Shown here piece by piece: positions 1-64,000 of a stretch of DNA of 64,000 bases. Under the pieces are notes generated by a model that saw nothing but the letters and a program-made list of their open reading frames with translations, ran no database searches and was not told the origin of the DNA. Both the position numbers and the translations under genes were made by a program. Each line of letters starts with the position of its first letter. Position 1 is the stretch's first letter. The DNA is from Iphione sp. A-MEVVRFRX5 (taxonomy: Eukaryota), in contig OZ320316.1 in assembly GCA_976226885.1 (NCBI GenBank), positions 88,970,001-89,034,000 on the forward strand, in the 5' to 3' direction.

Positions 1-663
1 AATGACTTCTCTGCCAATGCCAGACTAACCTACTCGATTGCCAAGGGTAACGATGATGGTCTGTTCGAGATCGACCACAGAAATGGGGCAGTTCTAGTCG
101 CAGTCCCATTACTGCAGCCACAAGAGCTGCATTACAGCTTGGTGATCATGGTGACAGATGGCGGGAGCCCTCCGCAGACAGCCGTGGGTGATCTAAATAT
201 CATTGTAAACAAGACAGCGACCATGGTTGCCCATAGGAAATCGCAAGGTAAATCCTCTTCCTCAGCAACCAATAACCTCACCATCGTTATAGCTCTGTGT
301 GTGGCTACCTTTCTACTTATCATCGTGCTACTGGTCGCCATCATCCTCATAAAGAGAAACCAAAGGAGACGGGGTAAGAACGCCGATGTCTACCGCTACA
401 CCCGCCGGGTCGACCTGGCGTCAAGAGCGGCCGCCGCGAGCCCTAAACACCCGCCCCTGGGCCCGAACAACGGAGCGGGGTACAAGGACGACAGCCCTCC
501 TGACGGCATGCCCTCACCGGAGTCACCTGTCGAGAAACACCCGACTGCGTGTACTACTACTCCTGCTCGAGTGACGGGCGGTGACCCGAGGGTGGGTGCA
601 GCAAGACAGACCTTGGCCGGGCCAACAGGCACCATCATCCAGAGTCCGAATCAGAACGCCCAG
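1..663 (+). CDS. Pcdh: Protocadherin (delta-type, non-clustered): 3' end of large ectodomain exon (last cadherin repeat, TM helix, proximal cytoplasmic tail); 5' part lies outside the window
   Basis: Frame 1 from base 1 reads NDFSANARLTYSIAKGNDDGLFEID...YSLVIMVTDGGSPPQTAVGDLNIIV (cadherin-repeat motifs), then hydrophobic LTIVIALCVATFLLIIVLLVAIILI followed by basic KRNQRRR. Canonical donor CAG|GTAAGT at 663/664, phase 0. Confidence 0.92.
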
Positions 664-3589
664 GTAAGTTCTCCTGTTATGTCGCCCCCACTGATTTGCC
701 TTCCACCTGAATAAACACGGCCTCGTGGCAAACGGATAGAACCGCCGGCCAGTGTCATTCAACCAACATACGCGCCAGGGAACACATTACTCCTAATAGG
801 CCATGCGGCCTGACAGCAAAGCCGCTTTCCTCTCACACATTGATTCATCCTGGCACAAGATCAGTCCAGCTACAAGTCCACAGGGACACGCCGGGACAAG
901 CCTTGATCAAACATTATGTACACACTCGAATAGTTCTTTCGGTGCTGAATCTATTACCAAGATATTTTTCAGTCTTGAGTAGCTTGTACCTAGTGACTTC
1001 AATCTATTTGATCTCAGTACCCATATTTTACTGCGTGCTTTCTCGATGAGTAATTTTTGTAGCTTCCTGACAAGGTATTTTTAGCTTGTGTTGTAATCTT
1101 TTACTAATTTACGTTCCAGCCGAAGGAAAAAAGAACATCCTCGTCAGTGATTTTATCGTTCCTATCAACACTTTACACAAAGAAATTGACCCATAAAAAA
1201 AGAAAACTCATCACATATTCTGACCCCCATATAGTATTCAGGACTAAGACGCCTGATTTGCACCCGATAAACACCTGCAGCAAACAAATCAGATGCCAAT
1301 CACCCCTCTTGCACGCACTTGTCGACGGATAAAGCGCCCTTAAAGTTGGACGTGCGGCACGTAGCATCTGGTGGCTTAGGCTGAACGATGCTTTGGGCCA
1401 GCCGATTACCGAGCAAATGATACTACGTGATTCAATCCACCACGGTGCCGATTTAACGGCCCACTCAACCTACCCCCGCGTGACTATGAATTTAATATGA
1501 CCTCCTCGGTCCGGCTTGAAGTTCACCTTCAATTGTTGCAGATGAACGTCAATAAGCACCCCGCCCATGAGATCGCCAGAAAACACTTCTCATATAGGCC
1601 CGCCCTTTCTTAGCTCCTCTCTATACCAGGGCCGTTGCATGCCATAGGCGCCAAAGCACCACTTGGTTGCAGCTGTTCGAAACATAGATTAATAGTACGA
1701 GTCACAATCTGCATCCACCGGGAGGAAGTCGATGAAACAGTTTCGACTGAATGCTGCTCTAGGTGATAATCAGTCATTTCCTGTATTTAATCATGTATGG
1801 TTCCATTCTATCACGCTCCCCTAACCGTTTGTCTTTTTCGGCTGGCTGCACTTATGGGCGGACTTGTAATAAGGTCTGCGAGTCGTAGGGAAGGACACTG
1901 TCGTGGCGCGGCAGACATACATAAGAGTGAGTGGCCGCTGCACTTAACGCCGGCTTTTTATTAATCCCATTATGCCATGTAAGCATCAGGTAGGCCTCTC
2001 CTCTGCCACCAACAGCCCTGCCCATAACGCAGTAGACCCCGATCGATCGTGCTCTCCTCGAATTACTCAAGCATTGCAGCGTAAAGAGAGAGCCACGTTT
2101 CAGTCAAATTTATGAGTTGCATTACCATATACCTGCCGATTGGAATATCGAATGTTTATTACAGTGTTGGCCTATCAATGCTTATGACCCTTGACTAGAA
2201 ATGAACTCGATATTGCCGTCTTGGAGAACTCAGAACCCTTCACAAGCCACCAAGAGAAAAAAAGGTGCCTAATCCTTTAACGCACGCTGACCCATTTCGT
2301 CCGTGCCACTTTTCTGGCACATTGAGCAAGTTATTGCCTCAACAGGTTTGAAAGGAATTAGTGGCGGAATTTGTGTTGAAAATGTGTAATCCCCGAAATT
2401 GACTTCAACTGTAGAGAGTGTTGTAATGGGATGGAGACTCGGGCCCATCATGTCTTTAATAGCTTCCTAATTGTGATTAATTCAAGAAGCTACCCCGGAG
2501 TGCGGACCAGTGCGCCTCTTCGACCAAATATGCGGAAATTCTCTAGCTTCATTTAATGCTACAGAGCGTTCTGTCCATAAGAGATGTTTTACCACAAGCA
2601 CAGAGACGTCCTACCACACATTTCATCTTGAAATCTGGCATTCATTCGTCGGTCTATTCAGGCGAGCCATTTCCACTCGGCTGTAAATAGCTTACTGATG
2701 CGATTCGAGTGTGAAACATGTATGCGGTTTTAGTGGAGAACTTCAGCGGTGATCTAGGGGACTGCTTTATAAAATTGTCTCTGTAACACTGTGCCTGTAT
2801 ACTAGTTTATCTAATGCGGAATTCCTAGTAATGGAATGCGTACGGCAATCTACATATAAATACCTTCTCTCAATCCCCTCATATGATATAGCTCCGGGAC
2901 AATGAAGTCCGGGCTCCACCGATGATCACTTTAGTTAAGAAACAATTAAATGTGCTGTTCCGCGAATATACACAAATGGTATGGTTGATTCCCATGGCTC
3001 TCGGTATATAACCCAGGAGGTATTCTTGAAAGCCTTAACTCCTCCCGTTGAACATTCGCGGTTGTATATACTTTTGAAAGTACATGCAAATGCAATTGCG
3101 GAAATTAACCGCATCATTTACGTACATTTTCACATAGATTTTTTTATATTCATCTGCATTTGCATGGACAAAATGCGTCTTACACGTAAATGGCATCTTC
3201 ATATACCCCGAGGAGATATTTCTGGACTCAGTAGGAACACAGTTAGTATACACTCTTTCTACAAGGCGACGTTATTTCGCCTTTAACGCTTGCAGAGTAT
3301 GCGCATATACATGTATGTACATATGCACACAGGGAAACTTCGAGGACAGACATACACAAGTGTAAAGAGCTGTAGTAGTTCATAGCTTCAAAGGTCAATT
3401 TTAACGATGTCCGTCTGAATGTTACTTTGATTCAAGGGAAAACGCTGCCGATTGATGTTTCGCGCTTACCTTTAGGCACGTCCTAGTACGTAGGAATGGA
3501 CACGTTCAATTATTTTTGTATTCTAAGAGAATGATCTGAAGCACACTTTGTAGACGGTTTTACATCTTGCAGTTACAAGGGGACGCTAT

Positions 3590-3900
3590 TTATACTCTTT
3601 GCCTTGTGTGTTCGAAATACGTTCACTTGCAACGGAGGGACCTGGACGATACGATTGTTCAGATTCTTGGATTAGGATCCAAACATCCAAGCAGTGACTT
3701 AACATTTGGACTAGGAATATATTGTATGAGTCAAAATTTAACCACATTTTCTGGTGCAAGCCGGGATTTCTAGATACTGGTTTTTGGGGCCCGTGTCGTG
3801 CTTTTAGAATATAGGGTAATTGTTTCTTTGGAATAGGAGCCAAAATAGACAAACATTGTGCCACTTTCAGTTTGAATGTCGTTGTTAAGCTACCCTTGGT
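3590..3900 (-). mobile_element. Possible highly decayed LINE fragment
   Basis: Minus strand contains cactgcttggatgtttggatcct, reminiscent of the YCxxVWDP motif of CR1/L2 ORF2. Otherwise heavily broken. Confidence 0.2.
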
Positions 3901-4079
3901 ACTGAAACCCATGTATTCATATTGGAATACAATGTATAGCTATCATGAATATGCTACCATACTGACAATCGCATTATCATGAAGAAGGGCAGGCCCACAG
4001 AGTCAGCCATTGCAGGATCTATCAATTATACATGTATACATATGTGCATGTCCATAGTACACTAAATGAGAGTAAACAT

Positions 4080-5075
4080 GGTGAAGGGTTGTTTGTGGAT
4101 TTTAAAAAAGCTTTTGACTCTGTGGACCATGAGGCCTCATTCATAAATTGATGTCTTCTAGGATGCAAGGGAATAATCTAGCCTGGGTGAAGGGATCTTG
4201 ACGGGAAGGAGTTCGTTCATTGTTTGCAATGGCCTAGAATCAAGAACACAAGATATAACTTGTGCGTCCCCGCGTCCCTGGAACCAATGCATTTCCTGAC
4301 TTTCATCAATGATCGCCCTGCAGCCTTGGTAATACATGTAGATATTACATGTATGCGGACGATGTAGCAGTCATCATGGATGGGGACACAATCAAGGAAC
4401 TCAAAACGGGAATATTTCAAGTGGGAGACTGTCCTCGGCACTTGTCTCTGAATTAAAAATATTGATGAACATTGACAAGACAAAATGCCTCTTGTTTAGA
4501 TATGGTGTTAAGGGATGGACCCCTGGAACCATGGTACCTGTGGGATCAAGTAAAGCTGAAGTTGTGATGGAAATCATTTACCGAGGGGTGACCTTAGATG
4601 AAAAATCAACAATGGTTACCTACATACTATACGAAAAGCTATGGTGGGGTCACGATGCTTTAGGAAGATAGGGAAATATGAAGATGTTAGGAATGTACCG
4701 TATCTTCAAAGAAGTATGATTCTTCCTGTGACTGAATACTCAATCATTATAAATACCAACATTCAGGCAGGGTCATTCATGTTATGCAGAAGTATATTGA
4801 ATGTAGCATTTGGTTATTCAAAGCTCACACGGACAGAGGTAACTGATAATTTTACTACTAAAAGAGACAGAAGATTGCTTAGATCAGGACATTGTATGGC
4901 ATCAGTGGTGGATAGAGAGCAAGTAATTCGAACTGTGGATAGGAGGAGTATAACTGTACCTAGGCCCAGGAAGGAGATCTGTAAAAGGTCCATTGTGTAT
5001 GTCACTTGTAAGCTGTGGGCAGAACTGCCAGCTAGAATTGATAACTATGAATATGTCTCCTTTTGTTTATAAGTT
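4080..5075 (+). mobile_element. Decayed non-LTR retrotransposon (CR1/L2-like LINE), RT domain and ORF2 C-terminus
   Basis: LFVDFKKAFDSVDH at 4089-4130, PMHFLTFIND, YADDV at 4352-4366, NIDKTKCLLF, GVTLDEK, SMILPVTEY and PRPRKEICKRSIVY...LWAELP appear in the correct order, with frameshifts and stops. Confidence 0.88.
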
Positions 5076-8000
5076 GATAAGTTAGGAATGAAATATTAAT
5101 TGCCATATAAGGTACCACAATTGAGCGTGTGGGGCACAGCCACCAATCTACATTGGTATAATACCGTGTGTTCTAAGGCCATCGGGCCATGTGTATACCG
5201 GGTTATGTTATGCATATAGTTGTTGATGGATATATGGACATGAAATGATAAATGACTGGCAACTGGCATATGGGGCACAGCCACTGTACAGAGATTGCAT
5301 ATAGGTGAGCACATGGCAGCACAGCTGCTGTGCTGCTGCATTGAAACATAATTTTCTGACATCACTTGTGAAAAGAAATTTTTTTCTTGTCAATTTAATA
5401 TTTATTTTATTTGAATCTCACACAGATACATCACATACATTCATATCATGTTTTCATCAAGAAAGGAGATAAGCAGCTGGATGTATATACAGAAATATAT
5501 AATGATTCCCATGTAAATAAATATTTTAAAAACCTGATTACGAAAGAATAATACACTAAGAAAAGACTACATTCGAAATTGACCATAAACTTTTTTATTG
5601 CACAAATCTAATGTTTCTAGGAATAATGATAATGATGATTTGGTTATGACCCAAAGTTTGACTTGATTTGATGTCCTTTACCCACATTAGGGTTATTATT
5701 AAAGCCAAAGGATTTGTTTCACCAAGAATGCGCCTACATAGGAGTAGTCATGCTAAGGGGATGAAACACCTGAGTTTTATCTTCTTACAAAGTGATAGTA
5801 CATGTACAATGATTCCACAATATTATCGGTTATGTATAAATCAAATAGCTTTCAGGAATAAATTATCCTTCTTCTCCTAGGCGACAGAGGTGCAACGTAC
5901 AACCTGTATGCTTTTTATGCGTGGGCAAGGCTCCACGAACTACCCTACAGATAAGCTCCAGGGGCTCAATGGTACAACAAGAAAATTAGGCTTAGAAACA
6001 GCATACATCTCATTTGATTGTTTGAGGATTCATATCAATCATGATTCATGATTCATTTTCTATGGTTCATTGTTTTACATTTAAAGGCACGTTACACAAA
6101 GAACGTGTACTTCACACTTACAAACTTCCCAGATATTTAAAATAAAGCCACAAATCCCTTTGTGCAGCCTCGACAAGAAACATATATCATTTGTTGTCGA
6201 GATCCGTTCCGCCGTCAGGCATTGTGACTAATAGGATCTGATGAAAGAATACTATATTTATCCTTCAATTATGCCAACAGGCGAGTCAGTAACGCCGAAT
6301 GTCATTCCCCTATGAGAAGACACTCTATAGCTTCACAGTGCTATACTCTTTCCGATTAGCTTGCCTAGAACCTCTTATGTTAAGTCATAAACACCCATTA
6401 TGTCCCTGTATTGCGTCTCGTTAGAGCTATAATGGAAGAGTATATGGCAATATTTGTTGAATGCATATCTGAAATAATCCAGCTGTGTGTATTAGGGAGG
6501 TAAAACTAAAGCCCTTATTTACCTATCCACAATCAGGTGCACGATGTATTTGAATTTTTACTTGTAACACGGGATGGACTTTTCCCCATAGCAAATTCAT
6601 TGAGGCAGCAACAATATCTGAATGTGTATGTTTGTGTATTTGGGGGGTGGAGAAGAGGGCAGGAGAACCTGGTCGGTGCTCAGTGTCACGGTACGAACGT
6701 GTAATGTCCTCATCGTTGTTGGCATCCATTTTCACGCGTAGCCAGCTATCAGATGGAACCCGCGTCTGAGGTTACCCGAGAGCATAATGGGCCAGAAGGC
6801 TGCCGACAATAACCAAACCGTAATCGGCAGCATATGTTTGGGACCGAAGTCTCAGAAAATCGAGTACGGGTCGCAGTCCAGGGGAGCGATATCCGATGCG
6901 AGTGAGGTCAGCAGTCCGCCCAAGGGCGCACTAAGCATGAGCCTTACAATAGCATTGGAGCGCACCGAATGTGATGAAGATTGACGTTAGAATGGAGCAG
7001 TGCTTTACCCCAGGCCACTTAAATGTGTTGATTTATGAGACGTTGAGAGGCATTACAGGAAGCATCATTAATGTGCAGATAAGGGCCGGCGCCGGCTTAG
7101 TTTGGCGCGACCGGGCGAGGTGGTTGCGCCCGGCGACGAGGAGGCAGTAGGAATGTACATATGCCTTGTAATAGCGGACGCCGCGCACCGTCCGCGCGCC
7201 ACCGGCTGATGGGAAACAGTGGTAGCCAACTAACAATGGATCGCTCGGCGGGACCTTTTACCCGCACGAGAATCGCCGACAGGAAAACGTAATTGTGAAA
7301 ACCACTCGATTCAGCCGGCGAGAGATCGCGTGCTGTTGGCGTCAACCTAACAACGGCCGGCCGGGCGTCGATTGGCGGGGGCGATAGGAGCGTAATGGGC
7401 ACACTCGGACTCCTGCAGACACCAATTATCGTGCCCAACCCCTGGTTTAGAAAAATTGCCGAAATTATATCATTTTGTTCTTTGAAGTGCCCTAATAGTC
7501 GTTATCCGGGACGTTTTTTTATTGGGTGTAATTAACGATGGGTGGTAATATCACGAGAAGCAATTTATAGGACAGCAAATAGCAAAACGGTACAAAATGC
7601 AATACATTTAATTACATTACGTGCTAGTTGAAAACGTCTATCAAGATACAGTTACCACCCGTTTTATAGAAACCGAGTGAGGCATATTGCCGAGCAATAC
7701 GTTGGTCATAGCTTTCATAGTTTTGGTTTCCTAGCTCTTACTAGCTCCAATCTATCAAACCGCTGACCTTTCTATTCCACTGTGTATGGGTTTCTATAGC
7801 CATATTCTCTCTAATGACTCCCATTTAGAATGATAAGTGCATATTGAAAATATAACACTGTGGAAAGTACTGCTACTTGCTTTAATTTACACGAGACACG
7901 TTCAAACAAATAACAATTCCCCTTTAAGGCTTTGGGCACATGCTGTCATTTCGACTGTCATTCAATGAATAGAACACGAAATCCCACTTTACTAATGATG

Positions 8001-10149
8001 AACCCTTATCAGATAGGTGAATTCTTGCGTTAACGGCGGCTCATTGCTGCAAATGGAAATTTTGTCACTGTCGAGCGGGAACCATGTGTGGTCTCAACTG
8101 CCCGAGCCTCTAAGGCATCTATCACCGTACCGAAAATGGCGATGAACCTGCACGTTTGTTCTCAATGGACGAGAAGCCCCTCCTCCGCGGGGGCTTGCAT
8201 TACTTGATGCACGCTGCGAGGGAACTGTCAAGACTGCTTTCTTCGCAGAGTGCGCCCGCATCGTCGCCATTTTCCTTACGGCTGAGCCGCCGTTTCTGTT
8301 CAGTGTCATCCTTTTTGGTTCTGCCTAATGAAGCTGTTGGGGGCGTACTTCTTTCCGGGGCGACCAAGCGAAAGTATAGGTTGTCTGACATAGCGGACGT
8401 GACAGTGCACCTAGAGGGCAACTTCTGTTGCCCCGGGGGAAGGGCAATCACTTAGGGTTCGCTCCATAGAATACGCATAATACCTGACCACGGTCGTCTC
8501 CAACACGATCAGACAGCTCTCTATCTCCCCGAAGCCGAGGTGTAGCTCCTGACATGCTACGAACAGCCTCTTATGAAGTCGCTGATCTGGCTCGTTGGCA
8601 AACCTCCCCTTACAGCTGCTAAAGCTATTGGTGGCCACTTAAGTTCCGTTTAACGAACAATGCTGAGGCTTTTGTACCTCCAAAGATGGACCCATTTCCA
8701 GTATAGGTGAACATTCCGTGGCTATACTGTAGATATGACTTTCTTTGAATGCTGATCCTATCCGTAGATTATCTAGGTAAATGAAGCATCTACTTTGCCG
8801 TTGCCACTACCTACGATATGCTATGATTGACGGACAAATCCCCTCTAAGCAACTGATCGCATCTTAATAACAGTGTAGGGTCACACCGTAGTAAGACCCT
8901 TAGGGGGTTTCTGCGCAGAAGCCCCCATCATAAATTCCATAGTCCCACTACATTGATGCAAACGATAATATCCGGACGACTTTAGGGTCTCAGAAGGCAA
9001 AGTTGTGTGTTTCATCAACGTATTCCGCCGTATCAGCATGAAGACATCTATGTAGTACTGCTGTAAGCAAATGCGATTAGATACTCACAACCCAAGATGA
9101 AAGCAATTCCCGTCTAAAATGAAGACGAACCTATGTCCATGCTTCTCTGCGAATCATAATTGTTTACAGTCCACTCTCAGTAACCGATAACATCTTGCTG
9201 TAGCTGATATTGTACTTAATATTCCCTGAATTGTCGATTATCAGTGTATTTGTTTTATGAAATGAACGAAAAGGTTGCATTTAACTTTGTTTTGTTTTCA
9301 TTAATTAGGTCATCGGTTATTGAAGGTTTACCTGAACTACTCAGCTAAGCGTGTATGTTCACGATGAACCCTAACCCGTATTGTATTGGAATTACTTTCC
9401 ACGTAAAGAGTAAGCGTTCAGGAAATCGAGAGGATTGCATATATAAAATACCGATTACGTTGTTCCCTTTCGTCTGGCATGCGCATTGTAATGACACCTG
9501 TGCAGACTGTGTTTATCTATGAGCAACACATTTGCCCGCTTTCCTGGCTCAATGTTGTGTTGGCGGGTGGTCACCAGTGACGGTTAGTGGACACCAGTGA
9601 CCAGTACTACATTGTACTAGCCCTCTGTGATCAATAGAGATCAGACGGTAGGCGGTTAACGCCGGCCAGGCGGCCCACAGCGTGAGGTGGATGTAGAGAC
9701 GCTTGCCTTCCTGGCTAGGTTCACTGGACATACGCTGATTTCAATAGCGCGTGTCTGTCATCAAAATAGGCAAAGGCTGTCTTTTATGTGTACCTGTTCC
9801 CAATCCATAATAATGACTTCAATGGAGCGGCTTTGTCTTCGACGACGCACCTTTGAAGTCAGGTCTTATTGAATCAACGGTATCCCACCGGTTAGTATTC
9901 AGATAATCACACTGCTACTGCAACCCATCAAGACCAGACGCATCTCCGAGGCGCTTCAAAGGAGGACCGTGGAAGGGTGACGTCAAAAGGGTCCTCTCTT
10001 ATTGGTGGATCCATTTCTGTATAAAGATTGTACTTGCGAGGTAATTGGCAGGGCACTCGTGGAATCTATTTCATTGACAGTCCAATAAAGCCCGATTGAA
10101 TTCTAGAACCCCTTCTCCGCAATCCTTGCAGGATGGAAACGGAAAAATG

Positions 10150-12000
10150 CAGCATTACTTTAGACGATTCGTTGTCCGTGTTTTGCCCTTGGAACAGTGT
10201 CCTTCCAAGAGGATGCTTGAAATCTAAAGATCAGAGAAAGAGAGCGCCATTGCCACTTATCTATATGCAATATCAGTGTAAATATCCCAGCGTCGGTATC
10301 AGTGACCTGTAAGTGCTCCAGCATTCCGGAATCTTGTCTCGGTATTATAGAAGGAACACAGGCTTCCATGATGGAATTCACCAACCTTCTACGCTACATA
10401 TTCCGGGTGCTATCACAGCAGACTATCACCACAGACCCGTTGTGATTGTTTTCCTGAACAAGCAATCTAGTTATTGTCGTCTCTGGGAGATCTTGTTTCA
10501 ATGAGGATGATTAAAATACGTTGCAAACAAGCTGCCTCAAGAGCCTGCTAACAAAAACACGAGGACCCGTGTAGATTGAAAGACCGTCCATTTATATACA
10601 GCTTGATTTAATGATGTCCCAGCGTCACCTGCACCAGAGCCAATTAGCAGGCGCTCCTTGAGCAGAACGAGGTTGGGGGTCCATCTTTTGACTTTCGTTA
10701 TCGTGCCATTGTTCAACCTTCCCCGGGGAATGACAGCCTGTGCCATACTAAGGCTTGGGAAGCACCAGTACATGCATAAATGGCGCTTTAACAAAGGGTC
10801 TCTGGAATCGCTGACGGTGGCAAATCTGTGTAAATGATTCTTGCCTTGTGGCGTTACTCGCTTGCAATCGTGGGAAATCATAGGCAAGTGGTGAGGGTAG
10901 CGGAACGAAAATGTTAGCATGTGGCAAAGGGATGGTCCAGGGTACATAGCTACACAATGAATGAAGTGGTGACAGGGACTGGCTATCGACTTTGAAAATA
11001 TGAGCGAACCCAGTTATTGTGCCACTAATATAGACATTGGCCTCATGCACCTGACAAATTGCATTGATTGGAGCTACCTCCCTTACATGAGTAACCTCAT
11101 GAAAGTGATTTATGTTAAGAGCGTGTTAGTACTTGCCCGTATTCCTCATATCATGACTATGCAGGAAACGTTGTGATTGCCCAATTTAAGACTTGGCCAG
11201 GTTATTGCGTAACTGTGCCGCTAGGTGGTACATAATGTGGAAGAGTCAGATATTGTTCATTGGATGTTGGTAACCTAGGTAACGGTAGCGCGGAAGAGAA
11301 CGGAGAGTAGGGGGTGGTGGAGCCAGCTGGAGGTCGAACAATATGACGACGGTGAGGTGATTAGGGTGAACAACGAAGGCTAAGGTGCCCATTAGGCAAT
11401 AGCCATGTTGTGAGTGAGTAGGAATGGAGGTGAGGTGAATAGACCGCAAGGCCCCGCAGCCCGGGTAACACTGCGTATTACAGTGGTGGGTATGAATAAG
11501 GGCAGTCAGCGGAACTAGCCCTCAACCTTTCGCCCTGGCAAGGGACAACCAATCGGAAGATTGGAACGTGAATAGTTTAAAGGGGTGTGATGCCCTTCCA
11601 GAATGCAGTGTCTGTATGGATGTATTGCACAACTGTATACACGCAGATACTTTTAAAGTTAGGATGGACCGAAAAGGATGCAAGATAGGGAAACTCGTGT
11701 CCACATTTATTTAGAGCATGCCTATGTACCGGGCTTCTCCTCAAGGAAATGGGAGTAGAATCGTGGGTGGGTAAAGCATCGCTGTCGGATTGTGTTGGCT
11801 AGGCACCTTCTACAAAATACCCTCCTAGGCCATACTTAAAGGTCATATGGAGAGAAGAGTTGTGCTCTGGTCAGACAGGTGTTGGGCCGCCTTCTCTGCT
11901 GACGCAGCCATCCATCTTGCGCTAAATGCCAGTGTTAACATTAATGAAGTGGCCATGCGCGCACTGCGATCAGGGCGGCTTCCTCCGTGACGCCGCCCTC
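10150..12000 (-). mobile_element. Decayed tyrosine-recombinase (DIRS/Ngaro-like) retrotransposon relic
   Basis: Minus-strand order RNaseH then YR: VPSQHNPTAML (cf. IPSxxNxxADxLSR) near 11750-11800, TITGFAHIFK (cf. AFxGFLRxSE) near 11010-11030, and DAGIFTLILHIDKWQWRS (cf. AGxxxxxIxxxGRWxS) near 10245-10300. All are degenerate. Confidence 0.45.
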
Positions 12001-14226
12001 CCGCTCGCTCTAATCACGGAGTATCACCTTGCACACTCGCCGCGTGTGCATGTTGGTTTAGAGGGCTAGCGGCAATGGTCGAAGGCACGGAAGCGTGCAG
12101 ATAGGTTTGATAGATGCGAGCAAGTGGACTTGGCAAACGTTAAGGGGCGCGTGATAGGTTTGAACCCGACCCATATTCTACACGCTGGAGGAAAAGCCAG
12201 ACACACCAACACTGGGAGAAAAAGCGTGTAAGGGAAAGAGGATGTCGAAATTATCTACTTGTAGCTAGTCATAATCAGGGAAATACGTTAACATGGCATC
12301 TAAGGGCTTCTATTTGATCACTGGAAACATTTAAATACGACACATGGTTTGAGTGATTCGCCAGGGCATCAACCTCTTTCTCTGGATGTACCTCTCAATG
12401 ATGTCAGTTGCTATCATATTGACATTAAATCTATCTGTAATATTCTGTGCGCGTTCCAAATGTAAGATTGCATTCTTAAGAGACAACACCCTGTCGTGAT
12501 GTTTTCAAAAAACGCTTGATTCAGATTTTAATAGTTCGAGGTTAAGAAGAAATGGCATCTGTCATCGCCTTCAATATGTGAACAGGCAGATATCTGTGGA
12601 CTTCCCCTATAGTAACAGATGTACAAATGTGTATGTATGTTGATGTACTCTTTTATATATTTACAACTGACCAGACTTAAAGCTAAAGGTTAAGGCATGT
12701 GTGTCCTTCATGGAACAAATTGTCTTAGAGAGTAACTCCGTCATAAAAAATTCACTTTCCTGTTCACCGCACTTCCTTTGTGACGATTTTACCTCCAGGA
12801 TATAGAATTTAATCACATGCTTCGCAATTAACGGTAACCATACTTCACAGGATGTAAAATTTGATGTTTTAAATGTTGTTGCGTTCTTATTGTTTGGCGA
12901 ACAATAGCGTATCCAAAAAAAACTGACAGGTGAAATAGGATGTGTGTGGGTTTTCCACCATGGGAGATATTACTGACAGGCAGGAAGCTTTCTGAAAGCT
13001 TTATGGATTCTTGTTACGTGTGAATGTTTCATTATGTCACCGAGCAGCTCACCAATGAGATTTATTGAATAACAAATGTAAGCGTTTAACTGATAGTTAG
13101 TTGTTGGTCAGCGCAGGTATAAGGCAAACAATCCTCCATTCTGCTGCCAGGTCAGACTGTGTAAATATGTACGCAGCCTCTAACCAAACTTTCCTCAGTG
13201 ATCAAGGATGATGGTGCAAAAGCGAAACGTCGAAGATAAGGAGCGCAATATGCTGAGAGCCGCGCCAAGCACTGTGACCTTCTCAATCACTCTCTGCTTC
13301 CCAGGCTTACCAAAGTCGGTCACTGCTTATTGCTTCAAGTCTGTGCGACAGCTGAAATAGTCTCAAATCAAGAGCTGAAAAAAGAAAAAAGACTGAATAA
13401 TTAACTTTTCAGTGTAAATCAACAGAATCATTTTTTAAATATTTGGTGTTAGGAATTCATTAAAAAAAACGCACGCGATGTCCTTGCAATTGTCTCTTCG
13501 TCGAATCATCAAAGATGAAACGTATTTGTATATGCGAGACTTGGCCAAGTGAAATGTGAAGCGAGGAGCCCTTTCGTCAGATAAACATCTGCCAAAATGA
13601 AAATTTGATAGCCATTCTAATACTTCTCTTGACATATAGATATTTTTAAATTTCGTATTGATGTATGTTTGTTCTTTTGTATTGGCGTTCAAAATTGAAA
13701 AAAAACTAATGACAGATTTTGGGATTTATGAATAATGTACACTGTAAATAGGTACCGGTGAAGACAAGGCAAATTGATGCAAGATTGATAATGCGGAAAG
13801 AAATCCCTGTTCTATTATTCACGTAAAGTCGTCATAAAGTAGTAATTTGTGAAAATCATTCTATCAGGACGACTTGACAGAAATAAAATATTCAAACATG
13901 AAATTAAACATCTTAAATATCGCCAGCTTAGCGCACGATAACTTCTTTCATAGTCACGAACCTACCATAGTCAGTCGTATCACGAAATCCTTATTGCAGG
14001 GAACTATAGTACATGAAATGCAGGCTTTCCTAAAGGAACTACAAGTACAATCCTACACTTGTTTCAACAACTGTACATTCAGCAATTCTCTCCAACTGAT
14101 GGACTTACCGGAGAACCCTATGCTTTTTATTATGCAAACGATACATCGGTTTCTGACAACAACGACCCAACGTTTTGTGCATTCTCTTATATCCTGTACA
14201 TATATATTACCAAACTGATATTGTCA

Positions 14227-14232
<6 letters not shown>

Positions 14233-14270
<38 letters not shown>
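14233..14270. repeat. (TC)19 microsatellite
   Basis: Direct reading. Confidence 0.97.
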
Positions 14271-14274
<4 letters not shown>

Positions 14275-17200
14275 TCCGCTGCCTCTCGCCTGCATACAAG
14301 ATTGGACCTTTCCTCACATAGCTTATTACATTACATTATTATATCACTTTAATACCTAGAAAATTGCTTCTTTACCATAATATTGCTTTGCTTGAATGCC
14401 ATTTCAAAAACCGACGCTTTAGGTGTAAACTGACAAAACAATTAACGGTAAAAAAATGTCGATCAAGAGAGATTGGCTGTTTATTTTTTTCCCACGTTGA
14501 TTGTGTGACTTTATTTGTCTCTTTTTTTGCTGTAAAACATAAGATATGTGGACGGTATCCTACCATCTTATATCAGCCTTTGTGTTTCTGTAATTTTAAG
14601 TGTTATCTGCAGTATATTCCAAGGAAATGTTTCACACCAGGTTTTCTTGTTTAGATGAATGGCAGATACAATGAAGTATAGTATAGTTTCTAACTGTGTA
14701 GGCTATAGGAAATTCCTATACAAGGAATAAGGTATGACGGAAAGTTTTCATTTCCCCGCCGAGACTTATTTCCACTGGTGAAACCGTACAAAAATGTATA
14801 TTACCAGTTTTTTTCAGAAACGTTTGCTTATGAACTTAAGGAAATTAGTGAGTAGTGCAACGTTACGGCACTTATTCGATATAAAAGGTGTATCGTCCAT
14901 TTTTCAAAGTAAATTGCTGGTCAAGACTAGACATTTATATTGCTGCAGGCTTACTTGATCTTAATTTTTTGTAACATTCGAGTTGGGGCTTTGCCCTTTA
15001 CTCACTTTTAACTACCTTGCTTCATTCCTCTACACTAGTAAACTACAGAGCCCCTGCCAAGTCTTACCAGCTCAGTACTCCAGCACCCCAAGTTAAGGGG
15101 TCTGTGATTATCTACTAAGCAATATTTATGTCTAGCATATGAATGCCGACGTTTTACCTTACCCACATATTAAGCTATAGTTCTAGGTAGGAGGTTCCCC
15201 CCAGGGAAATAATTAGAAGGTGAAACACTGTTTCTATAAGCTGGCGCCATGTGGTTTGGTGGCTTAATTGTCATAGGCCATGCTGGTGAACGGACACTTT
15301 CCGTGCGGCGGCCCCACAGGACGGCTCTTTAATTACAGCAATATCCCCAGGTAATCCAGGCCATTCCTTAATGGGCAGGAAAAAACAAAGAGAATAGGGG
15401 TTCCTGATTAACGAGACCGGGACCTCCCTGATCATTGCATGTTAAGTCGCCAAATCGAGCCAAACCAACCACGAGCAATCATTCTCACTGAACTCACTTG
15501 CTTTGTTTGTACTTCTTTTGCTTATGGTAAAACCCCAGCAGAAATTTTCTCTGGTATGAAAATGGAAAAACACACTTACACTCGAAGCTCACGAGAGGTT
15601 TTATATGTTTCTTTATAATTTATTGATCGCATGGATTTTTTAAGTGATTGCGTTGTGCAAAAATAAAAGATCCTTTTTTCGTGGAAAAATTATGTAACCA
15701 TTGCGATCCTATTATTCTGCTACACAAATAACTCTCCTGCAGACAGATGTACAAATAAATAATCACAGTGCAGTGGAACAAACAGTCACATCTAAGATGT
15801 AATGATCACTAGGGACGGATAAGAAAACCTCTAGGAACTTGGTGTAGAGCTCTTAAGGCCTCTAAAGCGGTCCTGTTTTCTTCTAAAGCTGATGTCCCCT
15901 TTTCTGTCAACTCATAAAAAAACGAGTTCTTAGTTCTCAAACTGGCGTAACGCTGCCAGAAGGATGTAAAATCGCCGACCACGTTTCAAGCAATTTTGAC
16001 TATAAACTGACTACATTGTATTACCGTTTGTTAACAATACTATCCCGAATTCTGAATATCAACTACACATTGTCATTCAAGGACCAATTAAATGATCAAT
16101 ATATAACGAGAACATTTGCTGATCGCACACATTGAAAGGGATTCTCATTCCATGAATTATTACCCAAATAAATAAGACGTCGTCCAATACAAAGAAGAAT
16201 TTCTCCAACCTAAATGTCATGAGGAAGCAGCCGACATCAGAACACCTGAAACCTTCTTCGTTGGAAAGGGTACACCGGAGAACACTGAGACGACTGTCGG
16301 TCAGCTCAGTAAATCATAGGCGAGTTTCTCATCTATCATTCCCAGGCATCTGAAAGAGGCTAAAGGAGAAAGGCCCAACAAAAATTGAATTCTGAATATT
16401 ATATAGCGGTGTATTCTTTTCACTGTGACCCTAGGACAAAGAATGAATAGCCTACCACCATTAGTTTTGCTCACCCGTATCGTCAATGTCAATGTCTCTA
16501 AGCAATCGATTCGTTTTCTATTATCTGTCCCAACCAGTTGGTCCTGCAGATGACAGGACCATACATTATGCAATGGAGGAAGATGGGTATCCAGCAATAT
16601 GTCTATGCCGTCAGGCCGATGGCCCTCTACGCACCAGGCCGCCCGCTGTCCATCAGTCCTGGCGCGACACGAGCAGCTCAGCACATGCCGGCGAGCAGTT
16701 CCCTCTGATTGTACAGGCATCTCTTCCCTTTGAAATATCTTGCCCAGGGGACTACGGGGTCTCAGACGAATACTAATAAAGTTCCATATGAAAGTACATG
16801 TACCAGCTTAACAATATGCCATCAACAGAGAAACTAATGAAATGGCAAGATCAGCTTCTGGATAATTACAGATGACTGCCCCGAAATGGCCTTCTATGTT
16901 CGTAAATGTACGTTTGTATAGTGCATTCTTTGGTCCTATAACAATGCGAGTAATATATGTTATTGACAAACCGCATTCAAAACCGAAATACATGTAAAAT
17001 GCTGATATCTGCCTTGTATTTTGCCCTGTTTATTAAATCAACCTTCAAATATGTCCGAAGAGAAATGTGGAATTGAGTAACATGATATTCTACCTGGCTA
17101 CATGATACGCCTAAAATGAAGTCGACTTCTGTCCGAAATGATGGACATCGTGTCATAGGTGAGGCTTTTCTTAATACTGTTAGAATTTCGTAGCATGGAC

Positions 17201-19035
17201 TTGCATGAAGATATGACTCCAAAACGACTAGGTCTTACTTCTGTTTCTCCTAATCACTTTAGGTACTCAAAGTGGCGGTAACCCTAAATGGAAAGCCAGT
17301 TGTAGCTCACCTTTCTTTTTGCTGCATAATTGAAAGCAGCAGAGCTCCTTCGAATGACCGAACTGTATTTTCATCACTGGAGGACCGTCGTTACAGTTTT
17401 CGAGGACATGTAAACTGAAATAGCTAATGGGAAAATTGCGTGATGAAATGATAATCAATGGAAGAAAGAAAATACCTCGGCGCCTTTCCAGAGAATTTCT
17501 GACGATCACACTTATGTTGCCAACACTGAAATTATATTGCAAGTAGAAGATCGTCTTTCGGCTTGTGGTTCTCCAGGGTTGGCATCGACTCGGTCGTCCA
17601 TTGTCTTTATTTTCGTTTCAACCTATCCCTCCTCATAATGAGATGCTGTTGCGAGAGTCTTGTGAAGTAACAGTTGCCCGTCGGATCTGCAGATATTTTT
17701 ACTCCTCATTAGCCGATAGATATACATAAGAATTAAAGAAGTGCAGGTAGTCCCGAATGTATTTTTTTCTCGCCAATAGAAGGTTGTTGGAGACGAATAG
17801 GCAGATGGACATCCGTCTAGAGCCTATTGGGAGCTACCTGAGCAGCTCACCTGAGCAATCAGGGCAGCTGTGGCTAGGCAGACACCCTATTGATGATGTC
17901 TTTGTCTGACACGTAAACCGAAATAAGGCAGTAATTCAACCACGTGACAAGCACAATGGCCGGAGGAGGAAACTAGGCCCGCCGCTCACGCCAGGCCCAT
18001 GCTGCGGCGGAGGCGGTGTGCACACTAGTGTGTTAATTAAGACGGTCTAATGGGCCTTGGGAGTGGGGAGAATGCAATTGAGAAGGCGGGAAATGCAATC
18101 TGTGCTGCTCTGCGGGTGGCTGCTGCGATCGGCTCGAGTAGGACAAACTGGCGTCGCTTTAGAGTAGTCGACTTCCGCCGGCTGCCTGTCTTTTTTAACA
18201 ATCGACGCGAGGCTGCCAGGAATCATATTGCTTCTTGACAGAGCACACGCACCGGTCACACGTTTCCCGTTCACCATGACAACCTGAAGAACCATGCTGA
18301 GCACCTGATCAAATCGCTGCTCTTAATGATCAGTTTCAATCATGTCTCAGCGTTCATTTACCATTCAGAACGTTTCATGAGCCGAAGAAGAAGAATTCAC
18401 AGCCGTCTGGTTATTTCCATAACCCCCACGATTAAGGGTAAAATCCACTTGGTAATCATGTCTTAGTGTTTATTCAATAGGCGCAGATGGGCCATGAGCT
18501 GAAGTGGTCAAAGTGTCATATAATTACATTTGCAGCAATGTCTGTTCGAAGGCGTCCAGTCAGGTGCCGTGTGTGAACTCCTCTGTGTGTTACTCTAACC
18601 GAGAAAGGTTCCCACTTTATAGTCACCCCAGGGAGACGTAAAGCGTTTAATGCAGTTAGAACAAGATCTGATTCCATTAGCCGAGATCAGGACTATCGGA
18701 TGGGTGAAGGGTCAGCAATGGCCATTGAGAACAATACCATTTGGCTGGGACTACCCCGCGCAAGTGGGTATACTTTCCAGACGAGTCTTTCACACGAGTT
18801 TCTTCGTGACCTTGTGCTGGTTCCATCTATAGTAGACTCTCCCACGTTAGTAAACGTAGTCTACTCGGTATTTTTGTCCTTGATATGATTCGCCACGAAG
18901 GCTGGTTGTCAAATTTGCATCTCGGAAATAGTTGTTTAATTACCATTTTTTAGGAGACATTGATATTTATGTATATATAGGGGAAAATGATACTTCTTCT
19001 CATGCCTGTGAAATTCAACTGAACCAAAACCTACA

Positions 19036-19205
19036 CAGTGAAACTTCCGTTAAAGAGCTTTCTGTTATAGACAAGTTTCTTCAGAATGGAATAAATTACT
19101 TTGTTTGAATACTGAAGGACCCTCTCCCCCCCCCAAAGACTTCCTCTTATACAGGCCACTTTTCATACAGAAGGAACGCTATATAGAGAGCTTCTTCTCT
19201 ATACG
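19036..19205. mobile_element. Possible decayed Tc1/pogo-type MITE
   Basis: Left end cagtgaaacttccgttaaag resembles the left TIR of the MITE at 26776. The right TIR is poorly preserved. Confidence 0.3.
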
Positions 19206-21942
19206 TCCATACAGTGTAGGTGTATGTACATAAATTATAATGTGCTATTCGATGCGTTCGACTCCTGCCTCTCACATCGTTTGAGGAGTAGTGAATACAA
19301 TCTGTAACTTGATTTCAATTAATAGCTCTTTCAAGGAATATGGACGATGTTCAGCTGTACAGATTCTGTTCAATATCATCTTAGAATTCACTAAACACAG
19401 CGCAGAAGTAAACAAAAAACACTTAATATTCCAGCACCTCACTATTGGAAGCATAGTCGGTTAGTTCCAAGCGATGTCATAATAACGAGGGGTTAGTGTA
19501 AACATTTCAGAGTGAGTTTTGAAACGTTCAATCAGTACTAGAGATAAAGTTAGCCGTCTAACCATCATACTACATCAGCCTCAGGTAAGAATCTATATTT
19601 GACATTTATTCAACTGCTCCTGCTGATTCATGAATAATCAGAAAATGTTTGAAATTTTATTAAAAGAAACAGTTTTTGAATAAAGTCAGCTATATTATAA
19701 ATTAGTGGCGCAGTTCTAATTCATTTTTCTGTAATTGTGACTACAACGTTTAAAAAAGCATTACCATACGTGATTATACATTACCGAAAATACATGCATA
19801 CGGTAGGTACCATGTATACAGTAGACACAATGTCAGTGGGACTGGCCACGTGTCGCTCCTTCATCTGTAAGGAAGCCCCGTGGAATGCATAGTGACAAGG
19901 TTCTAGGGCAATGATCAATGGTGAACAATCATGATTAAGATCCGGATCCATGTCATGCTCCCAGGGGCTGGGCGACACGTGAAGATTAGATGTATGGCGC
20001 GCTATGCACCTTGAACTCGATTAGCTTTCCACGGCCGACCAGGTAGTGATCCGCACTGCGCAGTGCAGCGGGCGGTCCGGGCGGGCCATATAAATCAGTC
20101 GGGCCGCCCTCGGCGCAGCACCGCTGCTGGGGCAGCCAGGATCAGAGTGATGGAATATTCGCCGAATGTGTGGGATCCAATAGGCTTGGGTGCTGAGCTG
20201 ATGGATCAGAGCCCGCCGTCCGCCCACTCTAACCCACGCCTGTCACCATTGTAGCAGTGATGGCTATGCTGTGCGGCCTGCAACGTGCACCAACCAAGCT
20301 GTTAACCCATATCTAGGTGCGCCGGTCCATGCTGATACAAGCGGCCATAAACATGTTCCCGCCTTGGCGGCGTCTGCCATTGAATGGTCACTAAATCTTG
20401 CTTATACAGAAACGAGTGTTTTAAGCCCTTTATATGCTGTGCCAATTAGCCTTGTGCGATGTGCTCCAACAGTTACTAGCATACTACAAATCATTTCACT
20501 CGCATTAACTTCTATGAAACCCATCAACTGGGATGCATCGAATTTTCAAAACAACAACATGAAATTGAACAATGCAGCCTAAATGCCACAAAGGACGTAA
20601 TTGACTTCATATCAACCTGACTGAGGGGAGTGGAATTTACCATTTCTTTGCAGGGACACCTGCACACAATATTTCTTCATATTCTTTCTTGACCTCAAAT
20701 ATCATGTAAAAATACTCAGTCGAAAGAGGTATTTTGGAGTCTCCCTCTGCTTTAAAACATCCAGTATCTGTTTTGATAGGCGAGTTCGAACGTGCTTTGC
20801 ATACGTAATCTAGAGTATATTCTTTTCACCGGGCTATTGCACTGGACCAGCCACGTATACAAGTAATCTACAAGAGATGCTCCAAACCCACATCCGTCAG
20901 GTAGGTAGACTCTACCTGCCAGACCCACTATTCTAAACAACTCATCAGTAGCAACATCCGTCAGCTAGGTGCGCCCAGCTTGCCAAAAATTCTATTCGGA
21001 ACAACGCATCGATGAATAGGCACAACGTAAAGAAATGATTAATGAAGGGAGACATAATTAGATTTCTCTATAACATGCTTCCGCTGCGTGTGGCGCAGGT
21101 GACTCACCGTTGTCTTTAATAACATATATCAGGAAAATAATCCTGTCTTCAGCATAAAATCCGGACTCGCCCTCCTCGGAGCTAATGAAAGCCAATACCG
21201 GTTGTTGCCGGATGGAAATTATCTATTCCCATCTACAATATAGAGCCTAGTTAAGAACGATGACTGACTCAGTCGTCGTTTTGAGTCAGGATTGTTCTCC
21301 GGGGACCGATCCTTTGGGCCGTAAATCAGTCCACCACATACTCTCAACGTCAACAATAACACTGGCCCATTACAGCTTTTCTTTATTTGAGGATAGTTGC
21401 TGCGGACTATGTCAACGAGACCGCCCACGGGCTGTTCGGTTGGCGGTCAGGACCATCTCTCATGATGGATGCCCCTCTCACGAGCCACGCGGTTGAATAG
21501 GCAATCGCAAGTGAGTTATGTGCGGATCACGAAATCGGAGGAAAAGACAGTTCAGACAATGGATGTCTGTATCCTCTATATGTACTCAAAGAGATGGCAG
21601 CAGTCCGCGAGAGTCAGCAGGAATTTGATATGAACGACTGTCTTGGCCTTGTCAGATGCATTTCATGAAAAAAAGGTTAACTCGAATGCTGCGTCTTAAT
21701 GCGACGGAATTTGCATATCTACCCATGTATTTTCACTTTTGCGAAGAATGATCGATGTATTAGCTTGCATGGTGGTCATCATTCACATCCTCTTTTTTTA
21801 AAGGCCTCCCATCTCACCTCACTTGAGCTACAACCGGAGGGTTGGGGTGGGGTGGTCTCGCCTATTTGTTACTAACGGCTGTTATGTTTGATTGCGTCCT
21901 GATAGAGCTTTTGAAATTGATGGTGTTGTTGTCTGGCTGCAG

Positions 21943-22164
21943 GAGGTGCTGAAGTATGGGATGGGCGGCCTCCGGGACCCCCGGGACCAAGCTAGGAACG
22001 GTACGGAAGGGGCGGGCTTCGTGCGGGCCCACGCCTACCGCGACCCTAGAGAGCCGAGGGATCAGCCTAGGGATGGTCGTCATCTGCCCCGCCACCGGCT
22101 ACTTTATGACCCTGTCCAGGGAACTGTCGCCAAGCACATCCACCTCGGCGGCAAAGACCTAGAG
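21943..22164 (+). CDS. Pcdh: Candidate protocadherin cytoplasmic cassette exon (74 aa, phase 0-0)
   Basis: Acceptor ttgttgtctggctgcag|GAG and donor GAG|gtgggt. Length 222 nt (multiple of 3), open, GC-rich against an AT-rich intron. Encodes EVLKYGMGGLRDPRDQ...KHIHLGGKDLE, and phases match the flanking exons. Confidence 0.6.
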
Positions 22165-25100
22165 GTGGGTAACAGCGGGCGTCGTGGCATGGTCGTCACC
22201 AAAGCAAGCACGAGCAACAGTTCTAATATCATCACCGGTGCTGAGATGGTTGTTAAGGTGACCAGCTACACTGGCACACTACTAACACTCTCGCTGCCTC
22301 CCCAATCATCTTTCACTGCTTCGGTATCATCTGCACCAGATAGTACGCACTACAGCCCCGAGGGAGCGACACATCCAGAGAAAAATGTCTCACCTAACTG
22401 ATAGCGACTCCTTAGCTGCTGACAGATGACCGAACCTTGTTGGCAAACACTAGTCTTTACATTCAAAATATTTATACCTACACCTTATCACGGCTAGGAT
22501 ACGACCTCTACTCATCGTATGTGTTGCATAATGCTTTTTTTCTCAATCTGACCTATGTTAACCAAAATTAACCCGGGCACACACATGCCACATTCTTCCT
22601 CAAGTACATGTACAAGTATTCGTGTTAATCCCTGGCCACTTGCGCTTGATATTCATTTGCACATTGTAATAAATGTTTATACTAATGGATATCAGCAGAT
22701 TGTTTGGAGCTACTGAATATACTGAAATGCCTAACTCTTTCACTGTTACTAATATCAAGATGCCTAGGCAACGCATCTGCGATAGAAGGTGAGCCGTCTT
22801 CGCCGCGAAAAGAGTGTAAGTAGTATAGGCGGAAGAATTTGCATCTGGTTCGTTTTAGCATGAGTAGAGTCTTTAGCCAGACGGATTCTGTTGGTGTACA
22901 CTCATGGTAGACTTAGTATCATTTAACCTGTAAGAGGGCTGTGCTTTGCCTGGTTTATTTATTGCTAATGAATTTTTAACCCCTGGCGTAAAGGAAATGT
23001 ATTGGCCACTGACAAAGGCGACGCAGAAGTTGCAGCGCCCGGGCAGTTTGGGCCAGGGTTGAGGCACTAATGGCCATACTGGTAATGTTTATTCGGGTGG
23101 GTCCCACCGGCATTTCACATTACCGGGTCGGGCGGGGCCATCAAGGCAGGAGGTCTACACCTGCGAGCCGGGCGGGGCTGTCTCCGGCTCTCCAAATGTT
23201 GACTGTGCTGCCGGGCTGTCTTGCCGCACGCACCGCGACCCCATAGTCAGCGCGCGCGTTGGCTACGCCCACTGATCTCCGCCCGGGCTTTGTCGGCCGC
23301 CACCTCTATTATGGTCACGATCTCGCCGGCTCCGGAAGTCAGCGCTTGTTTAAGGTCGGCGTAAATACTCGAGTCCGTGTCAGCAGCAGGGCGCCTAGCC
23401 ACCAATATTCCGTAATCTGACTGCTTGCCTAAAGGCTGCTGACTTTTAAAGCAATCCCTGTGCCACTAAATGAATAGGAGCAAAGGGGTTGCGAGTCCTT
23501 TGATGCTTCCAATAAGAACCGTATTAAAGGTCACTTTATTCGCCCTCTGAACAACCCGACGTTGTTGGACTACTGGAGAAACCTCATTGGTTCTTATCAG
23601 GCCAAGAGGCTGACCTTTACATATAGCCACATCACCAGCTTACACTATTTCAATTTAGGTCTCTGTCAGTACACTATTGTACAAAGATTGTCACGGTGCC
23701 GCCTCGAATGTCTGGTGGGACGAATCAATTAATCAAGGGCCGTTTGGCAGGGATCACGACATTAATTGATTTTGCGGTCCCTTGCGGGGTCAGTATAGTC
23801 TGAGGTGTGCGATCCTCGAACCCAAGGCTTTCAGCACTGGGCATCTTCTCCGAGGCGACCTCGAGCTCGGAGGGCTGAGATCACTGTTCTTTCCGGGCAT
23901 GCAGCCAACCGGTTCATAGTACCATGCAAATTTGTCCAGCCAACCAATTTGTTTGCACGAACACGGTTTTCCTTCTGATGCCATGCAAGTGGCAACGAGG
24001 AAACGAGAATGTCATTCAGAATTCCCTTTGAACAAAACTATATATGACTCACAAACTAAGGTTTTATAGTGGGGATATGCATGCTAATGGTTGTATGCAG
24101 CTCCTCCGTGACAATGGAAACCCGGTGCCGTATTGGAGCGGATTTTTTTTATTAACTTACTGCCGTAGGACTCTAACATCGTTGGTGATAACAACTTACT
24201 TTCGCATTTTATGCTATTTTATCATGACAAGTTAGCAGCCAGTCGCTTCGCAGTCCCTACATCATACAATGTCGCATAAAAACCGGTCACGGAAGAAATG
24301 GGTTAAAATGTAGCGTCAAGATGAATACTGTAAGAAACATAACGTCCGAATCGCATGCGTCGAGGCATGCGTCTAAATGTACATTAATGAACTAGTCACG
24401 GCCCTGCCCATAAATCTCAAGGAAAACGAGAACTCAGCAAACACCTCAGGTCAGTGGAGAAATCCCTGAGGTCATTGTTCCTGCGACACTGCAATCTGCT
24501 CGTGTGGCCCGTATGGTGAGCAAGGCGTACCACATTGCCGCCCCACCCACGCCCCCCGCATATATCATGCAGCGACGCACTTTTGCATCCGCTTCCTCCA
24601 CCTTTTCCCTCATTACTGTCACTATGCGCACACATGAAAGCCAGTATTTAGTCGCACTAATTTCCAGTCTGAACCTGCAGACAAAGATTTACTCTCCTTC
24701 CTGTTGAATTAGCAATGACGTTGGTCGCGAGCCATGTGTATTGAGGAGGTAGACAGAGCACCTGCAGACCGAGAAGGGGAGGCTGGAATAGAAACTGCAC
24801 GAGGTACAGACAGGCCTTAAGCGAACTACAACCCTTGTCCAGAAATATTGATTACAAATATTTGACGCAGCTGCGAACTCTCTTCTTTTACCGTTCCTGT
24901 TCCCTGCACTTCAAGAAGTTTGTTGTTGATTCTGCGAGCTCTTAGCAAGCCTCTCGTCGTTATGCTGAGTAAAATTCTGTGTTTCTGTGTGAAATCTCAT
25001 CGGTAATGGACAGGGAACGCGGAAAATACCTCTGACTAAGCGTTTTAGGTTAGTCATGCATCTTGCTCATTTACATCCGTCGCATGTTATTCTACTAGTG

Positions 25101-25878
25101 TTTAAAAAAGCACTGCAATTCAAGATAATTTTAAGACTGTGTACTAACATTTTCCAACAAGAAAAATCTCAAGACGACAAGGAAACATCTTTGAATAGCT
25201 CATCCATCCTACAGAAATGCCTCATAAGAGACAACGTTCTGAGACACATTTTAACCCATTAAACAACCTAGTGGAAATTGTTTACTAGCTTCTAACGCTA
25301 AATGCATCCATTCAGGTAATTTTTCTTTCAAATAATTTATCTTTCTTGCTTCACCGATCTTGCTTACCTGAAAAGCTCCAGCCACTTAACGGATAATCAA
25401 TAACATCCGCACCAACCATTCCAATTGCCGTATTGAAAGTTTCTTACCCGTTTGGGTATGGACTACTCCATATAATCGAATTAATGGCTTCAAGATAAAA
25501 CAATAGACGTTCTCCTCTTAATCTTTCTTAACGCACAATAGTTCTGTTCTTCATAATTTTCAGTAACATCTAATTTTACAAATATTACAGACTCAATAAC
25601 GGCTCTCTTAGTCCTCTGTTCGGAAAGTTAGGCTACGAATATAGTAATCTCATTTATAAACTGCATCGGTTCCAGTTTAGTCAAGCGCAATGGGCAGCTA
25701 TAGCCAACGTTTGTTAGCCAGCAGAAATCCGTGCATGACGCCAGGTAACCGGATGAGGGGACTTCCTGATTTCCCCGCGGGCGGCCTCCCGCTGCTCTTC
25801 CGCGGGTCGCACCAGTCCGCGTATAGAATAGCAAAGCGTGCTGCGAAGTACTATGTTTTCTTCTCCGTTCTGTTGCAG

Positions 25879-26053
25879 GTTCACCAGCTACTGCACATCC
25901 TGATGAGAGAGGGCCGTGGGGGCCAGGACTCGGACAGTGTGTCTGGCTGCTCGGCTGACATGTCCAACGCTGACTCGGGTCGCGGTCCAAGCGAGGATGG
26001 AGACCACGGCAGGCATGATACTGACACCGGCAGCCTGCAACCGCCCCCGTACG
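25879..26053 (+). CDS. Pcdh: Protocadherin cytoplasmic exon with CM1-like motif
   Basis: Acceptor ttctccgttctgttgcag|GTT (phase 0), donor TACG|gtgagt (phase 1). Encodes VHQLLHILMREG...SNADSGRGPSEDGD, resembling the delta-protocadherin CM1 motif (e.g. DSGHGDSEQGD in vertebrate Pcdh10/19). Confidence 0.85.
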
Positions 26054-26775
26054 GTGAGTCTTCCACGTGGCCATTGGTAGAGACAACATACTAATGAGAT
26101 CCTAGATACCACTGCCTGCACAGATGTAAATACGACCTACATCTTTCCTTAAGCACTTTTTCCTCACGAGATCTACATTGTAACGTCTCAATATTTTTCT
26201 CATGAATATATAGAACGGCTAAGGAAACGCAAAGTGGTTTAATTCGCAAAGTGCATAAGTATGCAAATATTGTTCAGTTGTGACCCATGTTTAGGTTCAT
26301 GTATGCATGTCCTTGTGGCCACTTTCTGTTTCTTCATGTTCGCTTTGAATTGCTTCAGAGATTGTAGCGTAGAATGAGCCAGGAGGCGCAACTAGAGTCT
26401 ATACGCAGTCTGCAAAGTCCCTTATTTGGTGGGGTTTCCTATTTTTAGATTTAGGGCCATCCCCTCGTGACAAATTGTTGCATTTAAAGCTCCCAAATTT
26501 ATTACAGATATCAGCGAAAGGAACAGAAAGAGAAGGCAAATGACAAATGGCAACAACAAAGAATTGTTCTTGTTTTTAGGTGTTAATGTAAGAAGTTCGG
26601 TGGCTTTCAATTTGAGACTTAACTGCTAATCTGTAGTAGGATATGCCTGTCGTGATATTACATTTTACGAGTGTGCCCTCTTGTCTACAGGAACCACCTA
26701 TGGAATAAGTCAGTAATAGGAGTATAAGAAGCGTTAAAGTTCCAATGTACAAAAGAAAGACTCAAATAAGACGTA

Positions 26776-26952
26776 CAGTGAAAACCCTATTTGTGACCAC
26801 ACTGATTTACAACCAAACTCCATTTACGACCATTTATGATGGGAACAAAAATTATAGTTTTTATCAAATTTCTTATTGATTTACGACCAAATTGGCCATT
26901 TCAACCACTTTTGCTTGGTCCAGAGTAGTGATCGCAAATAGGCGTTCAACTG
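26776..26952. mobile_element. Tc1/mariner (pogo/Tigger-like) MITE, 177 bp
   Basis: TA|CAGTGAAAACCCTATTTGTGACCAC ... GTGATCGCAAATAGGCGTTCAACTG|TA. The 25-bp TIRs match at 19/25 positions, there is a TA target duplication on both sides, and no coding capacity. Confidence 0.75.
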
Positions 26953-29900
26953 TAGTTCAAGGATAAGGCAATATGTAAATACTACTAAATATCACTTTAT
27001 TTCCCACCTTGATAATTTGCCTTAAAATAGTGATATCAAATGTAGACTCACTCCCTGTGACTATTCATGAACTTATAGATCCGCTGTTCTCAGAAACCAT
27101 CACAAAACCATGCCACCCAGAATGGTTAAAAGAGCCAATTAGTTTCAGGAAATTATTCTTGGACTTAAAATTCACTTCTTGGCCAAAACTTCCTCCAATG
27201 TCCATTGTTGAGAAATTAAGAAATCGATTTAAATTGAGAAGCAACCAATTCAGTGCAGACGTAGTTCAAGAGTGAGTGTAGTGGCACCCGTATCAGTAAT
27301 AAGTCTACATTGTGAATATGTTCAGCTCTACAGAACAAATAGAACCTAAAGTCTCATCAGCTGTTGGTTAGGTTTGAGGTTCGTCCTTCACCTCAGGTTC
27401 CCATTGCCTGTTCCTCTCTTTCCCCGTTTTACAGGGCATGGGCTGATTTCTCATCCCTGTTCCTTCATGAATGAGTTTCAAGTAACATCGAACGGAAAAG
27501 AGTCAAGATAGTCAACATGTAATAGTGGTCAGAGCTGAAAATGTTTATCTTCCGTGCAGTTAGACAAAGCCCCCGATTTTTATTTAGGAATTTTCAGTAC
27601 TACTTTCAAAAAAGATCGCCTATAATAATAGTATTAACCGAATTTACTTGTAATTCCTTTTCAAAGTTCTGAGTTATTTCTCGTGGAACTTTGTAGTATA
27701 ATACATGTATTGAGAAATTTAGGTTACGACATGCTTTCATTCTCATTCCAAATTCTGCCCTCTTCCTTTTTATAAATCGTTATACGTTTCACGGGAAATT
27801 TCACTAATCTAGTTTACTGTATTAATCAAAGCGCTTAAAAGATATCTCTGGTATTTGTATCCAGATTCTCTGCCTGAACCGCACTAAAGTAAACTCATTG
27901 TGCCTTTTGGTCGGTGAAATCTCAGTAAACAGCTTTATCTGTTGGCAATAGGCCTGTTGTCGCAAGCTCTGCAAATCCCGTTTAGCTTGAATATTGTCAG
28001 AAAAAGCTGCTTTCACGCATTCAACATCCTTCTTGTAGCTCAGGTTTATAGACACTACACGACCGGAGTTGTGTATATGGTAGGGTTCCGTATAACGGGG
28101 CGTTACCTGTACTAGTAGGGAAACCTTAGATTCTTTTGTCCTTTACTGAAGGTGAATCTAGTTACTTTCAGCTTACCGTCCATAGCCATGGTTAGCTAGC
28201 CTCCAGAAACCGGATATCTAGCTTGTGGCCCTTTGTAAATAATGTACTAAGACGTTTAGATCCTGATCGTTCACGCAATACAACGTGGCAATGGAACTTG
28301 TATGCTTCTCTGAATTCCGTTATGTGTGCAACTATATCAGATCTGTGAATGTCATGTAAAGTGTACTAGTATTCCAGTTGGAAGGTTCTATAGCTGGATC
28401 AACCTTTGTAGTCGTGCACGTCATGTATACGCACTTGTTCTCTCGCCTATTAAAGCAAAATTGTCTGTATACAAGCAATTAGTTATGTGATGAGTAAACG
28501 GTTGATGCACCTTCCTGATGTTTGCTATGGAACGTCGTCTTTATTCCTGTCAGAACGAACTTTGGTATCCATACATTGCCGTTGTACGAAATCGTTAATT
28601 ATCTAAACCACGCATATCTATTTATGATGAGTATGATTTCACCATTTTACGTATACATGCACTTTGCATCATTTACTATCGTTTGCGTATCATCGGCAGT
28701 CTTTTTAACATGACAAATGCGTCTTTTTGGCTGAACAACATAGGAAGTTAGCAGCAGACCAAGGACTGTTGGTAGTGGATTCAGTTTTTCCTGGCAGGCT
28801 ATTGTTGTTTGTTCCTGATTAGTCTGTCTCGGGGCTGAGGGCGGGGGCAAGGGTGTCCATGTTTTTCACCCCACCTAGGTAAGGGCAGAAATTCGATTAA
28901 ACTTTCTTTTCAAAGGTGGCAATAAATTCCTGAGTTGCTTTATTGTAAAGGTATACAGTACATACCAAGGGTTAATGAAATCCCTCATGGATTATTTTAT
29001 CGCAGTTGCAGTCTCTCCATCCCAACAGGTACAATCATAATCGTCCCGTAATGTACATTATCTACATAGGCAAAAGGATGTTTAAAGAAGACGAGTGAAG
29101 ACATTTTAATAGAAACGCAGTAGAGAGACTGATAATGTTTATCCATATATCTGGAGGGAATGTATCATTTTATTGAGCACAACGACCGATTGTTAACCCA
29201 CGAAGATGAAAAATACCGCAAATGTATTAGTTAGTATGGTTTTCCTATGTGCACAATGAAAATATGAAGGCAAACGTGATGTAGATTGGTAATTTCTTCT
29301 ACATGGAAGATTTTAACACTATCCACTCCTGCAAAAATTGTTTCCATGTTCTGTGAAATGATCAGTGAAACCGAAAACGGCCATGATAATTGTGCTTTAG
29401 TTCCATGCCATATCACCTTGAAACACCTATCCCTCAGGGCAGACTATGTTTTCGAGCTGAACCACTGCAGGGTGCTTCGATTCACATCCACCGCATAAAG
29501 TCCTGGTAAGGATCATTGGCTTTCAGTGAAAAAAAATGAACGAATTGGAACGTGCATCCTGACCATTTGTACGCGATAAATGTGGGAAACTGTGAAAAGA
29601 AAAGTCGATATTACATGTTTGTCATTTACTGAACAGGTAAAATATAGAATAGGTTTTCTGCCACAAATGCGTCCACTATAGAGACCGATTCTGTTTTTTA
29701 AACGTTTATTACCGTTCCCCCATAATAACACATGAATATTGTCTTTGGTTCTCAAAGGTTTATATATGAAGCATGTAGTTTATTTATTGTGCAGAAAGGA
29801 GCACTTCATTGTTTCAATCTCATGATTTTCAAGAAAAAAATCACAGGATGTGTTGAGCTTGATAGAATGCAATAAAAAGGAAACGTGTAATTGTTAAAAC

Positions 29901-32251
29901 AAGCCCATACAAAAACAGAGATGTCAATACAGTGTCGAATACATCAGCCATGTGCCTATAAATCTGGAAAGACCATAATAATACTAGTCTTAAATATATA
30001 CCTGTACACTTCTATACCCACATTAATATTATAGCGAAAGCGCCTTTCCCAAGATCAAAATCGCATGTCGCCTGTGGTAATCATGTATGGATAGTATAGA
30101 TATCGTATGTTTTCAGGCTGCTTTTTTCCATTTCAGTATATCCGAATAGCCAGATTTTAATAGCATTGTCTGCATTAGCTCCGGCAAACCCTGAAAAGAA
30201 CGACGGGAGGACGCTATAGGCTGAAAGGGTCTTTGAGGAGACAGGCAAAACGATAATAATCCCTATTTAATAGGTCTGAGTCTCTGAGCCTAATGAAGGA
30301 AAAACTATGGTTCTGAAATGTATGTGATGATGGGTGGAAAAAGAAATTGACAGGCGAGCCGTACTGTCACAGGTATGGTCTGCTCGGATTCAGCTGATTC
30401 ATAATTAATTTCACTTTCTGATTGGCTTGATTACCACCTGTGGTCATGGTCACAGATCTGAGTAAAAGCTTGTTTTGCGTGGTCAAAATATCAACCAAGG
30501 GAAAACCATGTTGCATATTCATATATTCTTGCTTGCAGACTCCACTCTTCAACGTTATATTACACTTACTCCGAATAAGACTACTTTACGTTTCATGGGT
30601 CCTACTGAGCGAGAGCACTCCCAGGGTCGGGGGCAACGATTGGGTGTTATTATTTACGGTTCAATGTATGCACACTTTCTGCTGATGCAACAATGCACAC
30701 GGGGTCATTGTAATGATTGAAAACCAAGTCATTACGACATTTCATATTGCCATAATTAAATTCACTGAAGTTAAACTCATATCATCAAAACACACACGCA
30801 CAGGTCATAGCACGAGTGTAAGGTTTTCTGTTGCTGCGTGCCTACTGTAATTGGTTGAATGCATAATTGATCACAAAGGTTGTCCTTATGACGGAGTCCC
30901 CACTTAGGTAATAATTGCCGAGCTATTGTAGTGGGGAATAGGCCAGGCGGGGTGGAGTGCACCTCTCCCCAGCTGCCTACTCACCCTCACCTTTTGCCCT
31001 GGACGACCGACCCATAGGGATGAAAGCCACACCCTAACCAGGGGAAGAAAGAGCGCCTAGCTGTACTAATGGTCTCCGGGGACCGGCTCTGGTGGGCCCC
31101 TGGTGCTGGACTTTCTAATGTGTTCGCCATCCTTTTATCATCTCTCCTGGCACGTGTCTGCGCTGTTGAATTTCGGTCTAAAAGTTCGGCGCCTAATACG
31201 CTCTACAGGTAGTGGTTATCAGATTTTCAACAATCAAATAATACGCGCTATTGTAGCCATAACCCTGGATGCCTCCTCTCTAAGCATTGTGGCCGTGCCC
31301 TCGGGTGTCCCAGTGGAGATAGAGTCGGCATAAATTAGTGATACATTAATTATAGTCGGTCGCAAAGGGCCACCCCCCGAGTAAAAGACGATGTGGCCCC
31401 GGCGGCGGCAGCATCCTGCGCCACTCGACTCTCACGTCCCGGGTGCGTAGTTGGCATACCACCTGCTCCCCTCTTGGAGGCCCTCGCAGGCGTGTTCCAC
31501 TGCTCGCCAAACCGTCTCCGGGAGCTGCCGTCCGCCAGCAGCGTGAGAACATGCAGGTCTCGCTTCCGATAACAAACAGTCTGACTATACCACGGAGCGC
31601 GCTCAAATTTATAACCAAGCAATACTTTGTGCAAAGAGATCGATTGCATGAACCACAACAAAAAGCATGCCTTTGAAGTTGCGATGCATCTCGAGTGAGG
31701 CGATATGCCTTTTCCTGACAGAACGAGCCTTTGATGTTACAGAGCGTGTAAGAAACGGTGGAACGTATACGCCCATAATACCTGCTGTTCACGAGTATTT
31801 CCTTTAGATTTTTTTAAATGGCGTTAAAAAATATTGTCGATTTCTTGAAGTGGCATTGTACTCCCAAATGGCAGAGGCAAAATAATCACACCTGAATGTA
31901 TTTATGTACATTCATTCCTAATGAAAAAGAAATAACTAGAAAAAGAAATAACTATGCAGTCCTTAAATGTTTTGGCTGTATACAAATTGTGCTTGGTGGG
32001 CGTGGGGAAGGCGGAACGAACAGGAGCCTTGAGAATCAACAGAATTGATTGGGAAAATCTGCGTGCGTCTAAGCGATACTGATATGTATATATGTAAATT
32101 TATAACCATACATGGATAGAAAGATGTATATTTTTGTTCACATATGAATGTGTATGGGTGTTTGTTCTAGATTTATCCGTTGCAGTGGGAAACGTTTCTT
32201 CCACTCAGGCTTTTAAATCTTTGACTTTGGTTGTATCATTTCTCACTTCAG

Positions 32252-32907
32252 ATGCGTTATGGGAAGAAAAGCGGAAAAGTGTAGGATCCGGTGACCTGAA
32301 GCCTGTACCGGAAGAGGTCGCTCTGCGCCACAATCCTCCGTCTGACATAAACAACATCATTCCGCCATATACGACCACTTTCTCGCCCACTCGCGACACT
32401 GCCTTCACCACACGGCGTTACCCGGCGGGCGTCGTCGGAGGGGGCGGCAGTGCCCAGAAGTCGATGACCTCCCGGAGACTAGCGCCAAGACAGACACCGA
32501 ACAACAGGACCCAAGAATTAATGCGAGGTCACAAGGCGAACGGCGCGGGCCTGCTGGCTTCCAGCCCGCGAAACAGTCCCATGGGTTCCGGAGACAGTCT
32601 CAACGAGCAGCGGCGAGACCACGGCCAAACGCAGGGGGACGGCAAGAGTCCCAGCAGCAAGAGAACGAAAAAGGCCCCGGGCGGCAGTGATAAGAGTAAA
32701 GGGGAGGAGGTGATATATGTGAACACGTTTGGCCACCGAACACCGCTCCACCCGCTTGGCCGCGTAGACGAGACACTCGACGAGGGATCCGACGACAGCG
32801 CCAGCACGACCACTTCCGGTAGCTTCGAGGTCGACCAGGGAGATAGGTGCAGTGGGAATAGCATACAAACTGTGATTAACGCTACACAGATGGACACAGT
32901 GGTTTGA
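32252..32907 (+). CDS. Pcdh: Protocadherin terminal coding exon
   Basis: Acceptor ttgtatcatttctcacttcag|AT completes a phase-1 codon (G|AT = Asp) from the previous exon. Open to TGA at 32905-32907. Low-complexity S/G/T tail containing VNTFGH and ending QMDTVV. Confidence 0.8.
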
Positions 32908-35900
32908 CCTGATTCGTATGAGTCAAGTTATGTACGTGGTAATTATAATAAGCGGGTTACGAACCGCGCCGATCGTGGGATGGATCAGGTCTCTAAAGTG
33001 TGGTGTGTACAGCCAAGATGAGGCACTATCAGGATATTGCATAAAATGGCATTGATTCAAGACCCTTCCCCACACATTACACGAGGCACACTATGCTTCA
33101 GGTTCTCTCGTCCGATCACTGGCAAACACACCCGGTCATGATATACACATCAATACAGATTTATCTCCTTCTGCCAGCGGTGATGGTAATGCACACTAAG
33201 GAGCCCCATAAAATATTGACATAATGCTCAATGGCTGGGCGCCACAAGGTTCTCTAGCCTTTGGGCCTCCCAACATGACACAATGGCCTGGGCTGATCTT
33301 CTGACTCTCTAAATATCATAAAATTGGCGTACTGAGACATGGTGGGTGTCAGCTCTAATGGCCACGTGCACGCGATGACCATAGCCGTGGTCACGAAGAG
33401 GTTTTGCTGATCTGTACGTTATAAATGAGGCCCTCGTGGTTAACAGCTCCCATTGGGCAGTGTGACCAGCTGGCCAGGGCTTCTACACTTGGGAATTACA
33501 TCCCGATGTCGTCTGGGAGACGGTTTATTGTCATCTGCTTCCATAGGGAAGCCTCCAGGTCTCAGAAGACTGATCCTTTAACAAGCAAGTGTGGTCTGTG
33601 GAGTCATGGTTTAACAAGGACATTGTGCTATGAATGCTAAATAAGAGACAGGCACCTACACGTCAGACCAGGCATAACTAAGTAAATGGAAAATAATGAA
33701 ATAGTAAATCCAATCGACGTCGTCAGTCTGATTCTTGCTATGCGTACTGCGAATTTATTGTCCTGGCTTCATAAAGGTTGTATGTCTGGCTGTAGTAGGT
33801 CTGTGGACATTTTCTGGCAGGAACAAACTGGATTAAAGTGCATTTTGTCACAGTTGTGGATGGGCTTTTAAAGCCATATTTTTATATGTAGCAAATATGG
33901 GTGTTTTCTGCTCTATTTTGTGATAAGTGGTACCAATATGTCTATGTCTCAATGTATATTATTTTGATCCGTATATACAGTACTAACCTGACACCGCTTC
34001 AATTGATGCCAAGCTCATGGACTTTCGGTAGTGCAGCCAAAAGATCCACTAGTGTTTGCTCTCGACACAAAGGTCAGTGGGCTTCAGTGCAGAGTACCAT
34101 TAATGGCTTGGGCGGCCCACGGACATAGAGTACGCTCTCCGTATCGCTGCTACTGCTGCCCTCTATACGTAAACCAAATGGGCTGTTTTGGCCCTGGGTG
34201 AACCTCGTTTCCCGAACTAATGACAAAGCTAGCAGGTAGCGCGCTGTTGTCGTCCGCTTGCCTCCGGCCTTTTGCACTACTGGAGATTCAAGGCCAAGAT
34301 GGATGCCTGCGTTTGGAGAGGGAGACATGGGCTAGTAACGGTGACAGTCACCCTGACAGGTGCAGCTGCCATTTCTGCCGTGGACCTGCTCTGACACTAG
34401 ACGCCTCCAGCCCCGACTCACAGCCCTGTCGTGAGAATTAACTCGCCCTGCCCGTAGGAATCTTCATTCGTCTCCCGCTTTGCAAGCATCTATAAACACA
34501 TATTATACTACGAACGAAAACGCCTTAAGAAATCATAGAAAGAAAGGTAAAATTGGGTTTGTATCTCGAGAATGTACCAACATCTGCAGGTAGCTGTGTG
34601 GAATCCCAAATTTGATCTTAGCGAACATCTCAAAGAATTATCCCCGAATATTCACGAGGTGTCCCAGAATACACCTTTATGATAATCCGAACGTCAGGTA
34701 AAAATGTTCAATATAAGAAAAAATATAATTATTACGGAAGCTACAACCTCTGTATATATCCATGTGACTAATACGTGTCCTAAAATCGTGATCCCTATTG
34801 CTTGAGACCTCATGGTACATTAGATTTGTAGATATCATTATTCAAACAGGTCATGGCTAGGTGTATCATCCCGGATACCAGATGTTGTGCTCCATTCGCT
34901 TCATCAGCTGTAGCTATTTTGAGTGAGGTATTCGCGCATCACACACACACATATATGAGCATACCACTTCTTATCATGGAATCAAGTGTCACATATTATT
35001 TTTGCTCTGCTTTCATTATATAAATGCATTGTTCACGAAAAACGATATATACGTTTATGTGTATATATATGCATATGTATATACGTAAACAGTTCCGGAA
35101 GCAGGAACAAAACTTTTACTTAAGCAACTTCTTTGACGCTCTTGCACCTGAAAAGTGATTGTCGTATGTATGAAACATGACGATGATATTTCCTAAGAAG
35201 AGTATATTTTTTGTGTCGCTTTCGTGAATGCAGTGGGGTGTACTGCGAACTGCCTCCCATCCGCAGAAAGCGGAAGATAAGGCAGCTGGTTGCATCATAT
35301 TAGGGGTCTCATGGGAATGCTTGCCCTATTCGCATGAATTTTTCATTGCTATTTTTGTATCGGACGCAGGGCGCGTTTCTCTTGCCTCTAACTGATTTTG
35401 ATTCTTGCCGACGGGATTGCATGTTATACGGTCCTTACCATACACCTGTCTCTATTTGGACGACTGGTTCGTTAAATCTGAGAGGAAAAAGAACACGACA
35501 ACAAAACCGACGGAAGAGAAACAGTAAGAAATCCATGAGTCCCCTTGTTGCTAATTGTAAACAATCCCATGTGTGTGCTGTGACCATTCTAGTTTTGTCT
35601 GGGACCAATATTGACTAAAGAAGCAGCAACAAAGCGCATTGTCTCGCCGTTAAATGATGTTGTGTTTGACCTCAGAATGTGTCAAGCCGTGGAAGGCTTA
35701 CTCTCATATGTGATTACATATTGTTTGCACGATGTTTATGGAATTTCGTCGCAAAATTCGTGTACATGTATTTCGTGTATATAAGATGTATGTACAGAGA
35801 ACAAAGAATATATATAACAGTATGGCTAGAGATAATTTATTTAAATATCCGCGGTGCAAGAAGAAGCACCCTGTCAAAGTGCATATATATAAATACATAC

Positions 35901-38900
35901 GGAATAAATGAGAACATTCTGTCATAAAGGTCTCTTACAGTTTGTGTTTTCGTAAAAGCATATATGTTTTATATTTAATTATCCAGGTAACTATTTTAAT
36001 AGCGTCATGAAGGAAAATATACAATTTTTAAAATTTTACACTGAACAAGATTAGGCCTTAACAAAAAAACGTTTCCAGTAACCCGACTGATCCTACATTA
36101 GAGCTATTTGTGCCTTTTTAGTTTTTCTTGTTTTTTGAATAACTTCAGAAGGATTAATGACAGAAATTTACTCTTAAAATCCTAATCACCATCATGTTCC
36201 TTACTAGCTTTCATTTTTCACTAAAACTGAAACAGGAGAAGTGATATAACGGTACACATTTCTTTCTGTTAGCATGAATTAACATTGAAATTAAAGGAAA
36301 AGATTAAAATAGCACCTACGTACTGACCCTATATATTTTCAGCATGTTACCTGAAACACCGATATTTTCTTAGGCCTTAGTATTCATCTAAGTGGAAGAT
36401 TCTCGAGGGAACGATTCCACTAAACACAATTTCCCGAAATCCATATTAAATTGTCTGTAAACCTAGCATCATTGAATAAATTATAAATAGGGTAATTGAA
36501 ATGAAAATATGGCATGGACCACAGAATCGCAAATTTCGTTAATTGATTTTTTTATGTTGATATGACATTTACACAAATTATCATAATGCTTTCATGCATG
36601 ATTTTCCTATGGTGCTTTCTTAGATGGGCATACCCAAGACATTGATGAACATACTAATTCATGAAACTCATTGACCCTGATTTTTCTAAAGAAAGGTAAC
36701 CTCCATGTGGAAACCGAACACGTCGTCGTCCGGACGCATGATATTATCCAGTGTCAGCCTGTCAGTTGCGGCCTGGGTGACAAAGTAAGAAGACGCTCTG
36801 CCGGTGCTCATTGCGCCCATTCCCGTCCTCTACCAGATAGTTCCCTCAGGCTGTTCGGTGCAGAGCCGCCTGCCTAGATAGATGGCGATGCGAATCTTTT
36901 GTGGCAAGATTTGTGGGCGAGCTACAAGTGTTCCCTGAACCGTTCACACTCTGGGGACGCCTAGGCCTGGTAGTATAGCCCCCGAGAAGCACGCAGACAT
37001 GGTGTCACCCCCTCCCCTTGCAGGAGATAATTGAATGTCAAGCGGGCTTAGCGGCTGGCCGTGAGACGCAATGCAGAGATGTATTGCTACCTTGCAAGTC
37101 GTATTAGTGTGGACGGGCGGCACATTTATAGCATAAGACATCACTCGAAGACGGTGGATTCGGTATTCACTTCCCTGATTGATTGCTTCGAAAAAATAGT
37201 TCTTACAAGACAGCAACATGGAGAAAAGATATCATCTCTCCCAAATTGCAATGAAATGCACCAATAACGTTATCACTGACGCGGCCTTTTTATTCATTGC
37301 TGCCAGCTAATAAGGTCATCCGAGTTGATAACGCCAATTAGGTTTAGGGGCTCCAATTGTGCGTTTTGAAGGGCCATTCAAGCGTAGGACTTGCTGCGTG
37401 AGCTAAAAAGGTCAGTATCACGGCATCACTCTGGACATTTTACCTCGGAGCCGCATCTTGTATGAAAGAAGGGAAATTATGGAAGTGTGTTTGTTCGAGG
37501 GAGCGTAATCAGAGCCAGCATGAACCATGCTAGATCTGATTAAAGGCTCGCTAGGCGAGACGCCACTTGCAGTAGATGGTAAACGCAGGCGGCACCCTTG
37601 ATCGATACCGCACGCTTTTCGCCTCCCTTTGAAATAATGAGTATCAATCAAAATTAATTTGAATGTGACACTGTGCGGATGCAAATACGGCGCAAGATTA
37701 CTCTGGAAGCAAACAGATAGCTAGTTTAATGGGATGTTTATGAACGAAGCACTTCCCAAAAGGAAATCACTATATCGCAAGACAGACAATCTTTACCTTG
37801 TCTTGAAAATATGGCGAATTAAGACTGGAAAGCAGACTCGTAATCTTTATTACATTTCCCGTAGGAGACAAACGTAGTTAGTACAGCTTAAAAGGTAACA
37901 TTCCGTCGTTCTAATTTCTCAAACGGGGGAATTCTACATAATAATGTGCCTTTGATATAGTGGATGATCCCTATATAAAATCATAAGCATCAAAGGAAAT
38001 AGACGTTACATGATGCTCGTCGACAGAGCTTAAGTAATCATCCGAGATAAATCTGATTAAGAGATTAAAGGCATTTCCAGAAGGCTTTCGATTGCCGATG
38101 TGGTATAGAGGATTCTGGTGTTTTAACGTGCCCGCACTGCGGGCTATTGGTAATAGGTATACTCCTTTTCTTTGTGATGGTTCTTTTGGAATCAGGGGAC
38201 TTGCATCAATTTTTCAACTGTTCCTTTACGGTATCAAGGCATTCAAAGGAAGAGGTAATATCCTTCCTGTTTTGTTGCCCAAAGATCCAAGCCACAAACG
38301 TACCAATTGTGCCGCTTTCCTCAATCATTTCTAGATATATTTGCCAGCCAGCGTAACCTTGTTTTCAATCCTGACCCCTGCTAACACAATCTCGTGCGCT
38401 ACACACATCCATTAGCTTATACATTTGCCGTATCAGCATTGTGGATGTAATCTGGCTTCGTTGTGGACAATGGTAAGGAGACGCCTCACCTGTGGACACA
38501 AAGGACATAATACAGCGTCTGTCCCTACAGTCGGAGGTAGCTCGGCCGATCACTCAACGCACGGTCAGACGATGACAGAAGCCGAAAACCATAGTGATGG
38601 ATCGCCTCCTCAAGGATCTGTTTTTCTGCGGGTGATGATGGGTCTGGTGCGAAGGTGTTTTCCATATGGGCATAAATGGGGTGACTGAGAGAGACTTTTT
38701 ACCTCCCCCCCGTAACAGATGCGATTCTGACGGAGCAGAGGTGACACCTGAATCGTGACGGGCCCTCTTTACTTGCTATCCCTTGCTGGCGGAGATCGAT
38801 GCATGTGTATAAAAACATCTTTCTTGTAAAGGCGCCAGTCGTCGTCGTCGGAAGGACTGTACTACAGCTGATATATTTCCACAAGTGATGCTGCACACAT

Positions 38901-39834
38901 GTCAGACCTACTCACTGAAAGAGGCCGATCTGCCCCTACCGGATGTATTGTATGAAAAAGTTTTGGGTGTTTTTTTTGTATGCTTTATTATACACATGTA
39001 TATTATATATAATAACATATCAAGCAAACTGGGTATTTCTGCATGCAACAAAGCAATCTGCATCAGCATACAGCAGATATACATACACATATCGCTGCGT
39101 CCCCGCAATGCATAGGTAGACAACATTACATAAGATAGGTTTATTCAGACATAATATGTATCTACAGGTATATAAATGTATACATATGATATGTAGATTT
39201 CCAAAAATAGTAAACTCTTATCGGAAAGGTGCAAGGTATATAAAGCTAATATTTTATTTTTAACGATCAAAAACAAATTCTCAGTAAACATGTCTTGAAT
39301 CTAAAGACCCCTTTCTTGGCGTACAAAACAATATTTGATACAATAATAATTAGGATAAATGTAGTTCTTACAGCTTTAGCTAGAGAAACAATCCATTTGC
39401 CCATGGCATAACGTGAGTCAGTAGATATGACTAGGATAAATGTGAGAAAGAAATAGAACATAAAAGAGGAAGAATAGTGTAGCATCACAAAAGTAATAAA
39501 TACACAAACTCCTATTTGTGACTGCATCGATTTGCAGCCAAATTTGAAATTTGCTAGTGCGACCATTTGAGCTCAGAACCAAAATGCTGTCTATACTTAA
39601 TCAATGTTACTATTGATTTCCAACCAAATCGATTTATGACCAATTTTAGCCTCCGACTACACTGTTTAGGGCCGTACCTATTGTATTTTAATGTCTTTTT
39701 CCAATTTTTGTCTTTTTCCAATATTTGAAGCTCTCCCAGAGGTGTTAGGGCGACCACTCCTCCCTAATTAAGCATTTAAAGGGTTAGTTGCTGTCTAAGG
39801 TATCACTAGAGATGCTAGCATGACCCAAGTTGGC

Positions 39835-39970
39835 CACTTTTAGGACTTAAACCCATCAAATTCATTGCTTTTTTGATTTTTACTCATCAAATTCACTACT
39901 TTTAGGACTCTTACTTGTCAAATTCGGCACCTGTTTGCACTCTTACTCATGAAATCTTTTAGGACATATA
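39835..39970. repeat. Degenerate minisatellite, ~31-bp unit
   Basis: tcaaattc recurs at 39856, 39887 and 39918 (tgaaatc at 39950). ttttaggac recurs at 39838, 39900 and 39957. Confidence 0.7.
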
Positions 39971-40249
39971 TTTACTTGGTAGAGAGAGAGGGGGAACGGG
40001 AGTTCGATCTCCAGTCTTGACCTTCCTAAAAATCAACGTCCGTCCATTTTCGTTAATTAGGCCATTTGGGCTTGGACTGGGGTGTGTGGTCGCAGCTAAG
40101 ATTTCAACTGTATATGCTATCAGCAACTGTACCCAAATCCTTTCAGCAAATTAAATGCAAAAATACAAAACAGGTTCTTAGATCAGAGCCCATAGTTTGT
40201 CTAATCTTATGAATATATAGAATAAATCCTTACTCCATTATGACACTGA

Positions 40250-40780
40250 CTCTGGAATACTGTTTATGGGAACACTAGTCCCTGTACAATGTTCATCCTT
40301 ACCAGATCATTACGTATTATGAAGGAAGTTGGGATATGGTTCTATGTGGACCCCAGTAAATTTCTCTCCTTGGCCTCAAAAAGAATACTTTGTTGTGAGC
40401 TTGGACACATTACATTTTATAATATAAGCCTATGTAATGCAGTGATAAGATAAACAGGTCTATGATACACAAGCCAGTTGTAAAAATTAAATTCCACCGA
40501 CAATTCTATATTCTGAAATTGGAGAGCAACATCAATTCAAAGCCTATCAAGTCTATTAGATCGTTTATGTAAGACTCAAAAACAGCTTTGCTTGCCCATG
40601 GAGACGTTCAGCGTCGGTTGTTTCTTCAAAGACACCAGTATGTTCAATATAATTGATCTGTACTCTATGTGTGTACCGCCAGTATATCACACAAAGGGAC
40701 GTGAATGCCTAGCTTTGTTTTCTTGAACTTCATACCTGGAGTGGAGTGCATTCGAGCCTGTGCTGTTTCTCAGTTCAAAT
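40250..40780 (-). mobile_element. Decayed non-LTR retrotransposon RT fragment
   Basis: Minus strand reads KLGIHVPLCDIL, then SPWASKAVFESYINDL (cf. LSPxLFxxYINDL), then a degenerate FADDVAL-like stretch (tttgaattgatgttgctctc). Confidence 0.45.
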
Positions 40781-41449
40781 TTTAACTTCAGTGAAACGAG
40801 TTGAGGAAAAGATGCACCTGAGCCGCACCAAGCAAGCTACAAAATTATTTTTATCGTTTATCGATAATTGCAGGTGAGTGAATCCCATCTCACCCGTGTA
40901 TTCTTCAAACAAACCATAAGAAGATATGTAGATTTTACAGTTATTTTTATCTAGAGTGCCTTGTTTTTATCATCTTGGTTATGACGCCCATGTACGCACG
41001 ACATATTAAGACACATACGTCTTTAAAAATCCGGATCTTTCATTGCACAGTGTCGCATGATACGAAGTTTGTAAAAAGAAACATATGGATAAATCATATT
41101 GAGCAGTACGCAAGGTTAAACTAAAAAGAATATAGCTGCTGAAAAAATATGCGAGCATAACAATACATAGTGACAGATTTTAACAGGACGGACATAACGA
41201 AATTAAACAAAGGCTTTACAATGTGTCTGCACGGTAGCTGAGGTAATACAGGTGCAACGCGCTGGATCAGAAATCATAAGACACTGCTACCACAGCAATA
41301 TCTCCATCGCCGCCCATTTCGGTGAGATTCTCATGTTATAAGGTCGGCTAAGTATTGATTTCTCCGTTTCCATCCTCGTGGGTATGCTAAATCTGATGAG
41401 GTTGGTGTAAAGGGGGGTGGTGATGGTGGCGGTGGTAATTGGGGAGGCT

Positions 41450-43900
41450 ACCTACTTGGCAGAGTAGGCCAGCTACTTGGGGAGGCGATGGAGCCCATCT
41501 AGCTCGGCCCGCTCTGGGCCTGGATAAATGGCGACTGGCTCCCTAGGGGAGTGTTCCCACGATGGGAGCAGCGCGTGGCCGTCGCCTCTGCAGCAGCCGC
41601 TCTGCTCTTGGTGCCCGCGGCCGATGAAAGCTCCTGATCGTCCATGCAATGTCCATCTTTGATCTACTGTTGCGTCACAAACCCCCGAGGCCGTCTCGAG
41701 TCGGACTGTACTCCATGAGGAACTACCTCCTCCGGCAAAACGGCACACCGCCCACGGCATGTAAGAGTGTCAGGGGCGATGGCGCCAAGGGGAAGTAACG
41801 ATTGTTACTGGCCGGATCTCCTTTGTTTGGCGAACGCATTGTCCCCATTGTTACTCTGATGATTCCCTGGAAATCAGCCAGGTGGCCCACACATTATCAA
41901 CTGGAACAAATCGTGCATCCCACTTCACTTTCAGACCTGATTTATTTAAATAGACCACGCAGTTGTTTTTTTTCTGCAACAGCATGGCGGAGGGTTTACC
42001 ACCTAAGTAACGTGCATTCCTTACACACGAGTGTCTCACATCAGCCACATGCTAGATTCACATCACGGTTGGTCCTTAAAAATACCAGAGATAAAAACAA
42101 CTTGGGAACAGAAGTAGCCTCGGCCAGTTCGTCGCCGTTCACTACGCTAGTCTCATAATTCTGGGTCTCTATGAATTGGCAAGGGTCTATTGACCTGCTG
42201 CAAAATCCCCCCGTCGTGGTTTCCGCATGGAAACACGACCATCCGCGTGAAACATTGTTTTCCAATTAATGCAAATCATTATTGACACTCGGTGTTTCTC
42301 GGGAAAGACTCATCGTGCGTCTGTCGTGAATCATTGCATGTAAATGAAGCCCAGTAAAAAATTGTATTTGTGATTACGCTCTGATGGCACTGGGATTCCT
42401 GACATAACACTGACCTTCTGGCGCCAGGGCATCCTCCCCACCCTTTTGTGCCACCTCATCCTGGGGTGAATTACATCTCCAGGGAATCTTTACTTTACTC
42501 GCGCAATCAAACCATGAGTCACCTTGCATGGCACTGCATGGTTATTAGATGCCCAGCGGTGTGTTCCTCAGGACTAAAAATTCACACTGATATTTACCTC
42601 CACAACTGAAATGTGCGTCTGTTCCATTAAGACGCGAGCATTGCCAATGGTTATGACAACTCCCACAGGAAAACGCAATCTTTCCTGCTCATAACGGTAG
42701 CGTTAGTTAGTAGACGAGCCGTTTCCACACGCAGTGGGCCTGACCATAAATTATAAGAGTTTTCCATAGGTGCCCATTACGCCAGGGCAGACATGAGGAC
42801 GAATACTTGGGGCTGCGAAATAATGAAAAACAAACAGGTAGCAGAGAAAAGCCAGAGTATTGGGTAGCCAATGATTGTGTTGCATCAGGCAGGTAGTCAT
42901 GGGAACGCGGTCTTATGAGCGTCGACGTGAGCGTACATTATCTCTGCCCCCAGGAATAAGCCATGGCGGGAGAATGAGATGCATGATGGGGTTAAGTGCA
43001 TGACCCTTCGAAAATGTTCCACACAATCAAGTGCTCCTGCACTGTAGTGAGGGCGTGGTCCAGTGGCACTTTCTTAAAGCATGTTACTTGTCCGGGTGAC
43101 AACTACTGCAGGCTGTGATTTCGAAATTGTGCCCTCTAGTATGCGTCGAGACACGCCTATCCGTTTGTGGTTTCCATCAAAACGCCACCTGTGGGTGACA
43201 AGGCTGTTTTTCAGGCCAGGCTAGCCGGTGTTGTTTAAGAGCCACATTTGACCCAACGCCTAAATCGTCCAGGCCATGCTACGGTGATCCAAAACCAGTG
43301 CGCAGCCTGTTTAATACAGTGATAATTAGATAGTATCTGTGCCCCAGCGTTGCGCCCTGACCCTATCAACTATGAAGGCCTATGGGGCCTTTCAGTGTAT
43401 CCCGATGATAGAGTGGTACCCCCAGAAGCACCACTTCGTGGCCTTTATGTGAGCCAGACCAGGTTCTGGTAAGCCATTTCTTCTGCACGTTAAGGGCACC
43501 AGAACAGAACCGTCAGTGTCGTGTAAGACAAAGTGAAGGTGCTTGTTTCAGCCTCCATTGACCGTTAGGCTTTGAAAGGTCAAGAGCAAGCAGGTTTTGC
43601 CAATTGCCTCATTCCAATATTTCTCCTGGGTAGACTGTGAACTGACCTTCAGTTAACCTTGCAGCGACCTTGAAGTGCACCCCTTGCCGCGCCCTCTACC
43701 AAAGGCCACCATACCCCGGAGCCAATAGGGGTCAGACGATTGGTGTCGTTATAAATTGACATAATGTGCACTTCTGTTACTTCATCCGGGAACCGGCCAT
43801 CAATAACCAGGGAGGAATTATCCATGATAGCTGAGGGCGCTTCCTGCAACCCTGCTGACATCTGTCGGCGTATCCCACAGGAGAGTAACTCCATTTGAGC
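41450..43900 (-). mobile_element. Second decayed tyrosine-recombinase (DIRS/Ngaro-like) retrotransposon relic
   Basis: Minus-strand motifs in canonical order across frameshifts: AYQNL (cf. AYRxI), LIGSGRNAGAQIL (cf. LPFGLRSAPxIF), LDDL (43282-43293, cf. YLDD), VWNIFEG, VDAH (cf. TDAS), IPGD (cf. HIPG), and a YR C-terminal-like SFHR..AAAEA near 41500-41640. Confidence 0.5.
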
Positions 43901-46900
43901 TCCCCCCCTCTGGTCAGTCCTTCACTGAGTTGACATTCGTCGGGGTAGGCTATGTTTCATGAACGATCTTTGAGGAACAGTCCGGATAAGGCCATCCTAC
44001 TTGACAAACCACAAAAACATCCGTACCCCATGATGGATATCCGGGGGGGGGGGCACATTTAAGCTCCAAGCCCGCGAGAAAATGAACCATCGCCGTAACG
44101 TATTTTATCGCAGATTTTGAAGTATTACCTGTTTATCAAGACACCTCCGCCCCTATATCTTAGAACTGATCATCCTTTACTTAATTGTTCATTTATGTTG
44201 TTTTCGACGGCGGAAAGATTTATATCCTCGTCATTCGAAGCGACGGGGACCGATGTACCGCGCCACTTCTCAACATGAAGTCCCTAACAACGGGACTCCC
44301 GTGAATACAGTTTCATCAGGCTGATGGATGGTTTCGCTCTCCAGGACACCAGGGGTATATTGCAATATTCACTCACAAAAATGGTATTTCCTTTAGCATA
44401 ATGCTGATAATAAATATAAAAGGTATGTGGACCGGTCAGAAAATGCAACCGCATACGAAATGAAGTTCTACTGTATTCCCTTTATATATAAAGAACAACA
44501 CATCATTAAGATTAAGAAATTTCGAATCAATAAATTTCAGTTATTATGAGTTTCGCTTAATGAAACTGCTCTACAATAATCGATCGAAATGGTGATACTT
44601 TGTCGGCATATTTACCGCTGCTTAACATTTATGCAAGTGATTTAATATATTACTTATGAAATGTATACTGCTGTAACTGATAGCACACTGAAACAACGCA
44701 TTTTTTTCTAGATCTGGTCGTTTTCAGATGTTAGACTGTGATTCTGTTGAATGTTCCTGTTGTGTAATCACACAATGTAATTCATCTCGTTTTTTTCGGA
44801 ATGAGTGGTAACACTTCCACTCGGATGAGAACCCGTGAAGGACGGCCATTTTTCTCTACTACTCACGGCGATGGTATTTTGGATTGCACTCAGAAAGCAA
44901 TAATTAAGGAATTGGTCATCGATGCTTATCGGCCCGTTACAATTAAATACTCGCAGCGGACGAGGCAGATGGAGAAAAAAGTACAATGAAACTCCATTCG
45001 GCAGTTGGCCTTTCGTCTGACTGTTCGGGCAGCCTGGTAGTCGTCGGCTCTCACCAACACCGCTGTTCGACGACGCCTCTCATGTGTGCTGGGGTGTTTG
45101 GAGGGCGCCTGCTTCTACTCATACAGAAGCAATTCATTTCACAGGAGCCGGAGCATCAGGGTTTCGACCTGCTCGCACGGCCTGTGCTGGCATCCAGCGA
45201 TGAGACACGTCCGGATTTATGTCAACGAAATGGAGACGGGGCATGGTACCCTCGAGGCCGAAAGAGCCATATCCAAGGCAACCCGTACACTGCAGTAGGG
45301 GTCTGGGATACTAATAAAACTTGCACCAAATGGCCACCTGTTGGTTCTATAACACGTCTTCAAATTTTATCCCCGGTCCTTTTCAGTTGGTTACGACAAT
45401 CGTGGAAATTGGAAAACACATCACATTTAAACAGTTTGTCTCCATGCAGGCCTCGTCGTGAATTAAGGATGAATAAATGTAGCGGAGACATTTGGGAAAG
45501 ACAATTACATCATTTATTGAAATGATCGCTATGCAATAATGCTAAAATGGTCCACAATGTATGATTTTCGTGTTCCCGCAACGAAGTAACGGTGCTGAGT
45601 GCTCTGAAATTTACTTTTTTAATGGAGAATATTTTCTACCTGTTCTATTATAGATTTTCGAAGGGGTGATGCAGCTGTGTGCAACCATGCTTGTGTTTGT
45701 GTGTTTGTGCATTTTGTCATGTGATAAGGGGAAATAATTGACCAAAAGCATTTCATCCGCAGGAACCATCTGAAGATCAAATATGTAATTGATATATACG
45801 TCTTCGGATGCCATGTAACGAAAACATGTCGGCCCTGAAGGCACGTCATAATTGAATTACAATGTCTTCACTATATGTTGCGTGTAAGGAAAACATCGTA
45901 ACCTTCATTTGTCCTCAATGTCTCCCGCTAGACACGAACAGTGTACAGTAAGTGAAAGCCTTTATCTGTATGTTCTATATGCAGATGTGTGGCCAAAACA
46001 ATTTAAAACTAGTATGATAACATCATCGTATTCCCAGGAGCTTAATCAGAAACAAGGCCGGCGGGACGATACATTTCGCGCCGATAACGCCACAGGACAT
46101 CTCCTGGTGATGGAACGTTTAATAACCAAGCATGTGGCCGGTTCCCTTCGTGAATCGACCAATGTGTAACATAAATGAGTCGACAGTCGAATGCAGCATC
46201 GTGGCGAGGATGTGTGGTGATGACCCCTTTACTGCGCCTCGCTTGCGCCTGTCCGCCCTTCTCGGCGCCCAGACCGCCGTCAATATCTCATCCGCCTCGG
46301 GACCTTCTTGACACGCGTGAGTAATGGCGGCGATAAACAAAAGATGAACACGAGGGCGAGTAACAGCCGGCGGGGGGGGGGTGCCAATCTAGAGCAGGAA
46401 CAGGTGTCTACATCTAGACCCACCGCAGGCTTGTCGTCAGGCACGGGGGGCCTCTTGTAAACGTCTAACCACTTGACGATCCGGCTAAGTCCACATTTGC
46501 ACTCAAAGGTGAATATATATGCCTAAGGGCGCAAGCAATTCACATTCTTCGCCTTTACCAGTCTGTCCTCAGTTTGACTATTTTCCACTGTATTTGAGAA
46601 GAGTAGACAAACGTGCGTGATCAACATCGAGTTTTTGAGACATTTCCTATTAATGTTTCTAGATTGACATTGTCATAGCGTCAGTATTTCGGTATTCTTC
46701 CAAATGGCATGCGTTTGGAAAAGTACAATTATTTCAAAGCTTGGAAATGGATGTTTGATGTATCATCGCACTTCTCTCACTCGTCGACATGATAAGATTA
46801 GGAAAGTTTACTTAAATCTAACTTTCAAAGGCTATATAATGCAGTTTTTATAATATCTAGAAATTCTAATCACATTCAAGCTAAGCTGAAATATGTATTA

Positions 46901-47768
46901 TGTTTGTTACGTATTTAAAATGTACAGTTGAGCTTCTTGTCGATGCATATTCAAAGAGCTTTGTCCGGTCTTAACAGTGTTTTGCATCATAATGTGTATA
47001 ATGCTGAATGGGATAAATGTCCCCATAAAGTAGTCTAATTGGAGCCCTGGGATCATTTTCAGCAAAACATTGTCGTCACTTAGAGAGTTCCCAACTGGAT
47101 ATTAATAGAATACACTTCATTATCTATGTCCCATTTTATGTAACCAGTCGTACATTATTTTACGCATAATGTATCTCATAATTATAAAATAGGTGTTTGC
47201 GAGTGCAGCACATGTTATTACTCGATGTGACAGTTCCATTTGAGCCAAGTCAAAAAAGAGTGCAGTCTACATCACTGAACTCTTCCATCTTTATCTACTG
47301 TGTTTATATCAAGTGCTTAGTAGACTGGATATAGGTAACAAATGTTAAAAATTGCAATCATGATTAAAGTTTTCAAAGAATAAAAGGTGGTGTGGAGTAT
47401 TTCAAATAAGCTGTGATTGTTCCCGGATATTTTGCTTTCATTCGACATTACCTTAATCAATGCGGCACACATCCTTAAGATGGTTGCCTTGATCACTTAA
47501 ATCTGTCGCATCCAGTCTGCCATGACTAATCAAATTACACCCCTTTGCCATGCTCTTCTAAGGCGTGTCTTGTATCTAAAATAACCCATCTATTGAAATG
47601 GAAGAAATGCAGAACATATGATAGCAGTATAGAGTTGAATGGTGTCAATTAAATTTAACCTTCACGGGAAGGATTCCCATACAGTGTCGACTGAGTCTTC
47701 CGCACAGTATGAGCTACGTCTTGTCTAGGATCCATAAAACACACAATTCTGTGGAACGCCGTGTTGCT

Positions 47769-49115
47769 TTAACAAGACCCTCCATCCTCTAACGTGATTG
47801 TTTTCAATGTGAGATTTCGCATCATACAGATCTGGGAGTTGAGCTCCTCAACCGAGACGGGATCAGTCGTCCGCGGGTATTTTCTAGTTTTTCTTCCGTT
47901 TTCTGCCAGCCCCAGGGTGTAATAATAGTCAGTTATGTTATCTGTGCAGCTAAAAGGCTTGATAGTCTCACAGAAGCGTTTCACTTTATCCTCATAGTTT
48001 GCTCTGCGGATGCCCAGCCGATGAATGTCGAGGAGCGTCGGGCCGGTCTCCTCGACGAAAATGCTCTGACGGATCTTTCGTTTGTTTTGTCGTGCGGAAG
48101 GTAAGGGCTTCGGCTTCCTGTCGACAGGTGGCACGCTCTTCAGCTGCGCCGCGTGATTGCTGGTAAAATGGACGGAAATCGGAGCTGTTTCCGGCCTCGC
48201 GCGACACCATACCTCGGCTTTGGCCTGTGCGCAATGGACCTGGTCTATGGCGTCTAGTTGTCCGAAGATGGACCCGTTAGAGTCGGTTTCTTCTGTCAAA
48301 GTGTCAGCTAATTTCGGCCCGGCCGTCCGGGGTCTGCAGTTTGTCATGCTAGTTACTGCGCCTGTCTCATCATTTACTTGCCCCCCTCCATCAGCTTCAT
48401 TGGCAATTGCGCCGGGGCCGTTGCTGAAGTCAGCTTTTGTAGACTGTAAACCACGGAGACCATTATAATGAGGAGTTGCAGGCCGGTCTACAGCGAGCAA
48501 CGTTGTCAGTTTCTGTACTCTCTCTCCATCCAAAATATCATCATTAATTTTCTTTAGAGGCATCCTAGTCACAAAAGCAGTGACCGGTCGCTGACGGCAC
48601 TCTCTCCTCCTATTATCGACTTGATTAAAGTTGACGTTGAGATCAGACCGTACTTTTATTGGGTCGTCCGTACTCGGGTCGGCGGGGATCCTCCTGCCAC
48701 CGCGAACAGGCGCACTCTTTGCAGGTCGCCTCATGCAGTCAGCTCTGGCGGTGTTCCGTTGGCGACTGGCCTGCCAAATTTTCTTCAACATGTTCTGCTG
48801 TTCCTCCTCAGCTCGACGGCCCACGTCTGTGTTAAACTTAGTACTGCCGTGCGCCCGCATCAGTTCAGCAACCAGTTGTTTATCCCCACGTCGCCGAGCA
48901 TGATCAAGTTTAGTTTGAGCTAGTTTCTCCTGGAAGCGGCTGTAAATTACCTTCTGGTCACTACATATTCTATTAACCACCAATCGTTCAGATCTGCTCA
49001 AAAGAGCCAGATTGCGAGACAATGCAAGTGATTCCTTGCAGTTCGCCATTTGCAATTCTGGCGACTTCTCCGAGTCCATAATAGCCATTTTAGCTAGAAG
49101 CCTAGTCGCACTCAT
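47769..49115 (-). CDS. Uncharacterised protein, 448 aa: N-terminal coiled coil (CCDC190-like from memory, unverified), disordered middle with RPxTA motifs; coding region has no intron
   Basis: Long stop-free ORF (490 codons in the track) in intergenic DNA. The likely start is ATG 49115 (gcaacgATG, A at -3), just after a possible acceptor gttattggtgtcag. Helical heptads at LSRNLALLSRSERLVVNRICSDQKVIYSRF. Confidence 0.8.
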   Translation of the reverse strand: MSATRLLAKMAIMDSEKSPELQMANCKESLALSRNLALLSRSERLVVNRICSDQKVIYSRFQEKLAQTKLDHARRRGDKQLVAELMRAHGSTKFNTDVGRRAEEEQQNMLKKIWQASRQRNTARADCMRRPAKSAPVRGGRRIPADPSTDDPIKVRSDLNVNFNQVDNRRRECRQRPVTAFVTRMPLKKINDDILDGERVQKLTTLLAVDRPATPHYNGLRGLQSTKADFSNGPGAIANEADGGGQVNDETGAVTSMTNCRPRTAGPKLADTLTEETDSNGSIFGQLDAIDQVHCAQAKAEVWCRARPETAPISVHFTSNHAAQLKSVPPVDRKPKPLPSARQNKRKIRQSIFVEETGPTLLDIHRLGIRRANYEDKVKRFCETIKPFSCTDNITDYYYTLGLAENGRKTRKYPRTTDPVSVEELNSQICMMRNLTLKTITLEDGGSC

Positions 49116-49865
49116 CGTTGCTGACACCAATAACATAAATCTGTTTCTTTCTCCTTTGATAAAATTGTGGAAAGAGTTGTGTGAAAACCACAGTATTGGG
49201 GAAGTTTTTAGTTTAACCAACCGCCATTGTTGATGAGTCATCTGTCAGAACAGGTTGTTCAGGCTTCCTCAGCGGCTGACACGTCCATAAGAAAATCGCA
49301 CTCCGCGACCACCAGAGAGTTAAAAATTGTGTTGAATAACTGAAATTCCCACGCAGAACATTGGATTTCACGGTTATCCAATTGTTATTCAGTACGAACT
49401 GCTGCCGTCTTGCACAAACAAACCCGCGTGGCGACGGCTTTGAAGTCCGCTAGGTTTTGGCCCGCTTTCCGTAGGACCGAAAACGAGATTGGAAAAATCC
49501 AGTTGTGTTTTGTCCCGGCTACTAGTTTACTCTCAGTCCCGGCAGTATCTACGTCCGCAAAAGGGAATTCCATTCCAAATCAAATACGCCGACTGTTTAT
49601 CCACTTTCAACTAACAGACCAGGTGACCATTCCTTCTTCTGTTTAATGGCGCGTGGAGACCGCATGTAAATACGACTGCAGGAGTCCCTGAGGAAGCGCA
49701 AACCCCGGTCGATTTAATCCATCAGCCGGTCATTATTTGCCAATCAGGGCAAGTCTATTCCTCTAAATCGTAGCCGACTCTACGTGTCCCTGATCCTGCA
49801 TGATCAATGCTGTTGTTAATCATAATCCTCCTGCGTTTCTGCTTTTCACTGGAGGAACATGTGCC

Positions 49866-49879
49866 GTGACCATAGAAAC
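49866..49879. promoter_or_regulatory. Candidate RFX X-box upstream of the minus-strand orphan gene
   Basis: GTGACCATAGAAAC resembles GTNRCC-AT-RGNAAC and lies ~750 bp upstream of ATG 49115 in a moderately GC-rich stretch. Confidence 0.35.
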
Positions 49880-51292
49880 AGGAAGCCTAACGTTAAAGTA
49901 ACAAAAACAGCAGGCGCCGACTGCAGACGCCTCGTACTACTTGTACTTGTGCAAGATAAAAAGGGATGTAATTTTCCAGTTCCAGCATGGTTTATTATAA
50001 TCCATTGTACGACGGTGTTTTCATAGAGTCAAAACACGGGACAAAGGCGTATTTCGATAATCTAGTCATTGCTCATTAGGTCTAACTACACGGCGTATTA
50101 AAGAGGTCTGCTGACGTAATTTTTCTCATGTATTAGAAAAGGAGATTGATAAAATGGGTCTAACGTGTGACAAGCGCAAGTCATTTTACCAACACTACAA
50201 TCGTTTTCAAATATATATGTAACCAGGACTGACAGAGCGAATGAATGCCTTTGGTACGCAGGTTAACTACGTGTGTTTTTGTATAATGCTTATTTTCATC
50301 AATATGATCACATTAATTCACTTATTTAACTTATTATTGACACGTATTTTCATCATGTGTTAACAGTAAGGAGTGTCTTTGGTAAACGAAACAAGGAGGA
50401 ATCTAGAATTTATTAATGAAATATTACAAGTGGATTGTCTTTTGGATGTCGTAAGGAGCCAGTTTTTGTATGTATACGTACTTCATAAAATACATGCATA
50501 ATACATACTTGTATGTGTGACCTGCGGAAATTGAATCTGTATCAATAAAATTAAGCCATAAAAGAAATATCTGTGTTTCCAGTAACATGATGAAAACTGA
50601 TAGGGTGGGTAGGTTGGTGGTTGGTTTTATTTCTATCAATGTTAATAATATTCAAAAAAGCGAGTGGATCTAGTACCATACGTTCTACTGCTTCAACATG
50701 AATGATACTTATTTCAAATGAAAGTTTATAATGTAAGCAACATAATTATTTATTGTAAAGTGGACCAATAAAGTTGCTGTGAACACCAAGGCTGTTGCTT
50801 CCAAACTGTCTATTTCCTTCCAAAACCAGTGTTTATATAGCATTTCCAAGCACTAATCTATTAATCAGAGGCCTAGCCTCACTATCTGACCAATCATAAT
50901 ACAGTTTCAACAGTTGCAACAATGTATCAGGTTAAAAAGAATGTTTTTTTTGTACACTTTCCCTAGTAAAATATACAAAGTAATAAGTTATGGAACATTT
51001 TCCTTCAATCAGAAAGCTCTCCCCATATTAGGAGATATGGGGTGATCCTGCAGTAGCTAATCACAGTTTCAATACCAAATAAGGGAGGTGGAATGATCTC
51101 CCACCATCCAATCAGAATGGAGCAATACAGGAGTGGAAATTTCCATGAGGTCATCAAACCACACTCATTGACCTCAAAGTGTATGTAACAGTGGCATCAG
51201 GAGTTCCACTCACTGACCCAAGTTTTGCAATCAATGATCCCTACTAGCAGCAGTATTACTAAACTTAGGTTTCAGCCTACAGTATATATAGT

Positions 51293-51338
51293 ATATGTCA
51301 GTAACAACATGACGAGTGAGTGGGGGAAACAAGACACC
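51293..51338 (-). repeat. Split direct repeat B2 (46 bp)
   Basis: atatgtcagtaacaacatgacgagtgagtgggggaaacaagacacc, identical to 51483-51528. Confidence 0.95.
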
Positions 51339-51361
51339 TTTAATGATCAAAACAATTGGTA

Positions 51362-51486
51362 AAGTCAAAAATTGCGCTGAAGTGTCCTTATAGAACCATA
51401 TCCATGGTGAGGTATATATGTAACCAGGCAACAGATAACAATCGTTTTGCGACATATATAAATATAATCCTTATATTAATACATAT
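51362..51486 (-). repeat. Split direct repeat A2 (125 bp)
   Basis: Matches 55306-55430 with 5 substitutions and no indels (offset 3944). Confidence 0.95.
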
Positions 51487-51528
51487 GTCAGTAACAACAT
51501 GACGAGTGAGTGGGGGAAACAAGACACC
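51483..51528 (-). repeat. Split direct repeat B1 (46 bp)
   Basis: Identical to 51293-51338; overlaps A2 by the 4 bases ATAT. Confidence 0.95.
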
Positions 51529-51539
51529 CAAACCCCCAA

Positions 51540-52598
51540 TCACACACGAAACGAGATGGATCTTTCGCAAGTAAGCATGTTATCAAAATCTGAATCAACA
51601 TATCTCTGCACACACGAAGACTTCCAATGTCCCCTCTGTTTGATCATGGCTAAATCAAAACCACACTTAGATAGAAAAGTGCTACCTCCCCTCCTAAAGG
51701 AGTGAGATGAAATTTGGCCCTCCAAGCCAATACTGTTACAAATGCTTTTTAAACGTTTCAAAAATTCTGAATACTGAAGAGTAACAACTTTACCATCAAC
51801 TGCTATAGAAAAAACCGGTTGATCATCGAATAATCGATGTTTACATTGTAGCAATTTTAACCATGAAACCGCACAAAAAATATAATCATCAACATAACAA
51901 ATAGGGATACAATAACCATCACAGCTTGCTTTGATAGTCTTCCCTCTATTAACATAAACTTTCGCACCGTAATCTGTAAAGCTGACCTCGCTCCACAATA
52001 AACATCTTCCAGAGGTGAATAATTCTTTTCTAAAAAGACATCTAAATGCCATAATGCATGCCACCCAGAATAACAAGTCGTCATTCTTACTAATGTCTAA
52101 ACAATAAAAAATCTTAGTCATCTCTTCCACATTAAAAGCACGAGCTCTTTTTGGCTCCCTATCACAGGACTTCTTTAAACCAGCCAAAACCTGGCACACA
52201 CCAAAATCTTTAATGTCAGGAGGTGGAGTTGAATACACTTTACTCCAAAACACTAGTCCAGAAAAATAGTTTCTAATAGATGTATAACAAAATTTCCTAC
52301 CCAAATATGCTAGATATAGGCATGCCTGTCTATTACTACATGGAAATTCACATAGACTATAATAACTGCAAAATTTTTTGTAGTCCTCAAGTTGAATCTC
52401 TCTACATTTCCTTGTGTTGGCAGAGATCGAGTTCCTCTTCAATTCGCACACTTCTCTCTTGAGTCTCCTTAGCCTTCCTGGAAGAGATTGAAAGTAATTC
52501 ACTACAGCAAGCTTTACATAACCATAGATCTCTCTCAAGGAAAAATAAACTCTTCTTTTCACAAATCCTCGATAGTGCATCTGCCAATACATTTTCAC
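51540..52598 (-). CDS. Tyrosine recombinase (YR) of the retrotransposon
   Basis: N-terminal SAM-like integrase region (YKKFC...ACLYLAYL...SIRNYFSGL), then catalytic LFRK, GKT, HSFRRGG and RGHWKSSCVQRY. The ORF overlaps the RNaseH C-terminus in another frame, as is typical for the group. The exact start codon is uncertain. Confidence 0.93.
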   Translation of the reverse strand: MKMYWQMHYRGFVKRRVYFSLREIYGYVKLAVVNYFQSLPGRLRRLKREVCELKRNSISANTRKCREIQLEDYKKFCSYYSLCEFPCSNRQACLYLAYLGRKFCYTSIRNYFSGLVFWSKVYSTPPPDIKDFGVCQVLAGLKKSCDREPKRARAFNVEEMTKIFYCLDISKNDDLLFWVACIMAFRCLFRKELFTSGRCLLWSEVSFTDYGAKVYVNRGKTIKASCDGYCIPICYVDDYIFCAVSWLKLLQCKHRLFDDQPVFSIAVDGKVVTLQYSEFLKRLKSICNSIGLEGQISSHSFRRGGSTFLSKCGFDLAMIKQRGHWKSSCVQRYVDSDFDNMLTCERSISFRV

Positions 52599-53139
52599 TT
52601 GTGCTTATATATTCGACAGCAAAATAAATATTTTTGATAACACATATCCAAAAAATCTCACGCAGCCAACGCATACAACAGATGTTACTACTTCGGCCAG
52701 TCCGTAACATGTATAGGACAGCCATATTGCCCACTCTCAGTAAAACATACTTGTTTTGCAACACATCCGACCATCTTTTAATAGCAATTAACATCGCCCA
52801 AAGTTCCTTCACATTAATATGGTCATCGTAATCATCAAGTGTTGGCCTGGGTTCTAAGTGATGGCCAAAATTCGTTGATTGATCAACATAGTCAGACCAA
52901 AAACCACAGAACCAGTCTGATTTACACCAGCCACCAAAACCAACCAAACTTGAATCTGTAGTGACAACCTCTTCAACACATCTAGGCTTGATTATCCTTT
53001 TCTTACCATTGAAAACATCAATAAAACTCCTCCACCATATTAGGTCTTGCTTGACATCATTACTCACTTTAACCTTGCCTCTACTGTTCTTACATTCTTT
53101 TAACAGCTCATAAAGGCTACGTGAATATGTCCTTCCCCC
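52402..53139 (-). CDS. RT C-terminus/RNase H domain of the retrotransposon (downstream of a +1 frameshift)
   Basis: GGRTYSRSL, DLIWWRSFIDVFNG, TTDSSLVGFGGW, HINVKELWAM, LRVGN (normally DN) and ISTSENVLADALSR. Confidence 0.9.
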   Translation of the reverse strand, partial: GGRTYSRSLYELLKECKNSRGKVKVSNDVKQDLIWWRSFIDVFNGKKRIIKPRCVEEVVTTDSSLVGFGGWCKSDWFCGFWSDYVDQSTNFGHHLEPRPTLDDYDDHINVKELWAMLIAIKRWSDVLQNKYVLLRVGNMAVLYMLRTGRSSNICCMRWLREIFWICVIKNIYFAVEYISTSENVLADALSRICEKKSLFFLERDLWLCKACCSELLSISSRKAKETQERSVRIEEELDLCQHKEM

Positions 53140-54448
53140 TTTTAACAACAGTTGAACAATGCGCAAGTGAGCCTGCTAAACTTTTCAGCTCTTTCTTAGA
53201 CATTTCATCCTTCTCTTGGGCATGCTCAATTTTACATTTCATTTCCTCAAGTTTACCTTCTGGTAATTTTAACTGCATATCAGATGAGTCGATCAAAATA
53301 CCCAAGAATTTACATTCTTTACTGGGGGAGGAACACTTTTCACTTGACACGTCAAAACCTATCACTCTGATGATGTCAATTAACTTCTGCTGGAACATCA
53401 AGCATTTGTCATAGCTTTTACCAAGGACAACAAAGTCATCGAGGTAATTAAAAATCCTACCTCCACATTGATATGAAAATTCATCAACGATGTAATTTGA
53501 GATCTGGCTAAAAATGTAAGGGACACATTTTAATCCAAAACATAGCGAGTTGTTCACATAAAATTTTTTCTTCTCCCCTTCCATTTCCCAGCCAAATCCT
53601 TGAAATTCTCTGTGTTCAGGACTTACTAAAACAGACCTATAAGCGTTCCTGATGTCACAGGTTGCTAACCAGTCATTTTCATTCAACATCACACAGACAT
53701 CATCCACCGATTTATAGCTGAACTCTCGGTGAGTAGTTGACATGAAGTTATTAATAGCCGACTTACCAGGCATTGAACAGTCTGTTATAGGCCTGAGTTT
53801 TCCATTACTTTTTAACACACCTCCTAAAGCATTAACACAGCGGGGTGGTTCTCTACATTCGGTAATATAACCACATTCAAGTTCACTGTTTACTTTTTCA
53901 TCCATTTGTGGCTTGAATTCCTCTGTGAGGATTGAATTATAATTTTCGCATCTGTACGTAGTCTCACAACCGACATCAACAATATCAAATCCTTCACTTA
54001 GGCCCTTCCGCAAAAATAATACTTCATCATCACTCAGCCTTGAATGACATAGCATAACAAAATTACGGCAGATTTTTAACGGTGTTTTTGCTCCACCAAT
54101 TTCTTGCTCGCAATTACAAGACCCTGAAACACATGTCTCATACACAGGAAAAGACTTTTTCCCACCATAACTTACAGCTAAACAACAAGCTGTTACATCA
54201 TCGTCATCACTAATTTTAACAAAACTCATCACCTCGCATACCTGAAACGGCATGTTGTCAAAAACAGCGTCATAACGATTATCACAGTTTTCAAATGACT
54301 CCGCCAGACTCTGCAAACTAGAAGTTTGATTATCATCATTATTCTTGGAACACTCATCATTAACATAGGTAGTCTCAGAAAATGCATCATTATCTGAAAA
54401 CTCACATATCCCTGTGTAAGTGTCCTTATTTCCTTGCGGAACAGCTAG
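53140..54448 (-). CDS. Reverse transcriptase frame of the retrotransposon (in frame with ORF1, begins immediately after the ORF1 stop)
   Basis: LKSNGKLRPITDCS, DIRNAYRSV, LCFGLKCVPYIF, NYLDDF, FLGILIDS. I read the frame codon by codon: it is open from 54448 to the frameshift at about 53140, and the first in-frame ATG is at 54253. Confidence 0.9.
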
Positions 54449-55282
54449 TCATTCCTTCTTCGACGAACTTTTCGTCTTGTTTGAGTCGCCACCTGACGAT
54501 TTAATGCTGTAACACTCAGTAGACCTATGCCCCACCTTGAGGCAATTCTGGCAGGCATGACGAAAACGACATGAATTGTCGTCACATAAACCGTTGTTAA
54601 ATTTAAAGCAGACTCCAGCATTCTTCTTAGCCTTCTTTTTCTGGTCTTTCTGTCTCGCCACATCCAAGGTTGCATCCAGACTCAAGAACCTGTGGACGTT
54701 CACTGTGTCACCGTAAGTAAAACTCTGCAGACCTTCCTCCTTTGCTTTGCACCTGACTTCTCTGTCGTATGATATCAAAGAGTCACTTGTATAAATCTTG
54801 GTTGATGCCCTATCAGCTATAAAGCTCACATGATCAACATATCCTGAACAGTCCAAATCCTTACTCATCATTTTCTTCAAGAGACCCAATGAACCAACCA
54901 TCAGGTCCTCAAATGACTGGACTTTACCGCCCTTCACATAAGCAGAGATGGAAAATTTTCCAGACTTATTACCTCTGCTGGTCTTCTTCCTTCTCTCCTT
55001 CATATCCTCTTCGTCTGAGCTCTGGGACGACTCCTCATCATCTGAGAACGAGCTGTCATCATCTTCCACCTTGCTCTTCTCCTTGGCACTGGGAGGCTTC
55101 GACGACAATAAAACCTCCAGCATAGATTCAATCTTCTCGAATCTCTTCTCAATATGTTCGTCTCTGGGATCAATTCCTCCAGTTGAGTCATCCTTGCTCT
55201 TCTCATTGGACTGAGTCCTAGTACAATTTTTTCCAACAGGAGAAACATGCTTAATTTGGCATTTCTTACAATATTTCTCCAT
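54449..55282 (-). CDS. Gag-like ORF1 (277 aa) of the retrotransposon
   Basis: Kozak-context start ctaaccATGg at 55282. N-terminal C-x2-C-x3-H-x7-C, acidic/serine linker, and C-terminal CFKFNNGLCDDNSCRFRH plus a CQNCLKVGHRSTEC zinc knuckle. Confidence 0.9.
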   Translation of the reverse strand: MEKYCKKCQIKHVSPVGKNCTRTQSNEKSKDDSTGGIDPRDEHIEKRFEKIESMLEVLLSSKPPSAKEKSKVEDDDSSFSDDEESSQSSDEEDMKERRKKTSRGNKSGKFSISAYVKGGKVQSFEDLMVGSLGLLKKMMSKDLDCSGYVDHVSFIADRASTKIYTSDSLISYDREVRCKAKEEGLQSFTYGDTVNVHRFLSLDATLDVARQKDQKKKAKKNAGVCFKFNNGLCDDNSCRFRHACQNCLKVGHRSTECYSIKSSGGDSNKTKSSSKKE

Positions 55283-55305
55283 GGTTAGTGAGAACACGTC
55301 TCCAC

Positions 55306-55430
55306 AAGTCAAAAATTGTGCTGAAGTGTCGTTATAGAAGCATATCCATGGTGTGGTATATATGTAACCAGGCAACAGATAACAATCGTTTTGGGACATA
55401 TATAAATATAATCCTTATATTAATACATAT
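55306..55430 (-). repeat. Split direct repeat A1 (125 bp), 5' terminus of the element
   Basis: 96% identical to 51362-51486. Confidence 0.95.
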
Positions 55431-58400
55431 ATTTCTACCATCATTTGTTGTAAAGGTTTCAAAATAATACAAAACTAAAACGTAACAATTGGCTGTACTG
55501 TAGGCTTAATATAATGAATTGTGAAAGAAAACAGTCTTACCGAAGAAACCCCCATCGGAACTTTGCTATAGGGAAATCAAACATCTGTGAATGATGGTTT
55601 AAATGCAAAAACGCCATTCTTTCAGGTGAACCTCTGTTTAGAGGAACATGAATTCTTATAATTTGTATCCAGTTGCTAGGTAAGCAGTCTTATGATCACA
55701 TGGGAACTCAAAAACCTTGTACGTTTATAAGGTTGATATATGTATATGCTTATGACTGATTCCACCAATAGATGTATGAGTTGTATTCTCCAGGACTGCT
55801 GCATAAGAAACAGAAAAGCTACAGAAACGAATTGTTTTATAATAAAAACAAATTTAGAATCAGACTCCTGATGTCCCCCAGAACCAGCCACACAAAAATG
55901 TTTTAAAATATCAAATTAAGACTGTACTTTCACTGAAAAGAGGCAGTCACGGAGAATACGTACTGCTGGTATAACTATTTGTGGAAGCAGTCATATATGT
56001 ACAGGTGGTATTTGTACAAACATATAAAATCAGTCATATTATTCCGATATATCTAATTATATGATAGAATTATTACATTGCTTTTCCCAATGATAAAAGA
56101 CTGTCCTTTCTCACTCTGCTTCATGAAACATTACTAGGAAAAACATTTAAAATTCTTTTCACGAAAAAGAATATGTTATTCTTTCAACCAGTCATGATTA
56201 CATATAACCTGTGGTGATATCCCATACTACCACATATAAGCATCAGTCATATCCATGCTGCTGCTGATGCACCTTCTTGGCATGAAGTATGCATACTTAC
56301 ACATCGTTAAAAATGTCTTCCCTGTTAAACGGATATCGATTTCAATTTACTAGCATGAATGATCACTTAGACATGACAAGATAATATCACATAAGTTTAT
56401 CCAAATCGATTACATGTTGCGATAGGCAGACCTTTGTGTTGAATAGCAGAAGCGTTTTGACTACTGAACAAGATATCACGAAATCGCATCTTGTGGAACA
56501 TTCTTCCTGAACATATACACCCATTGTGTATAATACTAGTGATCAGCAATAGCCAATGATCGATGGGCATATTATAGATTACTATATGATATAGTTATGT
56601 AAGTACCTGGTAGGACGTTTTGGAGTTGATAGCATCATCTGTCGAGCGTTTTTGTGAACATTCTGTTTGCAGAATTCTACCCTTTTTCGGGTCTCCTCAG
56701 GTACAAAATATGCGTTCTCTTGAGACCAGACGTAGAGGAAGAATTAGGCATATTATCTGGTTGATGAGATGACAGTCAATGTTTAATGCCTCAAACATAT
56801 TCTTACACTAATGTAGATAAGTGACACTACTGATGGAACGTTTAATAAGCAATGGCAATTGTTGGCCACAAAGTACAAAATGTATCTGTTCCTGGACTAA
56901 AAAGTATGTGAAGCTGGTATGTACTATTACATATTGTGGGTTACTCTATCAATGGCAGTCACAATATTCTTGTGTTTCAATTCTCCCCGTGTTTGTATCG
57001 CTGAAGAACACAGTGGTACTATGAAGAATCACTGGATGCATACTGCTGGGAGGAAAGTTTTCGTTTATCCTCCTTTTCCGTGAGTAGAAAAATAACTATG
57101 GACTTAATATCACTGTATGCGATGGTTCACCCATTATTTATGTCTATATTTGATTATGGTGCTTCCTCTATATACTCCTTATAGTCTCGGACATACTCGG
57201 CCAGTTGGTCAGTTGGGATACTTTGTCATTATGTACAACGAAACGCGTGGCCAGCACGATTGGTCGTGTAAAATGATATACCCAATCAGCATGATTTGTC
57301 GTATCAGTATGAGATACATCCCTAACGTGGTACAATTATTCACTTTGCGCGGTAACATAGGCAGTCAACTGTCATTTGTAATATGTTTCTTCCCTAGTAT
57401 CTTACAGCATATATAGCCCTGACTCCCTCGTGCCCATCTTTTATCTCTATGTCGTTTTCTGAACATCATGATATACGCGGAAGTGCTGTTAAGCAATTGT
57501 GTTTGTTGAGTACAGTAACCTTTGAGATGTATGAATTCGTCGCGTCATCAGAGACCTGCTACGAGTTCATTCCACATCAGTGAATCACCTAGTAGCACAA
57601 AGCCAACACCACAAGTCAGGTTCAATATCAGCCTTTTATTCTTTAACACTGTTTTAAGTCTAGTTTCATTCAACACTGAAGAACTGAATGAGGGAACACA
57701 AGTTCCTGTGAGACAATTTTTTCATCCAGTACCTTTACTTTACAGTAGGCTTTACTTTAGTATTTCTATCTATACACTGTACATAACATAATGTCATACC
57801 AATACTGCTTGCACTAGAGCATAACTTTCGGTGATTTATACATTGGTTTAAACGTTATACAATATTACCCTGTTTAAGAGCATTGTTTCTATCAACACAT
57901 CATCACCTTTATTCGAATTGTGTTACAACCAGTCAAGTTACTTTTTTTGGGTATGGCACCAGAATCGTGATATGAAATAAATTCATGAATGAAATGCTTG
58001 ATATAACTTTGATGTCAACCCCTCCAGCATACCCGATGCTAGGGATCACTCCATTCATCATCACTAGGGAAATCAAGTCCAGGTAAGAGCAATTTTGTAA
58101 AGCGGATATGTCATCAACACCAGTCATATGTCCCACCATGCCATTTTGACGTAAACTTTTGACATGTTTCTTTGTAATATTTCGTGCTCCCGCAGGGAAG
58201 GTTAGGATGCAGCGGGAGGTAAGCTCTCTGTATGGGGTGAACTCTTGTACCTCATGACGGCCGCATAAGGACGTACGAAGCCATCCAGGATAACAAGGGT
58301 TCCCTTCATCACTGACCTTGTGCCTCTGGATCCAAGCCGCTTGTGTGTTTTTCCTTCACAGCCTACCAGTGGAAGGATTGCCTTCCACAATATACATGCT

Positions 58401-61400
58401 TTCGTTCAATCAACGTTTCAGTGCTACGAGCAGTGATACTAGTATGAGGACCCATGGGGTCAGTGTCATCTTCCCTTGGCTCATGTCGTGTGCGGCTGAT
58501 GAAGGCTGCGTGTGACACTACAATTTCATCTCACGAGTCCCAGACAACCACCTGTTAGCAAAGGGTTATGAAGTAATCACATGCTTCTGAGAGGGAAGGT
58601 GCTTGTAGTATTACTGGTGGCAGCAATGTTGGGGTGTCTTAGCAATGGAAGTGGCATAGTCATGGTTAATGTCGTCCATAGCCTGCATCCGGTCCCACCA
58701 GAGGGAGGGATACATTGCATCCTGCTGCGGGTTTGTTCTTGTTATGGCTCTTTCATATCTCTTTCATATTGAAAGGATGTGACGTACAACAACGGTCGGA
58801 TATATGCCTCTGGTGCCTTTAGTTCATGTGTCTTGATTACTTCCTTCTGCACAACCTAAAAGACATACATTTGGTCACAATGAGTTCCGTTCAGAACATG
58901 TATTTGAATTGCTTGAATTTGAAGTGGCATTAAAACAATGTTCACGGGAAAAAATCATTTGACTTTTTTTGCTAAACAGTTCCACTAAGAATATCAATTG
59001 ATCGAATCCATAAAAATTGAATATTTACGCTTATATCGTATGCACCGTAGAAAGTGGCGTGTAAAGCGGCCTGTCAGTCATATAAAATGTTATTGCAAAA
59101 CAACCCATTCGTCCAAAATTGTCATGTTATGAGGTATCACAATAATATTATTGTCATGTATGACCCTCTGTCTTCAATGTAGATGTTGCAGTTGACTTGT
59201 CAGATTTCATTTCTTAAGTATTCCAGGTCGTCTGCTTGCTACTTACATACCCTAATGGAAGTATCATCTTTGGATTAGCCTTCACCTGCGATACATGCAT
59301 ACATCTATTAGCTAAATTGCAATGTTAGATATCAGTTGCACTGGTCCTGGAAGATCGAACACATCAACAGCGGTCTCATGTGACACTTCAGAACTGACCA
59401 TTAGGTACGTAAAGTCTAATTTATTCAGTCGGGATAGATACGTGCCCTAGATGTACACAGTACATAAAATCATGGGTGAAATAGAGTTTTCTTTCAATAT
59501 CTTTTCTGTTCGTATTTTATTCATTTTATTTCCTTCATGAATTCCTGCTTAATGTTTGAATGTTTTTATATACGACCAATCTTGTTACACAATGTTTTTT
59601 TATGGTGGCCAAGTGCAACGAGAATAGTAATGAAGTGTAAAGTTGAAATAGATGTCTGAGACAGCTGACAACAAATCAATTTGGCAAGTAGTGGTACATA
59701 CAAATTTTGAGTCGGTATACAGAAGTATCTCATGCAAGTTCCCCTGTTCCAACCTGTATAACAAAAGCAGATTCTTCTGCATCAACATGGGGTAGCGTAT
59801 GCGATCTAATCTATTCCACGCTCTAGTTTTGTTGTTGTTTAAGATACAGCCAGGCTAATTTTCAAAAGGTATTCTAGGAGTTATCCTCCTCCTGATGCCA
59901 AGTAAGTTATGAGATACTACTGACATAGTGGGCTGTCGAGGCCGCATTCTTTAAGTCGGTACATTTTTATGCAAGAAGGAAATACGTTAATAAACAATAA
60001 CTGTGCAAGTGCGAAATTGACAGACTTGTAAATATAGGTGATGTACGTACTAAATACATCTGCTACTCATCAGGTATTTTCTTGACGTTCGCGCAGAATT
60101 GTTCAAGATACAAGATAGTATCGAGTACCATGGTTAGGGCTCATATTTCAGGTATTGAAATTGCAGTGTTGTCTCATCTCATGCTTACCTGAATTCCACT
60201 AAACAATGTTAAATGTTCAACACTAATTTTACCTGAACTGTATAATCAACATGTTACACACTGTTGCCTGAATGCTTTTTCTAACCTACCGAACCACAAT
60301 GTTCTAGACATGTTTCATTCTAATGTTGCCAAAACGTAATGTTACTTGGAAGTTATGATAGAACTTTTACACGACATTATATGAATGGGATTTTTTCTAA
60401 GCTAACGAAACCGCAATATGTTATAAATATTTGGGATAGTCCATGGAATATTTACATAAAGTGGGTTCTACCCGCATTGGCTCAAGAGTAGACTGATAGG
60501 CGAATGAAAACGTCAGGAAAAATGTACTTAAAGTACGTATCAACAGTGGAGTTGCAAACTGTAAATTGGTAAGAATCGCATTAATACCAATGCGACCAAC
60601 CAATGGCAATATTCAGTTATTAGGCTGCTCCATAGCTAAATGGCGAACGTATACAGTAAATGAATACAAACGTGTCATAAATCAATCATCATCCCATAAC
60701 GTGATAAGCCCCAAGATATCTACAGATCTCTCCAGCTACCCGTCCAAGAAAGTGGCTCGAAAAATTCGCAGCGTTGATGGGGATGTGACTGTCACCCCTG
60801 TCGATAAAGAGTTGGTATAACCGTAGACGACTCCTTCTTCGATCGGGAGACCGTCTATCCAAAGGAGGCATGTCCTTTAGGTGCGCATGTCTGATGCAGC
60901 ATTCAAATAAAGAATGTCTAGTTTTGGATCTGACAACAAACATAAACGTTTGGCAAAATGTCGAAAGTGATAACTTTTGTATTTTAGACACAGTATCACG
61001 ATATTTTCAGTCACATACCTGACTTCATACTCTTCCAGCCTTTTGCAGTAACACTAGACAACGCATACACATGAAATATGAAAGCAGGCTATGGACACGA
61101 ACCAGATATTTCTCTCCTGGGTCACCCACGCAATGTAGTAACAATGCAGCATCATTAATACGGGTATTTAAAAATTAAAAAAATTGACATGATATGACAC
61201 TTGTACCAAGATAAAGGCGGGTTAAACAAAATATGGTATGCATATAAAAATTAGTAGAATATCTCATGTTCAATAGAATGTCACGCAAGAATAGTTACTC
61301 CATAATGACTAATGGCGCCTTTATTATTTAAAGCGTTCTGATCTTGGTTACAACACCAACATGAAACTATGAAGCGTTTATGCTTTCGTTTCAGCCCAGA

Positions 61401-62204
61401 ATATCTAATCATGCGAAACAGCGCTGCTTGCATAGCAGTTATAGTATGACGGAATGAAATACTGCAGAGTTATTGTAACCTCGAACAGTTTTGGGAGATA
61501 AGCAGCATGCATTGTTAATTTAAACAACATTTGTTCGGGCGTCATTAAAACAACACTTTCCTTTCATGTATATGACTCTTTAATTTCCATGCAAATCCGC
61601 TGCCTGATTATGCATTCAAAAGAGTATTAAAAAGAAGGGTTTACACAAATGCGTCCACAATCGCTATAAGGTGCACTTGATTCAGTTAAATCCCACCGTG
61701 AATGTGTAACAAAAGGTCCTAGCGATCTAATTAACCGAAAGTCCAAAGTATTAATTTTCATTATAGGTTCTCGGTTTTGTAGTGTTCAGTATGTGTTTGT
61801 GGATGCTTAAGAGCCGAAATTATACCGGAATATTTTAAAGTGAAATGATTCACCTCTTCCTTTCTCACCATATTTTGTTGGATTAAATATTCAGTGGTAC
61901 CCATGACGCTGCCCAGAGTAAAAATCCATATTGAGCATACATGCTTAAAGTAGTTAAGACATGCTTCAACCACTTCATGCATTCTTAAAGTAGGTCAGAC
62001 AATTGTCTGATCTTGATATATGAATATTGTCATCAATCCTAGCATTTTCGGCATGAAGTATATATATACATTGTATATGTACATATACACACATTAATAT
62101 CAATCATGTGTTTGTTTCGTTCAGTGAATTTAGGGCCGCTGATAGTATCTAGGAAAATCAATTACGAAATTATGCTATCTGCTGGAAGCACTTCTACCCA
62201 CTAA

Positions 62205-62514
62205 GGCCCTGTTCACATGCATCCTGATTTTTACGGACCGCACCCGGACATGGGGACAGAATTTCTCCCAGCCTGGTCTTATCATTATACCCATTCACAT
62301 ACATACAGATGTTTCCGTGTCTGCACACGGGTGCAGGTTTTCTATCCATTGAGCATGGAAAAATCCAGACCTAGACACGGATTTCCATAGAATGCAATGT
62401 TAAATAGACATATACTACCCTTGTGGAAGCAATTAACAACCCTCTCGGCAGGGAGTATTATCCGCACACGCATCCAGGGATGGATTTTTCATGCAGTTAT
62501 ATGTGAACAGAGCC
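62205..62514. mobile_element. PIF/Harbinger-like MITE, 310 bp
   Basis: TAA|GGCCCTGTTCACAT ... ATGTGAACAGAGCC|TTA. The 14-bp TIR has 1 mismatch and TWA-type flanks. Internal inverted repeats include tccgtgtct/agacacgga and catggaaaaatcc/ggatttttcatg. Confidence 0.75.
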
Positions 62515-63038
62515 TTAGCCTGGTACATTACCTGTTCAAATACATGTACACTCCCTTTATAAATTTGTATGAGTCCTAGAGTTCTTTTGTCACCTATGTG
62601 ATAGGAAAGAATTATAATTTTAGTATACATACTTGCTGCTAAAAAAAACATCGTACAAAAAAGCGATAATTGGATAGTTCATTAAAGATATTTGTAAATA
62701 CAGTATATCACGAAAAAAATCTAAAAATAACTGAAAGTTTTTCTTCCTTTGTTATTTATATACATGGACTAAGATTCTAGCCAGATGCTAACAGTTTTAT
62801 TCTCTGAATTGAATTAACTTAATATTTTGATAATTCAGTCAGTGTTATTCTTTCATGATTTTATGAAACTATAGGTGCATATTTGCAGACAAACACGTCA
62901 GGAGTTCACGTGGACAAGCATTTCTGAATGTTAAGGGAGCAGATATTCATGCAGCTAGTTTCGAAGAATACGTAGTCGGGCTAAAACAGTGATCGTTGCT
63001 GAAAAGGCTCAGTGCTGCCATGTGAAATGGGTTAGGCT

Positions 63039-63040
<2 letters not shown>

Positions 63041-63104
<64 letters not shown>
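63041..63104. repeat. (TC)32 microsatellite
   Basis: Direct reading. Confidence 0.97.
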
Positions 63105-63107
<3 letters not shown>

Positions 63108-64000
63108 TACTTGCGTTATGAAACAAGCTCGCTGTGCGCACTTAGCTTGGGGCATCAGGCCTCTCGTAGCTGATCACGAGAGCACGGATATTGATGCTAC
63201 TGGTGACTCTGCGAAAAAGGTGAGGGGCCGCTTTCATCCTTAGAATTTAACCTTCTGAGGTCGATGCAGCACGAAAAGATGTGCTGTAGTAAGCTCATAT
63301 TTAGTGTGTTGCATGTCTTCGATTACGCATACAAGAGAAAGCTGCCAGTAGTGCACGACGAAATCCGCCCTGTATTGTGCTGCCTTCAAGGCACCGTAGA
63401 AACAATGCACGGTGGAGGGTCTGTCCCTTTATGAATAGATGACGACAGCTAAGTTCCTATTTGTTCAGCTGCCATGTTCTATGGAGGGAGATCCAGAAAT
63501 GTCAGTGGCTGAGATGGCAGTAGAGAGATTGGAGGAAGATAGTGTGGCAGGAGGGGCCGAAAGCTGAAATATAAGGCAATCCACGATGAGATTTGGTCCC
63601 CAGGATTGTCAGGTTCAGGATTGTCAGCATCTGCTTAGTCCTATATATTTCTTCCACACTGAGCATTCTGGCTGAAGGTGATTTCCATCGAAAGAGCAAA
63701 GACAATGACAAGGAAAGAACCACTATATTGACTGCGTTTACTTGATTGTCATTCATTAACAAAATTGTCCAAGGTACCTTGTAATCTCGTTTAAAAATGT
63801 GGCATTTTTATGGCAAATGCTGTGTTATCGGTGACTGAAATTGCCCTCTGTGACTTTTCAAATCTGCTTTTTAATGAGACCAATATTTCTCATTAAGGGG
63901 TGGGGTCAACTTTCAGTAAAAACGTTCTGAGTTGTTCCTCTCAGTGCTGACTTCTGAAACAGACGCAGTGTGTCACCGTTGCGTTGATGTTCTGACACAC

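Follow-up and report, generated by a model that had tools for sequence, protein, structure and literature searches.

We propose that a retrotransposon on the minus strand of the window, by which we mean the whole 64,000-nucleotide stretch of DNA that was analysed, very likely produces a Gag-RT-RNase H polyprotein through ribosomal readthrough of the UGA-CUA stop at the end of its gag-like ORF. On the full-length RNA, ribosomes would pass this stop a few percent of the time. Programmed readthrough had been put forward in a sequence-only reading of the same DNA and is now supported by comparison, three refutations at the sequence level having failed; we consider it likely because the same TGA-CTA splits in-frame gag and RT in dozens of distant relatives. 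The best overall explanation, in which we have fairly high confidence, would combine this leaky stop with two predicted splicing events, one giving a Gag-N/YR protein and one, from a donor we call D2, a Gag-only RNA.

By its repeat layout, its set of ORFs and the absence of a methyltransferase, the element is a Ngaro-like tyrosine-recombinase (YR) retrotransposon of the order DIRS, in agreement with the earlier reading. Ngaro-like elements are defined by the order gag, RT/RH and YR, by split direct repeats and by the lack of a methyltransferase, according to PMC9210276. In the window, the split direct repeats have A1 at the 5' end (55306-55444; 139 nt, 92% identical to its partner A2 at 51362-51500) and B1-A2-B2 at the 3' end, where B1 (51483-51528, 46 nt) is identical to B2 (51293-51338). 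The unit length is 4.2 kb, and a (TA)n tract flanks the element at the insertion site. Unlike DIRS-1 elements, which carry inverted terminal repeats and an internal complementary region, it is bounded by no inverted repeat.

The three ORFs are gag-like, RT/RNase H and tyrosine recombinase. ORF1 (54449-55282, 277 aa, ATG at 55282) comprises an N-terminal CxxC/H/C motif, an acidic-basic linker, a C-terminal zinc knuckle and a K-E-stop end; nothing beyond its position and a weak zinc-knuckle match (zf-CCHC_3, E 0.014, under the cut-off of the profile search) identifies it as gag. The RT frame, which is in phase with gag, covers 53117-54448 (RVT_1, E 2.4e-18) and ends early because the reading frame of the damaged window copy is broken near 53140, between RT and RNase H. 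At this place 17 relatives from the same genome have a single open RT-RH frame of 657-692 codons, and in intact relatives the RT frame continues into the RNase H part of ORF2, found here at 52402-53175. Ten of 15 intact relatives match the RT_RNaseH profile, and in none of the 15 does a methyltransferase match in Pfam follow RNase H, whereas DIRS-like and PAT-like elements have one; ORF2 ends about 30-55 residues beyond an ADALSR-like motif. ORF3 (51540-52477; Phage_integrase, E 2.5e-7; motifs HSFRRG and HWKS) has 311 codons past a predicted splice acceptor and no start codon of its own. In Xenopus Ngaro families, as described in PMC9210276, all reading frames overlap, with a hydrolase ORF downstream of YR. 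In the window element, by contrast, gag and RT are in frame over a conserved stop, a hydrolase is absent, and YR begins at the predicted acceptor. A literature search, which did not reach two key reviews, Repbase entries or supplements, returned no description of readthrough or splicing for DIRS/Ngaro elements. The Repbase entries or supplements could already note the in-frame stop.

As stated in the earlier reading, ORF1 ends at TGA 54451-54449, CTAG follows, and the same frame stays open through RT; it runs for 443 codons without a stop to 53117. The stop with its context (54445-54451) is a predicted type II readthrough site. Among 36 anchored relatives from the same genome, found by DNA similarity at a median DNA identity of about 61%, TGA is kept in 35 and CTA in 34, and TGACTA also occurs in four of five unanchored relatives. 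The pattern GAYTGACTA-N39-TGTRAGT matches the genome 201 times, compared with 2 matches for a reversed control. When any codon was allowed at the stop, 95 of the first 100 of 132 matches, counted by eye, show TGA, 4 show TAA and 1 shows GGA, and the RT frames of the five TAA or GGA copies close within 33-81 codons; when the context was allowed to vary instead, CTA stands in 92 and CTG in 3 of the first 100 of 172 matches, again by eye (control 10). At the other stops of the same elements, which serve as an internal control, TGA-CTA is found at 0 of 33 RT-RH stops and 0 of 23 YR stops. UGA followed by CUA or CGG is kept beyond coding need.

We assigned relatives to clades A to D, the window element belonging to clade A, on a quick tree of elements from the same genome and of proteins, without named Ngaro references. 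All 33 members of the intact clade-A set contain TGACTA, a count that is partly circular because patterns containing TGACTA were used to retrieve many of the clade-A loci (L079-L098, L149-L188); the motif is tested freely only in the DNA-similarity set and in the stop-free, context-free and RT-selected counts, and counts across relatives are uncorrected for relatedness. A G follows CTA in 29 of these 33 elements, but CTAT, CTAA and CTAC are found in intact elements, so that the conserved core is UGA-CUA: of the CTAG context claimed earlier, CTA holds, while the +4 G is preferred yet dispensable.

The RT-selected sample consists of 48 loci chosen, independently of the motif, by RT similarity to one distant protein alone. 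In 41 of them a gag knuckle, an in-frame stop (40 TGA, 1 TAG) and an open linker are present, and none of the 48 is a sense gag-RT fusion. The seven exceptions comprise three loci out of frame, one with a premature stop, two in which the knuckle and one in which the RT motif was not found. ORF1 and RT thus share a frame in relatives, and the objection that they might be out of frame failed. The in-frame arrangement is not universal, because in L078 (33% identity), one of two short loci from a metagenome alignment scan, gag and RT overlap and occupy different frames. DNA of relatives from outside this genome was found neither by the single-protein metagenome scan nor in viral contigs. Open frames of 970-1058 codons were ruled out as gag-pol fusions, as each still holds the in-frame TGA.

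Downstream of the stop, the 38 nt after TGA-CTA are near-random (31% identity), and the frame is nevertheless kept open. In the window copy, an acidic linker (54254-54448) of 65 stop-free codons precedes the first AUG at 54253, codon 66, as had been noted. Codons 2-14 of the linker show 31% nucleotide and 9.5% amino-acid identity, and across 91 loci unselected for openness they contain 4 in-frame stops vs. 127 and 105 in the other frames; the next 50 codons contain 43 vs. 246 and 915. The constraint on the amino acids themselves is weak. Stop avoidance, one of the checks proposed for the linker, was found; dN/dS is about 0.5 when pooled (0.11-0.13 in gag and RT) and 1.07 between the window element and L032. 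The first Met after the stop lies anywhere from codon 6 to codon 181, and 4 of 33 elements have it only after a conserved motif. As its position is unfixed, RT initiation at AUG 54253, which had been named as a possible objection, is unsupported; the downstream ORF is in frame, open and without a fixed start of its own.

Could RNA structure downstream of the stop contribute to the leak? The 4-bp GNRA hairpin TTCC-GCAA-GGAA reported at 54441-54430 is indeed present, but it is not conserved and we judge it incidental. It occurs at the same place in 2 of 35 elements (the window copy and a 94%-identical sibling) and at another offset in one more; its cells pair in 36% of cases vs. 33.5% after shuffling, 143 of 500 shuffles being as high (20 aligned elements), and the hairpin is missing from the minimum-free-energy fold of 54460-54330 (z -1.5). 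Non-conservation and the lack of excess pairing rule it out as a readthrough stimulator. Clades A and B, in which CUA is present, have no 3' duplex, and no conserved 3' structure was found in either (mean z -0.33 and -0.51, respectively); in clade B CTAG occurs in 2 of 16 elements and AAR, not GAY, precedes TGA. Clade D has UGA-CUA or UGA-CGG. Clade C lacks CUA and instead has a covarying 14-bp stem that begins 12 nt after the stop and encloses a long variable loop; 93.8% of its positions are paired, 10 pairs are changed on both sides, and 0 of 500 shuffles are as good. A stimulatory 3' structure, frequent at such sites but not obligatory, is therefore absent from the window's clade A and present in clade C. 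We infer that the leak in clade A is set by the UGA-CUA context alone, and in clade C a long-range 3' stem likely takes the place of CUA.

Three predicted splice signals around the junction (D1, D2 and an acceptor) were absent from the earlier reading. The acceptor, a pyrimidine tract and CAG ending at 52478 (52478-52500, phase 1), lies where YR homology starts and is found in 29 of 30 clade-A, 16 of 16 clade-B and 16 of 16 clade-C elements. The YR frame is closed 3-61 codons upstream of it, and a shared ATG is absent. Among 84 distant homologues drawn from other sources, the residue before the Arg at the acceptor position never has a codon unable to end in a pyrimidine (0/84), and it is F, Y, C, H, D or N in 60 of them (background 26%). 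Donor D1, GAG/GTAATA at 54967-54975, would open an intron from 54972 in phase 1 after gag codon 103. An RG/GTR donor 500-550 nt before the stop is in phase 1 in 42 of 56 clade-A loci vs. 1 and 0 in the other phases, and the Gly codon at D1 is GGT in 20 and GGC in 4 of 24 elements, GGA and GGG in none, while GGT makes up 36% elsewhere in gag. The strict rule detected no D1 within the expected interval in 14 of 56 loci of clade A, 5 of 15 of clade B and 10 of 14 of clade C, and many of the D1 sites have no more than a moderate weight-matrix score. GT-AG consensus is kept at synonymous sites of donors and acceptor in compatible phases, with D1 patchy in clade C. The junction codon of D1 with the acceptor is sense in 23 of 23 elements scored. 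It is likely that a spliced RNA fuses gag codons 1-103 in frame with the sequence after the acceptor, and the recombinase, which has no start codon, would be made from this RNA as Gag-N/YR. Two pattern searches for intron-less genomic copies gave 2 matches vs. 5 for the control and 3 vs. 2, none of them an element.

Other routes to YR and another donor were considered and rejected. A near-cognate start at the Leu codon that follows the acceptor is at odds with CTA, CTC or ATC at this codon in intact elements; a +1 shift out of the RNase H frame into that of YR has no shared slippery motif and, we infer, would leave the pyrimidine tract unexplained. A candidate donor at 54786 reflects a protein motif instead (Y-T-S/N/P-D/E-S), and its GT is missing in several intact elements.

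Donor D2, T/GTGAGT at 54400-54406 (intron from 54405, phase 1), lies 43 nt past the stop. It is present in 29 of 30 aligned elements, with its synonymous sites fixed as TGT GAG T in 28 of 33 (a partly pattern-selected set), and is found in none of clades B-D. In 84 of the first 100 matches listed, counted by eye, the spacing from the stop is 43 nt, and in all it is at most 53 nt (range searched 28-58). The junction codon of D2 with the acceptor is a stop in 31 of 33 elements, and an intact phase-0 variant reaches a stop after 5 codons. An exon junction no more than 50-55 nt after a stop escapes nonsense-mediated decay. Splicing from D2 would remove RT-RNase H, create a new stop at the junction and, with the junction inside the 50-55 nt limit, leave a Gag-only RNA that would avoid this decay. 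We lean towards such a Gag-only role for the D2 splice to 52478.

The alternatives to readthrough fare poorly. If the window copy were a dead element whose single gag-pol ORF had acquired the TGA as a private nonsense mutation, as the damage near 53140 and the sense codons TGG and GGA in one relative each might suggest, the stop should not recur in 35 of 36 and 41 of 48 relatives from four clades; both sense-codon copies have interrupted RT-RH frames, and the probability of this explanation is negligible. It is also quite improbable that CTAG supplies, with its AG, a 3' splice site to which D1 joins in frame, giving Gag-N/RT-RH without readthrough and with CTGAC as the branch point. This AG, at +5/+6, does lie in the same phase 1 as D1, CTGAC resembles the branch-point consensus, and the G after CTA is frequent. 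However, the AG is just 4 nt from the putative branch A, pyrimidines make up 30% of the 18 nt preceding this AG vs. 72% at the YR acceptor, and CTAG is dispensable in intact elements and mostly missing from clade B, so that we reject it as an acceptor; the next AG downstream shows no phase preference (11/11/11), and the linker showed no conserved acceptor. We regard with similar scepticism the idea that RT-RH translation begins anew at an AUG past the stop, whether through reinitiation, internal entry or a promoter at the junction, with the stop a leftover. Some AUG lies downstream in every element, a minor promoter is reported at the gag-pol junction of Candida Tca2 (PMC2194720), and 12 of 16 clade-C elements carry GCC-ATG at codon 41. 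Yet the drifting first AUG falls inside a conserved domain in 4 of 33 elements, the stretch before it avoids stops, the clade-C codon reads ATC, ATT or ATA in the other 4 of 16 and varies with its pairing partner in the stem, and a fresh start cannot account for a CTA fixed at the gag stop only.

Less easily dismissed, though still unlikely, is that readthrough operates while D2 serves otherwise: for a full Gag-YR made past two stops, as an uncut binding site for U1, or by pairing with the stop region. The phase of D2 does fit the YR acceptor, and in the intact element L079 a C before D2 gives a sense junction; the D2-acceptor junction stops, however, are a mixture of TGA, TAG and TAA with no common leaky context, a non-T before D2 is at background genome-wide (8 vs. 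10 for the control), the phase-0 variant occurs in intact elements, and a sense Gag-YR would already be supplied by D1. A Gag-readthrough-YR product from D2 was dropped because the junction codon is a stop and a donor, D1, exists inside gag. U1 binding guards full-length Copia RNA, according to PMC5580714, and GACTGAC at the stop is complementary to GTGAGTY with six predicted pairs, but this pairing shows no compensatory change. The Gag-only role thus remains the reading of D2 that we prefer.

The proposed signal resembles known systems in part. Type II motifs are UGA-CUA or UGA-CGG, with extended 3' stems after an 8-12 nt spacer (PMC3159437), and in mammalian cells UGA_CUAG is read through at 1.5-17% (PMC9841425). 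The hexamers of clades A, B and D are those of alphavirus nsP3-nsP4, tobra- and furoviruses and the mammalian OPRL1-type UGA_CUAG, and the clade-C stem is like the spacer stems described in PMC3159437. Unlike in viral type II sites, context and stem are found in separate sister clades of a non-viral retrotransposon. The gammaretrovirus MuLV shares the Gag-Pol fusion across an in-frame gag stop; it uses UAG and a compact pseudoknot after an 8-nt spacer (PMC3159437), whereas the window element has UGA-CUA, is structure-free and carries neither protease nor DDE integrase. The retrotransposon Tca2 of Candida albicans also has an in-frame UGA between gag and pol, and PMC2194720 reports that this junction directed no readthrough in a yeast reporter. 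In contrast to Tca2, the flank in the window is a characterised leaky motif kept across families. Ty1/Copia elements have gag-pol as one ORF, and Drosophila copia has a spliced Gag-only RNA. In Arabidopsis EVD, of the same group, an alternative splice likewise yields a short Gag-dedicated RNA (PMC5580714). Splicing alone sets the ratio in Ty1/Copia, whereas in the window element the predicted splice would add to readthrough and have its acceptor in common with the recombinase RNA.

For Ngaro-type YR elements at large, we would give about even chances to a programme of three RNAs per unit (readthrough to Gag-RT-RNase H, a Gag-headed recombinase splice and a stop-making, decay-proof Gag-only splice), together with a swap between sister clades of a context-only signal (UGA-CUA/CGG) for a stem-driven one. 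How the start-less RT/RNase H and recombinase ORFs of the order DIRS are expressed would thereby receive a testable answer, with exact coordinates and at least 200 relatives. If readthrough is true, an alphavirus-type signal operates in a protease-less, recombinase-based retrotransposon, and recoding extends to another order; if the three-RNA programme is true, it would account for the expression of start-less pol and YR and provide hundreds of natural readthrough signals. The swap of CUA and stem between sister clades offers a comparison for what makes UGA leaky. For annotation, ORF finders start the RT proteins at an arbitrary Met and could score the stop as decay; in all 120 homologues listed, the Met start positions are unrelated.

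The gag-like open reading frame of the element (277 codons, minus strand, ATG at 55282) ends in TGA at 54451-54449 followed by CTAG, as the sequence-only reading had stated. Its further claims of frame continuity past the stop and of a distant first AUG are borne out: past the stop, the frame runs on for 443 codons with an RVT_1 domain match inside, and no AUG comes before codon 66, at 54253. RNase H and then the tyrosine recombinase (YR) lie 3′ of RT, and repeat comparison places split direct repeats A1...B1-A2-B2 at the two ends of the element. This is the structure by which excerpts of two papers define Ngaro-like elements (PMC9210276; PMC7192593), a class assigned here from structure and not from phylogeny. 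Because the window copy carries a frame break near 53140 between RT and RNase H, a signal could not be told from a mutation in this copy alone.

A search of the same genome (1.18 Gb) turned up 136 candidates, 40 of them scored matches, and 38 stretches, covering the 39 scored matches other than the window, were compared. The 30 aligned relatives of normal spacing have a median DNA identity of 61%. Gag ends were found in 41 elements; among the 36 that could be anchored, the stop is TGA in 35 (one TGG) and CTA follows directly in 34. Four of the five unanchored elements have TGACTA, and the junction is deleted in the fifth. By column counts in the aligned relatives, conservation collapses immediately past +4. 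TGA-CTA is absent from the other stops of the same elements (RT-RNase H 0/33, YR 0/23). Genome-wide pattern searches, each leaving one part of the junction free and counted by eye, gave 132 matches (control 2) with the stop position free and 172 (control 10) with the context free. Among the 100 of the 132 matches listed, 95 have TGA, four TAA and one GGA, the TAA and GGA copies being decayed elements; CTA is present in 92 of the 100 listed out of 172.

Could the stop be a private nonsense mutation in a single gag-RT frame? The sequence-only reading would have been overturned by sense codons at the junction of other copies, and no sense fusion of gag and RT occurs among 48 loci (of 62 matches) picked solely on RT similarity to a distant protein. 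A gag knuckle, an in-frame stop and an open linker are found together in 41 of them; the other seven comprise three out of frame, one with a premature stop, two in which the knuckle was not found and one in which the RT motif was not found. On this comparative evidence the stop is real and conserved, and programmed readthrough is the most likely explanation. As the case of Tca2 illustrates (PMC2194720), an in-frame UGA is by itself no proof of readthrough.

The linker after the stop was predicted to avoid stops, and it does. Between families, identity over its codons 2-14 is only 9.5% for amino acids and 31% for nucleotides, yet in 91 loci, decayed ones included, these codons contain four in-frame stops, where the two other frames have 127 and 105; the following 50 codons contain 43 vs. 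246 and 915. The first Met lies anywhere from codon 6 to 181 past the stop, and beyond a conserved motif in 4/33. The expected dN/dS below 1 holds for the pooled linker (about 0.5; gag and RT 0.11-0.13) but not for the pair including the window (1.07), with dS near saturation and pairs picked on linker identity, and amino-acid selection on the linker is, by these ratios, weak. From the low identity, the in-frame stop avoidance, the unfixed first Met and the weak dN/dS, we infer that the linker resembles a translated but flexible spacer, unlike a 5′ UTR.

A quick tree separates four clades of relatives in this genome. UGA-CUA is found in clade A, to which the window element belongs and which has a predicted splice donor at +43, and in 14/16 elements of clade B; in clade C the in-frame stop is TGA (one TAG) and CUA is missing, and clade D has UGA-CUA or UGA-CGG. 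The 4-bp GNRA hairpin proposed as part of the signal is present at 54441-54430, but it is shared by no relative other than the nearest sibling of the window element, and its pairing is no better than chance. No long-range duplex 3′ of the stop stands out in clades A and B. In clade C, a 14-bp interrupted stem starts 12 nt past the stop and closes about 120 nt past it. Here 93.8% of cells are paired, 10 pairs have changed on both sides, and 0/500 shuffles are as good (slid controls 30-50%), where the shuffles take no account of relatedness and the slid controls are lenient towards a structure obtained from that alignment. The stem lies in the roughly 150 nt after the gag stop in L101, L104, L108, L109, L113-L115, L118, L120, L127, L129, L130, L133, L140, L143 and L148; a conserved GACG in its loop could form an alternative local hairpin. 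Type II readthrough is described as combining UGA-CUA/CGG with extended 3′ stems (PMC3159437; PMC13517186), whereas these two features are split between clades here. Of the independent evidence, this complementary spread speaks most strongly for a stop that leaks by design. Readthrough of UGA_CUAG in human cells is put at 1.5-17% in an excerpt of another study (PMC9841425). In clade A, the conserved GACTGAC that spans the stop and the donor's GTGAGTY, also conserved, are complementary (six predicted pairs; window 54454-54448 with 54405-54399, the window's GAA breaking one), with no compensatory change in that clade.

Predicted splice signals are conserved as well, with donors scored by a generic matrix. 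The +43 donor (T/GTGAGT, minus strand, intron start 54405, 43 nt past the stop) and a YR acceptor (pyrimidine tract and YAG, ending at 52478, minus strand) are each present in 29/30 aligned elements. YR homology starts exactly at this acceptor, upstream of which the YR frame stays open for just 3-61 codons, with no ATG for YR shared by the compared elements. The same acceptor occurs in 16/16 clade B and 16/16 clade C elements, and homologues from other sources retain a protein-level trace of it (102/120 anchored, Arg in 84). Of the 100 matches listed, 84 place the donor 43 nt past the stop, and in none does the distance exceed 53 nt (search range 28-58). The phases of the +43 donor and the acceptor match, yet the junction is a stop codon in 31/33; in one intact element it would encode Arg. 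That element, L079 (G000:C26:24045500-24050300), which branches near the base of clade A, has a C before the +43 donor, so that the junction would be sense, with RT-RNase H open for 688 codons and YR for 311. In the L149, L150 and L151 subfamily, the donor past the stop is a phase 0 T/GTAAGT that sits at +51, not a phase 1 donor at +43, and splicing to the acceptor would also meet a stop, within 5-19 codons. A second predicted donor, inside gag (G/GTAATA, phase 1, minus strand, 54972), is kept in relatives: 42/56 clade A loci, 10/15 clade B loci and both clade D elements, with a patchier occurrence in clade C. The Gly codon at this donor is always GGT (20/24) or GGC (4/24) (P about 3e-6, relatedness ignored), and its junction codon with the acceptor is sense in 23/23 scored.

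Frames, motifs, conservation and covariation are observed; the RNA and protein steps that follow are a proposal. The full-length RNA would give Gag and, via UGA-CUA readthrough, Gag-RT-RNase H. Splicing of a 2495-nt intron (54972-52478) would yield a 415-residue Gag-N/YR protein, and splicing of a 1928-nt intron (54405-52478) a Gag-only RNA. The latter would present leaking ribosomes with a new stop, and its junction would fall within the 50-55 nt boundary of the decay rule. A parallel would be the spliced Gag RNA that plant Copia elements make, as far as an excerpt describes it (PMC5580714). Neither readthrough nor splicing of DIRS/Ngaro elements was found in full-text searches and in excerpts of DIRS/Ngaro papers. 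The proposed strategy would be a known mechanism in a newly seen form, with no description found there for this order.

L078, a metagenome contig with a distant YR-type relative (33% RT identity), has a gag ending in TGA-TGA and an RT that overlaps gag in another frame; therefore, the in-frame-stop strategy is lineage-specific. L129 and L130 have RT-RNase H open frames that extend beyond their normal end, to 979 and 971 codons. In L129 a frame change is followed by YR in the frame of RT, probably a copy-specific feature.

Elsewhere in the window, long open frames at 47769-49244 (minus strand, 491 codons) and 32098-32907 (plus strand, 269 codons) have no Pfam match and are probably host exons. 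(TA)n or TA-rich tracts stand at the start of the window copy and of many relatives, and ATAT lies at the B/A repeat junction (55444-55425 and 51300-51280 in the window; 5′ flanks of L031-L068). This suggests that the recombinase prefers TA microsatellites as targets. At L031 (G000:C22:4068000-4077500), a pair of elements from different families sits in head-to-head orientation, one on each strand, apparently within a single TA tract.
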